Source of the DNA: a virus
Taxonomy: Duplodnaviria; Heunggongvirae; Uroviricota; Caudoviricetes
Strand: one strand, 5' to 3'
Length of the DNA stretch: 21,873 nt
IMG/VR virus record: IMGVR_UViG_2529293246_000003
Coordinates: 1-21,873 of that record
This document shows, one piece after another, positions 1 through 21,873 of this stretch (positions within the stretch are counted from its first letter, which is position 1; every line of letters starts with the position of its first letter). Below the pieces are notes generated by a model. The model did no database searches and was not told the DNA's origin. It saw nothing but the letters and a program-made list of their open reading frames with translations. Both the position numbers and the translations under genes were made by a program.

Positions 1-100
1 GGATTTCTGATAACAGAAAGGCCGGGAAATACCCAGCCTCGCTTTGTAACGGAGTAGATGAAAGTGATCGCGCCTACCCGGATATTATCGCGAGGATGCT

Positions 101-781
101 TCATCGCCATTGCTCCCCAAATACAAAACCAATTTCAGCCAGTGCCTCGTCCATTTTTTCGATGAACTCCGGCACCATCTCGTCAAAATTCGCCATGTAC
201 TTTTCATCCCGCTCAACCACGACATAATGCAGGCCTTCACGCTTCATTCGTGGGTCATAGTTGGCAAAGTACCAGGCATCTTTTCGCGTCACCCACATGC
301 TGTACTGCACCTGGGCCATGTAAGCCGACTTTATGGCCTCGAAACCACCGAGCCGGAATTTCATGAAATCCCGGGAGGTAAACGGGCATTTCAGCTCAAG
401 GCCATTGCCGTCACTGCATAAACCATCGGGAGAGCAGGCGGTACGCATACTTTCGTCGCGATAGATGATCGGGGATTCAGTAACATTCACGCCGGAAGTG
501 AATTCAAACAGAGTTCTGGCGTCGTTCTCGTACTGTTTTCCCCATGCCAGCGCCTTAGCATTAACTTCCGGAGCCACACCGGTGCAAACCTCAGCCAGCA
601 GGGTGTGGAAGTAGGACATTTTCATGTCAGGCCACTTTTTTCCGGAGCGGGGTTTTGCTATCACATTGTGAACTTCTGAAGCGGTGATGACGCCGAGCCG
701 TAATTTGTGCCACGCATCATCCCCCTGCTCGACAGCTCTCACGTCGATCCCGGTACGCTGCAGGATAATGTCCGGTGTCAT
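101..781 (-). CDS. exo: lambda-type 5'-3' exonuclease (Red alpha)
   Basis: 226-aa ORF whose translation I recognise as essentially lambda Exo over its full length; its start overlaps the bet stop (778-781). Confidence 0.95.
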
Positions 782-1563
782 GCTGCCACCTTCTGCTCAG
801 TGGCTTTTTGTTTCAGGAATCCAAGAGCTTTCACTGCTTCGGCCTGTGTCAGTTCTGACGATGCACGAATGTCGCGGCGAAATATCTGGGAACAGAGCGG
901 CAATAAGTCGTCATCCCATGTTTTATCCAGGGCGATCAGCAGAGTGTTAATCTCCTGCATGGTTTCATCGTTAACCGGAGTGATGTCGCGTTCTGGCTGA
1001 CGTTCTGCAGTGTATGCAGTATTTTCGACAATGCGCTCGGCTTCATCCTTGTCATAGATACCAGCAAATCCGAAGGCCAGACGGGCACACTGAATCATGG
1101 CTTTATGCCGTAACATCCGTTTGGGATGCGACTGCCACGGCCCCGTGATTTCTCTGCCTTCGCGAGTTTTGAATGGTTCGCGGCGGCATTCATCCATCCA
1201 TTCGGTAACGCAGATCGGATGATTACGGTCCTTGCGGTAAATCCGGCATGTACAGGATTCATTGTCCTGCTCAAAGTCCATGCCATCAAACTGCTGGTTT
1301 TCATTGATGATGCGGGACCAGCCATCAACGCCCACCACCGGAACGATGCCGTTCTGCTTATCAGGGAAGGCGTAAATTTCTTTCGTCCACGGATTAAGGC
1401 CGTACTGGTTGGCGACGATCAACAATGCGATGAACTGCGCATCGCTGGCATCACCTTTAAATGCCGTCTGGCGAAGAGTGGTGATCAGTTCCTGTGGGTC
1501 GACAGAATCCATGCCGACACGTTCAGCCAGCTTCCCTGCCAGCGTTGCGAGTGCTGTACTCAT
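778..1563 (-). CDS. bet: lambda-type single-strand annealing protein (Red beta)
   Basis: 261-aa ORF, recognisably lambda Bet ([17 protein letters not shown]...); lies between gam and exo as in lambda. Confidence 0.95.
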
Positions 1564-1568
1564 CCGCT

Positions 1569-1865
1569 TTATACCTCTGAATCAATATCAACCTGGTGGT
1601 GAGCAATGGTTTCAACCATGTACCGGATGTGTTCTGCCATACGCTCCTGAAACTCAACATCGTCATCAAATGCACGAGTAATGGCTTTTTTGCTGGCCCC
1701 GTGGCGTTGCAAATGATCGATGCAGAGTGATTCAAACAGGTGCTGTGGAAGACCTTTTTCCATGTCGTCTGCCAGTTCTGCCTCTTTCTCTTCACGGGCG
1801 ATCAGCTGGTAGTGACGTGCCCAGCTCTGAGCCTCAAGACGATCCTGAATGTAATAAGCGTTCAT
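1569..1865 (-). CDS. gam: RecBCD inhibitor Gam (98-aa short form)
   Basis: 98-aa ORF matching the C-terminal 98 residues of lambda Gam ([20 protein letters not shown]...); AGGAG Shine-Dalgarno about 9 nt upstream; no longer in-frame start is available. Confidence 0.9.
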
Positions 1866-1940
1866 GGCTGAACTCCTGAAAATGGCTGTGAAAATATCGC
1901 CCGCGAAATGCCAGGCTGATTAGGAAAACAGGAAAGGGGA

Positions 1941-2231
1941 TTAGTGATTCAGGCCGTTACCGCGTCCGTCGAGAAAAACTTCCACGAGCAAATCACGGGT
2001 ATAAGTGCGCTCGATGCCGCGATGCAGATATAGCCGTCCGCGTAAATTAGCTGATGCAGTCCAGGTACCATCTTTGTGTTTGACCAGCATTCCTGGCATG
2101 ACCGCACCTCGATTAACGGTCTGCGTTCCGTAATGTTGATGAACCATAAAAACTCCTGCCCGTAAGCTGGGCTGCTGAACATATAGAGACTTCTGCGCGT
2201 ATTCAGGCGGTGGATGGCCGCCGGTTGTCAT
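1941..2231 (-). CDS. hypothetical protein, first ORF of the early-left operon (kil/N slot)
   Basis: The 136-aa ORF in the track begins with TTG at 2351; an internal ATG at 2231 ([11 protein letters not shown]...) has a GAGG 10 nt upstream and gives 96 aa. No family recognised; a 77-aa ORF in another frame overlaps it, so the frame choice is uncertain. Confidence 0.3.
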
Positions 2232-2351
2232 AACTAAGCCGCCTCGTTGAAGCGACTGAGGTATGAAGTGTTGAGTTGATTTCAGCTGGTCACACCGACG
2301 TTCACGCGTCCGCTTCACCCCTCGCACTCCCCGGAGCCTGCTGAAATTCAA

Positions 2352-2589
2352 GCTGCGGATCTAAGCGGTCATCGCAACGGTGAATCAGGTGATTGCCGTA
2401 TCGTTGTGTTGTTGCGATGAATTCATTTAAAACTATAGTTGTTTTATCGTCAACAACAAAAGTTTTTTTTGTTGGTTGTTTTAGATATAACTGGTTGTAT
2501 TTAAGATGGATTTATTTTGTGACTTGCATCGCATAGCGATAACTGAAGCGAGGTCGTGGTGGTTTTTTGAACGGTGTGTGATGAGGAGA
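2352..2589. promoter_or_regulatory. putative OL/pL-like operator-promoter region
   Basis: AT-rich 240-bp non-coding gap at the head of the minus-strand exo-bet-gam operon; contains several GGTTGT/ACAAC half-site-like motifs (2452-2456, 2473-2478, 2493-2498) resembling the inverted repeat between cI and cro. Confidence 0.35.
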
Positions 2590-2619
2590 AGGCAAAAGAA
2601 ACCCGGCATGGCAGCCGGG
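2590..2619 (-). terminator. factor-independent terminator closing the cI-ORF303 transcription unit
   Basis: Plus-strand CCCGGC(2602-2607)-ATGGCA-GCCGGG(2614-2619); on the minus strand the hairpin is followed by TTTCTTTTGCC, immediately after the ORF303 stop codon (2627-2629). Confidence 0.5.
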
Positions 2620-2626
2620 ATGAGAA

Positions 2627-3538
2627 TTAACGAGCCTTAGGGAGATTTGGGCGCTGCAAATTTTCTAAAACTTCAATAGCCTTAGTATTTTCAATTACTT
2701 TCTGCTGAACTTTATCAGCAAGATAATCTTTGAAACCCTTTGGAATGTATTCTTCTCTTAGCCATCTGCGAAATTCACCTAAAGCCTCTTCCGGATAAAT
2801 ATTGGCAGGAACTTTTCCTGCTTTACTTTGAGGAAACCAATCTGGATATTCATGTGGATATTTTTTCACATCGCCATATTTTTCACTAAGATTGTTTTTC
2901 TTCCAGTGGATTGCCCATCGTCCACCCACACTAATATCAGGTACTGTTTTTGGGCCAAGCTCAAATCCTGCATTGATAAGTGGAACTGTGATATCGACCA
3001 TCTCTCTAAAAACACTGAAGAAACCTGCAGGAATTTTGTCATTAAGCAATATTCGCTCTTGAAAACATTTCCAGGCGCCACTAATTGGATTTCTCGGGTC
3101 AATACCTACACTTTTGTATATATAGTCTCGAAGTGTTTGACGTGCTAATAGGCGGTAATTTTTCCTGGCTATAGTGCTATCAACCTGTGTGGCATCGAAA
3201 GCATAATATTCAAGAATTGCCATGCATACGGCATCTGGATAGGCATGTGTATCACCAAATGCGCCTCCGCCGACAACGGAATATAATTGATCACCTTTAA
3301 AACCATTCTCTGAAAGAAGCTCCGCAATTCTCCTTCCTCTGGGTTTATTCTTTTCTATTGACCAGTTGGTGGTGAGAGGTAAAAGTGTGGTGTGATCGAC
3401 CCCACATAACCTAGATAATCCACGGAGACTCAAAAATGGAGTTCCATCATTGAGAACACCCATTTGTACACCGTTTACTTCAACTTCTTTTACAGGAAAT
3501 AAAGACATTTCTTGTTGGTGGGCGGACTGATGGCTCAT
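2627..3538 (-). CDS. hypothetical protein of unknown function, co-directional with and directly downstream of cI (rexAB-equivalent slot)
   Basis: 303-aa ORF with ATG start and no competing ORF; 71-bp gap to the cI stop with no hairpin; markedly AT-rich compared with flanking genes. No motif assignable by eye; the N-terminal stretch VNGVQMGVLNDGTPFLSLRGLSRLCGV is only faintly reminiscent of KilA-N/Bro-N-type domains. Confidence 0.8.
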   Translation of the reverse strand: MSHQSAHQQEMSLFPVKEVEVNGVQMGVLNDGTPFLSLRGLSRLCGVDHTTLLPLTTNWSIEKNKPRGRRIAELLSENGFKGDQLYSVVGGGAFGDTHAYPDAVCMAILEYYAFDATQVDSTIARKNYRLLARQTLRDYIYKSVGIDPRNPISGAWKCFQERILLNDKIPAGFFSVFREMVDITVPLINAGFELGPKTVPDISVGGRWAIHWKKNNLSEKYGDVKKYPHEYPDWFPQSKAGKVPANIYPEEALGEFRRWLREEYIPKGFKDYLADKVQQKVIENTKAIEVLENLQRPNLPKAR

Positions 3539-3609
3539 GACATTATCTCTTTGATTTTTATTTATTTTAACTGGTGGTTGTTTGTAGGTAAGTCTATCTT
3601 GTGTTTTAG

Positions 3610-4299
3610 CTAACCATGCTTCCTATATGTTTGCGGCATGCTCCCAATAACTTTCCCGAAGATAAACACCCGGTTCATCTCGTCTTTCTCGATCGGGTCC
3701 CACGGTGAGTAGCTCTTGTTATCAGAGATAACCAGCAGCTTATCCTTCATCATTTGCAGGCGCTTTACATGGGCGGTGTCGTCGTACAGAAACGCATAGA
3801 TGCCATCACCGTCGAAAGATTTAACCGTGATATCAACGAACAGCAGATCACCTGGTTCGATCGTTCCTGACATGCTGTCACCGCGTACGTTAATGATGCG
3901 GATATTTTCTGCCTTCCTACCATCGAACATGTGACGAGCATCGTCAAACGAGTACTCAACCGAGCGTAGAACTTCTACAAACTCACGGTTGATGACTCCC
4001 GGCCCGGCACTCACTTCTATATCAAGAACGTCAATCTTAAAGTATTTGGAATGGCTGACAGTTGATGGTATTGGTTGCACTGTACTGTCTGACATATTTC
4101 CAACGCCAGAAGATAACCATTCTGCGCGCACACCCAAAGCGTTCGCGATCTCCACGATTTTAGTTGTTTGGTTAGCTTTCCCTGTTTCGATTTTCTGAAT
4201 AGCAGCTTGGCTAACCCCGACCAAATCCCCAAGCGCCTTTTGTGTAAGGCCTCGCGCTAATCTGGCTTCTTTAAGTCTTTCTGAGAGTGTTGTTTTCAT
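3610..4299 (-). CDS. cI: CI-type prophage repressor (N-terminal HTH, C-terminal LexA/S24 autopeptidase domain)
   Basis: HTH segment LTQKALGDLVGVSQAAIQKIETGK; S24 catalytic Ser in RGDSMSGTIEPGDLL and Lys in HVKRL. Start placed at the internal ATG 4299 (MKTTLSERLKEARL..., 229 aa) because the track's ATG at 4365 runs into the cro promoter; no Shine-Dalgarno is present, consistent with a leaderless PRM-type transcript. Confidence 0.9.
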   Translation of the reverse strand: MKTTLSERLKEARLARGLTQKALGDLVGVSQAAIQKIETGKANQTTKIVEIANALGVRAEWLSSGVGNMSDSTVQPIPSTVSHSKYFKIDVLDIEVSAGPGVINREFVEVLRSVEYSFDDARHMFDGRKAENIRIINVRGDSMSGTIEPGDLLFVDITVKSFDGDGIYAFLYDDTAHVKRLQMMKDKLLVISDNKSYSPWDPIEKDEMNRVFIFGKVIGSMPQTYRKHG

Positions 4300-4403
4300 A
4301 GTCCAAATGTACAACCAAGGTTTTATTCTATCAAACGAAAATGGTTGTTGACTAAAAACAACCATAGTTTTAATCTTGATTCGAATTAACCACGGAGGTT
4401 GTT
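4300..4403. promoter_or_regulatory. OR-like divergent control region (PR/PRM and operators)
   Basis: Inverted repeat ATGGTTGTT(4341-4349)-N7-AACAACCAT(4357-4365); plus-strand -35 TTGACT (4348-4353), 17-bp spacer, -10 TAATCT (4371-4376); GGAGG (4393-4397) ahead of the cro ATG at 4404. Confidence 0.55.
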
Positions 4404-4634
4404 ATGAACCCAGCTATCAAAACAGCGATCAATATCGTTGGTTCACAAAAGAAACTGGGCGCTGCCTGCGAAGTTTCACAGCAGGCCGTCTATAAGTGGC
4501 TTCACAACAAAGCAAAGGTATCCCCTGAACATGTCGGCAGCATTGTTACGGCTACTGGTGGAGTAGTGAAGGCATACCAGATTCGCCCGGATCTTCCGAA
4601 GTTGTTTCCACACACCGAAAAGAACGCAGCTTAA
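4404..4634 (+). CDS. cro: Cro/YdaS-type HTH regulator
   Basis: 76-aa ORF transcribed divergently from cI; HTH-like segment QKKLGAACEVSQQAVYKWL; good Shine-Dalgarno. Confidence 0.8.
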   Translation: MNPAIKTAINIVGSQKKLGAACEVSQQAVYKWLHNKAKVSPEHVGSIVTATGGVVKAYQIRPDLPKLFPHTEKNAA

Positions 4635-4703
4635 ATTTCCATTTCACGCTCTTTAACAATAAGCAATCAACTTAACAGTCAATTCAAACTAAAGGAGTCA
4701 ATT

Positions 4704-5243
4704 ATGCAACCACTTACATACCAACAGACTAGCGGATTTAGCCCGACTGCGGTGATAAATCGTTCTCAAACAAAACAGGTGCCAGGCCACGAAAAAATCC
4801 GTGATGCCGTCCGCGCCTGGTCGGCTGCAGATAATCAGGATGTTGTTGCCGCACTCATTGTGAATGAGTATCGGGAGCAGGGCGGCGGCACCATCGATTT
4901 CCCTGATGATGTCAGCCGTGCACGCCAGAAGCTGTTCCGCTTCCTCGATAACAAATTCGATTCTGAAAAATACCGAAATAACGTGCGTGAACTGACCCCG
5001 GCAATTCTGGCGGTACTACCGCTGGAATATCGCGGTTACCTGGTTGAGCAGGATAGCTTCATGACTCGGTTGGCTGAAATGGAAAAGGAACTCAGTGAGG
5101 CAAAACAGGCTGTCATTCTCAACGCACCACGCCACCAGAAACTGAAGGAGATGAGTGAAGGTATTGTGTCGATGTTTCGTGTGGACCCGGATCTGGCTGG
5201 TCCATTGATGGCGATGGTTACCACCATGTTGGGGGCAATATGA
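4704..5243 (+). CDS. YdaT-family protein (CII-like regulator slot)
   Basis: 179-aa ORF between cro and O, AAGGAG Shine-Dalgarno; the central region (EYREQGGG...LTPAILAVLPLEYRGYL) resembles the Rac prophage YdaT family as I recall it. Confidence 0.65.
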   Translation: MQPLTYQQTSGFSPTAVINRSQTKQVPGHEKIRDAVRAWSAADNQDVVAALIVNEYREQGGGTIDFPDDVSRARQKLFRFLDNKFDSEKYRNNVRELTPAILAVLPLEYRGYLVEQDSFMTRLAEMEKELSEAKQAVILNAPRHQKLKEMSEGIVSMFRVDPDLAGPLMAMVTTMLGAI

Positions 5244-5329
5244 CAGGTTCAAAAATGGCGAAAGTCGGTCTGCGGGAACAGAACCGACTTTCAGGTGCAA
5301 ATCGTAACACACTCATTGCGGGAGGAATT

Positions 5330-6259
5330 ATGGCAAACACTGCTGAGATATTCAATTTTCCTGTGCCGGATGCGGCACAAAAGGAGCCGCGCGTGGCAGA
5401 TCTCGATGATGGTTATACGCGCATTGCAAATGAGTTGCTGGAAGCTGTAATGCTGGCCGGATTAACACAGCACCAGCTTCTGGTCTTCCTGGCTGTCATG
5501 CGCAAAACATATGGCTTTAATAAAAAACTGGATTGGGTGAGCAACGAGCAACTTTCCGAGTTGACCGGGATATTGCCGCACAAGTGTTCTGCTGCAAAAA
5601 GTGCTCTGGTAAAGCGTGGGATTTTTATTCAGAGCGGGCGGAATATAGGCATTAATAATGTGGTCAGTGAATGGTCAACATTACCCGAATCAGGTAAGAA
5701 AAATAAAGTTTACCTGAAAGAGGTAAATTTACCTGAATCAGGTAAGAAAAGTTTACCCAAATCAGGTAAAGGCACTTACCCGAATCAGGTAAACACAAAA
5801 GACAAACTAACAAAAGACAATATAAAACCTTATTCGTCCGAGAATTCTGGCGAATCCTCTGACCTGCCAGAAAACGACCTTCCTGTGGTGAAAGCGGATG
5901 CTGCGATTCAGAGCGGCAGCAAGTGGGGGACAGCAGAAGACCTGACCGCCGCAGAGTGGATGTTTGATATGGTGAAGACCATCGCGCCATCAGCCAGAAA
6001 ACCGAATTTTGCAGGGTGGGCTAACGATATCCGTCTGATGCGTGAACGTGATGGACGTAACCACCGCGACATGTGTGTACTGTTCCGCTGGGCCTGCCAG
6101 GACAACTTCTGGTCCGGTAACGTGCTGAGTCCGGCCAAACTCCGCGACAAGTGGACCCAGCTCGAAATCAACCGGAACAAGCAACAGGCTGGCGTGACAG
6201 CCGGAAAATCAAAACTCGACCTGACAAACACTGACTGGATTTATGGGGTGGATTTATGA
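5330..6259 (+). CDS. O: replication initiator O (lambda O-like)
   Basis: N-terminus MANTAEIFNF...VADLDDGYTRIANELLEA parallels lambda O; GGAGG at 5321-5325 ahead of ATG 5330 (the track's 5240 start is an unsupported extension); iterons lie inside the gene; the stop overlaps the P start. Confidence 0.9.
   Translation: MANTAEIFNFPVPDAAQKEPRVADLDDGYTRIANELLEAVMLAGLTQHQLLVFLAVMRKTYGFNKKLDWVSNEQLSELTGILPHKCSAAKSALVKRGIFIQSGRNIGINNVVSEWSTLPESGKKNKVYLKEVNLPESGKKSLPKSGKGTYPNQVNTKDKLTKDNIKPYSSENSGESSDLPENDLPVVKADAAIQSGSKWGTAEDLTAAEWMFDMVKTIAPSARKPNFAGWANDIRLMRERDGRNHRDMCVLFRWACQDNFWSGNVLSPAKLRDKWTQLEINRNKQQAGVTAGKSKLDLTNTDWIYGVDL
5682..5792. repeat. origin iterons (five copies of a ~16-bp TACCyrAATCAGGTAA unit) followed by an A/T-rich tract
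   Basis: Copies at 5682-5697, 5711-5726 (degenerate), 5730-5745, 5754-5769 and 5777-5792; each has palindromic TTACC...GGTAA ends; A/T-rich tract at 5793-5830. Same layout as ori-lambda inside O. Confidence 0.75.
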
Positions 6260-6957
6260 AAAACATCGCCGCACAGATGGTTAACTTTGACCGTGAGCAG
6301 ATGTGCCGGATCGCCAATAACATGCCGGAACAGTACGACGAAAAGCCGCAGGTACAGCAGGTAGCGCAGATCATCAACGGTGTATTCAGCCAGTTGCTGG
6401 CAACTTTCCCTGCGAGCCTGGCTAACCGTGACCAGAACGAACTGAACGAAATTCGCCGCCAGTGGGTTCTGGCTTTCCGGGAAAACGGGATCACCACAAT
6501 GGAACAGGTTAACGCTGGAATGCGCGTAGCCCGTCGGCAGAATCGACCATTCCTGCCATCACCCGGGCAGTTTGTCGCCTGGTGCCGGGAAGAAGCATCC
6601 GTTACCGCCGGGCTGCCAAACGCCAGCGAGCTGGTTGATATGGTTTACGAGTATTGCCGGAAGCGCGGGCTGTATCCGGATGCAGAGTCTTATCCGTGGA
6701 AATCAAACGCGCACTACTGGCTGGTTACCAACCTGTATCAGAACATGCGGGCCAATGCGTTGACTGACTCGGAATTACGGCGCAAGGCTGCCGATGAACT
6801 TGCCCATATGACTGCGAGAATTAACCGTGGTGAGGCTATACCTGAACCAGTAAAACAACTTCCTGTCATGGGCGGTAGACCTCTAAATCGTGCACAGGCT
6901 CTGGCGAAGATTGCAGAAATCAAAGCTAAGTTCGGACTGAAAGGAGCCAGTGTATGA
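6256..6957 (+). CDS. P: replication protein P (DnaB helicase loader)
   Basis: 233-aa ORF, recognisably lambda P nearly residue for residue (MKNIAAQMVNFDREQM...); ATGA overlap with the O stop. Confidence 0.95.
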   Translation: MKNIAAQMVNFDREQMCRIANNMPEQYDEKPQVQQVAQIINGVFSQLLATFPASLANRDQNELNEIRRQWVLAFRENGITTMEQVNAGMRVARRQNRPFLPSPGQFVAWCREEASVTAGLPNASELVDMVYEYCRKRGLYPDAESYPWKSNAHYWLVTNLYQNMRANALTDSELRRKAADELAHMTARINRGEAIPEPVKQLPVMGGRPLNRAQALAKIAEIKAKFGLKGASV

Positions 6958-7247
6958 CGGGAAAAGAAGCAATTATTCATTACCTGGGGACGCATAAGAG
7001 CTTCTGTGCGCAGGACGTTGCTGCGGTAACAGGCGCAACAGTAACCAGCATAAATCAGGCTGCGGCTAAAATGGCGCGGACAGGAATCTTAGTTATTGAT
7101 GGTAAGGTCTGGCGAACGGTGTATTACCGGTTCGCTACCAGGGAAGAACGGGAAGGAAAGGTGAGCACGAATCTGATTTTCAAGGAGTGTCGCCAGAGTG
7201 CCGCGATGAAGCGGGTGTTGGCATTTTATCGCGGCAATTTTCAATAG
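6954..7247 (+). CDS. ren: Ren protein
   Basis: 97-aa ORF recognisably lambda Ren (MTGKEAIIHYLGTH...); overlaps the P stop. Confidence 0.9.
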   Translation: MTGKEAIIHYLGTHKSFCAQDVAAVTGATVTSINQAAAKMARTGILVIDGKVWRTVYYRFATREEREGKVSTNLIFKECRQSAAMKRVLAFYRGNFQ

Positions 7248-7284
7248 ACTATGTACATAAAAATATCATTTTTTTAATACATGT

Positions 7285-7491
7285 CTAATTATTGGACGAA
7301 ATTGGTTTTTGCTTTGGTTTAGTTAGCCTAGCAATCAAGCCAGAGGCAATAATGATGATCCAAGCAATTTGATGCAATGCTACTCCAATATAAGAACCTT
7401 TATAGATAATAAAGGCATAGATCGCTAGAAACGAAATAAATATCCATAACGAAAGTTGATAAATTTTGGCGCGCATATTTAATCCAATCAA
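7285..7491 (-). CDS. putative small membrane protein (two predicted TM helices)
   Basis: 68-aa ORF (TTG start at 7491, or ATG at 7476 giving 63 aa); very hydrophobic and AT-rich; no convincing Shine-Dalgarno, so it is uncertain. Confidence 0.3.
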   Translation of the reverse strand: MIGLNMRAKIYQLSLWIFISFLAIYAFIIYKGSYIGVALHQIAWIIIIASGLIARLTKPKQKPISSNN

Positions 7492-7732
7492 TCAGAAAGA
7501 CGAGTAATCATAGAGGTACTATCACCCGGGTAACTATTGCTATTATGAACGGATAGGATAGAGGCTTCAATAACATATGCATCAAGTATGATGGAATATG
7601 TAGGTGAAAATGACTTGTGTCAAATTTGTGGAAATGAGTACCATGTTTCTCTGAAATTGATGTCGTTAATGGCTAGTGATAGTGAACTTTTTTACTTTAT
7701 AATTCCTTTGGTTATAACAATAAGGTAAATTT

Positions 7733-8293
7733 ATGAAGAAGATAATATTATTAGCCATGATTATTGGTTCTTTAACAGGTTGCGCTAGTGTGCCACCATT
7801 GAATTTTTCAACACCTAACGTGGGAGTTAGCCAGAAAAAAATAGATGCTGAAATTAAGTCATTAACGGTATCACTTGCTCGTCCAGATGAGCAGAAAGGG
7901 GATATCACTGCTGGTATGGAGGCTATAACTCCAATTTGGCGTGAATCTTTGCAGGAAGCACTCGACCGAATGACTATTTTTCGTGATAGTTCACCAAATA
8001 CGGTTAGCTTAAATGTTAAAGTGTTGGCTCTTGACGTTCCTGCTTTTGGTGTTTCAATGACAACTAAAGCAATTGCAAGGTATGAAATAATCAACCGTGC
8101 GAATGGTGATATTATATATACGCAGGATATTGAGTCTACCGGTACTGTTCCAGCCAGTTACGCATTCTACGGTATTGTTCGAGCACGCGAATCTGTTAAT
8201 CGCGCGGTGCAAAACAACATAACGCAGTTCTTGCAAGCATTAGAAAGTGTTGATCTTTCTCGTCCAATGTTTCCTGTTAGGGTAGCTAAATGA
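7733..8293 (+). CDS. putative lipoprotein, unknown family
   Basis: 186-aa ORF with signal peptide and lipobox (MKKIILLAMIIGSLTG-C); AAGG Shine-Dalgarno; its stop overlaps the next gene's start; AT-rich. Confidence 0.75.
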   Translation: MKKIILLAMIIGSLTGCASVPPLNFSTPNVGVSQKKIDAEIKSLTVSLARPDEQKGDITAGMEAITPIWRESLQEALDRMTIFRDSSPNTVSLNVKVLALDVPAFGVSMTTKAIARYEIINRANGDIIYTQDIESTGTVPASYAFYGIVRARESVNRAVQNNITQFLQALESVDLSRPMFPVRVAK

Positions 8294-8742
8294 AGCGATT
8301 ATTCGTAATTGCTCCACTCTTAGTGTTGGTTGGATGCGCACAAAATATATCGCCAAATAGTTATTCTGTTGGCTCTGTGGGCATGGTTAATCGAACTATC
8401 GCTGGTACAGTTATTAGTGCTAGGGGGGTTGATATCAGTGGGACTTCCGCGTTAGGCGGGACTGCTGGGGCTGCCGTGGGGGCAACCGCTGGTTCTGCGC
8501 TTGGTGGGGGAGTTCGTTCTAATATCGTTGGTGCCGTTGGTGGTGCAGTCATTGGTGGTATTGCCGGGGCAGCAATCGAATCTTCAGCAACAAAACAAAC
8601 AGGCATGGAATATGTTGTCGAAACTGAGAATGGGAATTTAATGACCATTGTTCAAGGCAAAGATCCGTTATTTACTCAAGGAAGTAAGGTCCTTGTTTTA
8701 TACGGAAACCCTTCTCGCATAATAACAGACCCGCGTCACTAA
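8290..8742 (+). CDS. glycine-zipper outer-membrane lipoprotein (SlyB/Pcp-like)
   Basis: 150-aa ORF with lipobox (LVLVG-C) and a GxxxG-rich glycine-zipper segment (GTAGAAVGATAGSALGGGV...GAVGGAVIGGIAGAAIE), overall resembling the E. coli SlyB/Pcp architecture from memory. Confidence 0.8.
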   Translation: MKRLFVIAPLLVLVGCAQNISPNSYSVGSVGMVNRTIAGTVISARGVDISGTSALGGTAGAAVGATAGSALGGGVRSNIVGAVGGAVIGGIAGAAIESSATKQTGMEYVVETENGNLMTIVQGKDPLFTQGSKVLVLYGNPSRIITDPRH

Positions 8743-8788
8743 CATACCTTTTGATTTTGTAAAATCAATTCGTAATAATAAAGTCATC

Positions 8789-8903
8789 GGAGCTTGAACA
8801 ACTCCGGTGACTTCTGCGCTAAACGGGGACGTTTATGCGCACACACAATCCAAACTCTCATCTCCATTCACAGATGCAGAAATGCACCTACGATTTTTTA
8901 CAT
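8789..8903 (+). repeat. direct repeat copy 1 (~115 bp)
   Basis: GGAGCTTGAACAACTCCGGTGACTTCTGCGCTAAACGGGGACGTTTATGCGCACA...CGATTTTTT; near-identical to 10723-10837 with a handful of mismatches by eye. Confidence 0.85.
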
Positions 8904-9318
8904 TCGGTGTTTTACTTCGACAGCCAGAATTGGGAGTCTCTATTCGTCTGGCGGCTAAAGGTGATATGGAAATCGTTATGTTTTGGCCTGAGGTAGTTGT
9001 AACTGTTGTAGCAGCTATGGCTGTGATCATCATGGTGTCCATTTACTGGGGTTGACGACATGATTTATCCGGCGCTATATTCTGTGCGTTGCCGCAAAAT
9101 CGGCACACGGGATTGGCGTCCCGGGATACTACTCAACGCATACCGCGTTAAGCGGTTTTTTTGTGCGCTAAGCACGGCTATGCCCAAATTATGGTGGGCT
9201 GTGTGAGGGCTTCTTCGGAAGCGCCGGGTTTGAGTAGCCGGTTACGCCAACCTTACACAGTTCACCACCAGTCGATTGGCGTCGTTGGTGGTGATGGTTA
9301 ACCTGATGAGGTGATACT

Positions 9319-9927
9319 ATGACTACTCAATTAGCATTCCACAAAACGACGTTTACCCCGATTTGCCACAATAACAGAATTTGGCTTACTGCCACTGAAG
9401 TTGGTTTAGCACTGGAATATGCGGACGATAAAGCAGTTCAGCGCATTTACTCTCGGCACTCAGATGAATTCACAGATATGATGACAAGGGTGGTCAAAGT
9501 GACCACCCCTCGTGGAATGCAGGAGTCTCGAGTATTTAGCCTTCGCGGAGCCCATTTGATCGCCATGTTTGCTCGTACTCCTGTGGCCAAAGAATTCCGC
9601 CGCTGGGTTCTGGATATTCTCGATCGAGAAGTTCAACAATCCCCAATCACAAAACAATTCACTGATAACGAACTTTGCACACTCGCCTGGTTATGGCGAG
9701 CAAGTGATACGATGTTAACCGCCTGCCAGAACGTTACGCCCCTTCTTCAGGTCGCAGAGCATCGCGAAGCAGGTAGATTCACTTCAATCGAACAAGAATA
9801 TCCTCGGATACTCAACAGGGCGCGAGAAATCCTTGCCAGAGAAACGGCGCATGTAAAATTCCAACCGTGGCAGGATGATAAGTGGAGTCGTGTGTTACCA
9901 TATTTCCGTCAGAATCTGTTGCAATAA
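9319..9927 (+). CDS. Bro-N domain phage antirepressor-like protein
   Basis: 202-aa ORF with GAGGTGA Shine-Dalgarno; the N-terminal 100 aa fit the Bro-N/AntA pattern (TFTPICHNNRIWLTATEVGLALEY...SLRGAHLIAMFARTPVAKEFRRWVLDIL). Confidence 0.8.
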   Translation: MTTQLAFHKTTFTPICHNNRIWLTATEVGLALEYADDKAVQRIYSRHSDEFTDMMTRVVKVTTPRGMQESRVFSLRGAHLIAMFARTPVAKEFRRWVLDILDREVQQSPITKQFTDNELCTLAWLWRASDTMLTACQNVTPLLQVAEHREAGRFTSIEQEYPRILNRAREILARETAHVKFQPWQDDKWSRVLPYFRQNLLQ

Positions 9928-9946
9928 AGTCACTAGTTAGAAATAC

Positions 9947-9987
9947 TGCCAGCATTCTGCGATGACGGAAGTGCTGGCATTTTTTTT
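9947..9987 (+). terminator. rho-independent terminator after the antirepressor gene
   Basis: Stem TGCCAGCA(9947-9954)/TGCTGGCA(9972-9979) extended by TTC/GAA, followed by a run of 8 T (9980-9987). Confidence 0.65.
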
Positions 9988-10162
9988 GGTAATGTGCGAG
10001 TCCATTTCATAAAATACGGGTACTGGAACTGGACGATATAATCTAAAAGATACCATTATCAGTAGCATTAAAATCGCTATGTGCCGATACGGATATAAAT
10101 TATATTGATTGTTCACATACCTTATTGGATATTACTGAGGGGTGTTTATATAAGGTGTAACG

Positions 10163-10672
10163 ATGATGTGGAACTTTGACAGTGCCGACTTAAGTGCAAT
10201 AGCAGCAGGCATTTCTGCGTTTGGCACATTAGCCGCAGCGGGGTCGGCGCTTGCAAGTTGGTACACGTCAAAAAAAGCGCTGCAGCTACAAAATAGAGTT
10301 TACCTTTATGAGTCTTTAAAGGCTTGCGCTGAGAGAGCCAATTCATCAGCTAAAGATAAGCGCGGATCTGAATGGAGCGTTAATGATGCAGCGGATATCA
10401 TCAGGTGCCTAGTACGGGCGATGGAGATCATCAAGCAGGATAGCCAGCAGAAAGAAGGTAATCAGGCATTAATGTTGAAACAGTACTTTGTTAATCTGCT
10501 AATAATGGAACTGTACGAGGAAGTTCATAACGGTGATGCGGCTGATTCTGTTTTTAAAAGTACGGAACCTACACAAGTACTTGATAACTTATGGAGCAAA
10601 TGGCAGGAGGCTATAGCTTTTTTTGATATTTGGAATTACCCAGTTGCGACTGAGGAAGACTTGGCAGACTAA
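10163..10672 (+). CDS. hypothetical membrane-anchored protein (single N-terminal TM helix, acidic soluble C-terminal domain)
   Basis: 169-aa ORF; AAGGTG Shine-Dalgarno; preceded by the terminator and an AT-rich promoter-like stretch (TTGATT at 10106-10111); TM segment LSAIAAGISAFGTLAAAGSALASWY; no family recognised. Confidence 0.7.
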   Translation: MMWNFDSADLSAIAAGISAFGTLAAAGSALASWYTSKKALQLQNRVYLYESLKACAERANSSAKDKRGSEWSVNDAADIIRCLVRAMEIIKQDSQQKEGNQALMLKQYFVNLLIMELYEEVHNGDAADSVFKSTEPTQVLDNLWSKWQEAIAFFDIWNYPVATEEDLAD

Positions 10673-10722
10673 TTTTCAGCACATTTGATTTCCAATAATC
10701 AACCAGCCATAATCATGCCATT

Positions 10723-10837
10723 GGAGCTTGAACAACTCCGGTGACTTCTGCGCTAAACGGGGACGTTTATGCGCACATACAATCCAAACTCTCTTCTCCC
10801 TTCACAGATGCAGAAATGCACCTGCGATTTTTTGCAT
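10723..10837 (+). repeat. direct repeat copy 2 (~115 bp)
   Basis: Partner of 8789-8903; this copy sits immediately upstream of the ybcN-like gene. Confidence 0.85.
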
Positions 10838-10870
10838 CCAGCGTCTGACCTCTGCGGAGGTGAAGCGTGA
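10769..10870 (+). CDS. 33-codon small ORF inside repeat copy 2 (YlcH-like position)
   Basis: ATG 10769, [33 protein letters not shown]; its stop TGA (10868-10870) overlaps the GTG start of the next gene (GTGA). DLP12 carries a ~33-aa ylcH immediately upstream of ybcN as I recall; copy 1 has a diverged version starting at 8835. Confidence 0.35.
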
Positions 10871-11322
10871 ACCTACCACAAGATGGCATCAAACTGCATC
10901 GCGGTAACTTCACCGCTATCGGCCAGCAGATCCAGCCTTATCTGGAGGACGGAAAATGCTTTCGCATGGTGCTTAAACCGTGGCGTGAGAAACGCAGTCT
11001 TTCCCAGAATGCACTCAGCCACATGTGGTACAGCGAAATCAGTGAATACCTCATCAGCAGGGGGAAATCGTTCGCTACCGCAGCATGGGTAAAAGATGCT
11101 CTCAAACACACATACCTCGGTTATGAAACCAAGGACCTGGTTGATGTCGTAACCGGCGAAATCACTACTATCCAGTCGTTACGCCATACTTCCGATCTTG
11201 ATACCGGAGAGATGTATGTCTTCCTGTGTAAGGTTGAAGCCTGGGCGATGAATATTGGCTGCCACCTGACTATTCCGCAGAGCTGCGAGTTCCAGCTGCT
11301 GCGCGACAAGCAGGAGGCGTAA
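10867..11322 (+). CDS. ybcN: NinB/Orf-family recombination mediator (DLP12 YbcN-like)
   Basis: 151-aa ORF with GTG start and GGAGG at 10856-10860; the [15 protein letters not shown] segment matches the NinB-family motif; followed by ninE as in lambdoid nin regions. Confidence 0.75.
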
Positions 11323-11492
11323 TGGCTACACCGCTTATTCGTGTCATGAACGGACACATCTACAGAGTACCAAATCGTCGTAAGCGTAAGCCTGAGCTGA
11401 AGCCATCCGAAATACCAACACTGCTCGGATATACCGCTAGCTTGTTTGATAAAAAATGGTTGCGACTGGCAGCAAGGAGGAGTCATGGCTGA
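11322..11492 (+). CDS. ninE: NinE-family small protein
   Basis: 56-aa ORF below the track's size cut-off, translated by hand ([56 protein letters not shown]); TAATG overlap with the ybcN-like stop; basic C-terminus like lambda NinE. Confidence 0.7.
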   Translation: MATPLIRVMNGHIYRVPNRRKRKPELKPSEIPTLLGYTASLFDKKWLRLAARRSHG

Positions 11493-11775
11493 TTTGAGAA
11501 AAGCAGCGCGTGGTCGGGAATGCCAGGTAAGAATCCCTGGCGTATGTAATGGCAACCCTGAAACGTCTGTACTGGCACATATCCGGCTGGCTGGATTGTG
11601 CGGTACCGGTATCAAACCGCCAGACCTGATTGCCACCATTGCATGTTCTGCCTGCCACGACGAAATCGACCGCCGCACACATTTTGTCGATGCTGCATAT
11701 GCAAAAGAATGCGCGCTGGAAGGTATGGCGAGAACACAGGTTATCTGGCTGAAAGAGGGGGTTATTAAGGCGTGA
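11485..11775 (+). CDS. ybcO: YbcO-like protein (DUF1364, putative nuclease)
   Basis: 96-aa product from ATG 11485 ([23 protein letters not shown]...), AGGAGG Shine-Dalgarno at 11475-11480; Cys-rich; size and position match DLP12 ybcO. Confidence 0.7.
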
Positions 11776-12134
11776 ATACCTACAGCATCACATTACCCTG
11801 GCCTCCGAGCAATAATCGCTATTACCGCCATAATCGCGGGCGCACGCACATCAGCGCAGAGGGGCAGGCATACCGCGATAACGTCGCCCGAATCATTAAA
11901 AACGCAATGCTGGATATCGGCCTGGCTATGCCTGTGAAAATCCGCATTGAGTGCCACATGCCGGATCGCCGTCGCCGTGACCTGGATAATCTGCAAAAAG
12001 CCGCTTTTGACGCACTCACTAAAGCAGGTTTCTGGCTGGATGATGCTCAGGTCGTTGATTACCGCGTTGTGAAGATGCCTGTTACCAAAGGTGGGAGGCT
12101 GGAACTGACCATCACCGAAATGGGGAATGAATGA
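11772..12134 (+). CDS. rusA: Holliday-junction resolvase RusA
   Basis: 120-aa ORF ([28 protein letters not shown]...) recognisable as RusA; GTG start overlapping the ybcO stop. Confidence 0.9.
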
Positions 12135-12271
12135 TGTTTGAGTTTTATATGGCAGAACTTCTTCGCAACCGCTGGATGCGCCTGCGCTTATATCGTTTTC
12201 CTGGTTCTGTTTTGACCGATTACCGGATACTGAAGAATTACGCCAAAACACTGAAAGGAGCTGCCGCATGA
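12131..12271 (+). CDS. small protein, YlcG-like position
   Basis: 46-codon ORF translated by hand ([46 protein letters not shown]); overlaps the rusA stop at its start and the Q start at its stop, suggesting translational coupling. Confidence 0.5.
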
Positions 12272-12957
12272 ATACCCAATATTTACAGTATGTCCGCGAG
12301 CAACTCATTGTGGCTACCGCTGATTTGAGCGGAGCAACGAAAGGACAGCTTGAAGCCTGGCTGGAGCATGCACAATTTGATACAGGTACATACAAACGAA
12401 AGAAGCCGCGCATTCTGGATGAGGTAACTGGCAGGATGATTACGCTGGATAATCCGCCGATTTCCGGTAAGCAGTCGTACGCAAAAGGTTCATCCATTGC
12501 ACTGGTCAGCCAGGTTGAGTTCTCAACCTCATCATGGCGCCGCGCGGTTCTGTCTCTCGAAGAACATCAGAAAGCGTGGTTGCTGTGGAGTTACAGCGAA
12601 AGTGTTCGCTGGGAACATCAGGTCACCATAACGCAGTGGGCATGGAGCGAGTTTAAGACTCTGTTGGGTACCAGGAAAATTGCAGGTAAGACACTGGAAC
12701 GTTTGAAGAAGTTGATCTGGCTGGCGGCACAGGATGTGAAGAACGAGCTGGCAGGGCGTAAGACCTATGAATACCAGGAGCTGGCATCACTGGTGGGAGT
12801 GACATCAAAAAACTGGTCTGAGACATTTACTGAACGCTGGGTTGCAATGAAGCACATTTTTCTACAGCTTGATAGCGAAGCTTTATTGCTTGTAACGAGA
12901 ACACGTTCAAAACAAAAGACGACATTTTCACAGCAAAGTATTGCAAAACTGGATTAA
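12268..12957 (+). CDS. putative late-gene antiterminator Q (positional call)
   Basis: 229-aa ORF, AAAGGAG Shine-Dalgarno; last gene before the late leader and terminator and the lysis cassette; the sequence is not lambda-Q-like, so the family is unconfirmed. Confidence 0.6.
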   Translation: MNTQYLQYVREQLIVATADLSGATKGQLEAWLEHAQFDTGTYKRKKPRILDEVTGRMITLDNPPISGKQSYAKGSSIALVSQVEFSTSSWRRAVLSLEEHQKAWLLWSYSESVRWEHQVTITQWAWSEFKTLLGTRKIAGKTLERLKKLIWLAAQDVKNELAGRKTYEYQELASLVGVTSKNWSETFTERWVAMKHIFLQLDSEALLLVTRTRSKQKTTFSQQSIAKLD

Positions 12958-13138
12958 AAAGCATATATTTCGTGTAAATCTGATATTTTGCCAATGTTGT
13001 ACGCACTGGCAGTAATCCAAATTCAAGCCCGAAGTTTAAAACTTTGGGCTTTTCTGTTTCTGGACGGTGAGTAGCCTTCCAACCTACCCCAGCCAGGGTG
13101 TCTTCAGCTGTTGAGTTGATATTGCTTAACCCTCTGTT

Positions 13139-13161
13139 GCCAGCTACATGCTGGCTTTTTT
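13139..13161 (+). terminator. tR'-like late-leader terminator
   Basis: GCCAGC(13139-13144)-TACAT-GCTGGC(13150-13155) followed by TTTTTT(13156-13161); an upstream 13-bp perfect-stem hairpin at 13026-13051 with a U-rich tail lies between Q and this terminator. Confidence 0.5.
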
Positions 13162-13278
13162 ATTCCAGGCTTGCGGGGAGCATCAACTCCGTGCTTTGTC
13201 GTTAAATTACCCCGTGAGCCTGATTTCTGACATTTAACATCCCGGCCTTTTGTCGGCGGCGAAACATTGGCTATTCAT

Positions 13279-13584
13279 ATGCACGAAAAAGAGAGCCTTG
13301 CCGGAGCGTTCTGGCTCGTTTTGCTGATCATCGCAGGTTGGGGCGGTCTGGTCCGCTACCTGATAGATGTGAAGCAGAGTAAAGCAACGTGGAGTTGGAT
13401 AAATGCTCTGGCTCAGATAGTGGTATCAGGATTCACCGGTGTTATTGGTGGCCTGATCAGCATCGAAAGTGGATTCAGTATTTACATGATTCTCGCGACA
13501 GCGGGGATTAGTGGTGCGATGGGTTCGGTTGCACTGACGTACTTCTGGGAACGACTGACAGGGGTGAAAAATGCAAAATCTTAA
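13279..13584 (+). CDS. putative holin (three predicted TM segments)
   Basis: 101 aa from ATG 13279 (the track's ORF begins at TTG 13267); three hydrophobic segments and a charged C-terminus; sits immediately upstream of and overlapping the endolysin; it is not lambda S. Confidence 0.55.
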   Translation: MHEKESLAGAFWLVLLIIAGWGGLVRYLIDVKQSKATWSWINALAQIVVSGFTGVIGGLISIESGFSIYMILATAGISGAMGSVALTYFWERLTGVKNAKS

Positions 13585-14047
13585 TCCTCAGCGTAAGGCT
13601 TTCCTCGATATGGTGGCATGGTCAGAAGGAACGGATAACGGACGGCAGAAAACCAGAAATCATGGTTATGACGTCATTGTAGGCGGAGAGCTATTTACTG
13701 ATTACTCCGATCACCCTCGCAAACTTGTCACGCTAAACCCAAAACTCAAATCAACAGCCGCCGGACGTTACCAGCTTCTTTCCCGTTGGTGGGATGCCTA
13801 TCGTAAGCAGCTTGGCCTGAAAGACTTCTCTCCGAAAAGCCAGGACGCTGTGGCATTGCAGCAGATTAAGGAGCGTGGCGCTTTACCGATGATTGATCGC
13901 GGTGATATCCGTCAGGCTATCGATCGTTGCAGCAATATCTGGGCGTCGTTACCTGGTGCAGGTTATGGTCAGTATGAACATAAAATCAGTGACCTGATTT
14001 CCCGGTTTAAAGAGGCTGGTGGGGTGGTAAATGAAGTTGAGCTATAA
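13571..14047 (+). CDS. R: endolysin, lambda R-type lytic transglycosylase
   Basis: 158-aa ORF recognisably near-identical to lambda R (QRKAFLDMVAWSEGTDNGRQKTRNHGYDVIVGG...). Confidence 0.95.
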   Translation: MQNLNPQRKAFLDMVAWSEGTDNGRQKTRNHGYDVIVGGELFTDYSDHPRKLVTLNPKLKSTAAGRYQLLSRWWDAYRKQLGLKDFSPKSQDAVALQQIKERGALPMIDRGDIRQAIDRCSNIWASLPGAGYGQYEHKISDLISRFKEAGGVVNEVEL

Positions 14048-14423
14048 GCTGGTTATCGCTGCATTCTTCTTTACTGTCATCGGTTCTTTCATCTGGTCTG
14101 CCAACCACTACTACAGCAAATATCAGCACGAAAAGAAACGTGCTGATGAGGCTGTACAAAATGCCAAATCGGCAACTGTCATTACCAATAACGTCCTGCA
14201 ATCACTGCAAATCGTCAATACAGTTCTGGAGGCTAACCAGCATGCAAAACAGCAGATCACACTGGAGTCACAGAGAACCCAGGAAGATATCAAAGTGGCT
14301 GTTGCGGATGATGATTGTGCTTCACGTCCTGTGCCTGCTGCCGCTGCTGACCGGTTGCGGAAGTACGCGAACAGTTTACGTGCCTATTCCGGCGGTACCG
14401 TTGCCAGCAAGCCTGACTACTGA
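14031..14423 (+). CDS. Rz: i-spanin (Rz-like)
   Basis: 130-aa ORF with N-terminal TM helix (LVIAAFFFTVIGSFIWSA) and a coiled-coil-like periplasmic domain; follows the endolysin. Confidence 0.75.
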   Translation: MKLSYKLVIAAFFFTVIGSFIWSANHYYSKYQHEKKRADEAVQNAKSATVITNNVLQSLQIVNTVLEANQHAKQQITLESQRTQEDIKVAVADDDCASRPVPAAAADRLRKYANSLRAYSGGTVASKPDY

Positions 14424-14580
14424 AACTCCCCAGCCAGTTATTCCCGATCCTCTGACCTATGGGGCCAGCCTGGATCTGAATGTGAGCCTGCTTTCGGCGT
14501 TGGGACAATGCAATATTGACAAAGCGGGGATTAGAAGTATCGAGATACGCCGTAACGTTTTGCTGGCAGCAGGCAAATAG
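14308..14580 (+). CDS. Rz1: o-spanin lipoprotein (Rz1-like), overlapped architecture
   Basis: Begins at tandem ATGs (14308/14311) inside Rz in the +1 frame; lipobox LLPLLTG-C; Pro-rich; extends 157 bp beyond the Rz stop. Confidence 0.7.
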   Translation: MMIVLHVLCLLPLLTGCGSTRTVYVPIPAVPLPASLTTETPQPVIPDPLTYGASLDLNVSLLSALGQCNIDKAGIRSIEIRRNVLLAAGK

Positions 14581-14606
14581 TCTGGACAAAGAACAGGAAT
14601 ATATTT

Positions 14607-14957
14607 ATGCCTCCTCGAACCCCAAAAGCCTGCCGCGTTCGCGGCTGCCCCCATACCACCACTGACTCGTCAGGCTATTGCGAAAGGCACAAAAGCGAAG
14701 GCTGGAAGCAATACAAGCCAGGCCAGTCCCGTCATCAGCGCGGTTATGGTTCGAAGTGGGACAGTATCCGCGCGCGCGTCCTGAAGCGTGACAAAGGTTT
14801 ATGTCAGTTATGTCTGCGTGCCGGTGTGGTGCGTGAAGCTAAAACCGTTGACCACATCATCCCTAAAGCGCATGGCGGCACCGATGCAGACAGTAATCTG
14901 CAGAGCCTGTGCTGGCCGTGCCATAAGACGAAGACGGCCCGTGAACGGCTAAAGTGA
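14607..14957 (+). CDS. HNH endonuclease (terminase-associated, HK97 gp74-like)
   Basis: 116-aa ORF with Cys pairs (CRVRGCPH...CERH; CQLCLRAG...CWPCH) and an HNH core (VDHIIPKAHGG...N); located just upstream of the terminase genes. Confidence 0.85.
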   Translation: MPPRTPKACRVRGCPHTTTDSSGYCERHKSEGWKQYKPGQSRHQRGYGSKWDSIRARVLKRDKGLCQLCLRAGVVREAKTVDHIIPKAHGGTDADSNLQSLCWPCHKTKTARERLK

Positions 14958-14983
14958 TAATAATTCTCAACTGCCTGAGGGGA

Positions 14984-15043
14984 GGGGCGGGTCAAATCCC
15001 TGTGGCCTGATGTCTTCCGGACTGCCCGCCCCATCGTTTTTTT
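14984..15043 (+). other. GC-rich hairpin plus T-tract between the HNH and terminase genes (terminator and/or cos-region structure)
   Basis: GGGGCGGG(14984-14991)...CCCGCCCC(15025-15032) followed by ATCGTTTTTTT; HK97-like phages place cos between the HNH gene and the small terminase gene. Confidence 0.3.
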
Positions 15044-15082
15044 ATACCCGCGAAAAATGAAATTTAACCTGGAGTGCCGCAT

Positions 15083-15568
15083 ATGGCTGGAACGGCGGGG
15101 CGTTCCGGGCGTCGCCCCAAGCCAACGGCGCGCAAGGCGCTGGCCGGAAACCCCGGCAAGCGAGCCCTGAATAAAGATGAACCTGTTTTTACGCCCATCA
15201 AAGGTGTTGAGCCACCGGAGTGGTTCGCTGAAGAAGATCTCCCTCTCGCCACGATCATGTGGCAACTGACAACCAAAGAACTCTGCGGTCAGGGCCTGCT
15301 GTGCGTGACTGACCTGGCGGTACTTGAGCGGTGGTGTGTGGCCTATGAGTTCTGGCGACGTGCCGTGAAAAATATTGCCAGACAGGGTAACACCATCACC
15401 GGTGCAATGGGTGGCATGGTCAAAAATCCGGAGCTGACCGCCAAAAAAGAACAGGAGTCCGAGATGAGCAGCACGGGGGCAATGCTCGGACTCGACCCCA
15501 GCAGCCGCCAGCGTCTGATTGGCCTGGCGGGGAAGAAGAAAGCCACTAACCCGTTTCTGACAATCTGA
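15083..15568 (+). CDS. terminase small subunit
   Basis: 161 aa from ATG 15083 (GGAG 8 nt upstream; the track's start is GTG 15074); basic N-terminus; immediately precedes the large terminase. Confidence 0.8.
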
Positions 15569-15581
15569 AAATCATCGAATC

Positions 15582-17315
15582 ATGAGCCGGAAATCTTACC
15601 CCAACGTAAATGCTGCCAATCAGTATGCCCGTGATGTTGTGCGCGGAAAGATTGTGGCCTGCCAGTTTGTGATTCAGGCCTGCCAGCGCCATCTTGATGA
15701 CCTGATGGCGGAAAAAAGTAAGTCGTTTCGTTACCGCTTCGACAAGGACCTGGCTGAACGGGCCGCCAAATTTATTCAGCTGTTGCCGCACACCAAGGGT
15801 GAGTGGGCATTCAAGAGGATGCCCATCACGCTGGAGCCGTGGCAGCTATTTGTGGTCTGCTGTGCGTTTGGCTGGGTCAATAAAGGGTCCCGGCTGCGCC
15901 GCTTCCGGGAGGTGTATACCGAAATCCCCCGTAAGAACGGCAAATCGGCAATCTCTGCCGGTGTTGCCCTGTATTGTTTTGCCTGTGATAACGAGTTTGG
16001 CGCGGAAGTGTATTCCGGTGCCACGACAGAGAAACAGGCGTGGGAAGTCTTTCGCCCGGCGCGACTGATGTGTAAACGCACACCCATGCTGACGGAAGCG
16101 TTCGGGATTGAGGTTAACGCCTCAAACATGAATCGTCCGGAGGATGGCGCGCGGTTTGAACCGCTGATCGGTAACCCCGGTGATGGTTCATCACCCCACT
16201 GTGCGGTGGTGGATGAATATCACGAGCACGCCACCGATGCGCTTTACACCACGATGCTTACCGGGATGGGGGCGCGACGTCAGCCACTGATGTGGGCCAT
16301 TACTACTGCCGGGTACAACATTGAGGGGCCGTGCTACGACAAGCGACGGGAAGTTATCGAGATGCTCAACGGGTCGGTACCCAACGATGAACTGTTCGGG
16401 ATCATCTATACCGTTGACGAAGGCGATGACTGGACCGACCCGCAGGTGCTGGAAAAAGCTAACCCGAATATTGGCGTGTCGGTTTATCGCGAATTTTTGT
16501 TAAGTCAGCAGCAGCGTGCGAAAAATAACGCCCGTCTGGCAAACGTCTTTAAAACAAAACACCTCAATATCTGGGTGTCGGCGCGTTCGGCGTATTTCAA
16601 CCTGGTGAGCTGGCAGAGCTGCGAGGATAAATCACTGACCCTTGAGCAGTTCGAGGGGCAGCCGTGCATTCTGGCCTTTGACCTGGCCCGTAAGCTGGAT
16701 ATGAACAGCATGGCGCGACTTTATACCCGCGAGATTGACGGTAAAACGCATTACTACAGTGTGGCCCCGCGTTTCTGGGTACCGTATGACACGGTGTACA
16801 GCGTCGAGAAAAATGAAGATCGCCGGACAGCCGAACGCTTTCAGAAATGGGTGGAAATGGGCGTCCTGACCGTTACCGATGGTGCAGAGGTGGATTATCG
16901 CTACATCCTCGAAGAGGCCAAAGCGGCGAACAAAATCAGCCCGGTCAGCGAGTCACCCATCGACCCCTTCGGGGCGACCGGGCTGTCACATGACCTTGCT
17001 GATGAAGACCTGAATCCCATCACCATCATTCAGAACTACACCAACATGTCCGACCCGATGAAAGAGCTGGAAGCGGCAATTGAATCGGGGCGCTTTCATC
17101 ATGATGGCAATCCCATCATGACCTGGTGTATCGGCAACGTGGTCGGCAAAACCATTCCGGGTAACGATGATGTGGTGAAGCCCGTCAAAGAGCAGGCGGA
17201 AAACAAAATCGATGGTGCAGTTGCGCTGATTATGGCGGTTGGCAGAGCCATGCTGTATGAGAAAGAAGACACTCTGTCCGACCACATTGAGTCCTACGGG
17301 ATCCGCTCGCTTTAA
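15582..17315 (+). CDS. terminase large subunit (HK97-type)
   Basis: 577-aa ORF of typical size and position; contains ATPase-like and nuclease-like acidic segments ([13 protein letters not shown]; [11 protein letters not shown]). Confidence 0.9.
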
Positions 17316-17326
17316 CTGAGGTAATT

Positions 17327-17509
17327 ATGATCATGCTGATTCTCGCGCCTCTGGTGGGCGTGCTGGGGGTGCTTTTGCTGGCGTATGGTGCCTGGCTGAT
17401 TTATCCCCCGGCGGGGTTTGTTGTTGCCGGGGCGTTGTGCCTGTTCTGGTCGTGGCTGGTGGCGCGATATCTCGACCGTACACAGTCGTCTGTCGGCGGA
17501 GGTAAATAG
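17327..17509 (+). CDS. small membrane protein between terminase and portal
   Basis: 60-aa ORF with GAGGTAA Shine-Dalgarno and two hydrophobic segments; its stop TAG overlaps the portal GTG start (TAGTG). Confidence 0.45.
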
Positions 17510-18750
17510 TGTTCTTTTCGGGATTATTTCAACGAAAAAGTGACGCACCGGTGACCACGCCAGCAGAGCTGGCGGATGCTATCGGGTTGTCCTACGACAC
17601 CTATACCGGAAAGCAGATCAGCAGCCAGCGGGCCATGCGACTGACGGCGGTTTTTTCCTGTGTCAGGGTGCTGGCGGAGTCGGTCGGGATGTTGCCCTGC
17701 AACCTGTATCACCTGAACGGCAGCCTGAAGCAGAGAGCCACTGGCGAACGTCTGCATAAGCTGATCTCCACGCATCCCAATGGCTATATGACGCCGCAGG
17801 AGTTCTGGGAGCTGGTGGTCACCTGTCTGTGCCTGCGGGGAAACTTTTACGCCTACAAAGTGAAAGCATTTGGCGAAGTGGCTGAACTGCTGCCCGTCGA
17901 TCCCGGCTGTGTGGTACCGAAGCTTAACAGTAGCTGGGAGCCGGTCTATCAGGTCACATTCCCGGATGGCTCCACGGATGTACTGAGCCAGGAAGATATC
18001 TGGCATGTGCGCACGCTGACGCTGGACGGACTGGTGGGGCTGAATCCCATCGCCTATGCCCGCGAGGCAATATCGCTGGCGGCAGCGACCGAAGAGCACG
18101 GGGCCAGACTGTTCAGCAATGGCGCGGTGACGTCGGGTGTGTTGCGTACAGAGCAGACGCTGTCAGATCAGGCTTATGAGCGCCTGAAGAAAGATTTTGA
18201 GGAGCGTCACACCGGGCTTGGCAATGCTCACCGCCCGATGATCCTTGAGATGGGGCTGGACTGGAAGTCGATGGCGCTGAACGCCGAGGACAGCCAGTTC
18301 CTGGAAACCCGCAAGTTTCAGCTTGAAGAAATCTGTCGTCTGTTCCGGGTGCCATTGCACATGGTGCAGAACACCGATCGCGCCACCTTCAACAATATCG
18401 AAGAGCTGGGGCTGGGATTTATCAACTATTCACTGGTGCCGTATCTGACCCGCATTGAGCAGCGGATCAACACCGGACTGGTACGAAAAAGTAAGCAGGG
18501 CGTTTATTACGCCAAATTTAACGCCGGGGCGTTACTGCGCGGGGATATGAAGTCCCGTTTTGAAGCCTACGCCACCGGGATCAACTGGGGAATTTACTCT
18601 CCCAATGACTGCCGCGACCTGGAAGATATGAATCCGCGTCCCGGTGGTGATGTCTATCTCACACCGATGAACATGACCACGAAACCCTCCGATGGCAGTA
18701 AAGCCGGTAAGCAGAAGGATAACGCCAATGCAGACGAAACAACGTCTTGA
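17509..18750 (+). CDS. portal protein (HK97 family)
   Basis: 413-aa ORF with GTG start and GGCGGAGG Shine-Dalgarno; size, position and sequence character fit a portal protein. Confidence 0.9.
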   Translation: MFFSGLFQRKSDAPVTTPAELADAIGLSYDTYTGKQISSQRAMRLTAVFSCVRVLAESVGMLPCNLYHLNGSLKQRATGERLHKLISTHPNGYMTPQEFWELVVTCLCLRGNFYAYKVKAFGEVAELLPVDPGCVVPKLNSSWEPVYQVTFPDGSTDVLSQEDIWHVRTLTLDGLVGLNPIAYAREAISLAAATEEHGARLFSNGAVTSGVLRTEQTLSDQAYERLKKDFEERHTGLGNAHRPMILEMGLDWKSMALNAEDSQFLETRKFQLEEICRLFRVPLHMVQNTDRATFNNIEELGLGFINYSLVPYLTRIEQRINTGLVRKSKQGVYYAKFNAGALLRGDMKSRFEAYATGINWGIYSPNDCRDLEDMNPRPGGDVYLTPMNMTTKPSDGSKAGKQKDNANADETTS

Positions 18751-19378
18751 TGTACCGCTGAGTCTGAAATCTGTCAGTGACTCCGGTGAGTTTGAAGGGT
18801 ATGGCTCCGTCTTTGGTGTAAAGGACAGCCACGATGATGTGGTGATGTCCGGGGCATTTGCTGCTTCCCTGCGGGCGTGGAGTGACAGAAAAGCGTTACC
18901 TGCGCTGCTCTGGCAGCACCGCATGGATGAACCCATCGGTGTTTACACCGAAATGAAGGAAGACGATGTCGGGCTTTACGTCAGGGGACGGTTGCTTATT
19001 GATGATGATCCCCTCGCAAAACGCGCACATGCACACATGAAGGCCGGTTCGTTAACCGGCCTTTCTATTGGGTACGTCCTGAAAGACTGGGAATACGACC
19101 GGAGCAAAGAAGCCTTTCTGCTGAAAGAAATCGACCTCTGGGAAGTCAGCCTGGTGACGTTCCCGTCTAACGACGAGGCGCGGATCAGCGACGTCAAGAA
19201 CGCACTGGCCCGCGGGGAAATCCCCGAACAGAAAAAAATCGAAAGAGTCCTGCGTGATGTCGGACTCTCCCGTACCCAGGCCAAAGCATTCATGGCCGGG
19301 GGCTATGGCGCACTATCCCTGCGCGACGCTGAGGATGTGGGCTCTGCACTGAATGCACTGAAAAATCTGAACTTCTAA
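18728..19378 (+). CDS. prohead maturation protease (HK97 gp4-like)
   Basis: 217 aa from ATG 18728 (AAGGA Shine-Dalgarno), overlapping the portal 3' end; lies between the portal and capsid genes. Confidence 0.85.
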   Translation: MQTKQRLDVPLSLKSVSDSGEFEGYGSVFGVKDSHDDVVMSGAFAASLRAWSDRKALPALLWQHRMDEPIGVYTEMKEDDVGLYVRGRLLIDDDPLAKRAHAHMKAGSLTGLSIGYVLKDWEYDRSKEAFLLKEIDLWEVSLVTFPSNDEARISDVKNALARGEIPEQKKIERVLRDVGLSRTQAKAFMAGGYGALSLRDAEDVGSALNALKNLNF

Positions 19379-19392
19379 TCAGGAGAAATACG

Positions 19393-19905
19393 ATGGCGGT
19401 TGATATTAAAGATGTCGAACAGGTCGCGCAGGAGCTGCAGCAGAAGTTTGACGACTTCAAAGCAAAGAACGACAAGCGCGTGGATGCGATTGAGCAGGAA
19501 AAAGGCAAGCTTGCCGGGCAGGTGGAAACCCTGAACGGGAAACTCAGCGAGCTGGAAAATCTCAAAAGCGACCTTGAAAAAGAGCTGCTTGAGCTGAAAC
19601 GTCCGGCAGGTGGAGCGCAAAATAAACTGGCCACCGAGCATAAAGAGGCGTTTGTGGGCTTCCTGCGTAAAGGCCGTGAAGACGGTCTGCGCGATCTGGA
19701 GCGTAAGGCATTGCAGGTGGGTACCGATGAAGACGGTGGCTACGCCGTGCCGGAAGAACTGGATCGCAACATTCTTAACCTGCTGAAAGATGAAGTGGTG
19801 ATGCGTCAGGAAGCCACGGTGATCACCGTTGGCGGTTCCGACTACAAAAAACTGGTGAATCTGGGCGGTACGGCTTCCGGATGGGTGGGGGAAGCAATCC
19901 AGTAA
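19393..19905 (+). pseudogene. major capsid protein, N-terminal fragment only (delta-domain coiled coil plus start of the mature domain)
   Basis: 170-aa ORF; residues 1-70 are coiled-coil-like, as in an HK97-type delta domain; the ORF stops at 19905 and the downstream sequence is unrelated (inverted tail-fibre remnant), whereas HK97-fold capsid proteins are typically over 300 aa. Confidence 0.7.
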
Positions 19906-20237
19906 GCAAAAGGATTTATTCCTTGCTCAGTCACAGATGACATCAGGGAAAATTGCGATGGTGAAACAGGTAATGCTGCAAAACTAACCATTGTTGACAC
20001 ACCTGACCGTGCATTATCGTACGATGCAACAACACAATAATTGGTATTGCTGAAAGATATCGGCAGGGTGATATTTACAGGTGAGCCTAATGGCCCTGAT
20101 GCTGATATTCCCATTTGAATGATGGTTCCATCAGGCAATTTTCTCCAGCGATTAGAACTCGGATTTCTTTTCCAGGCTGACATATCCGGTATCTGATTTT
20201 CTCCTGTACCCACATCCCTTTTCGCCGCTTCTCCCAA
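19906..20237 (-). pseudogene. tail-fibre variable C-terminal segment remnant (Sv'/StfE-like), promoterless and abutting the crossover site
   Basis: Minus-strand ORF (19842-20237 in the track) begins inside the gix/pix-like site next to pin and reads away from it; its far end runs into the truncated capsid gene. Confidence 0.45.
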
Positions 20238-20254
20238 ACCAACCTTTTAGAAAA
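20229..20254. other. gix/pix/hix-like 26-bp invertase crossover site
   Basis: TTCTCCCAAACCAACCTTTTAGAAAA; imperfect dyad with the AAACC...TTTT core seen in gix/hix sites as I recall them; 55 bp upstream of the pin start. I found no second, inverted copy in the window. Confidence 0.55.
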
Positions 20255-20308
20255 TGCAGTTATTCGGCTCAGATGGCATGATCCCGGATTTTTACAGGGT
20301 TATTTCTC

Positions 20309-20863
20309 ATGCTTATTGGCTATGTACGTGTGTCAACAAATGACCAGAACACAGATCTACAACGTAATGCGCTGAACTGTGCAGGATGCGAGCTGATTTT
20401 TGAAGACAAGATAAGCGGTACAAAGTCCGAAAGGCCGGGACTGAAAAAACTGCTCAGGACATTATCGGCAGGTGACACTCTGGTTGTCTGGAAACTGGAT
20501 CGGCTGGGGCGCAGTATGCGGCATCTGGTCATTCTGGTTGAGGAGTTGCGCGAACGTGGCGTTAATTTTCGCAGCCTGACGGATGCTATTGATACCAGTA
20601 CCCCAATGGGGCGCTTTTTCTTTCATGTGATGGGGGCCCTGGCTGAAATGGAACGAGAACTGATTGTTGAACGAACAAAAGCTGGACTGGAAGCTGCTCG
20701 CGCACAGGGACGAATTGGTGGACGTCGTCCCAAACTTACACCAGAACAATGGGCGCAGGCCGGACGATTAATTGCAGCAGGAATTCCTCGCCAGAAGGTA
20801 GCGATCATCTATGATGTTGGTGTATCGACACTGTATAAGAAGTTTCCGGCCGGAGATAAATGA
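20309..20863 (+). CDS. pin: serine-recombinase DNA invertase (Pin/Gin/Hin family)
   Basis: 184-aa ORF, recognisably near-identical to E. coli e14 Pin (MLIGYVRVSTNDQNTDLQRNAL...); catalytic Ser in YVRVSTNDQ. Confidence 0.95.
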   Translation: MLIGYVRVSTNDQNTDLQRNALNCAGCELIFEDKISGTKSERPGLKKLLRTLSAGDTLVVWKLDRLGRSMRHLVILVEELRERGVNFRSLTDAIDTSTPMGRFFFHVMGALAEMERELIVERTKAGLEAARAQGRIGGRRPKLTPEQWAQAGRLIAAGIPRQKVAIIYDVGVSTLYKKFPAGDK

Positions 20864-20920
20864 AACCGTAGCACGTCGTATGCAAGATCGTGCTGCGGTT
20901 TATGCTTACCACTTGAAGAT

Positions 20921-21790
<870 letters not shown>

Positions 21791-21873
21791 CTAACCCTTT
21801 GAATTTACATAGCGCAAAAAGATACCTTTCCTCATAATGTGAGCTAATTTTATGTTTCGTTTGATGATCGGGT

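Follow-up and report, generated by a model that had tools for sequence, protein, structure and literature searches.

A new BstA allele in an Escherichia coli lambdoid prophage and direct repeats around the start codon of bstA genes

We found that the 303-aa gene located directly downstream of the cI-type repressor gene in an Escherichia coli lambdoid prophage integrated beside ybhC (IMG/VR record IMGVR_UViG_2529293246_000003; its whole 21,873-bp sequence is referred to below as the window) is almost certainly a BstA-family gene, as judged from full-length profile matches and from its identity to the prototype of Salmonella phage BTP1. The system is known and published, and the gene adds a new allele to it. 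What the analysis contributes is a geometry of direct repeats that recurs around the start codon of bstA genes across the family, and the finding of a natural domain-swap relative of the BTP1 prototype; the BstA system itself was already known.

The product matched PHROG 6287 (“BstA abortive infection system, replication inhibitor”) over residues 2–301 of 303 (E 7.5e-141) and the PADLOC BstA profile over residues 5–297 (E 7e-122), and tblastn of phage genomes gave 216 identical positions out of 299 (72%) with BstA (bstA/st313-td) of BTP1. In the alignment, the invariant residues of the BstA family were kept in the window protein. The precomputed Pfam family PF26567 was found on all of the at least 120 homologues listed, one of which is named “BstA-like C-terminal domain-containing protein”. 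Public records label the 303-aa product “hypothetical protein”, and a search of the local Pfam-A copy returned only a spurious DHQ_synthase hit (E 0.067), that of NCBIfam no match, and a PDB sequence search nothing below E 0.6, no BstA structure having been solved. These database labels and empty searches are what favors an undescribed defense or conversion function, as proposed in the initial annotation, which could not assign the gene to any family by eye. However, this reading is refuted by the PHROG and PADLOC matches and by the 72% identity to a characterized protein, and we regard its probability as negligible. The functional guess was right in kind, because BstA is a lysogen-expressed abortive infection defense family: the gene indeed belongs to a prophage-encoded defense family by homology, and it is the novelty that did not hold, the system having been described by Owen et al. 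in 2021. An identical protein is present on 221 contigs across Enterobacteriaceae, and these entries together with the window gene should be labeled BstA instead of “hypothetical protein”. Such a label marks the prophage as an abortive infection carrier, which is relevant to host range in phage therapy.

In prophage BTP1, bstA is located downstream of cI and is highly expressed in lysogens, and both the order of cI, bstA and a Rho-independent terminator and the parallel with rexAB have already been described (Owen et al. 2021, PMC8585504). BstA alone provides abortive infection defense against a large number of phages, among them lambda, phi80, P1 and T7 in E. coli; the protein colocalizes with phage DNA and stops phage DNA replication (PMC8585504). 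The BTP1 prophage evades its own BstA via aba (anti-BstA), a 63-bp DNA element which is made up of the 29 bp preceding bstA and the first 34 bp of the gene and which has direct CCCGCC repeats at its termini; one G-to-T change in either repeat kills its function (PMC8585504). The divergent BstA-Ec and BstA-Kp protect similarly, each with its own cognate aba (PMC8585504). By analogy with this system, we consider it very probable that the window gene is co-expressed with cI in the lysogen, causes abortive infection via a replication block and is made harmless to its own prophage by an element at positions 3516–3578. In the lysogen, bstA would be transcribed with cI from a PRM-like promoter, with the transcript ending at the terminator at 2619–2592, as suggested by the locus anatomy and by BTP1. 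When a heterologous phage infects, BstA would go to the replicating phage DNA and block its replication, and the infected cell would die without progeny release, as observed for BstA-BTP1, -Ec and -Kp (PMC8585504) and as expected here from the 72% identity. Silencing of BstA by aba in its own prophage has its precedent in BTP1 and would be mediated here by a positionally homologous repeat pair. A different possibility is that a BstA homologue acts mainly in lysogenic conversion or virulence modulation rather than in phage defense. The BTP1 gene was first named st313-td, the name still used in the BTP1 record, and was linked to Salmonella virulence phenotypes, and earlier work tying it to virulence or anti-virulence is cited by Owen et al. 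(PMC8585504). We consider this possibility very unlikely, as the protein itself conferred defense when placed in a heterologous host, and three divergent homologues did so as well (PMC8585504); no mechanism has been proposed for the virulence role, and virulence and defense are not mutually exclusive.

Anatomy of the immunity region

On the minus strand, the immunity region reads in the order OR-like palindrome, cI, a 71-bp spacer, bstA, terminator and OL-like palindrome, followed by kil, gam, bet and exo (Table 1). The initial annotation had placed the 303-aa gene 71 bp downstream of cI on the same strand without an intervening hairpin, in the slot that lambda fills with rexAB, had noted a terminator immediately behind it and ahead of an OL-like region, and had described the gene as more AT-rich than the Red genes. 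All of these structural points were borne out. The cI stop codon occupies 3612..3610 and the bstA ATG starts at 3538, leaving a gap of exactly 71 bp. A terminator scan of this gap found none, and the predicted RNA folding energy of 3500–3640 (-10 kcal/mol) was less stable than the shuffled mean (-13.9 kcal/mol; z = +1.47). GC content was about 0.40 in the gene and 0.38–0.42 over 2400–3800, compared with 0.51 for the Red genes (0.50–0.54 over exo/bet/gam). The extent of the gene was identical to that of a 912-nt RefSeq CDS in a genome which is 99.9% identical here, and its Shine-Dalgarno sequence was weak (AGAG, 8 nt 5′ of the ATG).

Table 1. Coordinates of features in and around the immunity region of the window.
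Feature	Position	Strand	Description
OL-like operator palindrome	2438..2457		GTTGTT-N8-AACAAC
Rho-independent terminator (Timm-like), ending the immunity transcript	2592..2619	minus	CCCGGC-6-GCCGGG at 2619..2602, then TTTCTTTTGC to 2592
bstA CDS	2627..3538	minus	303 aa, ATG start, from ORF list
C-terminal BstA domain	2630..3094	minus	residues ~149–303
N-terminal KilA-N/APSES-like putative DNA-binding domain	3095..3496	minus	residues ~15–148, from model
Candidate cognate aba (anti-BstA)	3516..3578	minus	63 bp, ACCACCAGTTAAAATAAATAAAAATCAAAGAGATAATGTCATGAGCCATCAGTCCGCCCACCA; positional equivalent of BTP1 aba
Right aba direct repeat (candidate)	3516..3521	minus	CCACCA, bstA codons 6–8
cI-bstA intergenic spacer	3539..3609	minus	71 bp, terminator-free
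Left aba direct repeat (candidate)	3572..3577	minus	CCACCA; overlaps ACAACCA copy 3575–3581
cI-type repressor, HTH_3 + Peptidase_S24	3610..4299	minus	229 aa; Pfam S24 E 1.2e-18, HTH_3 E 5.4e-13
PRM-like promoter candidate	4306..4334	minus	TTGATA-17-TACATT, consensus match only
OR-like operator palindrome	4341..4365		ATGGTTGTT-N7-AACAACCAT

The terminator begins 7 nt past the bstA stop codon, and its predicted folding energy (-16.9 kcal/mol, z = -3.1) was equalled by only 1 of 200 shuffled sequences. A similar terminator follows BTP1 bstA, and the equivalent site in phage CL707 is annotated as “Timm”. From this anatomy and the BTP1 precedent we infer that bstA is co-transcribed with cI in the lysogen. 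BTP1 has the same slot after cI on the same strand, with a cI-bstA spacer of 88 bp vs 71 bp in the window, and the annotation of CL707 shows a comparable layout of cI, bstA, terminator and OL. The phages themselves are different: the window phage is an E. coli lambda-type phage with exo/bet/gam and O/P and with no N seen beside OL, whereas BTP1 is a P22-like Lederbergvirus. An upstream same-strand ORF with a Peptidase_S24 domain was found in 21 of the 34 scanned (the window cI and 33 from the 39 other non-redundant bstA loci described below).

With lambda RexA/RexB, window BstA shares the slot between cI and OL and, presumably, both the logic of co-transcription with the repressor and the abortive infection outcome. 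In contrast, there is no sequence relationship between RexAB and BstA, the window slot is a single ORF rather than two genes, and the PADLOC families returned for it were BstA and a weak HTH model only, not Rex. RexAB is composed of a sensor and a membrane channel, whereas BstA is one soluble two-domain protein. RexAB collapses the membrane potential, and BstA blocks DNA replication (PMC8585504). Unlike RexAB, BstA also has a DNA-encoded self-immunity element.

The cI product is named “S24 family peptidase” in RefSeq (690 nt), and its true start is most likely at 4299, which gives 229 aa as in RefSeq, rather than at 4365, where the 251-aa ORF starts. The PRM-derived cI transcript of lambda is leaderless. 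With lambda and the annotation of CL707 as guides, the PRM-like candidate of the window, whose predicted start is at about the cI ATG, would also produce a leaderless transcript. The pattern GTTGT-N9/10-ACAAC occurred at just two sites in the 21.9-kb window, 2438–2457 and 4344–4362, which flank the immunity region (0.15 expected by chance). Promoter-like matches around the cI-bstA spacer were at chance level (5 found vs 5.0 expected). One of these, TTAAAA-17-GATAAT (3570..3542), was considered as bstA's own promoter within the 71-bp gap and rejected, because it ends 4 nt before the ATG and is too near to it. Besides, the 7-mer ACAACCA was present in 8 copies in the window vs 3.1 expected, and six of them were in the immunity region (2473–2479, 2492–2498, 3575–3581, 4311–4317, 4342–4348 and 4358–4364), at OL, at OR and over the left aba repeat. 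The left aba repeat was also considered as a cI operator and rejected; the ACAACCA copy in the cI-bstA spacer is a half-site at most, because the full palindrome was found only at OL and OR.

To the left of the OL-like operator, no N-type antiterminator gene was visible between it and kil (2351–2440). The listed 136-aa ORF (1941–2351) is really a 68-aa Kil homologue, with 207 nt in RefSeq and a PHROG 294 match over residues 60–136, and the cII position is taken by a YdaT-domain protein (4704–5243). With no N seen and YdaT at the cII position, the early-left region is Rac-like in regulation and lambda-like in its recombination genes.

Domain composition and candidate aba element

The predicted structure of window BstA has two domains, of which the N-terminal one is APSES/KilA-N-like; this is a fold resemblance with weak structural scores. 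In a comparison of the model with known structures, as suggested in the initial annotation, Foldseek of the whole model against PDB returned nothing below E 0.27 (TM ≤ 0.16), and the N-terminal domain alone resembled the KilA-N/APSES fold. The weak structural likeness was to KilA-N/APSES proteins such as yeast Mbp1 and Bqt4, to which the C-terminal domain is unrelated; Foldseek against PDB found no known fold relative of the C-terminal domain, and the Pfam KilA-N profile had no match in window BstA at E ≤ 1. The N-terminal fold could suggest a KilA-N-type regulator or anti-repressor of the phage's own lytic switch that is merely BstA-like; such domains occur in phage anti-repressors, and an Ant-like protein is also encoded in the window (9319–9927). 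We find this most improbable, given that BstA homology is full-length with an 89% identical C-terminal domain, and that an anti-repressor co-expressed with cI would oppose lysogeny.

The two domains have quite different relationships with the BTP1 prototype. The C-terminal domain (149–303) was 89% identical, whereas the N-terminal core (38–101) was only 34% identical, and the N-terminus of the window protein is 4 residues shorter. The window allele is a natural hybrid, with a BTP1-like C-terminal domain next to an N-terminal domain and a repeat that differ from those of BTP1. As the N-terminal cores have so little identity, neither target range nor aba specificity is simply transferable from BTP1. 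BstA-Ec (E. coli NCTC10963; CL707 locus type) and BstA-Kp (Klebsiella pneumoniae 52.145) belong to the same family as window BstA, which was 46% identical to the CL707 protein and 51% to that of Klebsiella phage RCIP0114. The tested E. coli homologue is far more distant from the window allele than BTP1 BstA is. The hybrid allele offers a ready-made tool for the question, left open by Owen et al. (PMC8585504), of which part of BstA reads aba.

At the position of BTP1 aba, the window has a 63-bp segment with 40 bp ahead of the bstA start codon and the initial 23 bp of the CDS, and this segment contains two CCACCA repeats. As in BTP1, these direct repeats flank the start codon, and their start-to-start spacing of 56 bp is the same as that of the BTP1 CCCGCC repeats. 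With the conserved Phe14 codon as anchor, the repeats of the window and BTP1 also share their register and align as ACCACCA / CCCACCA vs CCCGCCA / CCCGCCA, with A in both window copies at the position of BTP1's essential G; the repeats thus differ (CC(C/A)ACCA vs CCCGCCA) at the very base that is critical in BTP1. The window and BTP1 become similar at the DNA level only past the aba region, at TTATTTCCTGTAAAAGA, and the upstream segment and first codons differ. For the left repeat, the homologous sequence of relatives L005, L007 and L009 is TGACCACCAC, and its flanks in the window are unlike those of these closest relatives (AACCACCAG vs TGACCACCAC). For the window alone, a 6-nt repeat at the right place is moderately unlikely by chance, with an estimated probability of roughly 0.02–0.08. 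On the basis of sequence position and spacing, we infer that 3516–3578 is a candidate for the cognate self-immunity element of this bstA.

In addition, in two close relatives from IMG/VR contigs (L006 and L008; about 86% protein identity), the start codon was flanked by CCACC-type sequences about 65–67 bp apart. Their spacing differs from 56 bp because the N-terminal coding region is longer. As natural spacing variants, these loci could reveal how strictly a 56–57 bp rule applies.

Repeat geometry among bstA loci

We collected 80 bstA loci from viral contigs, together with those of BTP1, CL707 and Klebsiella phage RCIP0114. The non-redundant set comprised 40 loci that were <85% identical over the 180 bp surrounding the start codon. 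Of these 40 loci, 25 contained an exact direct repeat of 6 nt or more at a spacing of 55–57 bp, compared with 3.4 on average and at most 12 in shuffled sequences, a comparison in which shared ancestry is uncorrected. The spacing histogram had peaks at 56 bp (14 loci) and 57 bp (10 loci) above a background of mostly 0–4 loci per spacing. Two minor peaks, with 7 loci at 46 bp and 8 loci at 87 bp, seem to stem from one closely related group. Repeat sequence varied among lineages, with both copies changing in step: it was CCCGCCA, CCACCA, GCACCA, ACAGCA, GGGCAGCA, GGTCAGCA, CGGTCAA, TCACCA, TGGGCA, ATCCCT or TGGTCA, with others found as well. With loci anchored on the protein alignment, the match between a locus' own left and right copies averaged 5.3 nt vs 3.45 nt across loci, a value reached in 0 of 10,000 permutations.

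For example, the CL707 locus, whose upstream sequence matches the bstA-Ec cloning primer of Owen et al., contained two copies of ATCCCT 57 bp apart across the start codon, and phage RCIP0114 similarly had two copies of TGGTCA with the same 57-bp spacing; neither sequence is like that of the window. It is possible that the RCIP0114 TGGTCA serves as a proxy for the repeat of the BstA-Kp locus. Among the three loci tested by Owen et al., the repeat was derived directly for BTP1 only (CCCGCC), and in the literature searched an aba repeat has been described for BTP1 only; a search for post-2021 studies on the mechanism of BstA or aba brought up only surveys and citations.

The variation of the repeats was accompanied by variation of the N-terminal domain. 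Relatives sharing the CCACCA repeat (L005 and L007) had 78–83% identity to window BstA in the N-terminal core, with C-terminal identity unchanged. In the close subfamily, mean identity between members of one repeat type was 82% in the N-terminal core and 90% in the C-terminal domain, whereas between members of different repeat types it was 46% and 84%, respectively. This co-variation is consistent with an N-terminal domain that recognizes the repeats, but linkage during recombination could equally yield it, since aba adjoins the N-terminal coding region.

We tentatively propose, at slightly below even confidence, that aba is a two-part DNA site throughout the family, with repeats of 6–13 bp located 56–57 bp apart astride the start codon and read by the N-terminal domain; this proposal is drawn from sequence comparison. 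In this two-part form, aba may comprise at least 11 repeat types, and the CCACCA of the window allele would represent a fourth specificity type beside the three loci tested by Owen et al. If the proposal is true, repeat sequence and N-terminal domain would together form a readable “immunity-type code”, and cross-immunity between BstA prophages could be predictable from sequence. The 56–57 bp repeat geometry makes the question of how aba is read concrete and testable.

Cargo slot and prophage context

The best match over the immunity region was E. coli strain JS01 (99.9%). Of 5426 complete E. coli genomes, only 3 had the bstA cassette, and in prophages with an identical cI protein the slot was occupied by another gene, of 337 aa. 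The homology with these alternative-cargo prophages breaks at 3613/3614, just after the cI stop, and at 2619/2620, at the terminator; the terminator is common to E. coli prophages with another gene in the slot, and homology picks up again at 2619. As homology breaks at its two edges, the slot is an exchange point for cargo genes. A search of four libraries for the 337-aa cargo as a known defense gene gave no match.

The rarity of the allele among complete E. coli genomes, together with the weak Shine-Dalgarno sequence and with several pseudogenes elsewhere in the prophage of the closest E. coli genome that has it, would agree with an inactive remnant, i.e., a sequence-intact bstA that is unexpressed or non-functional in a decaying prophage. 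We consider a remnant very unlikely: the ORF is intact, the identical protein occurs on the 221 contigs mentioned above, the invariant residues are kept, and terminator, repeats and cI are all intact.

Besides bstA, the window encodes the Ant-like anti-repressor mentioned above (PHROG 245, E 2.8e-56) and a Ren-like exclusion protein (6954–7247; PHROG 142, E 1.2e-42), so the phage has both regulatory and exclusion accessories in addition to BstA. Between ren and the nin region, a low-GC island (0.33–0.40) at 7250–8750 looks like another cargo insertion. It contains a 186-aa ORF with a lipoprotein-like signal (MKKIILLAMIIGSLTGC; PHROG 12521), a 150-aa ORF (PHROG 13877) and, on the opposite strand, a 68-aa hydrophobic ORF; JS01, the closest E. 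coli genome with the bstA allele, has different genes at this position. At the far end of the window, similarity to related E. coli prophages ends at about 19,890, and the lower-GC DNA beyond this point (19890–21873) includes a DNA invertase gene (20309–20863; PHROG 125) and, on the minus strand, a gene for a 274-aa protein (20921–21745; PHROG 5356).

Follow-up and report, generated by a model that had tools for sequence, protein, structure and literature searches.

To our knowledge, the SlyB-type glycine-zipper lipoproteins, which have lately been recognised as organisers of stress-induced nanodomains in the outer membrane, have so far been described only as products of stand-alone genes. The slyB gene of Escherichia coli K-12 (b1641; PDB 7ojf/7ojg; glycine zipper 2TM family, PF05433/PF13488) is a single gene located beside slyA, and the E. 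coli slyB promoter is PhoP-dependent. The SlyB protein has been reported to form rings or nanodomains and to act under outer-membrane stress (Janssens et al. 2024, as described in 10.64898/2025.12.22.696046), and the proteins named in that account as being encapsulated by SlyB are BamA, OmpF/C, and LptD (10.64898/2025.12.22.696046; PDB 7ojf).

Small lipoprotein genes of atypical composition and patchy presence are also found in temperate phages, as exemplified by the lambdoid lipoprotein morons Bor, Cor, and Llp. A further point of comparison is TraT (PDB 9fsm/9e2v), the surface-exclusion and serum-resistance lipoprotein of IncF plasmids, which is a single chain with an extracellular ring domain. 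Here, we compare these systems with a pair of lipoprotein genes, called lipoA and lipoB, that were identified in a lambda-like prophage of E. coli (IMG/VR record IMGVR_UViG_2529293246_000003, positions 1 to 21,873). The entire stretch of 21,873 nucleotides is referred to as the window.

Results

A Low-GC Block Downstream of ren

The 2 genes are located in a block of low GC content at positions 7248-8750 of the window. The GC content of the block as a whole was 0.398, as compared to 0.505 for the sequence to the left (5240-7247) and 0.464 for the sequence to the right (8751-11322), with values of 0.32 for an AT-rich leader (7248-7732), 0.405 for lipoA, and 0.472 for lipoB. Likewise, the GC3 values were 0.30 for lipoA and 0.34 for lipoB, but 0.50-0.585 for the upstream genes O, P, and ren. 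An earlier note on this DNA had described the region as an AT-rich moron that contains 2 translationally coupled lipoprotein genes and a divergent ORF for a small hydrophobic protein, and this description was borne out: the ORFs were all recovered, and the GC content was 0.40 as compared to 0.51 upstream. A foreign origin of the block was supported by the atypical GC and GC3 values and by the restricted distribution of the block in lambdoid phages, since the pair was present in only 1 of 50,697 phage records and in 280 of 5426 E. coli genomes (about 5% of the complete genomes). The block is thus extra DNA of atypical composition in some members of a group of related phages, as is characteristic of phage morons.

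The earlier note had also placed the block between ren and the nin genes. This holds for the ren side, whereas the right neighbor of lipoB in the window is not a nin gene. Instead, lipoB is separated from a ninB-like gene (10867-11322) by a segment of 2.1 kb that contains a C4/isrK antisense RNA, an ORF for a Bro-N/P22-AR antirepressor, and a phrog_1779 ORF. The ninB gene was located directly after lipoB in 22 other copies, and the module was always found at the ren|ninB junction in E. coli, irrespective of the upstream replication module. No Rfam family was matched within the module. The repeats in the block belonged to short families of 2 or 3 copies, a kind that is often due to chance.

The Leader and the Small Divergent ORF

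The leader consists of the divergent small ORF and a 241-bp intergenic region upstream of lipoA. It was identified in 280 of the 5426 E. coli genomes, which were those with the lipoprotein genes, was left without a PGAP annotation in all of them, and was confined to the E. coli prophage lineage. No alignment could be obtained between the leader and the regions upstream of the copies in K. oxytoca, Edaphovirga, and Serratia, and a search for a shared promoter by aligning the upstream regions of 4 enterobacterial copies revealed no conservation.

The candidate small ORF (7285-7491, minus strand) would encode a protein of 68 amino acids from a TTG start codon, or of 63 amino acids from an ATG codon at 7476, with 2 hydrophobic stretches. 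It has been annotated as a hypothetical protein of 63 amino acids in the phage PhiR30_1. Searches for homologs identified nothing other than near-identical copies in E. coli, which makes it an orphan, and no matches were obtained in Pfam, NCBIfam, PHROG, or PADLOC. Thus, the ORF is present, as had been claimed, but it has no homologs outside the E. coli prophage lineage and does not belong to a conserved unit with the lipoprotein genes. The same applies to the AT-rich leader.

A candidate sigma-70-like promoter, GTGATA-16-TATAAT (7676-7703, plus strand), was identified by consensus match only; it has a perfect -10 element, TATAAT, at 7698-7703, located 30 nucleotides upstream of the lipoA ATG codon, and a weak -35 element. 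A possible ribosome-binding site for lipoA, AAGG, is found at 7722-7725. However, promoter-like sites were not enriched in the region (8 observed as compared to 5.8 +/- 2.4 expected from shuffled sequences), and no terminator was detected after lipoB. Unlike the promoter of E. coli slyB, the lipoA promoter candidate has no PhoP box in its vicinity: no PhoP-box-like match was obtained in 7491-7733, and the 9 matches in the whole window were at chance level (5.7 +/- 2.6 expected).

LipoA Has an LptE-like Predicted Fold

The lipoA gene (7733-8293, plus strand) encodes a protein of 186 amino acids, MKKIILLAMIIGSLTGC, with a signal peptide at residues 1-16 and the lipobox LTGC, the cysteine of which (Cys17) was invariant in 32 homologs. 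The protein had been considered unassigned, and no Pfam family was matched in profile searches with LipoA and 31 homologs, which identifies LipoA as a member of a conserved family for which there is no Pfam model. A confident predicted model showed a beta-alpha-beta-beta-beta-alpha sandwich on a lipoprotein anchor, which is the fold of LptE, PqiC, PelC, CsgG, and TraT. Conserved features include an invariant helix of LipoA, RARESxNRxxQNN, and an N-terminal tether, PPLNFSVPNVG. The similarity is restricted to the fold. The sequence identities to LptE, PqiC (DUF330, XCC0632), PelC, and the periplasmic domain of CsgG were only 8-15%, none of the Pfam models for these 4 proteins matched LipoA or the 31 homologs, and no genes for LptD, Pqi/MCE, Pel, or curli were present among the neighbors of lipoA. 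Moreover, the partner of LipoA is a helical glycine-zipper lipoprotein rather than a beta-barrel or an MCE needle. The model also shares the fold of the ring domain of TraT, to which LipoA has no sequence homology.

Two names propagated in the databases for LipoA, “YajG family lipoprotein” (RefSeq) and “UDP-N-acetylglucosamine acyltransferase”, were unsupported by the tests that we performed. YajG (E. coli b0434; PF03923) is a lipoprotein of similar size, but none of the 32 family members matched PF03923 even at E<=10, and no NCBIfam match was obtained. A BLASTP alignment with E. coli YajG showed 26% identity over 166 amino acids, with an E-value of 2e-4 that refers to a single pairwise comparison, and the hhalign comparison of the profiles aligned only the first 53 columns, corresponding to the signal peptide and the N-terminus, with a probability of 74.7%. 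A match to the NCBIfam model for IglE (E=0.039, residues 3-65) was dismissed, since it did not extend beyond the signal peptide and the N-terminus. Some LipoA variants had no lipobox and some had long C-terminal extensions; the long proteins that contained LipoA (338-644 amino acids), which were considered as potentially informative fusions, had no known domains, and none of them was a fusion of LipoA and LipoB.

LipoB Is a Full-Length Homolog of SlyB

The lipoB gene (8290-8742, plus strand) encodes a protein of 150 amino acids, MKRLFVIAPLLVLVGC, with a signal peptide at residues 1-15 and the lipobox LVGC, in which the cysteine (Cys16) was invariant in 31 homologs. The residue following the lipobox cysteine is alanine in both LipoA and LipoB, which therefore lack the aspartate signal for retention in the inner membrane, and both are predicted to be located in the outer membrane.

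The resemblance of LipoB to SlyB had been noted for the glycine zipper, which turned out to be an understatement. The alignment with E. coli SlyB covered the full sequence, with 33% identity in a BLASTP comparison with the K-12 protein and an hhalign probability of 98.7%, and residues 2-149 matched PDB 7ojf in a phmmer search (E=1.3e-14). The predicted model, which is of moderate confidence (pLDDT 66.7), had a single significant Foldseek match, chain A of the SlyB13-BamA structure (7ojf_A, E=9.2e-9), and the similarity to TraT was not significant (E=0.44). The predicted topology, with a beta-hairpin at the N-terminus, a glycine-zipper helical hairpin at approximately residues 55-101, and a C-terminal beta-domain, follows the order of elements in SlyB, and LipoB and SlyB also agree in length and lipobox. 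LipoB itself scored below the Pfam gathering thresholds for PF05433 and PF13488 (21.1 as compared to 24.2 bits, and 16.9 as compared to 25), and many close homologs had precomputed matches to PF13488 or PF05433. Judging from these comparisons, LipoB is a full-length homolog of SlyB.

The 2 Genes Form a Conserved Cassette

The stop codon of lipoA and the start codon of lipoB overlap in the sequence ATGA at 8290-8293. In contrast to slyB in K-12, which has no lipoA-like neighbor, genes of the lipoB clade were nearly always preceded by and coupled to lipoA. The pair was identified in members of the alpha-, beta-, and gamma-proteobacteria as well as outside these classes, mostly on chromosomes, as in Stenotrophomonas and Xanthomonas. 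Of 62 species-level loci, 57 had lipoB as the next gene after lipoA, and the 4-bp ATGA overlap was present in 25 of the 39 loci for which the genes were cleanly called. When lipoB was instead used as the starting point, lipoA was located upstream in all 3 cases. The lipoA gene was present without lipoB at the remaining 5 species-level loci (Photorhabdus, Budvicia, and Massilia) and in one group of viral contigs.

The homologs of the pair showed 46-84% protein sequence identity across phyla, and the 2 families were of similar size, with 512 and 581 clusters. Both genes have evolved under strong purifying selection, with dN values of 0.11-0.30 and saturated dS values, and with dN/dS ratios of about 0.08-0.09 where these could be calculated. 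The pairwise divergences of the LipoA and LipoB proteins were correlated (r=0.84), which could stem from their shared history alone. No third gene recurred at the species-level loci, where the nearest flanking ORFs represented 74 different Pfam families among 109, suggesting that the pair is self-contained. In GC-rich genomes, 2 apparent neighbor clusters (2 and 5) lay across the pair on the opposite strand, and we took these to be antisense-ORF artifacts.

The pair is thus an old, conserved cassette of 2 genes rather than a phage invention. The earlier note had stated that its reading would fail if the proteins were common chromosomal paralogs with housekeeping roles; the conservation on chromosomes agrees with the first part of this statement, but the patchy and accessory distribution argues against a housekeeping role. 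The note had also been unable to match the pairing to a described system, and we found neither a system with a matching lipoprotein pair nor phenotype data for the pair in the literature searched, nor did the PADLOC defense models match.

Repeated Acquisition by Temperate Phages

The pair was found in at least 5 unrelated lineages of temperate phages, in which it occupied different sites: between ren and ninB in E. coli, where it occurred only in lambdoid prophages, between the tape-measure gene and gpM, downstream of genes for CI-like repressors, beside the gene for the large terminase, and in the nin region in Salmonella. The phages have acquired the pair independently and repeatedly. At 2 of the sites, the pair was located immediately downstream of the gene for a CI-like repressor and on the same strand. 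Genes in this position and orientation are transcribed in lysogens.

Although the pair resembles Bor, Cor, and Llp in phage context, it has no homology to these proteins, comprises 2 genes, and shows much stronger conservation and a much wider distribution outside phages. The only PHROG matches were to families 12521 and 13877, both of unknown function. The bor gene was present in the same prophages as the pair.

Discussion

The conservation of the pair in many bacteria and its independent uptake by phages suggest that it probably alters the outer membrane of the host. We consider the chances to be about even that lipoA and lipoB represent a horizontally acquired, 2-component outer-membrane module of the SlyB type that serves as cargo for lysogenic conversion. 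The core of the block would then be an ancient operon for 2 cooperating outer-membrane lipoproteins. By homology to SlyB, the glycine-zipper helical hairpin of LipoB is expected to insert into the outer membrane, and by analogy LipoB may form rings around membrane proteins and lipid. Translational coupling would ensure that LipoA is made in a fixed ratio to LipoB, for which it may be a dedicated partner that serves as an adaptor, cap, or nucleator at the periplasmic face and determines what the ring encloses or when the ring is formed. If expressed from the prophage, the additional module may harden or remodel the outer membrane of the lysogen and possibly protect it from such agents as cationic peptides, chelators, bile, or complement. 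This model is supported by the fold of LipoA, which is common to the ring- or plug-forming outer-membrane lipoproteins PelC, PqiC, LptE, CsgG, and TraT. On the other hand, LipoA can stand alone, and the lack of enrichment of promoter-like sites, the lack of a terminator, and the lack of a PhoP box near the promoter candidate make expression in the lysogen less certain. We are more doubtful about a specific form of this model, in which a helical ring of the SlyB type is capped or plugged by a ring with the LptE fold, like a split TraT-like cork. Such an assembly would be widespread in Proteobacteria, and its co-option by temperate phages would make lysogens refractory to phage adsorption, colicins, complement, or antimicrobial peptides.

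The hypothesis that the pair mediates superinfection exclusion or envelope remodeling had been put forward from the sequence of the window. In the case of exclusion or defense, LipoA would target a SlyB-like ring to an outer-membrane receptor of phages, colicins, or conjugation partners, which would be sequestered or masked, in line with the effects of Cor and Llp on FhuA and of TraT on mating contacts. The occurrence of the pair at typical moron sites in at least 5 prophage lineages, including sites beside repressor genes, is consistent with this idea, as are the fold that LipoA has in common with the ring domain of TraT, an exclusion protein, and the variable flanks, which are reminiscent of genomic islands and have toxin-antitoxin systems and AAA-ATPases close by. 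Furthermore, the BamA, OmpF/C, and LptD proteins that SlyB encapsulates are phage receptors (PMC12502783), and TraT is also a chromosomal gene co-opted repeatedly by mobile elements (PMC11733297). However, the pair matched no PADLOC model and is unrelated in sequence to Cor, to Llp, and to the other functionally characterized PHROGs, most of the species-level loci have ordinary chromosomal neighbors and no phage context, and the high conservation across classes in combination with strong purifying selection is atypical of proteins that mask receptors. A conserved envelope target would fit the strong conservation better than a receptor mask engaged in an arms race, and we regard exclusion as an unlikely, albeit not far-fetched, explanation.

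The occurrence of lipoA on its own and of LipoA variants without a lipobox or with long C-terminal extensions would be explained if the 2 lipoproteins were independent and merely co-transcribed, LipoB being a spare SlyB and LipoA binding, for example, lipid, LPS, or peptidoglycan. This seems improbable, since the adjacency at 57 of the 62 loci across phyla, the conserved start-stop overlap, and the lack of any other conserved neighbor would be hard to maintain without functional dependence, and the similar sizes of the 2 families also argue against it. Small periplasm-facing lipoproteins are common as immunity proteins, and PAAR and Tle1 genes were located near one of the loci, but no toxin gene recurred beside the pair in 62 + 16 loci and LipoB is a clear homolog of SlyB. 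It is therefore very improbable that the proteins are retained on mobile elements to confer immunity against a toxin that acts in the periplasm, such as a T6SS effector or a bacteriocin. Even less credence can be given to a role in the lytic cycle, such as a spanin-like function or the timing of lysis at the outer membrane. The pair is located inside lytically transcribed operons (early-right, tail) in some phages, yet there is a separate lysis cassette in the window as well as in PhiR30_1, which has annotations for holin, endolysin, and Rz, and most copies are found in chromosomal contexts unrelated to phages. With both proteins predicted to be in the outer membrane, neither represents the inner-membrane partner of a spanin, and location and distribution led us to reject a function in lysis or as a spanin.

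In relation to the stand-alone genes for SlyB, the new observations are that the genes of a distinct SlyB clade are, with few exceptions, coupled to the gene for a conserved lipoprotein partner, of which no description was found in the literature searched, and that this same pair has been taken up by unrelated phages. As a by-product, the analysis gave no support to 2 propagated names for LipoA. If LipoA and LipoB form a complex, this would imply that SlyB-type rings can be controlled or targeted by a partner protein, and that temperate phages carry a new class of lysogenic-conversion cargo that acts on the robustness of the envelope or on the accessibility of receptors. Such a complex would have a bearing on phage therapy, on resistance to serum and antimicrobial peptides, and on the biology of the outer membrane.

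Organization of the lipoprotein block

The window is a lambdoid prophage of E. coli with the gene order exo-bet-gam-kil, cI, cro, cII-like, O, P, ren, nin-like region, Q, lysis genes, terminase. The block of interest (7248-8750) starts directly after the ren stop codon at position 7247 with an AT-rich leader of 485 bp (7248-7732; GC 0.32), followed on the plus strand by the gene for a lipoprotein of 186 amino acids, here called lipoA (7733-8293; lipobox LTGC), and the gene for a second lipoprotein of 150 amino acids, here called lipoB (8290-8742; lipobox LVGC). The stop codon of lipoA overlaps the start codon of lipoB in the sequence ATGA. In both signal peptides, a basic segment is followed by a hydrophobic one with the lipobox at its end, and both lipobox cysteines are invariant among the homologues. 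The GC content is 0.40 in the block versus 0.505 and 0.464 in the left and right flanks, and GC3 is 0.30 in lipoA and 0.34 in lipoB versus 0.50 to 0.585 in O, P, and ren. The ORFs, the two composition measures and the ATGA overlap thus bear out the earlier note, which had described a low-GC block with two coupled lipoprotein genes and a divergent small ORF.

The flanks had been described as ren and nin genes, which is correct on the left side only; on the right, a mosaic segment of 2.1 kb, present in phage PhiR26_1 but not in PhiR30_1, precedes a ninB-like gene at 10867. Just 3' of the module (9075-9927) is a P1/P7-type antisense-RNA immunity element, made up of c4 a1b1 targets (9075-9127), isrK (9090-9162; 58.7 bits) and a C4 antisense RNA (9187-9272; 74.8 bits); directly 3' of this element is a Bro-N/P22_AR_C antirepressor-like ORF (9319-9927). 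Two further ORFs in the ren/ninB interval, at 8807-9055 (phrog_4612 match, 57-amino acid core) and 10163-10672 (phrog_1779 match, 169 amino acids), had no matches in Pfam, NCBIfam, or PADLOC. At the 3' end of ren, by the module boundary, a 12-nt inverted repeat (7199-7236; TGCCGCGATGAA / TTTATCGCGGCA, 92% complementary, 14-nt spacer) may act in transcription termination or form a recombination hot spot at the mosaic joint.

The divergent ORF lies inside the leader on the minus strand (7285-7491; 68 amino acids from a TTG codon, or 63 from the ATG at 7476). Judging from its two hydrophobic stretches, it could encode a small membrane protein; it is not called by PGAP. A search of 5.8 billion proteins retrieved near-identical E. 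coli copies only, and the leader is confined to the same 280 genomes as the gene pair. The position and hydrophobicity of the ORF agree with the initial description; we treat it as a putative coding gene outside the conserved unit. A candidate sigma-70-like promoter with a perfect -10 element (TATAAT, 7698-7703, plus strand) is located 30 nt upstream of lipoA, together with a possible ribosome-binding site; sigma-70-like sites were not enriched relative to shuffled sequence. No PhoP box was found near this candidate promoter, no terminator after lipoB, and no Rfam family inside the module.

LipoB is a paralogue of SlyB

A sequence search of the PDB matched residues 2 to 149 of LipoB to E. coli SlyB (7ojf/7ojg; E=1.3e-14). 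Aligned along its entire length with K-12 SlyB, LipoB is 33% identical, and a comparison of profiles gave a probability of 98.7%. An AlphaFold model of moderate confidence (pLDDT 66.7) contains a beta-hairpin, then a long helical hairpin spanning the Gly/Ala-rich region, then a beta-domain at the C terminus, and its sole significant structural match was chain A of "SlyB13-BamA" (E=9e-9). LipoB scored slightly below the cut-offs of the Pfam glycine-zipper profiles, while many of its close homologues scored above them. The suggestion that the second lipoprotein is SlyB-like is thereby confirmed, and LipoB taken alone is a new member of an already known family.

LipoA has a conserved sequence and a confidently predicted fold

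Profile and sequence searches with the 186-amino acid lipoprotein yielded nothing meaningful in Pfam, NCBIfam, PADLOC, or, by sequence, the PDB, and placed it in PHROGs family 12521 (function unknown). Homologues were recovered in 512 clusters by a word-indexed search and in 934 representative clusters by a profile search. The identities were 55% to 85% across Enterobacterales, Xanthomonadaceae, Alcaligenaceae, Comamonadaceae, Oxalobacteraceae, and alphaproteobacterial MAGs, and about 46% in Chthoniobacteraceae, which is unusually high conservation for a small lipoprotein. Conserved features include an N-terminal tether (PPLNFSVPNVG), an ARYE..DR motif, a helix (RARESxNRxxQNN), and a C-terminal KPMFP. 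The structural model is confident (pLDDT 84.2, pTM 0.78), and its predicted beta-alpha-beta-beta-beta-alpha topology is one used elsewhere for outer-membrane-anchored rings and plugs.

Two names for LipoA have spread over NCBI and UniRef records (WP_000720581.1, XSB42265.1, and homologues). "UDP-N-acetylglucosamine acyltransferase" is a propagated label backed by no Pfam or NCBIfam family, and "YajG family lipoprotein" is not supported, since none of the 32 members matched PF03923 and the similarity to YajG is weak and pairwise only. Three LipoA-domain variants of 440 to 644 amino acids (P0301, P0325, and P0249) lack the lipobox cysteine, although an ordinary signal peptide is present in two, and all carry long C-terminal extensions rich in charged, coiled-coil-like sequence; Pfam domains were found in none.

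The two genes form an old cassette

When one genome was scanned for each species, 62 loci encoded a lipoA relative; a lipoB relative was located immediately downstream in 57 of them, and the ATGA overlap recurred in 25 of the 39 loci with clean gene calls. Look-ups starting from lipoB found lipoA upstream in all 3 cases. The linkage looks obligate, with translational coupling. Clustering of all flanking ORFs revealed no recurrent third gene; the nearest neighbours comprised 109 ORFs from 74 Pfam families, and the upstream non-coding DNA was not conserved, even between enterobacterial copies. Among the latter, dN was 0.11 to 0.30 with saturated synonymous sites, and dN/dS was about 0.08 to 0.09 where calculable; purifying selection on the pair is strong. 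Pairwise divergences of LipoA and LipoB were correlated (r=0.84). The cassette is both old and self-contained.

The earlier note had named common chromosomal paralogues with housekeeping roles as a refuting outcome. Chromosomal copies do occur in many bacteria, in partial agreement with that outcome, although their distribution is patchy and of an accessory rather than a housekeeping kind. LipoA stands alone in 5 species loci (two of Photorhabdus and one each of Budvicia, a Brachymonas MAG, and Massilia horti), as well as in one viral-contig group. In Photorhabdus caribbeanensis, where lipoA is alone, translation of the DNA about 0.7 kb downstream of it (L049, 5268-6049) gives regularly repeated peptides in several frames (such as FLSCLYGSE, at intervals of about 20 residues), which suggest a CRISPR-like or other array with a period of roughly 60 bp.

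Repeated capture by temperate phages

Lambdoid prophages were the only location of the module within E. coli, where it was present in 280 of 5,426 complete genomes, always as a single chromosomal copy of at least 99% identity. PhiR30_1 was the one sequenced phage to carry it. In the 22 copies examined, the junction between the end of the ren-like gene and ninB was identical despite differing upstream replication genes. IMG/VR contained 16 more viral contigs with a divergent pair (54% to 73% identity). In these contigs and the loci reached via lipoB, the pair occupied other sites. In a siphophage whose HK97/lambda-type head-tail module is complete, it was located between the tape-measure gene and a gpM-like minor tail gene. 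In two high-GC lineages, it directly followed a CI-like repressor gene on the same strand, and in a third lineage it was convergent with such a repressor. Elsewhere it came right after a large-terminase gene, and in a lambdoid prophage of Salmonella it was part of the nin region, surrounded by four toxin-antitoxin modules. In this Salmonella enterica prophage (L109/L110), the modules are PaaA2/ParE, MazE/PemK, YefM/YoeB, and HigB/HTH; lipoA was called at 107 amino acids in L109 versus 201 in L110, and the former may be disrupted.

Temperate phages have captured the pair repeatedly, at times where lysogens transcribe. Visibly phage- or island-associated loci (four CI-like repressors, transposases, an integrase) were a minority at the species level, the remainder having ordinary neighbours, and the pair was essentially absent from plasmids. 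A similar history, in which mobile elements took up a chromosomal outer-membrane lipoprotein function on many occasions, is described for TraT (PMC11733297).

Proposed function

SlyB, as outlined in 10.64898/2025.12.22.696046, encloses outer-membrane proteins and lipid in rings under outer-membrane stress, with BamA, porins, and LptD among its clients. From the SlyB paralogy, the partner with a predicted ring/plug fold, the coupled linkage, the purifying selection and the repeated phage capture, we infer, with even confidence, a two-component outer-membrane module. LipoB would build SlyB-type rings inside the outer membrane, and LipoA, made in a fixed ratio to LipoB, would bind it as an adaptor, cap, or nucleator. 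In the lysogen, the module would add outer-membrane robustness or remodelling. TraT, which joins in a single chain a ring domain of a fold similar to LipoA and a membrane helix ring, serves as an analogy only.

The main rival, receptor masking or superinfection exclusion, would fit the carriage of the pair by phages and the known SlyB clients, but the high conservation and the numerous non-phage chromosomal copies argue against it, and we consider it rather improbable. Lesser alternatives are that the two lipoproteins are unrelated and merely co-transcribed, that they are immunity proteins, or that they act in the lytic cycle. No description of the coupled lipoA-lipoB unit, its breadth, or its recurrent capture by phages was found in the libraries and literature searched, in line with the earlier note, which had matched the pairing to no described system.

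Follow-up and report, generated by a model that had tools for sequence, protein, structure and literature searches.

The analyzed stretch of DNA (21.9 kb, hereafter the window) contains a 169-nt direct repeat, the copies of which (8750-8918 and 10684-10852, both on the plus strand, as are the genes and RNAs described below) share 86% identity at a spacing of 1934 nt. The only other family detected by the repeat search in the window is one 27-nt pair with 81% identity, and thus the 169-nt repeat is far beyond chance. Pairwise alignment reveals a core (8789-8903 and 10723-10837) with 5 mismatches in 115 nt (positions 8844, 8860, 8866, 8890, and 8900), including a perfect 55-nt run at 8789-8843. 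The two near-identical copies of approximately 115 bp, 1934 bp apart, that had been proposed by the sequence-only reading of this DNA are therefore real. Weaker similarity extends for about 40 nt leftward of the core, across a promoter-like TTGATT-N17-(A/C)ATAAT motif. This extension was absent from the sequence-only reading, as were the IsrK small RNA, the C4 antisense RNA, and a 29-aa hydrophobic ORF.

Both copies are recognized by a leader covariance model (R1), with scores of 139.7 bits for copy 1 and 144.3 bits for copy 2. Copy 1, the cassette-side paralogue, includes a TTGAT-N8-ATCAA palindrome, a promoter-like TTGATT (8751-8756) N17 AATAAT (8774-8779), hairpin 1 (8781-8813, loop CUUGAACAA), and hairpin 2 (8815-8841) with a GGGA loop and the AUG codon (8835) of an upstream ORF in its 3' arm, followed by a C-rich, G-poor tract, a conserved box from position 8869, and a U-run (8894-8899). 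This ORF (8835-8996, 53 codons) starts as in ylcH, and its stop lies 31 nt past the start of the next ORF, the 29-aa hydrophobic one (MEIVMFWPEVVVTVVAAMAVIIMVSIYWG, 8966-9055, Shine-Dalgarno sequence AAGGTGAT), which matches the C-terminal half of phrog_4612. Copy 2, the leader of the nin operon, has the promoter-like TTGATT-N17-CATAAT at 10685-10713, hairpins 1 and 2 at 10719-10743 and 10749-10775, and the conserved 23-mer box at 10803-10825. Its ylcH-like upstream ORF (10769-10870, 33 codons) overlaps, as GTGA, the GTG start of ybcN (10867-11322, 151 aa), which belongs to the NinB-Orf family and is the first gene of the nin operon. The short ORF in each copy and the GTGA overlap, both of which had been noted from the sequence, are present as described.

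The antirepressor module and its cargo slot

The two leader copies flank an antirepressor gene accompanied by two RNAs. A promoter-like site, TTGACG-N18-TATATT (9052-9081, 10/12 matches), precedes the IsrK RNA (9090-9162), which matches RF01394 over the full length of the model (positions 1-77) with 58.7 bits (gathering score 50) and ends in a predicted terminator-like hairpin (9142-9156) with U7. IsrK carries the elements b1 (GAUUGGCGUC, 9111) and a1 (ACUACUCAA, 9128), and RF03163 (c4-a1b1) matches within it below threshold. The C4-type antisense RNA (9187-9272; RF01695, 74.8 bits, gathering score 45) contains the recognition elements a' (UUGAGUAG, 9230) and b' (ACGCCAA, 9244). These are complementary both to the a1/b1 pair and to a second pair at the antirepressor gene, where b2 (9274-9283) precedes the start codon and a2 (9322-9330) follows directly on the AUG (9319). 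Nowhere else in the window does the a/b complementarity recur, and CTACTCAA has no further occurrence there. The antirepressor (9319-9927) combines the Bro-N (PF02498, 40.5 bits, cut-off 25.6) and P22_AR_C (PF10548, 63.7 bits, cut-off 22.4) domains, and a strong hairpin with U8 (9947-9986) forms the intrinsic terminator of its operon, in agreement with the Bro-N gene and terminator previously placed between the copies. Judged by these matches and complementarities, IsrK and C4 are predicted to exert control of the P1/Gifsy-1 type over the antirepressor.

The order of IsrK, a small ORF overlapping a processed RNA, and an antirepressor is the same as in the isrK-orf45-anrP-isrJ locus of Gifsy-1 (Hershko-Shalev et al., 2016, PMC4825925), in which IsrK has its own promoter and a leaky terminator. 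The window differs from Gifsy-1 in that isrJ has no match in 8650-11000, even at E ≤ 5, the module is located between ren and ninB, a nin-type leader and the 29-aa membrane ORF precede it, and the antiterminator gene Q is downstream rather than upstream. With the immI system of P1/P7 the window shares a C4-family RNA having two recognition elements and two target sets, one in IsrK and the other at the start of the antirepressor. In contrast to immI, a2 falls within codons 2-4 of the antirepressor gene, the product of which is a Bro-N/P22_AR_C protein, and no icd gene coupled to ant was found, the only ORF ahead of ant being the orf45-like one of 36-46 codons (9161/9191-9301), which overlaps C4.

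The slot after the antirepressor is occupied by a cargo gene (10163-10672) for an all-helical protein of 169 aa with an N-terminal membrane helix, assigned to phrog_1779, a family with no assigned function. The ORF had been described as promoter-driven and membrane-anchored; its N-terminus is indeed hydrophobic, and the upstream promoter-like match (9986-10015) is weak. Neither Pfam nor PADLOC gave a match for the protein, and with its AlphaFold model (pLDDT 71) Foldseek searches of the PDB and of viral structures yielded no match at E ≤ 0.001. The candidate assignment to HEPN toxins was rejected, given weak matches (probability 0.2-0.3) and a sequence lacking the R-x4-6-H motif. The slot is hypervariable across related loci and elsewhere holds a BstA homologue (E 3.8e-121) or a HEPN pair. 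The two-copy loci (L004, L006, L011, L041, and L042) have copy 1, the membrane ORF, isrK, C4, and ant in common and differ in cargo. A different self-contained gene per lineage is also characteristic of moron and defence hotspots, such as that of bstA downstream of cI (Owen et al., 2021, PMC8585504), but the slot considered here is bounded by the antirepressor terminator and the nin leader and is not the cI-N site, and the cargo of the window matches no known defence family in PADLOC.

The leader element

The leader precedes ylcH-ybcN (ninB) in nin regions of the phage 82/DLP12 type in 3,019 of the 5,426 complete E. coli genomes, K-12 among them, where the DLP12 leader stands in front of ybcN/rusA/Q; it is also found upstream of ninB-type genes in phi80, HK225, HK639, CobraSix, and phage 82. 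The earlier suggestion of a ylcH-like leader upstream of ybcN is borne out by copy 2, which is 91% identical over 187 nt to the ylcH(orf33)-ybcN(orf151) region of phage 82/DLP12 (X92588). The two have in common the putative -35/-10 elements, the inverted repeat, which that entry labels a "possible regulator-binding site", and orf33 overlapping orf151; the window differs in a further, paralogous copy that precedes another module. Homology, the GTGA overlap, and a position upstream of a NinB-family gene are all found in copy 2; copy 1 shares the homology only, and its ORF runs into a different gene. Neither at the gathering threshold nor at E ≤ 5 did the leader match any Rfam family, and full-text literature searches on ylcH, alone or with ybcN, yielded nothing relevant. 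The leader appears to be an undescribed and unannotated structured RNA element.

Compensatory changes across diverged homologues, as expected of a structured cis-regulatory RNA, support both hairpins. In the covariance alignment, which is fitted to the model and comprises sequences gathered with an exact 23-mer, double changes occur in 8/9 pairs of helix 1, and 91-94% of cells are paired, compared with 28-39% when the partners are slid; none of 500 shuffles reached the observed values. Hairpin 2 is out of register for one sequence group in this alignment; pairing in helix 2 is therefore undercounted, and per-sequence folds were relied on instead. All 54 variants of hairpin 1 and all 17 variants of hairpin 2 fold individually, the latter with a GGGA loop and stems such as UAAACG/CGUUUA, AUUUAAG/CUUAAAU, and UUUGAG/CUCAAA. 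RNAalifold applied to a plain MAFFT alignment missed the hairpins, because indels shift sequence groups out of register, and was replaced by the per-sequence folds and the covariance model. The loops (CYUGAACAM in hairpin 1, GGGA in hairpin 2) are invariant, and the 23-nt box is exactly conserved across genera among leaders that were themselves gathered with the exact 23-mer. In each of the 96 unique leaders the upstream ORF, 31-33 codons long, remains open, and its stop codon overlaps the start of ninB. Judging by the covariation, in which G-U pairs are numerous, the inverted repeat of X92588 probably acts as an RNA hairpin rather than as a DNA operator. A third hairpin was considered as an intrinsic terminator or sRNA end and rejected, the hairpin being weak and the U-run not conserved.

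Our best guess for the function of the leader, made from sequence features, is a translational gate. Hairpin 2 would occlude the start codon of the upstream ORF, and translation of this ORF would be coupled to that of the first downstream gene; the C-rich tract, when untranslated, may also allow Rho-dependent polarity. The conserved -35/-10-like motif and the TTGAT-N8-ATCAA palindrome suggest that there may be control at the DNA level as well. The palindrome resembles FNR half-sites, albeit with a spacing of N8 rather than N4.

Considering the element as a gene for a small RNA of about 115 nt, present in two copies and running from promoter to U-run terminator, would account for the high identity that sets in immediately 3' of the -10-like hexamer and stops at the U-run (8789-8903), for the terminator-like hairpin with U6 flagged in copy 2, and for an architecture resembling the short and long isoforms of IsrK (PMC4825925). 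However, many variants, K-12 DLP12 (CAATTCTTTG) and others (GATGTCTTG) among them, have a broken U-run, the hairpin is weak (-4.4 kcal/mol in copy 1), and no antisense target of the leader loops or of the box rises above chance in the window (best 13/14 nt, E 2.9). The ORF that runs through the element, open in every variant and ending precisely at the ninB start, argues for an mRNA leader, and we regard the small-RNA gene as improbable.

Parentage of the leader copies and origin of the cassette

Base-by-base comparison with two phages resolves the locus into segments of different parentage. To PhiR30_1 the window shows 1 mismatch over 6900-8843 (1.9 kb) and none over 10723-11400 (678 nt), and to PhiR26_1 only 2 mismatches over 8815-10814, with strong divergence beyond. 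The left joint thus falls within 8815-8843, 29 nt over which PhiR30_1 (backbone) and PhiR26_1 (donor) both agree fully with the window, with the PhiR30_1 match extending leftward and the PhiR26_1 match rightward; the right joint falls within 10723-10814 (92 nt identical to both parents), where the two matches are reversed. Such a switch of parentage within identity to both parents, bordered by near-identity on each side, is the mark of a mosaic joint made by homologous recombination. As both joints lie inside the repeated core, both leader copies of the window are chimeras.

The arrangement without the cassette (the same lipoprotein genes as in the window, a single leader, and ybcN) is represented by PhiR30_1 and by 276 of the 5,426 complete E. 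coli genomes, the set to which all genome counts given here refer. The single-copy relatives that the sequence-only reading had proposed to look for therefore exist. It had also named two outcomes unfavourable to its reading, namely both copies, with unrelated content between them, in all relatives and a repeat that is a known small RNA or promoter element without insertion polymorphism; instead, presence/absence polymorphism is clear, and the repeat matches no known RNA family. The left junction of the window was found in none of the 5,426 genomes; no genome covers at least 80% of 8300-9300, and the best covers 62%. The upstream copy is a paralogous leader native to the cassette and present in every two-copy locus, rather than a by-product of insertion.

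We consider it highly probable that a PhiR26_1-like cassette of approximately 1.9-2.0 kb was recombined into a PhiR30_1-like backbone through the two paralogous copies of the structured leader. The proposal that the cassette was inserted, or can be excised, by homologous recombination across the leader is supported in this form. A leader of approximately 150-170 nt heads the nin operon (ylcH, then ybcN/ninB) in a large family of enterobacterial lambdoid phages, and its second copy heads an accessory module directly upstream of the nin leader, composed of the small membrane ORF, IsrK and C4 with the antirepressor that they are predicted to control, and variable cargo. Having a near-identical core in common, the two leaders would act as portable homology arms, and the donor cassette would have entered the backbone by one crossover per leader copy, at 8815-8843 and 10723-10814. 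In the reverse direction, deletion via the 55-nt perfect run would give exactly the single leader of PhiR30_1, and PhiR30_1 is also exactly the deletion product expected from a window-like ancestor. Gain requires two crossovers or two successive events; nonetheless, the observed frequencies suggest gain rather than loss. The recombinase was probably Red or RecA.

It is established that lambdoid mosaics arise by homologous recombination over short, diverged stretches of shared sequence, and Red-beta requires a minimum homology of about 30 bp (Martinsohn et al., 2008, PMC2327257; De Paepe et al., 2014, PMC3945230). In common with the module exchanges of these studies, in which modular theory has homologous or homeologous recombination act at short conserved boundaries, the border sequence is conserved in many otherwise diverged phages, the joints (29 and 92 nt) are inside it, and the donor segment is about 99.9% identical to its source. 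The window differs in that its boundary sequence is a structured RNA leader under selection rather than neutral homology, and in that this sequence occurs twice in one genome, so that it brackets the cassette and permits its deletion.

Selection clearly acts on the hairpins and on the upstream ORF, and leaders of the copy 1 type are old, as cassettes that have diverged to 78% identity retain a core with 92% identity. The copies might then be alike merely as ancient paralogues under purifying selection, with no part for recombination in building the locus. Selection alone is insufficient, since parentage switches sharply inside the core of both chimeric copies, from flanks 99.9-100% identical to PhiR30_1 to an interior about 99.9% identical to PhiR26_1, and we find this explanation quite unlikely. 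The least plausible origin, to which we give hardly any weight, is insertion by a transposase or by a site-specific enzyme, for example the serine recombinase ybcK found close by in relatives, with the repeats as target-site duplications or recombination sites. The insert is indeed flanked by direct repeats, and truncated copies of this same antirepressor are immediately preceded by ybcK in other genomes, but those loci share a different breakpoint (window 9616/9617) and lack copy 1. Moreover, no recombinase or transposase is encoded in or adjoining the cassette, the repeat of 115-169 nt is unlike a target duplication of 2-14 bp and constitutes a complete functional leader already in the empty sites, and the joints lie at different places in a long identity, which points to homologous rather than site-specific exchange. 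A cassette of the transposon or integron type was likewise rejected, there being no transposase or integrase in it or beside it and the repeat being the 169-nt leader of the empty sites.

Implications for lambdoid prophages

As an instance of phage module swapping in a lambda-like E. coli prophage, the locus is very clean but ordinary, and it does not overturn current understanding. Its value is that of a natural example, resolved to the base pair, of gain or loss of an accessory cassette in a lambdoid prophage via short conserved sequences. As both parental types, PhiR30_1 and PhiR26_1, exist as sequenced plaque-forming phages, the event could be reproduced in the laboratory.

A broader reading, which we hold tentatively and think more doubtful than not, takes the leader, widespread in Enterobacteriaceae, as a shared post-transcriptional gate or insulator in front of the lysogen-dangerous antirepressor and nin-Q genes. 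The leader, being conserved, would at the same time be a portable recombination site; this would make the ren-ninB interval a hotspot for cassettes of defence genes, and the 169-aa protein would be a new exclusion or defence gene. The variable slot after the antirepressor, which in relatives holds BstA or HEPN genes and in the window an uncharacterised membrane protein, is worth testing, and so is the unannotated structured leader, which is present in more than half of the complete E. coli genomes. If the gate reading is true, a common trans-acting factor may recognise this leader.

Gene content of the repeat-flanked cassette

The window represents a lambdoid prophage segment with the gene order O, P, ren, two lipoprotein genes, leader copy 1, cassette, leader copy 2, ybcN/NinB, ninE, YbcO, RusA, and Q. 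The two leader copies (8750-8918 and 10684-10852) form the sole long direct repeat detected in the whole window, with a length of 169 nt, 86% identity, and a spacing of 1934 nt; the one further family of repeats is a 27-nt pair (81%). The near-identical core noticed in the sequence-only reading (8789-8903 and 10723-10837) was recovered by pairwise alignment with five mismatches (at 8844, 8860, 8866, 8890, and 8900) and a 55-nt perfect run (8789-8843). Each copy also contains a short ORF, as that reading described. The 33-codon ORF of copy 2 (ylcH, 10769-10870) overlaps the start of the 151-aa ybcN-like gene by GTGA; the ORF of copy 1 uses the same start codon (8835), comprises 53 codons, and terminates 13-31 nt past the start of the membrane ORF.

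The lipoprotein gene pair between ren and the leader (7733-8742, matching phrog_12521 and phrog_13877) reads as a moron; its second gene encodes a glycine-zipper domain, and its stop codon lies just 8 nt before the leader start. The cassette itself contains a 29-aa hydrophobic ORF (8966-9055) that corresponds to the C-terminal half of phrog_4612, a promoter-like motif TTGACG-N18-TATATT (9052-9081), an IsrK sRNA (9090-9162; 58.7 bits, gathering score 50), a C4-type antisense RNA (9187-9272; 74.8 bits, gathering score 45), an antirepressor with Bro-N and P22_AR_C domain matches (9319-9927) followed by a strong terminator (9947-9986), and a cargo gene (10163-10672) whose 169-aa product has a membrane helix at its N-terminus. 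The antirepressor with its own terminator and the membrane-anchored ORF had been correctly placed between the repeats, whereas the 29-aa ORF, IsrK, and C4 RNA had been overlooked. A 57-codon ORF (8882-9055) begins at an ATG within the copy-1 conserved box, is read in a frame other than that of ylcH, and ends with the 29-aa peptide; its length equals that of the full 57-position phrog_4612 profile, which suggests that the cassette membrane protein may exist in two forms, one long and one short. The short membrane ORF is cut to 6 codons in E. coli PEC240.

Architecture and predicted function of the leader

Copy 2, which is 91% identical to GenBank X92588 over 187 nt, is by sequence the phage-82/DLP12 nin-operon leader. 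In the X92588 (phage 82) record, putative -35/-10 elements, orf33 (= ylcH), and orf151 (= ybcN) are annotated, and an inverted repeat is labelled a "possible regulator-binding site". The leader and ybcN are present in 3,019 of the 5,426 complete E. coli genomes, and the leader also precedes NinB-type genes in HK225, HK639, Enterobacter phage CobraSix, and phi80, the last with one of the hairpins annotated as IR4.

The architecture is constant in 96 unique leaders. From 5' to 3', a palindrome (TTGAT-N8-ATCAA) that overlaps a -35-like hexamer is followed by a -10-like CATAAT and then by two hairpins. The loop of hairpin 1 reads CYUGAACAM; hairpin 2 has GGGA as its loop, and its 3' arm includes the start codon of the upstream ORF. 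Next come a tract rich in C and poor in G (38% C, 8.7% G), the conserved box, and a Shine-Dalgarno sequence (GGAGG), and the overlap with ninB is ATGA or GTGA. The palindrome (8751-8768 and 10685-10702), kept in most leader variants and reading TTGATA..TATCAA in phi80/HK225, may be a DNA-level protein-binding site distinct from the RNA hairpins. The 23-nt box (CACAGATGCAGAAATGCACCTGC; 8869-8891, 10803-10825, and loci L016-L165) lies within the small ORF and recurs without change in viral contigs and in genomes representing Enterobacter, Citrobacter, Escherichia, Trabulsiella, Lelliottia, Scandinavium, and others; matches on tiny contigs labelled Kocuria and Oxalobacter resemble contamination. 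The leaders were gathered via this exact 23-mer, so that its invariance in that set is by construction; it is likewise invariant in 12 sequences obtained from BLAST or the window itself. All 96 leaders keep the upstream ORF open (31-33 codons), and the N-terminal half of this ORF varies freely, which suggests that the act of translation, not the peptide, matters and, together with the exact box across genera, implies constraint at the nucleotide level.

Individual folds succeeded for 54/54 distinct versions of hairpin 1 and 17 versions of hairpin 2, and a covariance model recovered 106 leader instances. In the resulting alignment, which is fitted to its own model, both partners have changed in 8 of the 9 helix-1 pairs, and 91% of all cells are paired vs. 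28-39% with partners slid; the observed pairing values were reached by none of 500 shuffles. Both hairpins are held by compensatory changes, and the many G-U pairs favour a sense-strand RNA structure over a DNA operator. Rfam yielded no match to the leader even with the cutoff relaxed to E<=5, and the candidacy of the leader as an sRNA is weakened by a non-conserved U-run.

Our preferred reading of the leader is a translational gate: hairpin 2 would sequester the upstream-ORF AUG, translation of the upstream ORF and of the module's first gene would be coupled, and Rho could gain access to transcripts at the untranslated C-rich tract. In the records inspected, upstream accessory genes stop 8-44 nt short of the leader and no terminator is annotated in the gap, an arrangement that would fit an insulator role ahead of the antirepressor and nin-Q.

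Antirepressor control and the cargo slot

The C4 RNA carries the recognition sequences UUGAGUAG (9230) and ACGCCAA (9244), and the complements of both lie, as a pair, within IsrK (GAUUGGCGUC at 9111 and ACUACUCAA at 9128). A second pair of complements (9274 and 9322) flanks the antirepressor start (AUG at 9319); CTACTCAA was found at no further place in the 21.9-kb window. RF03163, the model of the a1/b1 targets of C4, gave a sub-threshold match over IsrK. The short form of IsrK in Gifsy-1 acts as an activator of AnrP antirepressor translation from a read-through mRNA (PMC4825925). Judged from these elements, antirepressor control in the window combines P1 immI logic with the Gifsy-1 IsrK locus, and IsrK would titrate C4 off the antirepressor start site. 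The system is a member of both RNA families, although it differs from the P1 immI type in having no icd (ORF survey) and from the Gifsy-1 type in having no isrJ (RNA-family search). At the same genomic position in E. coli ij001 (L008 1633-2888), a related antirepressor is controlled by two Arc-family repressor genes, which replace IsrK and C4 in the style of P22 immI; thus, the control region ahead of the antirepressor is itself modular.

The slot that extends from the antirepressor terminator to the nin leader (9960-10683 in the window) is hypervariable among loci (in their own coordinates, L009 2996-3940, L006 4443-5239, L041 3723-4519, L042 2839-3687 on the reverse complement, L010 3273-3629, L008 3051-3856, and L003 2727-3770). 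Elsewhere it carries a BstA abortive-infection protein (PADLOC E 3.8e-121), a HEPN protein and its 133-aa partner, an alpha/beta hydrolase, or one or more of several uncharacterised proteins. The slot looks like an accessory or defence-gene hotspot. Its occupant in the window, the 169-aa membrane-anchored protein (phrog_1779), had no family or fold match in family and structure searches and is, by position alone, a candidate exclusion or defence gene. In the two-copy relative PhiR26_1 (L004 2190-3692), the known defence system PD-lambda-1 is annotated immediately upstream of copy 1 on the opposite strand, further marking the ren-ninB interval as a defence-gene location.

An identical antirepressor truncation, at window 9616/9617, occurs in many E. 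coli genomes and 4C10-like phages (L003 2501, L005 3001, L009 2501, L010 2501). In these loci copy 1, isrK, and C4 are lost, and the truncated gene lies directly downstream of ybcK (serine-recombinase family) or a zinc-ribbon pseudogene; the pattern points to one old deletion or insertion event, since widely spread. From ~12284 (about 12.28 kb), the window fully diverges from both PhiR26_1 and the single-leader relative PhiR30_1, and its Q antiterminator (229 aa, PF06323, 12268-12957) is replaced in the relatives by the 127-aa QuuD type. This is a further mosaic boundary, immediately past rusA/ylcG.

Recombination joints within the leader copies

Two-copy loci were found in PhiR26_1, E. coli PEC240, phage IdasGreatGrand, and two viral contigs. 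All share a left part of identical order (copy 1, membrane ORF, isrK, C4, ant) and differ in the cargo that precedes copy 2 and nin; therefore, copy 1 is a paralogous leader native to the cassette. Hairpin 1 of PhiR26_1 copy 1 is quite unlike the nin version and keeps its RNA pairing via three G-U pairs. The junction of copy 1, membrane ORF, and isrK promoter is carried by ~308 genomes. Single-leader relatives that lack the cassette also exist: in PhiR30_1 and 276 genomes, the lipoprotein genes of the window are followed by one leader and ybcN.

The base-by-base comparison with both phages is decisive. The comparison with PhiR30_1 gave a single mismatch in 6900-8843, followed by the five copy-1 markers; on the right, mismatches are confined to 10692-10722, with none in 10723-11400. 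Relative to PhiR26_1, only two mismatches (10263 and 10427) occur in 8815-10814, whereas the sequences diverge strongly left of 8815 and differ at 16 positions in 10815-11085. The backbone is therefore PhiR30_1-like and the insert PhiR26_1-like, with the left joint at 8815-8843 in hairpin 2 of copy 1 and the right joint at 10723-10814 in copy 2. Both joints thus lie inside the repeat copies, in agreement with the earlier proposal that homologous recombination across the leader inserted, or can excise, the cassette. Both copies are chimeric, and hence more alike in the window than in the donor.

The reverse event, in which deletion across the two copies would turn a window-like form into the PhiR30_1 form, is mechanistically open, since the 55-nt perfect run exceeds the homology quoted for Red-beta (~30 bp; PMC3945230), and the PhiR30_1 leader is the exact product of such a deletion. 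Gain of the cassette is nevertheless more likely than loss: empty sites are common, the filled arrangement is unique, and the nin-type left half of copy 1 requires an earlier lipoprotein-to-nin-leader junction. The left junction of the window occurs in no complete E. coli genome (top coverage of 8300-9300, 62%), and coverage of 8600-11000 was at most 93% in every record searched. Transposon-like or integron-like insertion was rejected, since no recombinase is present within or beside the cassette and the apparent "duplication" is the full leader already present in empty sites.

It is established that lambdoid phages exchange modules through short conserved flanks and that Red promotes recombination of diverged sequences in them (PMC2327257, PMC3945230). 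With transposon and integron insertion rejected, the locus is therefore an event of this known type, and an unusually well-resolved case of it.

Follow-up and report, generated by a model that had tools for sequence, protein, structure and literature searches.

What does a gene for a 169-residue protein do at the edge of the nin region of a lambda-like prophage, and does it stand there as a unit of its own? The window (the whole stretch of DNA that was analysed, 21,873 nucleotides) is a lambda-like E. coli prophage by its gene order, which runs exo/bet/gam, cI, a YdaT-like gene, O, P, ren, cargo, ninB/ybcN, ninE, ybcO, rusA, ylcG, Q, lysis and packaging. The backbone landmarks used below are:

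3610–4365, minus strand: cI
6954–7247: ren
from 10867: ninB/ybcN
from 12268: Q
from 13267: lysis-region ORFs

In lambda, ren is followed by tR2 and then directly by ninB, with nothing between. The ren–ninB interval of the window holds 3.6 kb of cargo, which includes the gene under study (ORF169):

within the ren–ninB cargo, minus strand: a 68-aa hydrophobic ORF
7733–8742: two lipoprotein genes
8750–8918: first copy of the D1 element, 169 nt
9090–9162: isrK small RNA (Rfam match)
9187–9272: C4-like antisense RNA (Rfam match)
9319–9927: BRO-N/P22AR_C antirepressor gene (Rha/AnrP homologue)
10163–10672, plus strand: ORF169 coding sequence, 169 aa, ATG start (WP_000990013.1, phrog_1779)
10684–10852, plus strand: D1′ (ylcH/ninB leader), second copy of D1, which runs into ninB and forms the right-hand boundary of the cargo slot

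D1 and D1′ form a direct repeat with 86% identity. This neighbouring D1/ylcH element was noticed in passing as RNA-like and may merit separate attention: it contains covarying hairpins, which were examined in per-sequence folds because RNAalifold on a MAFFT alignment misaligned the stems and gave a poor consensus.

Comparison with related prophages shows that the place occupied by ORF169 is exchangeable. In the DLP12 prophage of K-12, ybcL–ybcM lie in this slot, between ybcK and the ylcH/ybcN leader. In the DLP12-like cryptic prophages of ETEC B7A and O104:H4, ORF169 takes the place of ybcL–ybcM in the order emrE, ylcJ, ybcK, antirepressor fragment, ORF169, ylcH, ybcN, and homology between B7A and K-12 is lost after ybcK and regained exactly at the start of D1. 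The ren–ninB interval of the sister phage PhiR26_1 also carries the PD-lambda-1/SNIPE defence gene. ORF169 is thus inserted at a point where related phages have the flanking genes side by side or other genes in between, the arrangement by which a moron is recognised. The comparison supports classing it as a moron that borders the nin region on the left, in an exchangeable slot between ren and the ylcH/ninB leader.

The sequence-only reading had described a stand-alone unit in which a strong terminator, an AT-rich promoter-like stretch and a good Shine-Dalgarno sequence precede the gene. The region between the antirepressor and ORF169 (9928–10162, 36.6% GC) contains the following elements on the plus strand:

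9946–9990, plus strand: Rho-independent terminator, a 13-bp GC-rich hairpin followed by U8
9991–10104, plus strand: AT-rich spacer, found in E. coli alleles only
10105–10133, plus strand: predicted sigma-70-type promoter, with -35 TTGATT (10105–10110), a 17-nt spacer and -10 GATATT (10128–10133)
10120–10140, plus strand: weak hairpin remnant, CCTTA/TGAGG, with the -10 element in its loop
10152–10157, plus strand: Shine-Dalgarno sequence AAGGTG, read from the sequence, 5 nt before the ATG

The terminator and the ribosome-binding site are present as described, and a GAGG/AAGG motif is conserved at the latter position in the upstream alignment of relatives. A generic scanner missed the terminator; a 76-nt stretch containing it folds with -23.2 kcal/mol (z = -2.75), and every E. 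coli-type locus retains it at -222 nt with 93–100% conservation. The sequence-only reading had not seen what this terminator belongs to. The block from isrK to the terminator is about 900 nt long and matches, in layout and length, the isrK-orf45-anrP-isrJ transcript of Gifsy-1 (PMC4825925), and on this match the terminator is the end of an isrK/C4–antirepressor operon. As predicted from this arrangement, it insulates ORF169 from the operon upstream.

A conserved promoter-like element is present, at a different place from the obvious AT-rich matches. A generic promoter scan of 7200–11400 returned 11 sites against 8.5 ± 2.6 expected, which is the chance level. The single match in the spacer, TTGGTA-18-TAAAAT at 9986–10015, was rejected, as it overlaps the T-run of the terminator and is not conserved outside the E. 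coli alleles. TATAAT at 10037–10042 was rejected likewise, being confined to E. coli alleles and mutated in PhiR5_1, and no conserved promoter element was found anywhere in the 9991–10104 spacer. Alignment of the 80 nt upstream of the gene in 10 loci, whose proteins are 50–100% identical, pointed to 10105–10133. The TTG of the -35 and the entire GATATT of the -10 are invariant in all 10 loci, and the two hexamers stand 17 nt apart in each without a gap, the sequence between them being divergent. Together the hexamers make up 12 columns of the alignment and contain nine of its 14 invariant ones (hypergeometric P ~1e-6, or ~2e-4 after correction for 164 placements). At the corresponding position, two loci of even greater divergence read TATAAT or TGaTATAAT. 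The element is non-consensus, with 4/6 matches in each hexamer in the window and just 3/6 in the -35 of most relatives, and it lies below the threshold of the generic scanner. Transcription from it is predicted to start at ~10138–10141, giving a leader of ~23 nt.

The limits of the cassette lie close around this promoter and the gene. On the left, one locus (L080) is homologous to the window from 10086 onward only, which puts the boundary ~20 nt upstream of the promoter; on the right, the K-12 junction is at 10684, 12 nt past the stop codon. Since these limits fall just outside the promoter and just past the stop codon, the mobile unit consists of the promoter and the gene. The first terminator-like site downstream (10809–10834, hairpin and U6) lies in the D1/ylcH leader, which also occurs without ORF169. 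Composition sets the gene apart as well: its GC and GC3 are 44.1% and 42.9%, vs. 51% and 61% for ninB, 54% and 58% for P, and 53% and 59% for rusA. At the level of sequence, the idea of an autonomous promoter–gene moron is therefore supported by promoter, terminator, GC content, cassette boundaries and the K-12 slot.

A second candidate for insulation surrounds the promoter itself. In several relatives the -10 element lies in the loop of a strong hairpin, ATACCCT...AGGGTAT, followed by a U-rich run, and the two most diverged loci have a CCCCTC...GAGGGG hairpin after the -10. Per-sequence folds gave -10 to -15 kcal/mol (z = -2.8 to -5.6) for five relatives (L082, L064, L065, L004 and L005) and -6.3 kcal/mol (z = -1.0) for the window, where the separate terminator stands 150 nt upstream. 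Several relatives with the enclosing hairpin have no counterpart of the 9946–9990 terminator. The stems show little covariation. Such a hairpin would be formed by transcripts arriving from upstream and not by those starting at the ORF169 promoter, and we infer that it may serve as a terminator or insulator that upstream-derived transcripts alone can form.

The family to which ORF169 belongs is small. The protein matches phrog_1779, a PHROGs family carrying no functional annotation, over its full length (E = 1.2e-102, residues 1–169 on profile positions 1–169 of 169), as do all 25 full-length relatives tested. Apart from this match, the earlier statement that no family could be recognised was correct. 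Searches of ORF169 and 25 relatives against Pfam, NCBIfam, PADLOC and PDB sequences gave nothing meaningful; PADLOC-DB v2 contains no family matching ORF169 at E up to 1, and the 25 relatives gave scattered single-member matches, none better than E = 0.0018. An exhaustive profile search of 1.84 billion representative proteins recovered just 35 relatives. WP_000990013.1 is annotated as a hypothetical protein, and the literature searched for this accession, phrog_1779, the PhiR phages and ylcH yielded no characterisation, transcript, start-site or phenotype data. Of 5426 complete E. coli genomes, 181 (3.3%) carry the gene, always on the chromosome, and it also occurs in two isolated phages, PhiR26_1 and PhiR5_1. 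The exact protein occurs on at least 1000 contigs, always named hypothetical.

Could the ORF be a chance reading frame or a decaying remnant without function? Of 74 loci, 71 have the ORF at full length, and the frameshifted copy with an internal stop in the other three is the evidence in favour of that view. Against homologues of 70–75% identity, dN/dS is 0.09–0.12 at dS 1.5–2.3, i.e. an omega of ~0.1 over saturated synonymous divergence, indicating purifying selection, and length and motifs are conserved in 35 diverged cluster representatives. The selection analysis effectively refutes the chance-ORF explanation; judged by its pattern of substitution, ORF169 is a real, selected gene.

Its product had been described as having a single N-terminal transmembrane helix and an acidic soluble domain. 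The protein is indeed acidic (pI 4.6; 24 D+E vs. 15 K+R), and one N-terminal transmembrane helix is predicted. The predicted parts of the protein map to the window as follows:

10190–10264, plus strand: transmembrane helix, residues ~10–34, Ala/Gly/Ser-rich, from hydropathy and conservation
10274–10642, plus strand: predicted cytoplasmic all-helical bundle, residues ~38–160, from the AlphaFold2 model
10649–10669, plus strand: acidic C-terminal tail TEEDLAD, consensus T-[DE]-E-D-L-x-D, low pLDDT

In this allele the helix is a marginal call (the highest Kyte-Doolittle mean over 19 residues is 1.59); across the family it is clear, and 33 of 37 members reach at least 1.6 with a median of 1.86 over the same number of residues. 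One relative (P0042) has extra N-terminal hydrophobic segments. In the 37 members, the mean count of K+R rises from 0.2 ahead of the helix to 3.3 in the 15 residues that follow, with net charges of -1.2 and +2.1, respectively. Because the positive residues are concentrated after the helix, the positive-inside rule predicts an N-out/C-in topology. ORF169 is thus predicted to be a bitopic inner-membrane protein with a short acidic N-terminal tail of about 9 residues outside and its bulk in the cytoplasm. The small conserved residues S18, A24, A29 and S32 share a single helix face, S32 being invariant family-wide and A29 nearly so, which suggests that the transmembrane helix probably self-associates.

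An AlphaFold2 model built from 37 sequences (pLDDT 77.8) contains helices at residues 7–63, 73–94, 100–112, 115–123 and 138–153 and a flexible tail, the first being one long helix that continues from the membrane into the bundle. Fold searches returned generic helical bundles and no informative match. Most of the conserved positions carry hydrophobic or small residues (L52, A56, N60, W71, A86, F109, L113, W147), and no catalytic-looking constellation was found among them. In the tail, T163, E165, D166, L167 and D169 are invariant in the 14 sequences of the close subfamily, and 22 of the 37 family members have a related motif; the tail is probably a flexible interaction motif. Taken together, the anatomy of cassette and protein given here is in our judgement probably right.

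Several known systems resemble ORF169 in part. Like morons of the HK97 gp15 type, it is an additional gene lodged where related phages have neighbouring backbone genes, with its own promoter-like element, a terminator in front of it, a GC content below that of the backbone and a small membrane protein as product. HK97 gp15 (62 aa) has no sequence similarity to ORF169 (BLASTP E = 26), however, and HK97-type morons sit among tail genes, whereas ORF169 lies in the early-right region and its promoter is predicted from sequence. SNIPE is a membrane-bound nuclease that cleaves injected phage DNA and has, before its DUF4041 and nuclease domains, an N-terminal transmembrane anchor by which it localises to the cell membrane (bioRxiv 10.1101/2025.11.03.685801). 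It shares with ORF169 the ren–ninB interval, in PhiR26_1, and the N-terminal anchor, but ORF169 has no DUF4041, nuclease domain or PADLOC match, is 169 aa long vs. ~500, and is oriented as PR, the reverse of PD-lambda-1 in PhiR26_1. With SieB of lambda and P22, T4 Imm and Cor the likeness is that of a small membrane protein of a temperate-phage early region, ORF169 having a plausible prophage-state promoter; lambda SieB differs in sequence (BLASTP E = 1.8, hhalign probability 0.05%), and lambda sieB is transcribed opposite to PL. The K-12 genes ybcL–ybcM occupy exactly the same slot with the same two junctions, but their products, by annotation a periplasmic protein (YbcL) and a putative DNA-binding regulator (YbcM), are unrelated to ORF169.

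Several specific identities were rejected. Pfam, PHROGs, BLASTP and hhalign comparisons were all negative for SieB, HK97 gp15 or a superinfection-exclusion PHROG. An i-spanin of the Rz type, which would be N-in/C-out and lie in the lysis cassette beside an o-spanin partner, does not fit, as ORF169 lies 2.6 kb upstream of the lysis-region ORFs, its charge predicts C-in and no Rz PHROG matches; in sister loci, holin, lysozyme and lysis protein follow Q at the corresponding position. HEPN toxins came up as weak Foldseek neighbours; such an identity is contradicted by values of E ≥0.47 and TM-score ≤0.34, and the catalytic Rx4-6H motif is absent, since the sole histidine, H122, has no arginine 4–6 residues before it. 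ORF169 was not met among the systems that Vassallo et al. (PMC9519451) report from their selection for defence in E. coli, as far as passages located by other terms go, which weighs little against a defence role.

Our main reading, to which we give a probability of about 0.4, is that ORF169 is a self-contained moron cassette whose product is a lysogen-expressed membrane protein, most likely one that excludes or aborts superinfecting phage. In the lysogen the gene's own promoter would drive its transcription, to the benefit of the host–prophage pair; bundle and tail would make protein–protein contacts on the cytoplasmic side of the inner membrane, and such contacts would exclude or abort the superinfecting phage. 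A role on the lysogen side is favoured by the conserved promoter together with the upstream terminator, by the cargo-like composition and by retention in a cryptic prophage: in O104:H4, ORF169 is intact while the SMR-family (emrE-like), zinc-ribbon (ybcK-like), antirepressor/Rha-fragment and rusA genes are all pseudogenes. The other contents of the slot, namely PD-lambda-1/SNIPE in PhiR26_1, the lipoproteins and ybcL–ybcM, point the same way. Against it stand the early-operon orientation, distant members without the promoter, the lack of homology to defence or exclusion proteins, and the pseudogene copies. Expression in the prophage state is somewhat favoured; an exclusion or defence function, of the kind that the sequence-only reading had suggested, is a tentative proposal.

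The explanations that compete with this reading place the gene in different hands. It may be a delayed-early lytic accessory gene, transcribed like other nin genes mainly on N-antiterminated PR transcripts and serving phage development through counter-defence, host takeover or membrane remodelling. Homologues are seen only in lambda-like prophages and in their early regions. In every locus the gene is oriented as the early operon, and N-antiterminated lytic transcripts would therefore express it too; the members that are 44–100% identical, all in the early-right orientation, lie directly upstream of D1 and ninB or of a DUF1367 gene in the equivalent place. Most non-E. coli members follow an upstream ORF by 35–120 nt. 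Distant members (18–25% identity) occur in three settings: a PL-type operon, where they directly follow an N-like gene; a prophage remnant; and prophages in which bacteriocin modules are their neighbours. Those in the first two settings have no promoter of the 10105–10133 type. The promoter directly upstream of the gene, with a terminator or hairpin before it, the intact copy among decayed neighbours in the DLP12-like prophage and the cargo-like GC tell against this account, which we consider improbable, though lysogenic and lytic expression are compatible and one does not preclude the other. A lysogenic-conversion factor that acts on host physiology apart from phage, for instance in envelope stress or colonisation, would parallel ybcL–ybcM in the shared slot and would suit carriage by pathotypes such as O104:H4 and ETEC B7A, the survival of the gene in a cryptic prophage and the number of contigs with the identical protein. 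Yet with its bulk predicted to be in the cytoplasm the protein would have no evident route to host-facing surfaces, the searches returned no homology related to virulence, and just 3.3% of complete E. coli genomes have the gene, which leaves conversion of this kind decidedly unlikely.

Two further proposals concern the mechanism and the partner. As an abortive-infection effector, the bundle would sense a phage cue and the Ser/Thr/Ala-lined helices would oligomerise into a lethal leak or pore. The small or polar residues S11, S18, T22, A25/A26, A29 and S32 do line one helix face, with the conservation of S32 and A29 noted above, and the model has a long continuous helix; but the protein has just one membrane-spanning helix, and a marginally hydrophobic one, the gene has no conserved neighbour that could be a partner or immunity gene, and simple helix packing explains the conserved small residues equally well, so that a pore has still less to recommend it than host conversion. 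A functional partnership with the adjacent antirepressor, as a membrane tether or induction regulator for instance, is suggested by all E. coli-type loci (96–100% alleles), in which ORF169 is always preceded by the terminator and by the antirepressor gene, or at minimum by the 3′ portion that encodes P22AR_C. We judge this link very unlikely, because the upstream neighbours of homologues 44–75% identical are unrelated (DUF551 proteins, a MazG-like protein, unknowns) and because the Rha fragment of O104:H4 is a pseudogene beside an intact ORF169; that L080 shares sequence only from 10086 onward and that a terminator separates the two genes also weigh against it.

The reading of ORF169 as a lysogen-expressed exclusion moron thus makes it a reasonable candidate for phage exclusion, ordinary but well defined. 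A more ambitious form of the proposal, in which phrog_1779-type proteins would be a new family of single-gene, membrane-anchored anti-phage proteins of the ren–ninB slot, expressed in lysogens from a promoter whose -10 element lies in or beside a terminator-like, insulating hairpin and blocking or aborting superinfection through bundle and tail, is unlikely. As it stands, ORF169 is one more uncharacterised prophage accessory gene, now with defined boundaries, regulatory elements, topology and family. If a role in exclusion or defence were established, a slot already known to hold SNIPE/PD-lambda-1 would gain a small single-gene system, and a protein found in ~3% of complete E. coli genomes, O104:H4 and ETEC B7A included, would gain a function. 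The promoter placed inside a hairpin would then exemplify a compact way of insulating cargo genes from phage early transcription.

The interval between ren and ninB holds two neighbouring lipoprotein genes (window 7676-8742, including a promoter-like site), both with a low GC3 of 30-34%. One encodes a 186-aa protein of phrog_12521, and the other a 150-aa protein of phrog_13877 with a glycine-zipper region. The pair looks like a further cargo unit within this interval, and its promoter-like site reads as follows.

7676-7703: promoter-like GTGATA-16-TATAAT at the lipoprotein gene pair

Further along the same interval, an immI/isrK-type module occupies 9052-9990, with a layout that matches that of isrK-orf45-anrP-isrJ in Gifsy-1 (PMC4825925).

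Elements of the isrK-type module
9052-9081: promoter-like TTGACG-18-TATATT
9090-9162: isrK (Rfam, 58.7 bits)
9187-9272: C4-like antisense RNA (Rfam, 74.8 bits)
9161-9301: orf45-like ORF, 46 aa
9319-9927: BRO-N/P22AR_C antirepressor gene, followed by the terminator that closes the module

The C4 target model c4-a1b1 also matched at 9075-9127, with a score below threshold (39.6 bits vs. a gathering score of 46.7). Part of the terminator after the antirepressor gene (9948-9983) shares 75% identity with a stretch at the ren 3′ end (7192-7227), the two forming repeat family D3. These repeats may be terminator-type sequence, shared or duplicated, at module joints.

Three minus-strand ORFs were noted in the window.

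2627-3538, minus strand: 302-aa ORF immediately downstream of cI
7285-7491, minus strand: 68-aa ORF just past ren, opposite to the early operon
20921-21745, minus strand: 273-aa ORF in the late region, with neighbouring ORFs on the opposite strand

Neither the 302-aa nor the 68-aa ORF had a match in Pfam. The position of the former just downstream of cI resembles that of rexAB, which lies directly downstream of cI in lambda, and this ORF may be another prophage cargo gene. The 68-aa ORF has two hydrophobic stretches; in PhiR5_1, an isolated phage, small ORFs are annotated on this same strand at the equivalent position. The 273-aa ORF contains a LEM-3-like GIY-YIG nuclease domain (E = 3.7e-14).

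Outside the window, distant members of phrog_1779, the family of the membrane-anchored protein ORF169, adjoin bacteriocin modules at loci L012-L014 and L018-L020 and share 18-19% identity with ORF169. These modules, which sit within prophages or prophage remnants, are of two kinds: an S-type pyocin accompanied by a putative immunity gene, and a gene for colicin/pyocin immunity.

The cargo slot is separated from ninB/ybcN by a conserved structured RNA-like element, D1.

10684-10852 and 8750-8918: D1 copies; K-12 counterpart (NC_000913) at about 572283-572469, in the ylcH region

D1 contains a conserved TTGATT-17-CATAAT. Its first hairpin has a stem of 8-10 bp, in which the sequence varies among loci while pairing is retained; the loop, C(C/U)UGAACAAC, is nearly invariant. 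The second has a 10-11 bp stem, with compensatory changes as in the first, and an invariant GGGA loop; downstream of it lies a third hairpin, UGCA-GAAA-UGCA, and then U6. The 33-aa ylcH ORF, whose stop codon and the start of ninB overlap (GTGA/ATGA), remains open across diverged D1 copies. A search of D1 against Rfam returned no match at E up to 1. D1 could be an sRNA, or a leader or attenuator of the nin operon.

Follow-up and report, generated by a model that had tools for sequence, protein, structure and literature searches.

A lambdoid prophage with an interrupted head module

The stretch of DNA analyzed here (hereafter the window) is 21,873 bp long and represents the entire contig AJWR01000035.1 of Escherichia coli 541-1 (assembly GCA_000264215.1). 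Mechanically called ORFs and their Pfam matches were compared with annotated relatives, which yielded the map of a lambdoid prophage (Table 1). The early region comprises, in order, exo, bet, gam, a KilR-like ORF, a 303-aa cargo gene, a cI-like S24 repressor gene, a cro-like gene, a YdaT-like gene, O, P and a ren-like gene. The middle region consists of a cargo slot followed by a Bro/P22AR gene, ybcN, ninE, ybcO, rusA, ylcG and Q. Holin, endolysin and Rz genes open the late region and precede HNH, TerS, TerL, ymfR, portal and S78 prohead protease genes and a capsid ORF of 170 aa, after which the right end carries a tail-fibre fragment, pinE and a gene for a GIY-YIG protein.

Table 1. Positions of the main features in the window, numbered from its first base.
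Feature	Position	Strand	Remarks
exo	101-781	-	Early region; the contig begins at exo
HNH endonuclease	14607-14957	+	Pfam
TerS	15074-15568	+	Pfam
TerL	15582-17315	+	Pfam
ymfR	17327-17509	+	Intact, upstream of the break
Portal	17509-18750	+	Pfam
S78 prohead protease	18692/18728-19378	+	Pfam
Capsid ORF	19393-19905	+	170 aa; EIL67034.1, annotated 'putative major capsid protein'
HK97-type major capsid gene, 5' remnant	19393..19893	+	Codons 1-167 of 401
Deletion junction	19892..19893		Dinucleotide AA in both parental sequences, 2-bp microhomology
Foreign codons A-I-Q and stop	19894..19905	+	Antisense of the tail-fibre remnant
Tail-fibre variable segment remnant, stfE'-like	19892..20228	-	Gp53-like_C (PF21882, E=3.3e-12); PHROG tail-fibre families
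pix-type crossover site TTCTCCCAAACCAACCTTTTAGAAAA	20229-20254	+	55 bp upstream of the pinE start codon
pinE, serine DNA invertase	20309..20863	+	184 aa, full length; Pfam Resolvase (E=8e-52) and HTH_7 (E=1e-15)
GIY-YIG gene, CMoRE/PD-T4-3	20921..21694	-	257-aa gene call; the mechanical ORF extends to 21745

The original prediction described a defective element that keeps intact recombination, immunity, lysis and packaging-enzyme genes, and this description was borne out. The products of exo, bet, gam, the cI-like and cro-like genes, O, P, Q, holin, endolysin, HNH, TerS, TerL, portal, protease and PinE were all full length when compared with relatives, Rz being judged indirectly. The latter is a divergent 130-aa allele assigned to PHROG 214 (Rz-like spanin); since a 130-aa lysis gene with the same Pfam match as Rz (DUF2570) was found again in another thrW prophage, this Rz is probably allelic rather than truncated. 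The genes from HNH to the protease (14607..19378) showed 94.8-100% identity to their counterparts in full-length relatives and lie intact and in the usual order, so that the HK97-type head module is normal from terminase to protease, as had been predicted.

The capsid gene is cut after codon 167

Alignment of the capsid ORF with the 401-aa major capsid proteins of full-length relatives showed that residues 1-167 are identical and set the breakpoint after codon 167 (19892/19893), which accounts for an ORF that stops after 170 codons. At the nucleotide level the remnant is 100% identical to the capsid gene of the prophage L002 up to 19893. Translation across the break reads GWVGEAIQ* in the window versus the native GWVGETDTRSQ... 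of the relatives. The remnant contains the delta/scaffolding domain and about the first 55 positions of the capsid fold, the Pfam model Phage_capsid (PF05065) covering residues 115-168 of the ORF, equivalent to profile positions 1-55 of 280. A functional HK97-fold capsid gene would span the ca. 280 profile positions of PF05065, corresponding here to ca. 401 aa, and the 170-aa ORF falls well short of this. By comparison with these relatives, EIL67034.1 is classed as a pseudogene fragment.

The rest of the capsid gene was absent from the window in any frame, as judged by tblastn with the full capsid protein and with its C-terminal 234 residues. Two readings that the original prediction had itself set against a truncation were thereby removed: a frameshifted yet complete capsid gene is ruled out by the lack of a full-length capsid in any frame, and a separate scaffold gene is ruled out because the 170-aa product is the N-terminus of the 401-aa capsid protein.

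A tail-fibre remnant with a single crossover site next to pinE

The stretch downstream of the break had been predicted to be a minus-strand tail-fibre segment opening in a pix-like site beside pin, and this was confirmed by the Gp53-like_C match and by the site upstream of pinE. The tail-fibre remnant is 99.95% identical to record L001, in which the annotated CDS runs 11 nt past the position of the junction; hence the copy in the window lacks the last three codons and the stop. Its frame opens (...KVGLGE...) within the 26-bp pix-type site, and no constant N-terminal tail-fibre part is left for it to join.

Several lines of evidence bear on the nature of this site. The pinE-proximal site of the cryptic prophage e14 of K-12, TTCTCCCAAACCAACGTTTATGAAAA, has 3 mismatches in 26 positions to TTCTCCCAAACCAACCTTTTAGAAAA and the same 55-bp spacing, and e14 has a further site within stfP, in inverted orientation. 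In L001, where the segment is intact, a 26-mer mismatch scan located an inverted partner site in the tail-fibre gene (18470-18495, at the LGLGE motif); in L002 and L003 the constant part of stfP finishes in a similar site. The inverted repeat published for the 1797-bp P segment of e14, CCTTCTCCCAAACCAA (PMC12529663), was found in the window at 20227-20242 with one mismatch. Because of the likeness and spacing to the e14 site, the inverted partners in K-12 and L001 and the match to the published repeat, the sequence at 20229-20254 is assigned as a pix-type crossover site.

As predicted, neither tail genes nor a second crossover site could be detected. In mismatch scans of the window the next-best 26-mer had 8 mismatches, and the published 16-bp repeat occurred only once. 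The loose core pattern AAACCNNNGTTT was uninformative as a site search, since the window's own site does not fit it. Tblastn with the ORFs of the L002 stfP region and other tail proteins, together with the ORF list, revealed no stf constant part and no tfa genes in the window, and tblastn with 18 proteins of L002 revealed no head-completion, tail or baseplate genes there. In the blastn comparison with e14, Mu or P1 invertible regions that had been proposed as a check, the tail-fibre remnant matched the phage collection at ca. 84% identity, solely in the stretch adjacent to the invertase and the first bases of the invertase gene, and the variable segment itself gave no useful alignment to e14, Mu or P1.

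PinE has 178 of 184 residues identical to those of K-12 PinE and is 100% identical to the PinE proteins of L001 and of the prophage in EC02 (NZ_CM169499.1; L011). Invertase genes of the Hin/Gin family contain a Fis-dependent recombinational enhancer within their 5' part; as pinE agrees with its K-12 counterpart at 98% of the first 200 nt, the gene in the window has probably kept this enhancer. With the Hin/Gin/Cin/Pin (Din-family) switches the window shares an invertase with resolvase and HTH_7 domains, an adjacent upstream 26-bp site and an alternative tail-fibre C-terminal segment whose frame starts in the site. Unlike them, it has one site and no expressed constant part to switch, so that of the components of a Din-type switch the invertase is present and the pair of inverted sites, the constant part and the cognate tfa genes are missing. 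In e14, loss of either repeat has been shown experimentally to abolish inversion (PMC12529663). Since inversion needs two sites, and a single pix is found here with no constant part and no tfa, PinE would have no substrate in cis and the inversion switch appears to be dead in cis. Pin enzymes act in trans between Qin and e14, PinQ acting on e14 (PMC12529663); by analogy, PinE could act in trans on other prophages.

The junction is a real deletion allele

The breakpoint was resolved by three-way alignments of the window with L002 and L003 as left parent and with L001 and L011 as right parent. The window tracks the L002/L003 capsid gene through ...GGGTGGGGGAA (19893) and tracks L001 from AAGCAATCC... 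(19892) on, the overlap of the two parents being limited to AA. Megablast matches behaved in the same manner, those of the left side ending at 19893 and those of the right side beginning at 19892. Among 5,426 complete E. coli genomes, more than 1,000 records covered at least 80% of the left-side query; the best matches listed reached 19893 and were annotated as portal, HK97 protease, phage major capsid protein and ymfR. Right-side matches in complete E. coli genomes were annotated as gp53-like domain protein, pinE and LEM-3-like GIY-YIG protein.

No record ran across the break among the 5,426 complete E. coli genomes in megablast searches with the junction region and with the whole window, and an exact 42-nt junction pattern had no match in 185,579 species-representative genomes (GTDB). 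The junction was detected elsewhere through exact look-up of the 170-aa product only, which returned several other contigs, among them a metagenome scaffold of 76.7 kb from ENA (L004) and the Logan assemblies L006 and L007. All three showed 0 mismatches to the window across the overlap, which amounts to 12.5 kb for L004. On L004 and L006, the 170-aa product is followed by pin and the GIY-YIG gene, and L007 is too short to reach them. The known spread of the junction is thus five contigs from a few samples, which may represent one clone. Because a join with a 2-bp overlap was reproduced in several assemblies, the junction is a real deletion allele and not a misassembly.

Undeleted relatives define the missing span

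The prophage in EC02 carries the genes on either side of the break in one continuous arrangement. Its left part runs from HNH, TerS, TerL, ymfR, portal, protease and a 401-aa capsid gene to connector, head closure and tail terminator genes. Next are the sheath, tube and tape measure genes, a gene for a DNA circularization protein, and the baseplate genes V, gp46 and J together with YmfQ, and the right end holds a tail fibre gene, tfa, tfa' (-), a gp53-like stf' (-), pinE and the GIY-YIG gene, with a yagP remnant, paoDCBA and yagU further on. Window positions 14606-19893 aligned with 255-5542 of L011 at 98.9% identity and positions 19892-21871 with 20001-21980 at 98.6%. The two blocks are collinear, so that the window corresponds to the EC02 arrangement with 14,460 bp taken out. 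The missing span contains capsid codons 168-401, 20 whole genes and the 3' tip of stf'; relative to EC02, the losses comprise head completion, sheath, tube, tape measure, baseplate, the expressed tail fibre with the second pix, and both tfa genes.

Further relatives show comparable combinations. The circular 44.8-kb pCE-O153H30-A (L008) contains int, xis, exo/bet/gam, cI/cro, O/P, Q, lysis genes, HNH and terminase, and ymfR, portal, protease and capsid genes, and continues with tail genes, a tail protein, pinE and avs2 back to int. The prophage L002, located at ssrA, pairs the same head with a Mu-type tail and has, in addition, stfP, what is left of pin and the GIY-YIG gene of the window. Like the window, EC02 and pCE-O153H30-A possess the module that runs from HNH through terminase, ymfR, portal and protease to capsid, with proteins 98.9-100% identical, and they share its pinE; in EC02 the CMoRE gene and the chromosomal neighbours, pao and yagU, are shared as well. 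Unlike the window, both keep the 401-aa capsid, the head-completion genes and a Mu-type tail. EC02 also keeps the tail fibre and both tfa genes, and in pCE-O153H30-A the tail protein adjacent to pinE is annotated as incomplete. Because EC02, pCE-O153H30-A and L002 each combine the head module, a tail, pin (a remnant in L002) and a cargo gene, the lambdoid part and the pin module of the window are viewed as the two ends of one genome architecture. By this architecture the intact relatives resemble SfV-like phages, with an HK97-like head, a Mu-like tail, thrW integration and gtr genes; gtr genes are present in the relative H37.

The H1 prophage, whose right arm is 99.95% identical to that of the window, has a head and tail of a different type, with a DUF1073 portal and a DUF2184 capsid, and the pin/cargo arm is exchanged among phage types. 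As the right arm matches H1 so closely and yet the H1 head and tail modules differ, these prophages are considered mosaic and the ancestor is not uniquely nameable.

Capsid-forming phage satellites (cf-PICIs) are defined by head genes without tail genes, with a complete head set that includes a functional major capsid protein. An element of this type was considered for the window and rejected, the capsid being truncated, the head-completion genes missing and the loss of the tail explained by the deletion relative to EC02.

Comparison with e14, cargo gene and chromosomal setting

In K-12, e14 has the order ymfR, a beeE portal fragment fused to a jayE baseplate-J fragment, ymfQ, stfP, tfaP, tfaE, stfE', pinE and mcrA. 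The window resembles it in having ymfR followed by the portal gene, a stf/tfa invertible segment (here a remnant), pinE and a type IV restriction cargo gene, and also in being defective through an internal deletion of structural genes, seen in e14 as the beeE-jayE fusion. The late-region features of the e14 family were accordingly found, namely ymfR (98% identical to annotated YmfR) with the portal gene, and a pinE orthologue with its proximal pix. The differences are equally clear. In e14 both pix sites are present and the P segment of 1797 bp continues to invert (PMC12529663), whereas in the window the constant stf part has been lost along with the second site and the two tfa genes. The deletion in e14 extends from portal to baseplate J and that in the window from capsid to stf'; the cargo is McrA in e14 and CMoRE in the window; and the early region of the window is lambda-type (exo/bet/gam, O/P, Q), unlike that of e14. 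Finally, e14 lies between icd and icdC and the locus of the element in the window is probably thrW/pao: instead of integration at icd, the right flank in the junction-bearing scaffold L004 shows an AraC gene, a yagP remnant, paoDCBA and yagU together with a thrW-derived attR. On these comparisons the element is regarded as an e14-like relative and not as e14.

The GIY-YIG protein matched the PADLOC model PD-T4-3 over model positions 1-255 of 256 (E=2.3e-140), and its residues 17-274 aligned with residues 5-262 of PDB 9U75 (E=4.5e-175). CMoRE belongs to the type IV restriction endonucleases and has hmC/ghmC DNA as its specific target (PMC12923530). The protein in the window matches CMoRE/PD-T4-3 (PDB 9U75, 9U7U) over its whole length with no notable difference, and is identified by these matches as a CMoRE/PD-T4-3 restriction enzyme. 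Its gene is a neighbour of the break and not part of the deletion junction. With BstA and CMoRE, the element retains two defence genes. Downstream of pin, mcrA is found in K-12 e14, the CMoRE gene here and avs2 in the circular pCE-O153H30-A.

The chromosomal setting could be read from longer records. On L004, the GIY-YIG gene is followed by an AraC-type regulator gene, an rve remnant, a LysR remnant, paoDCBA and yagU. A 56-bp repeat of the 3' end of the tRNA-Thr gene thrW (attR) is present at 14624-14679 of L004, where one copy was seen, and at 24125-24180 of L001, and in the L001 genome the prophage starts at thrW-int beside proA. Since the thrW repeat lies downstream in L004 and L001 and the L001 prophage begins at thrW-int, pinE and the GIY-YIG gene lie inside a thrW-bounded element. 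Judging from attR and the relatives, the prophage is probably integrated at tRNA-Thr thrW, its left end (int, attL) lying outside the contig.

Origin of the defective prophage

There is a strong case that the window arose by one illegitimate-recombination deletion of ca. 14.46 kb within a single e14/SfV-like prophage, probably residing at thrW. The parent would have combined early genes of the lambda type and a head of the HK97 type with a contractile tail of the Mu type, a Pin-invertible tail-fibre segment and defence cargo. Through the shared AA, the deletion would have joined capsid codon 167 to the spare, inverted tail-fibre segment, 11 nt short of the end of the latter. RecA-independent illegitimate recombination or replication slippage may have been the cause, and neither Pin nor an IS element would be involved, since the break is a single one with microhomology of 2 bp, carries neither IS nor pix sequence and lies ca. 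337 bp from an intact pix. An IS-mediated deletion was likewise discarded on the grounds that no IS is found at the junction and both sides run straight into parental sequence.

The original prediction had spoken of a deletion or fusion that joined a lambdoid prophage to an e14-like remnant. Of these, the deletion stood, in the form of the EC02 arrangement minus 14,460 bp, and the fusion of separate elements did not, both parts belonging to one phage genome type. A fusion across two prophages, for instance tandem SfV-like and H1-type lysogens at thrW, is accordingly considered unlikely. It would agree with the 99.95% identity of the right arm to H1, a prophage of another head and tail type at the same locus with the same int module, and with the exchange of the pin/cargo arm among phage types. 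However, an undeleted single prophage with the required order exists at the same locus, and its two blocks are about equally divergent from the window (98.9 and 98.6% identity); moreover, a fusion would need a far larger deletion that also removed the whole region from int to lysis, and L004 has a single attR copy. That the contig could be an assembly chimera of two prophage regions was suggested by its being a short draft contig whose junction is found in no complete E. coli or GTDB representative genome, yet the same junction with its flanks occurs with 0 mismatches in the ENA scaffold and in two Logan assemblies of other runs, and assembler chimeras form at repeats whereas only 2 bp are shared here; the likelihood of an artefact is therefore put at next to nothing.

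An active-looking invertase and a pix beside the break invite the idea that Pin itself made the deletion by recombining pix with a pseudo-site in the capsid gene. Such an event should have left a hybrid site at the junction, but the break is ca. 337 bp from an intact pix, the capsid sequence at the break is unlike pix and the best other match in the window, with 8 of 26 mismatches, lies elsewhere, all of which leaves this route with a negligible probability. It is also very unlikely, if somewhat less so, that the 170-aa product is a selected stand-alone scaffold or decoy, such as a dominant-negative delta-domain fragment directed against related phages. The whole delta/scaffolding domain is kept, with the Pfam capsid domain beginning at residue 115, the late operon upstream is intact and the element retains two defence genes. 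Nevertheless, 100% nucleotide identity to ordinary capsid 5' ends followed by three out-of-context codons is the pattern of a recent, unselected truncation, and all known copies are identical, giving no sign of selection.

Consequences of the deletion

After a single deletion of this kind, the element would be unable to form capsids, tails or particles, because the capsid fold, the head-completion genes and the tail genes are missing. The early, lysis, terminase and defence genes (BstA, CMoRE) would remain potentially functional, and the element may live on, as e14 does in K-12, in the form of a cryptic prophage or a defence island. A more elaborate proposal, in which the remnant is kept as a defence island (BstA, CMoRE), the orphan PinE works in trans and the capsid fragment poisons superinfecting relatives with HK97-type heads, has a slim chance of being correct; it draws on gene content, and the identity of the copies precludes assessing selection.

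The event itself is ordinary prophage decay of a textbook kind. For annotation, it means that this prophage should be scored as defective, and pin as an orphan invertase without a segment to flip in cis. The position 3' of pin is a swappable slot for anti-phage genes. The window offers a base-resolved case of how an e14-type cryptic prophage may come from an intact thrW phage through a single microhomology deletion while its defence cargo (BstA, CMoRE) is kept, which fits the established view of cryptic prophages persisting as defence islands.

Contig boundaries and features of relatives

The window spans an entire draft contig, whose left end lies 100 bp past exo (window 1-100) and whose right end lies 128 bp past the longest GIY-YIG ORF (window 21746-21873). 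Scaffold L004, a metagenome scaffold sharing the window's deletion junction, extends rightward past the latter end. Both contig breaks were probably caused by sequence repeated among the lambdoid prophages of the strain, so int and attL lie outside the window.

Record L008 (NZ_CP172337.1), a 44,831-bp circular sequence annotated as plasmid pCE-O153H30-A, has the gene order of a complete phage of the window's family, running from int to tail and then to pinE and avs2; the tail protein adjoining pinE is annotated as incomplete. Rather than a plasmid, this record may represent a phage genome that is circular or has been excised. In L031 (GCA_965256515.1 contig CBDGKR010000004.1), the region 341-4233 belongs to a relative's prophage integrated beside proA. 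There, tail-sheath, tail-terminator, head-closure and connector genes lie about 2 kb or less from the genes at the P/ren position, separated from them by a single gene of 472 aa; this arrangement looks like the product of another internal deletion, or of a rearrangement, in the same prophage family.

Downstream of the intact prophage of E. coli EC02 (L011), the thrW 3' repeat was found in two copies (29554-29601 and 34907-34935). Around and between these copies lie an integrase remnant, IS elements and a gene for a peptidase, which suggests that EC02 carries a second thrW-targeted island in tandem.

Cargo genes and their positions

Cargo features of the window
Feature	Window coordinates	Strand	Matches
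BstA abortive-infection protein gene, 303 aa	2627-3538	-	PADLOC E=7e-122; PHROG 6287 E=7.5e-141
Two-gene cassette, products of 186 aa and 150 aa	7733-8742	+	PHROGs 12521 and 13877 (function unknown)
CMoRE/PD-T4-3, GIY-YIG gene adjoining pinE	20921-21694	-	PDB 9U75 E=4.5e-175

The BstA gene has the kil/gam region on one side and the gene for the cI-like repressor on the other. In relatives the cargo of this slot is very unlike BstA, comprising DUF7946/7947, HipA_2 with DUF3037, ASCH, DUF6414 and a Panacea-domain gene.

The two-gene cassette occupies the ren-to-ninB slot and was also found in two further records, L015 and L030; its second product showed a weak glycine-zipper match. Since the same slot holds SNIPE, TIR_2 or AAA_15/RloB genes in relatives, this pair is a candidate for an uncharacterised defence or moron cassette.

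The GIY-YIG gene beside pinE is that of CMoRE/PD-T4-3, a type IV restriction nuclease dependent on hmC/ghmC. The slot that it occupies, downstream of pin, contains McrA in e14 of K-12 and Avs2 in pCE-O153H30-A, which makes it look like a site where anti-phage genes are exchanged as cargo.
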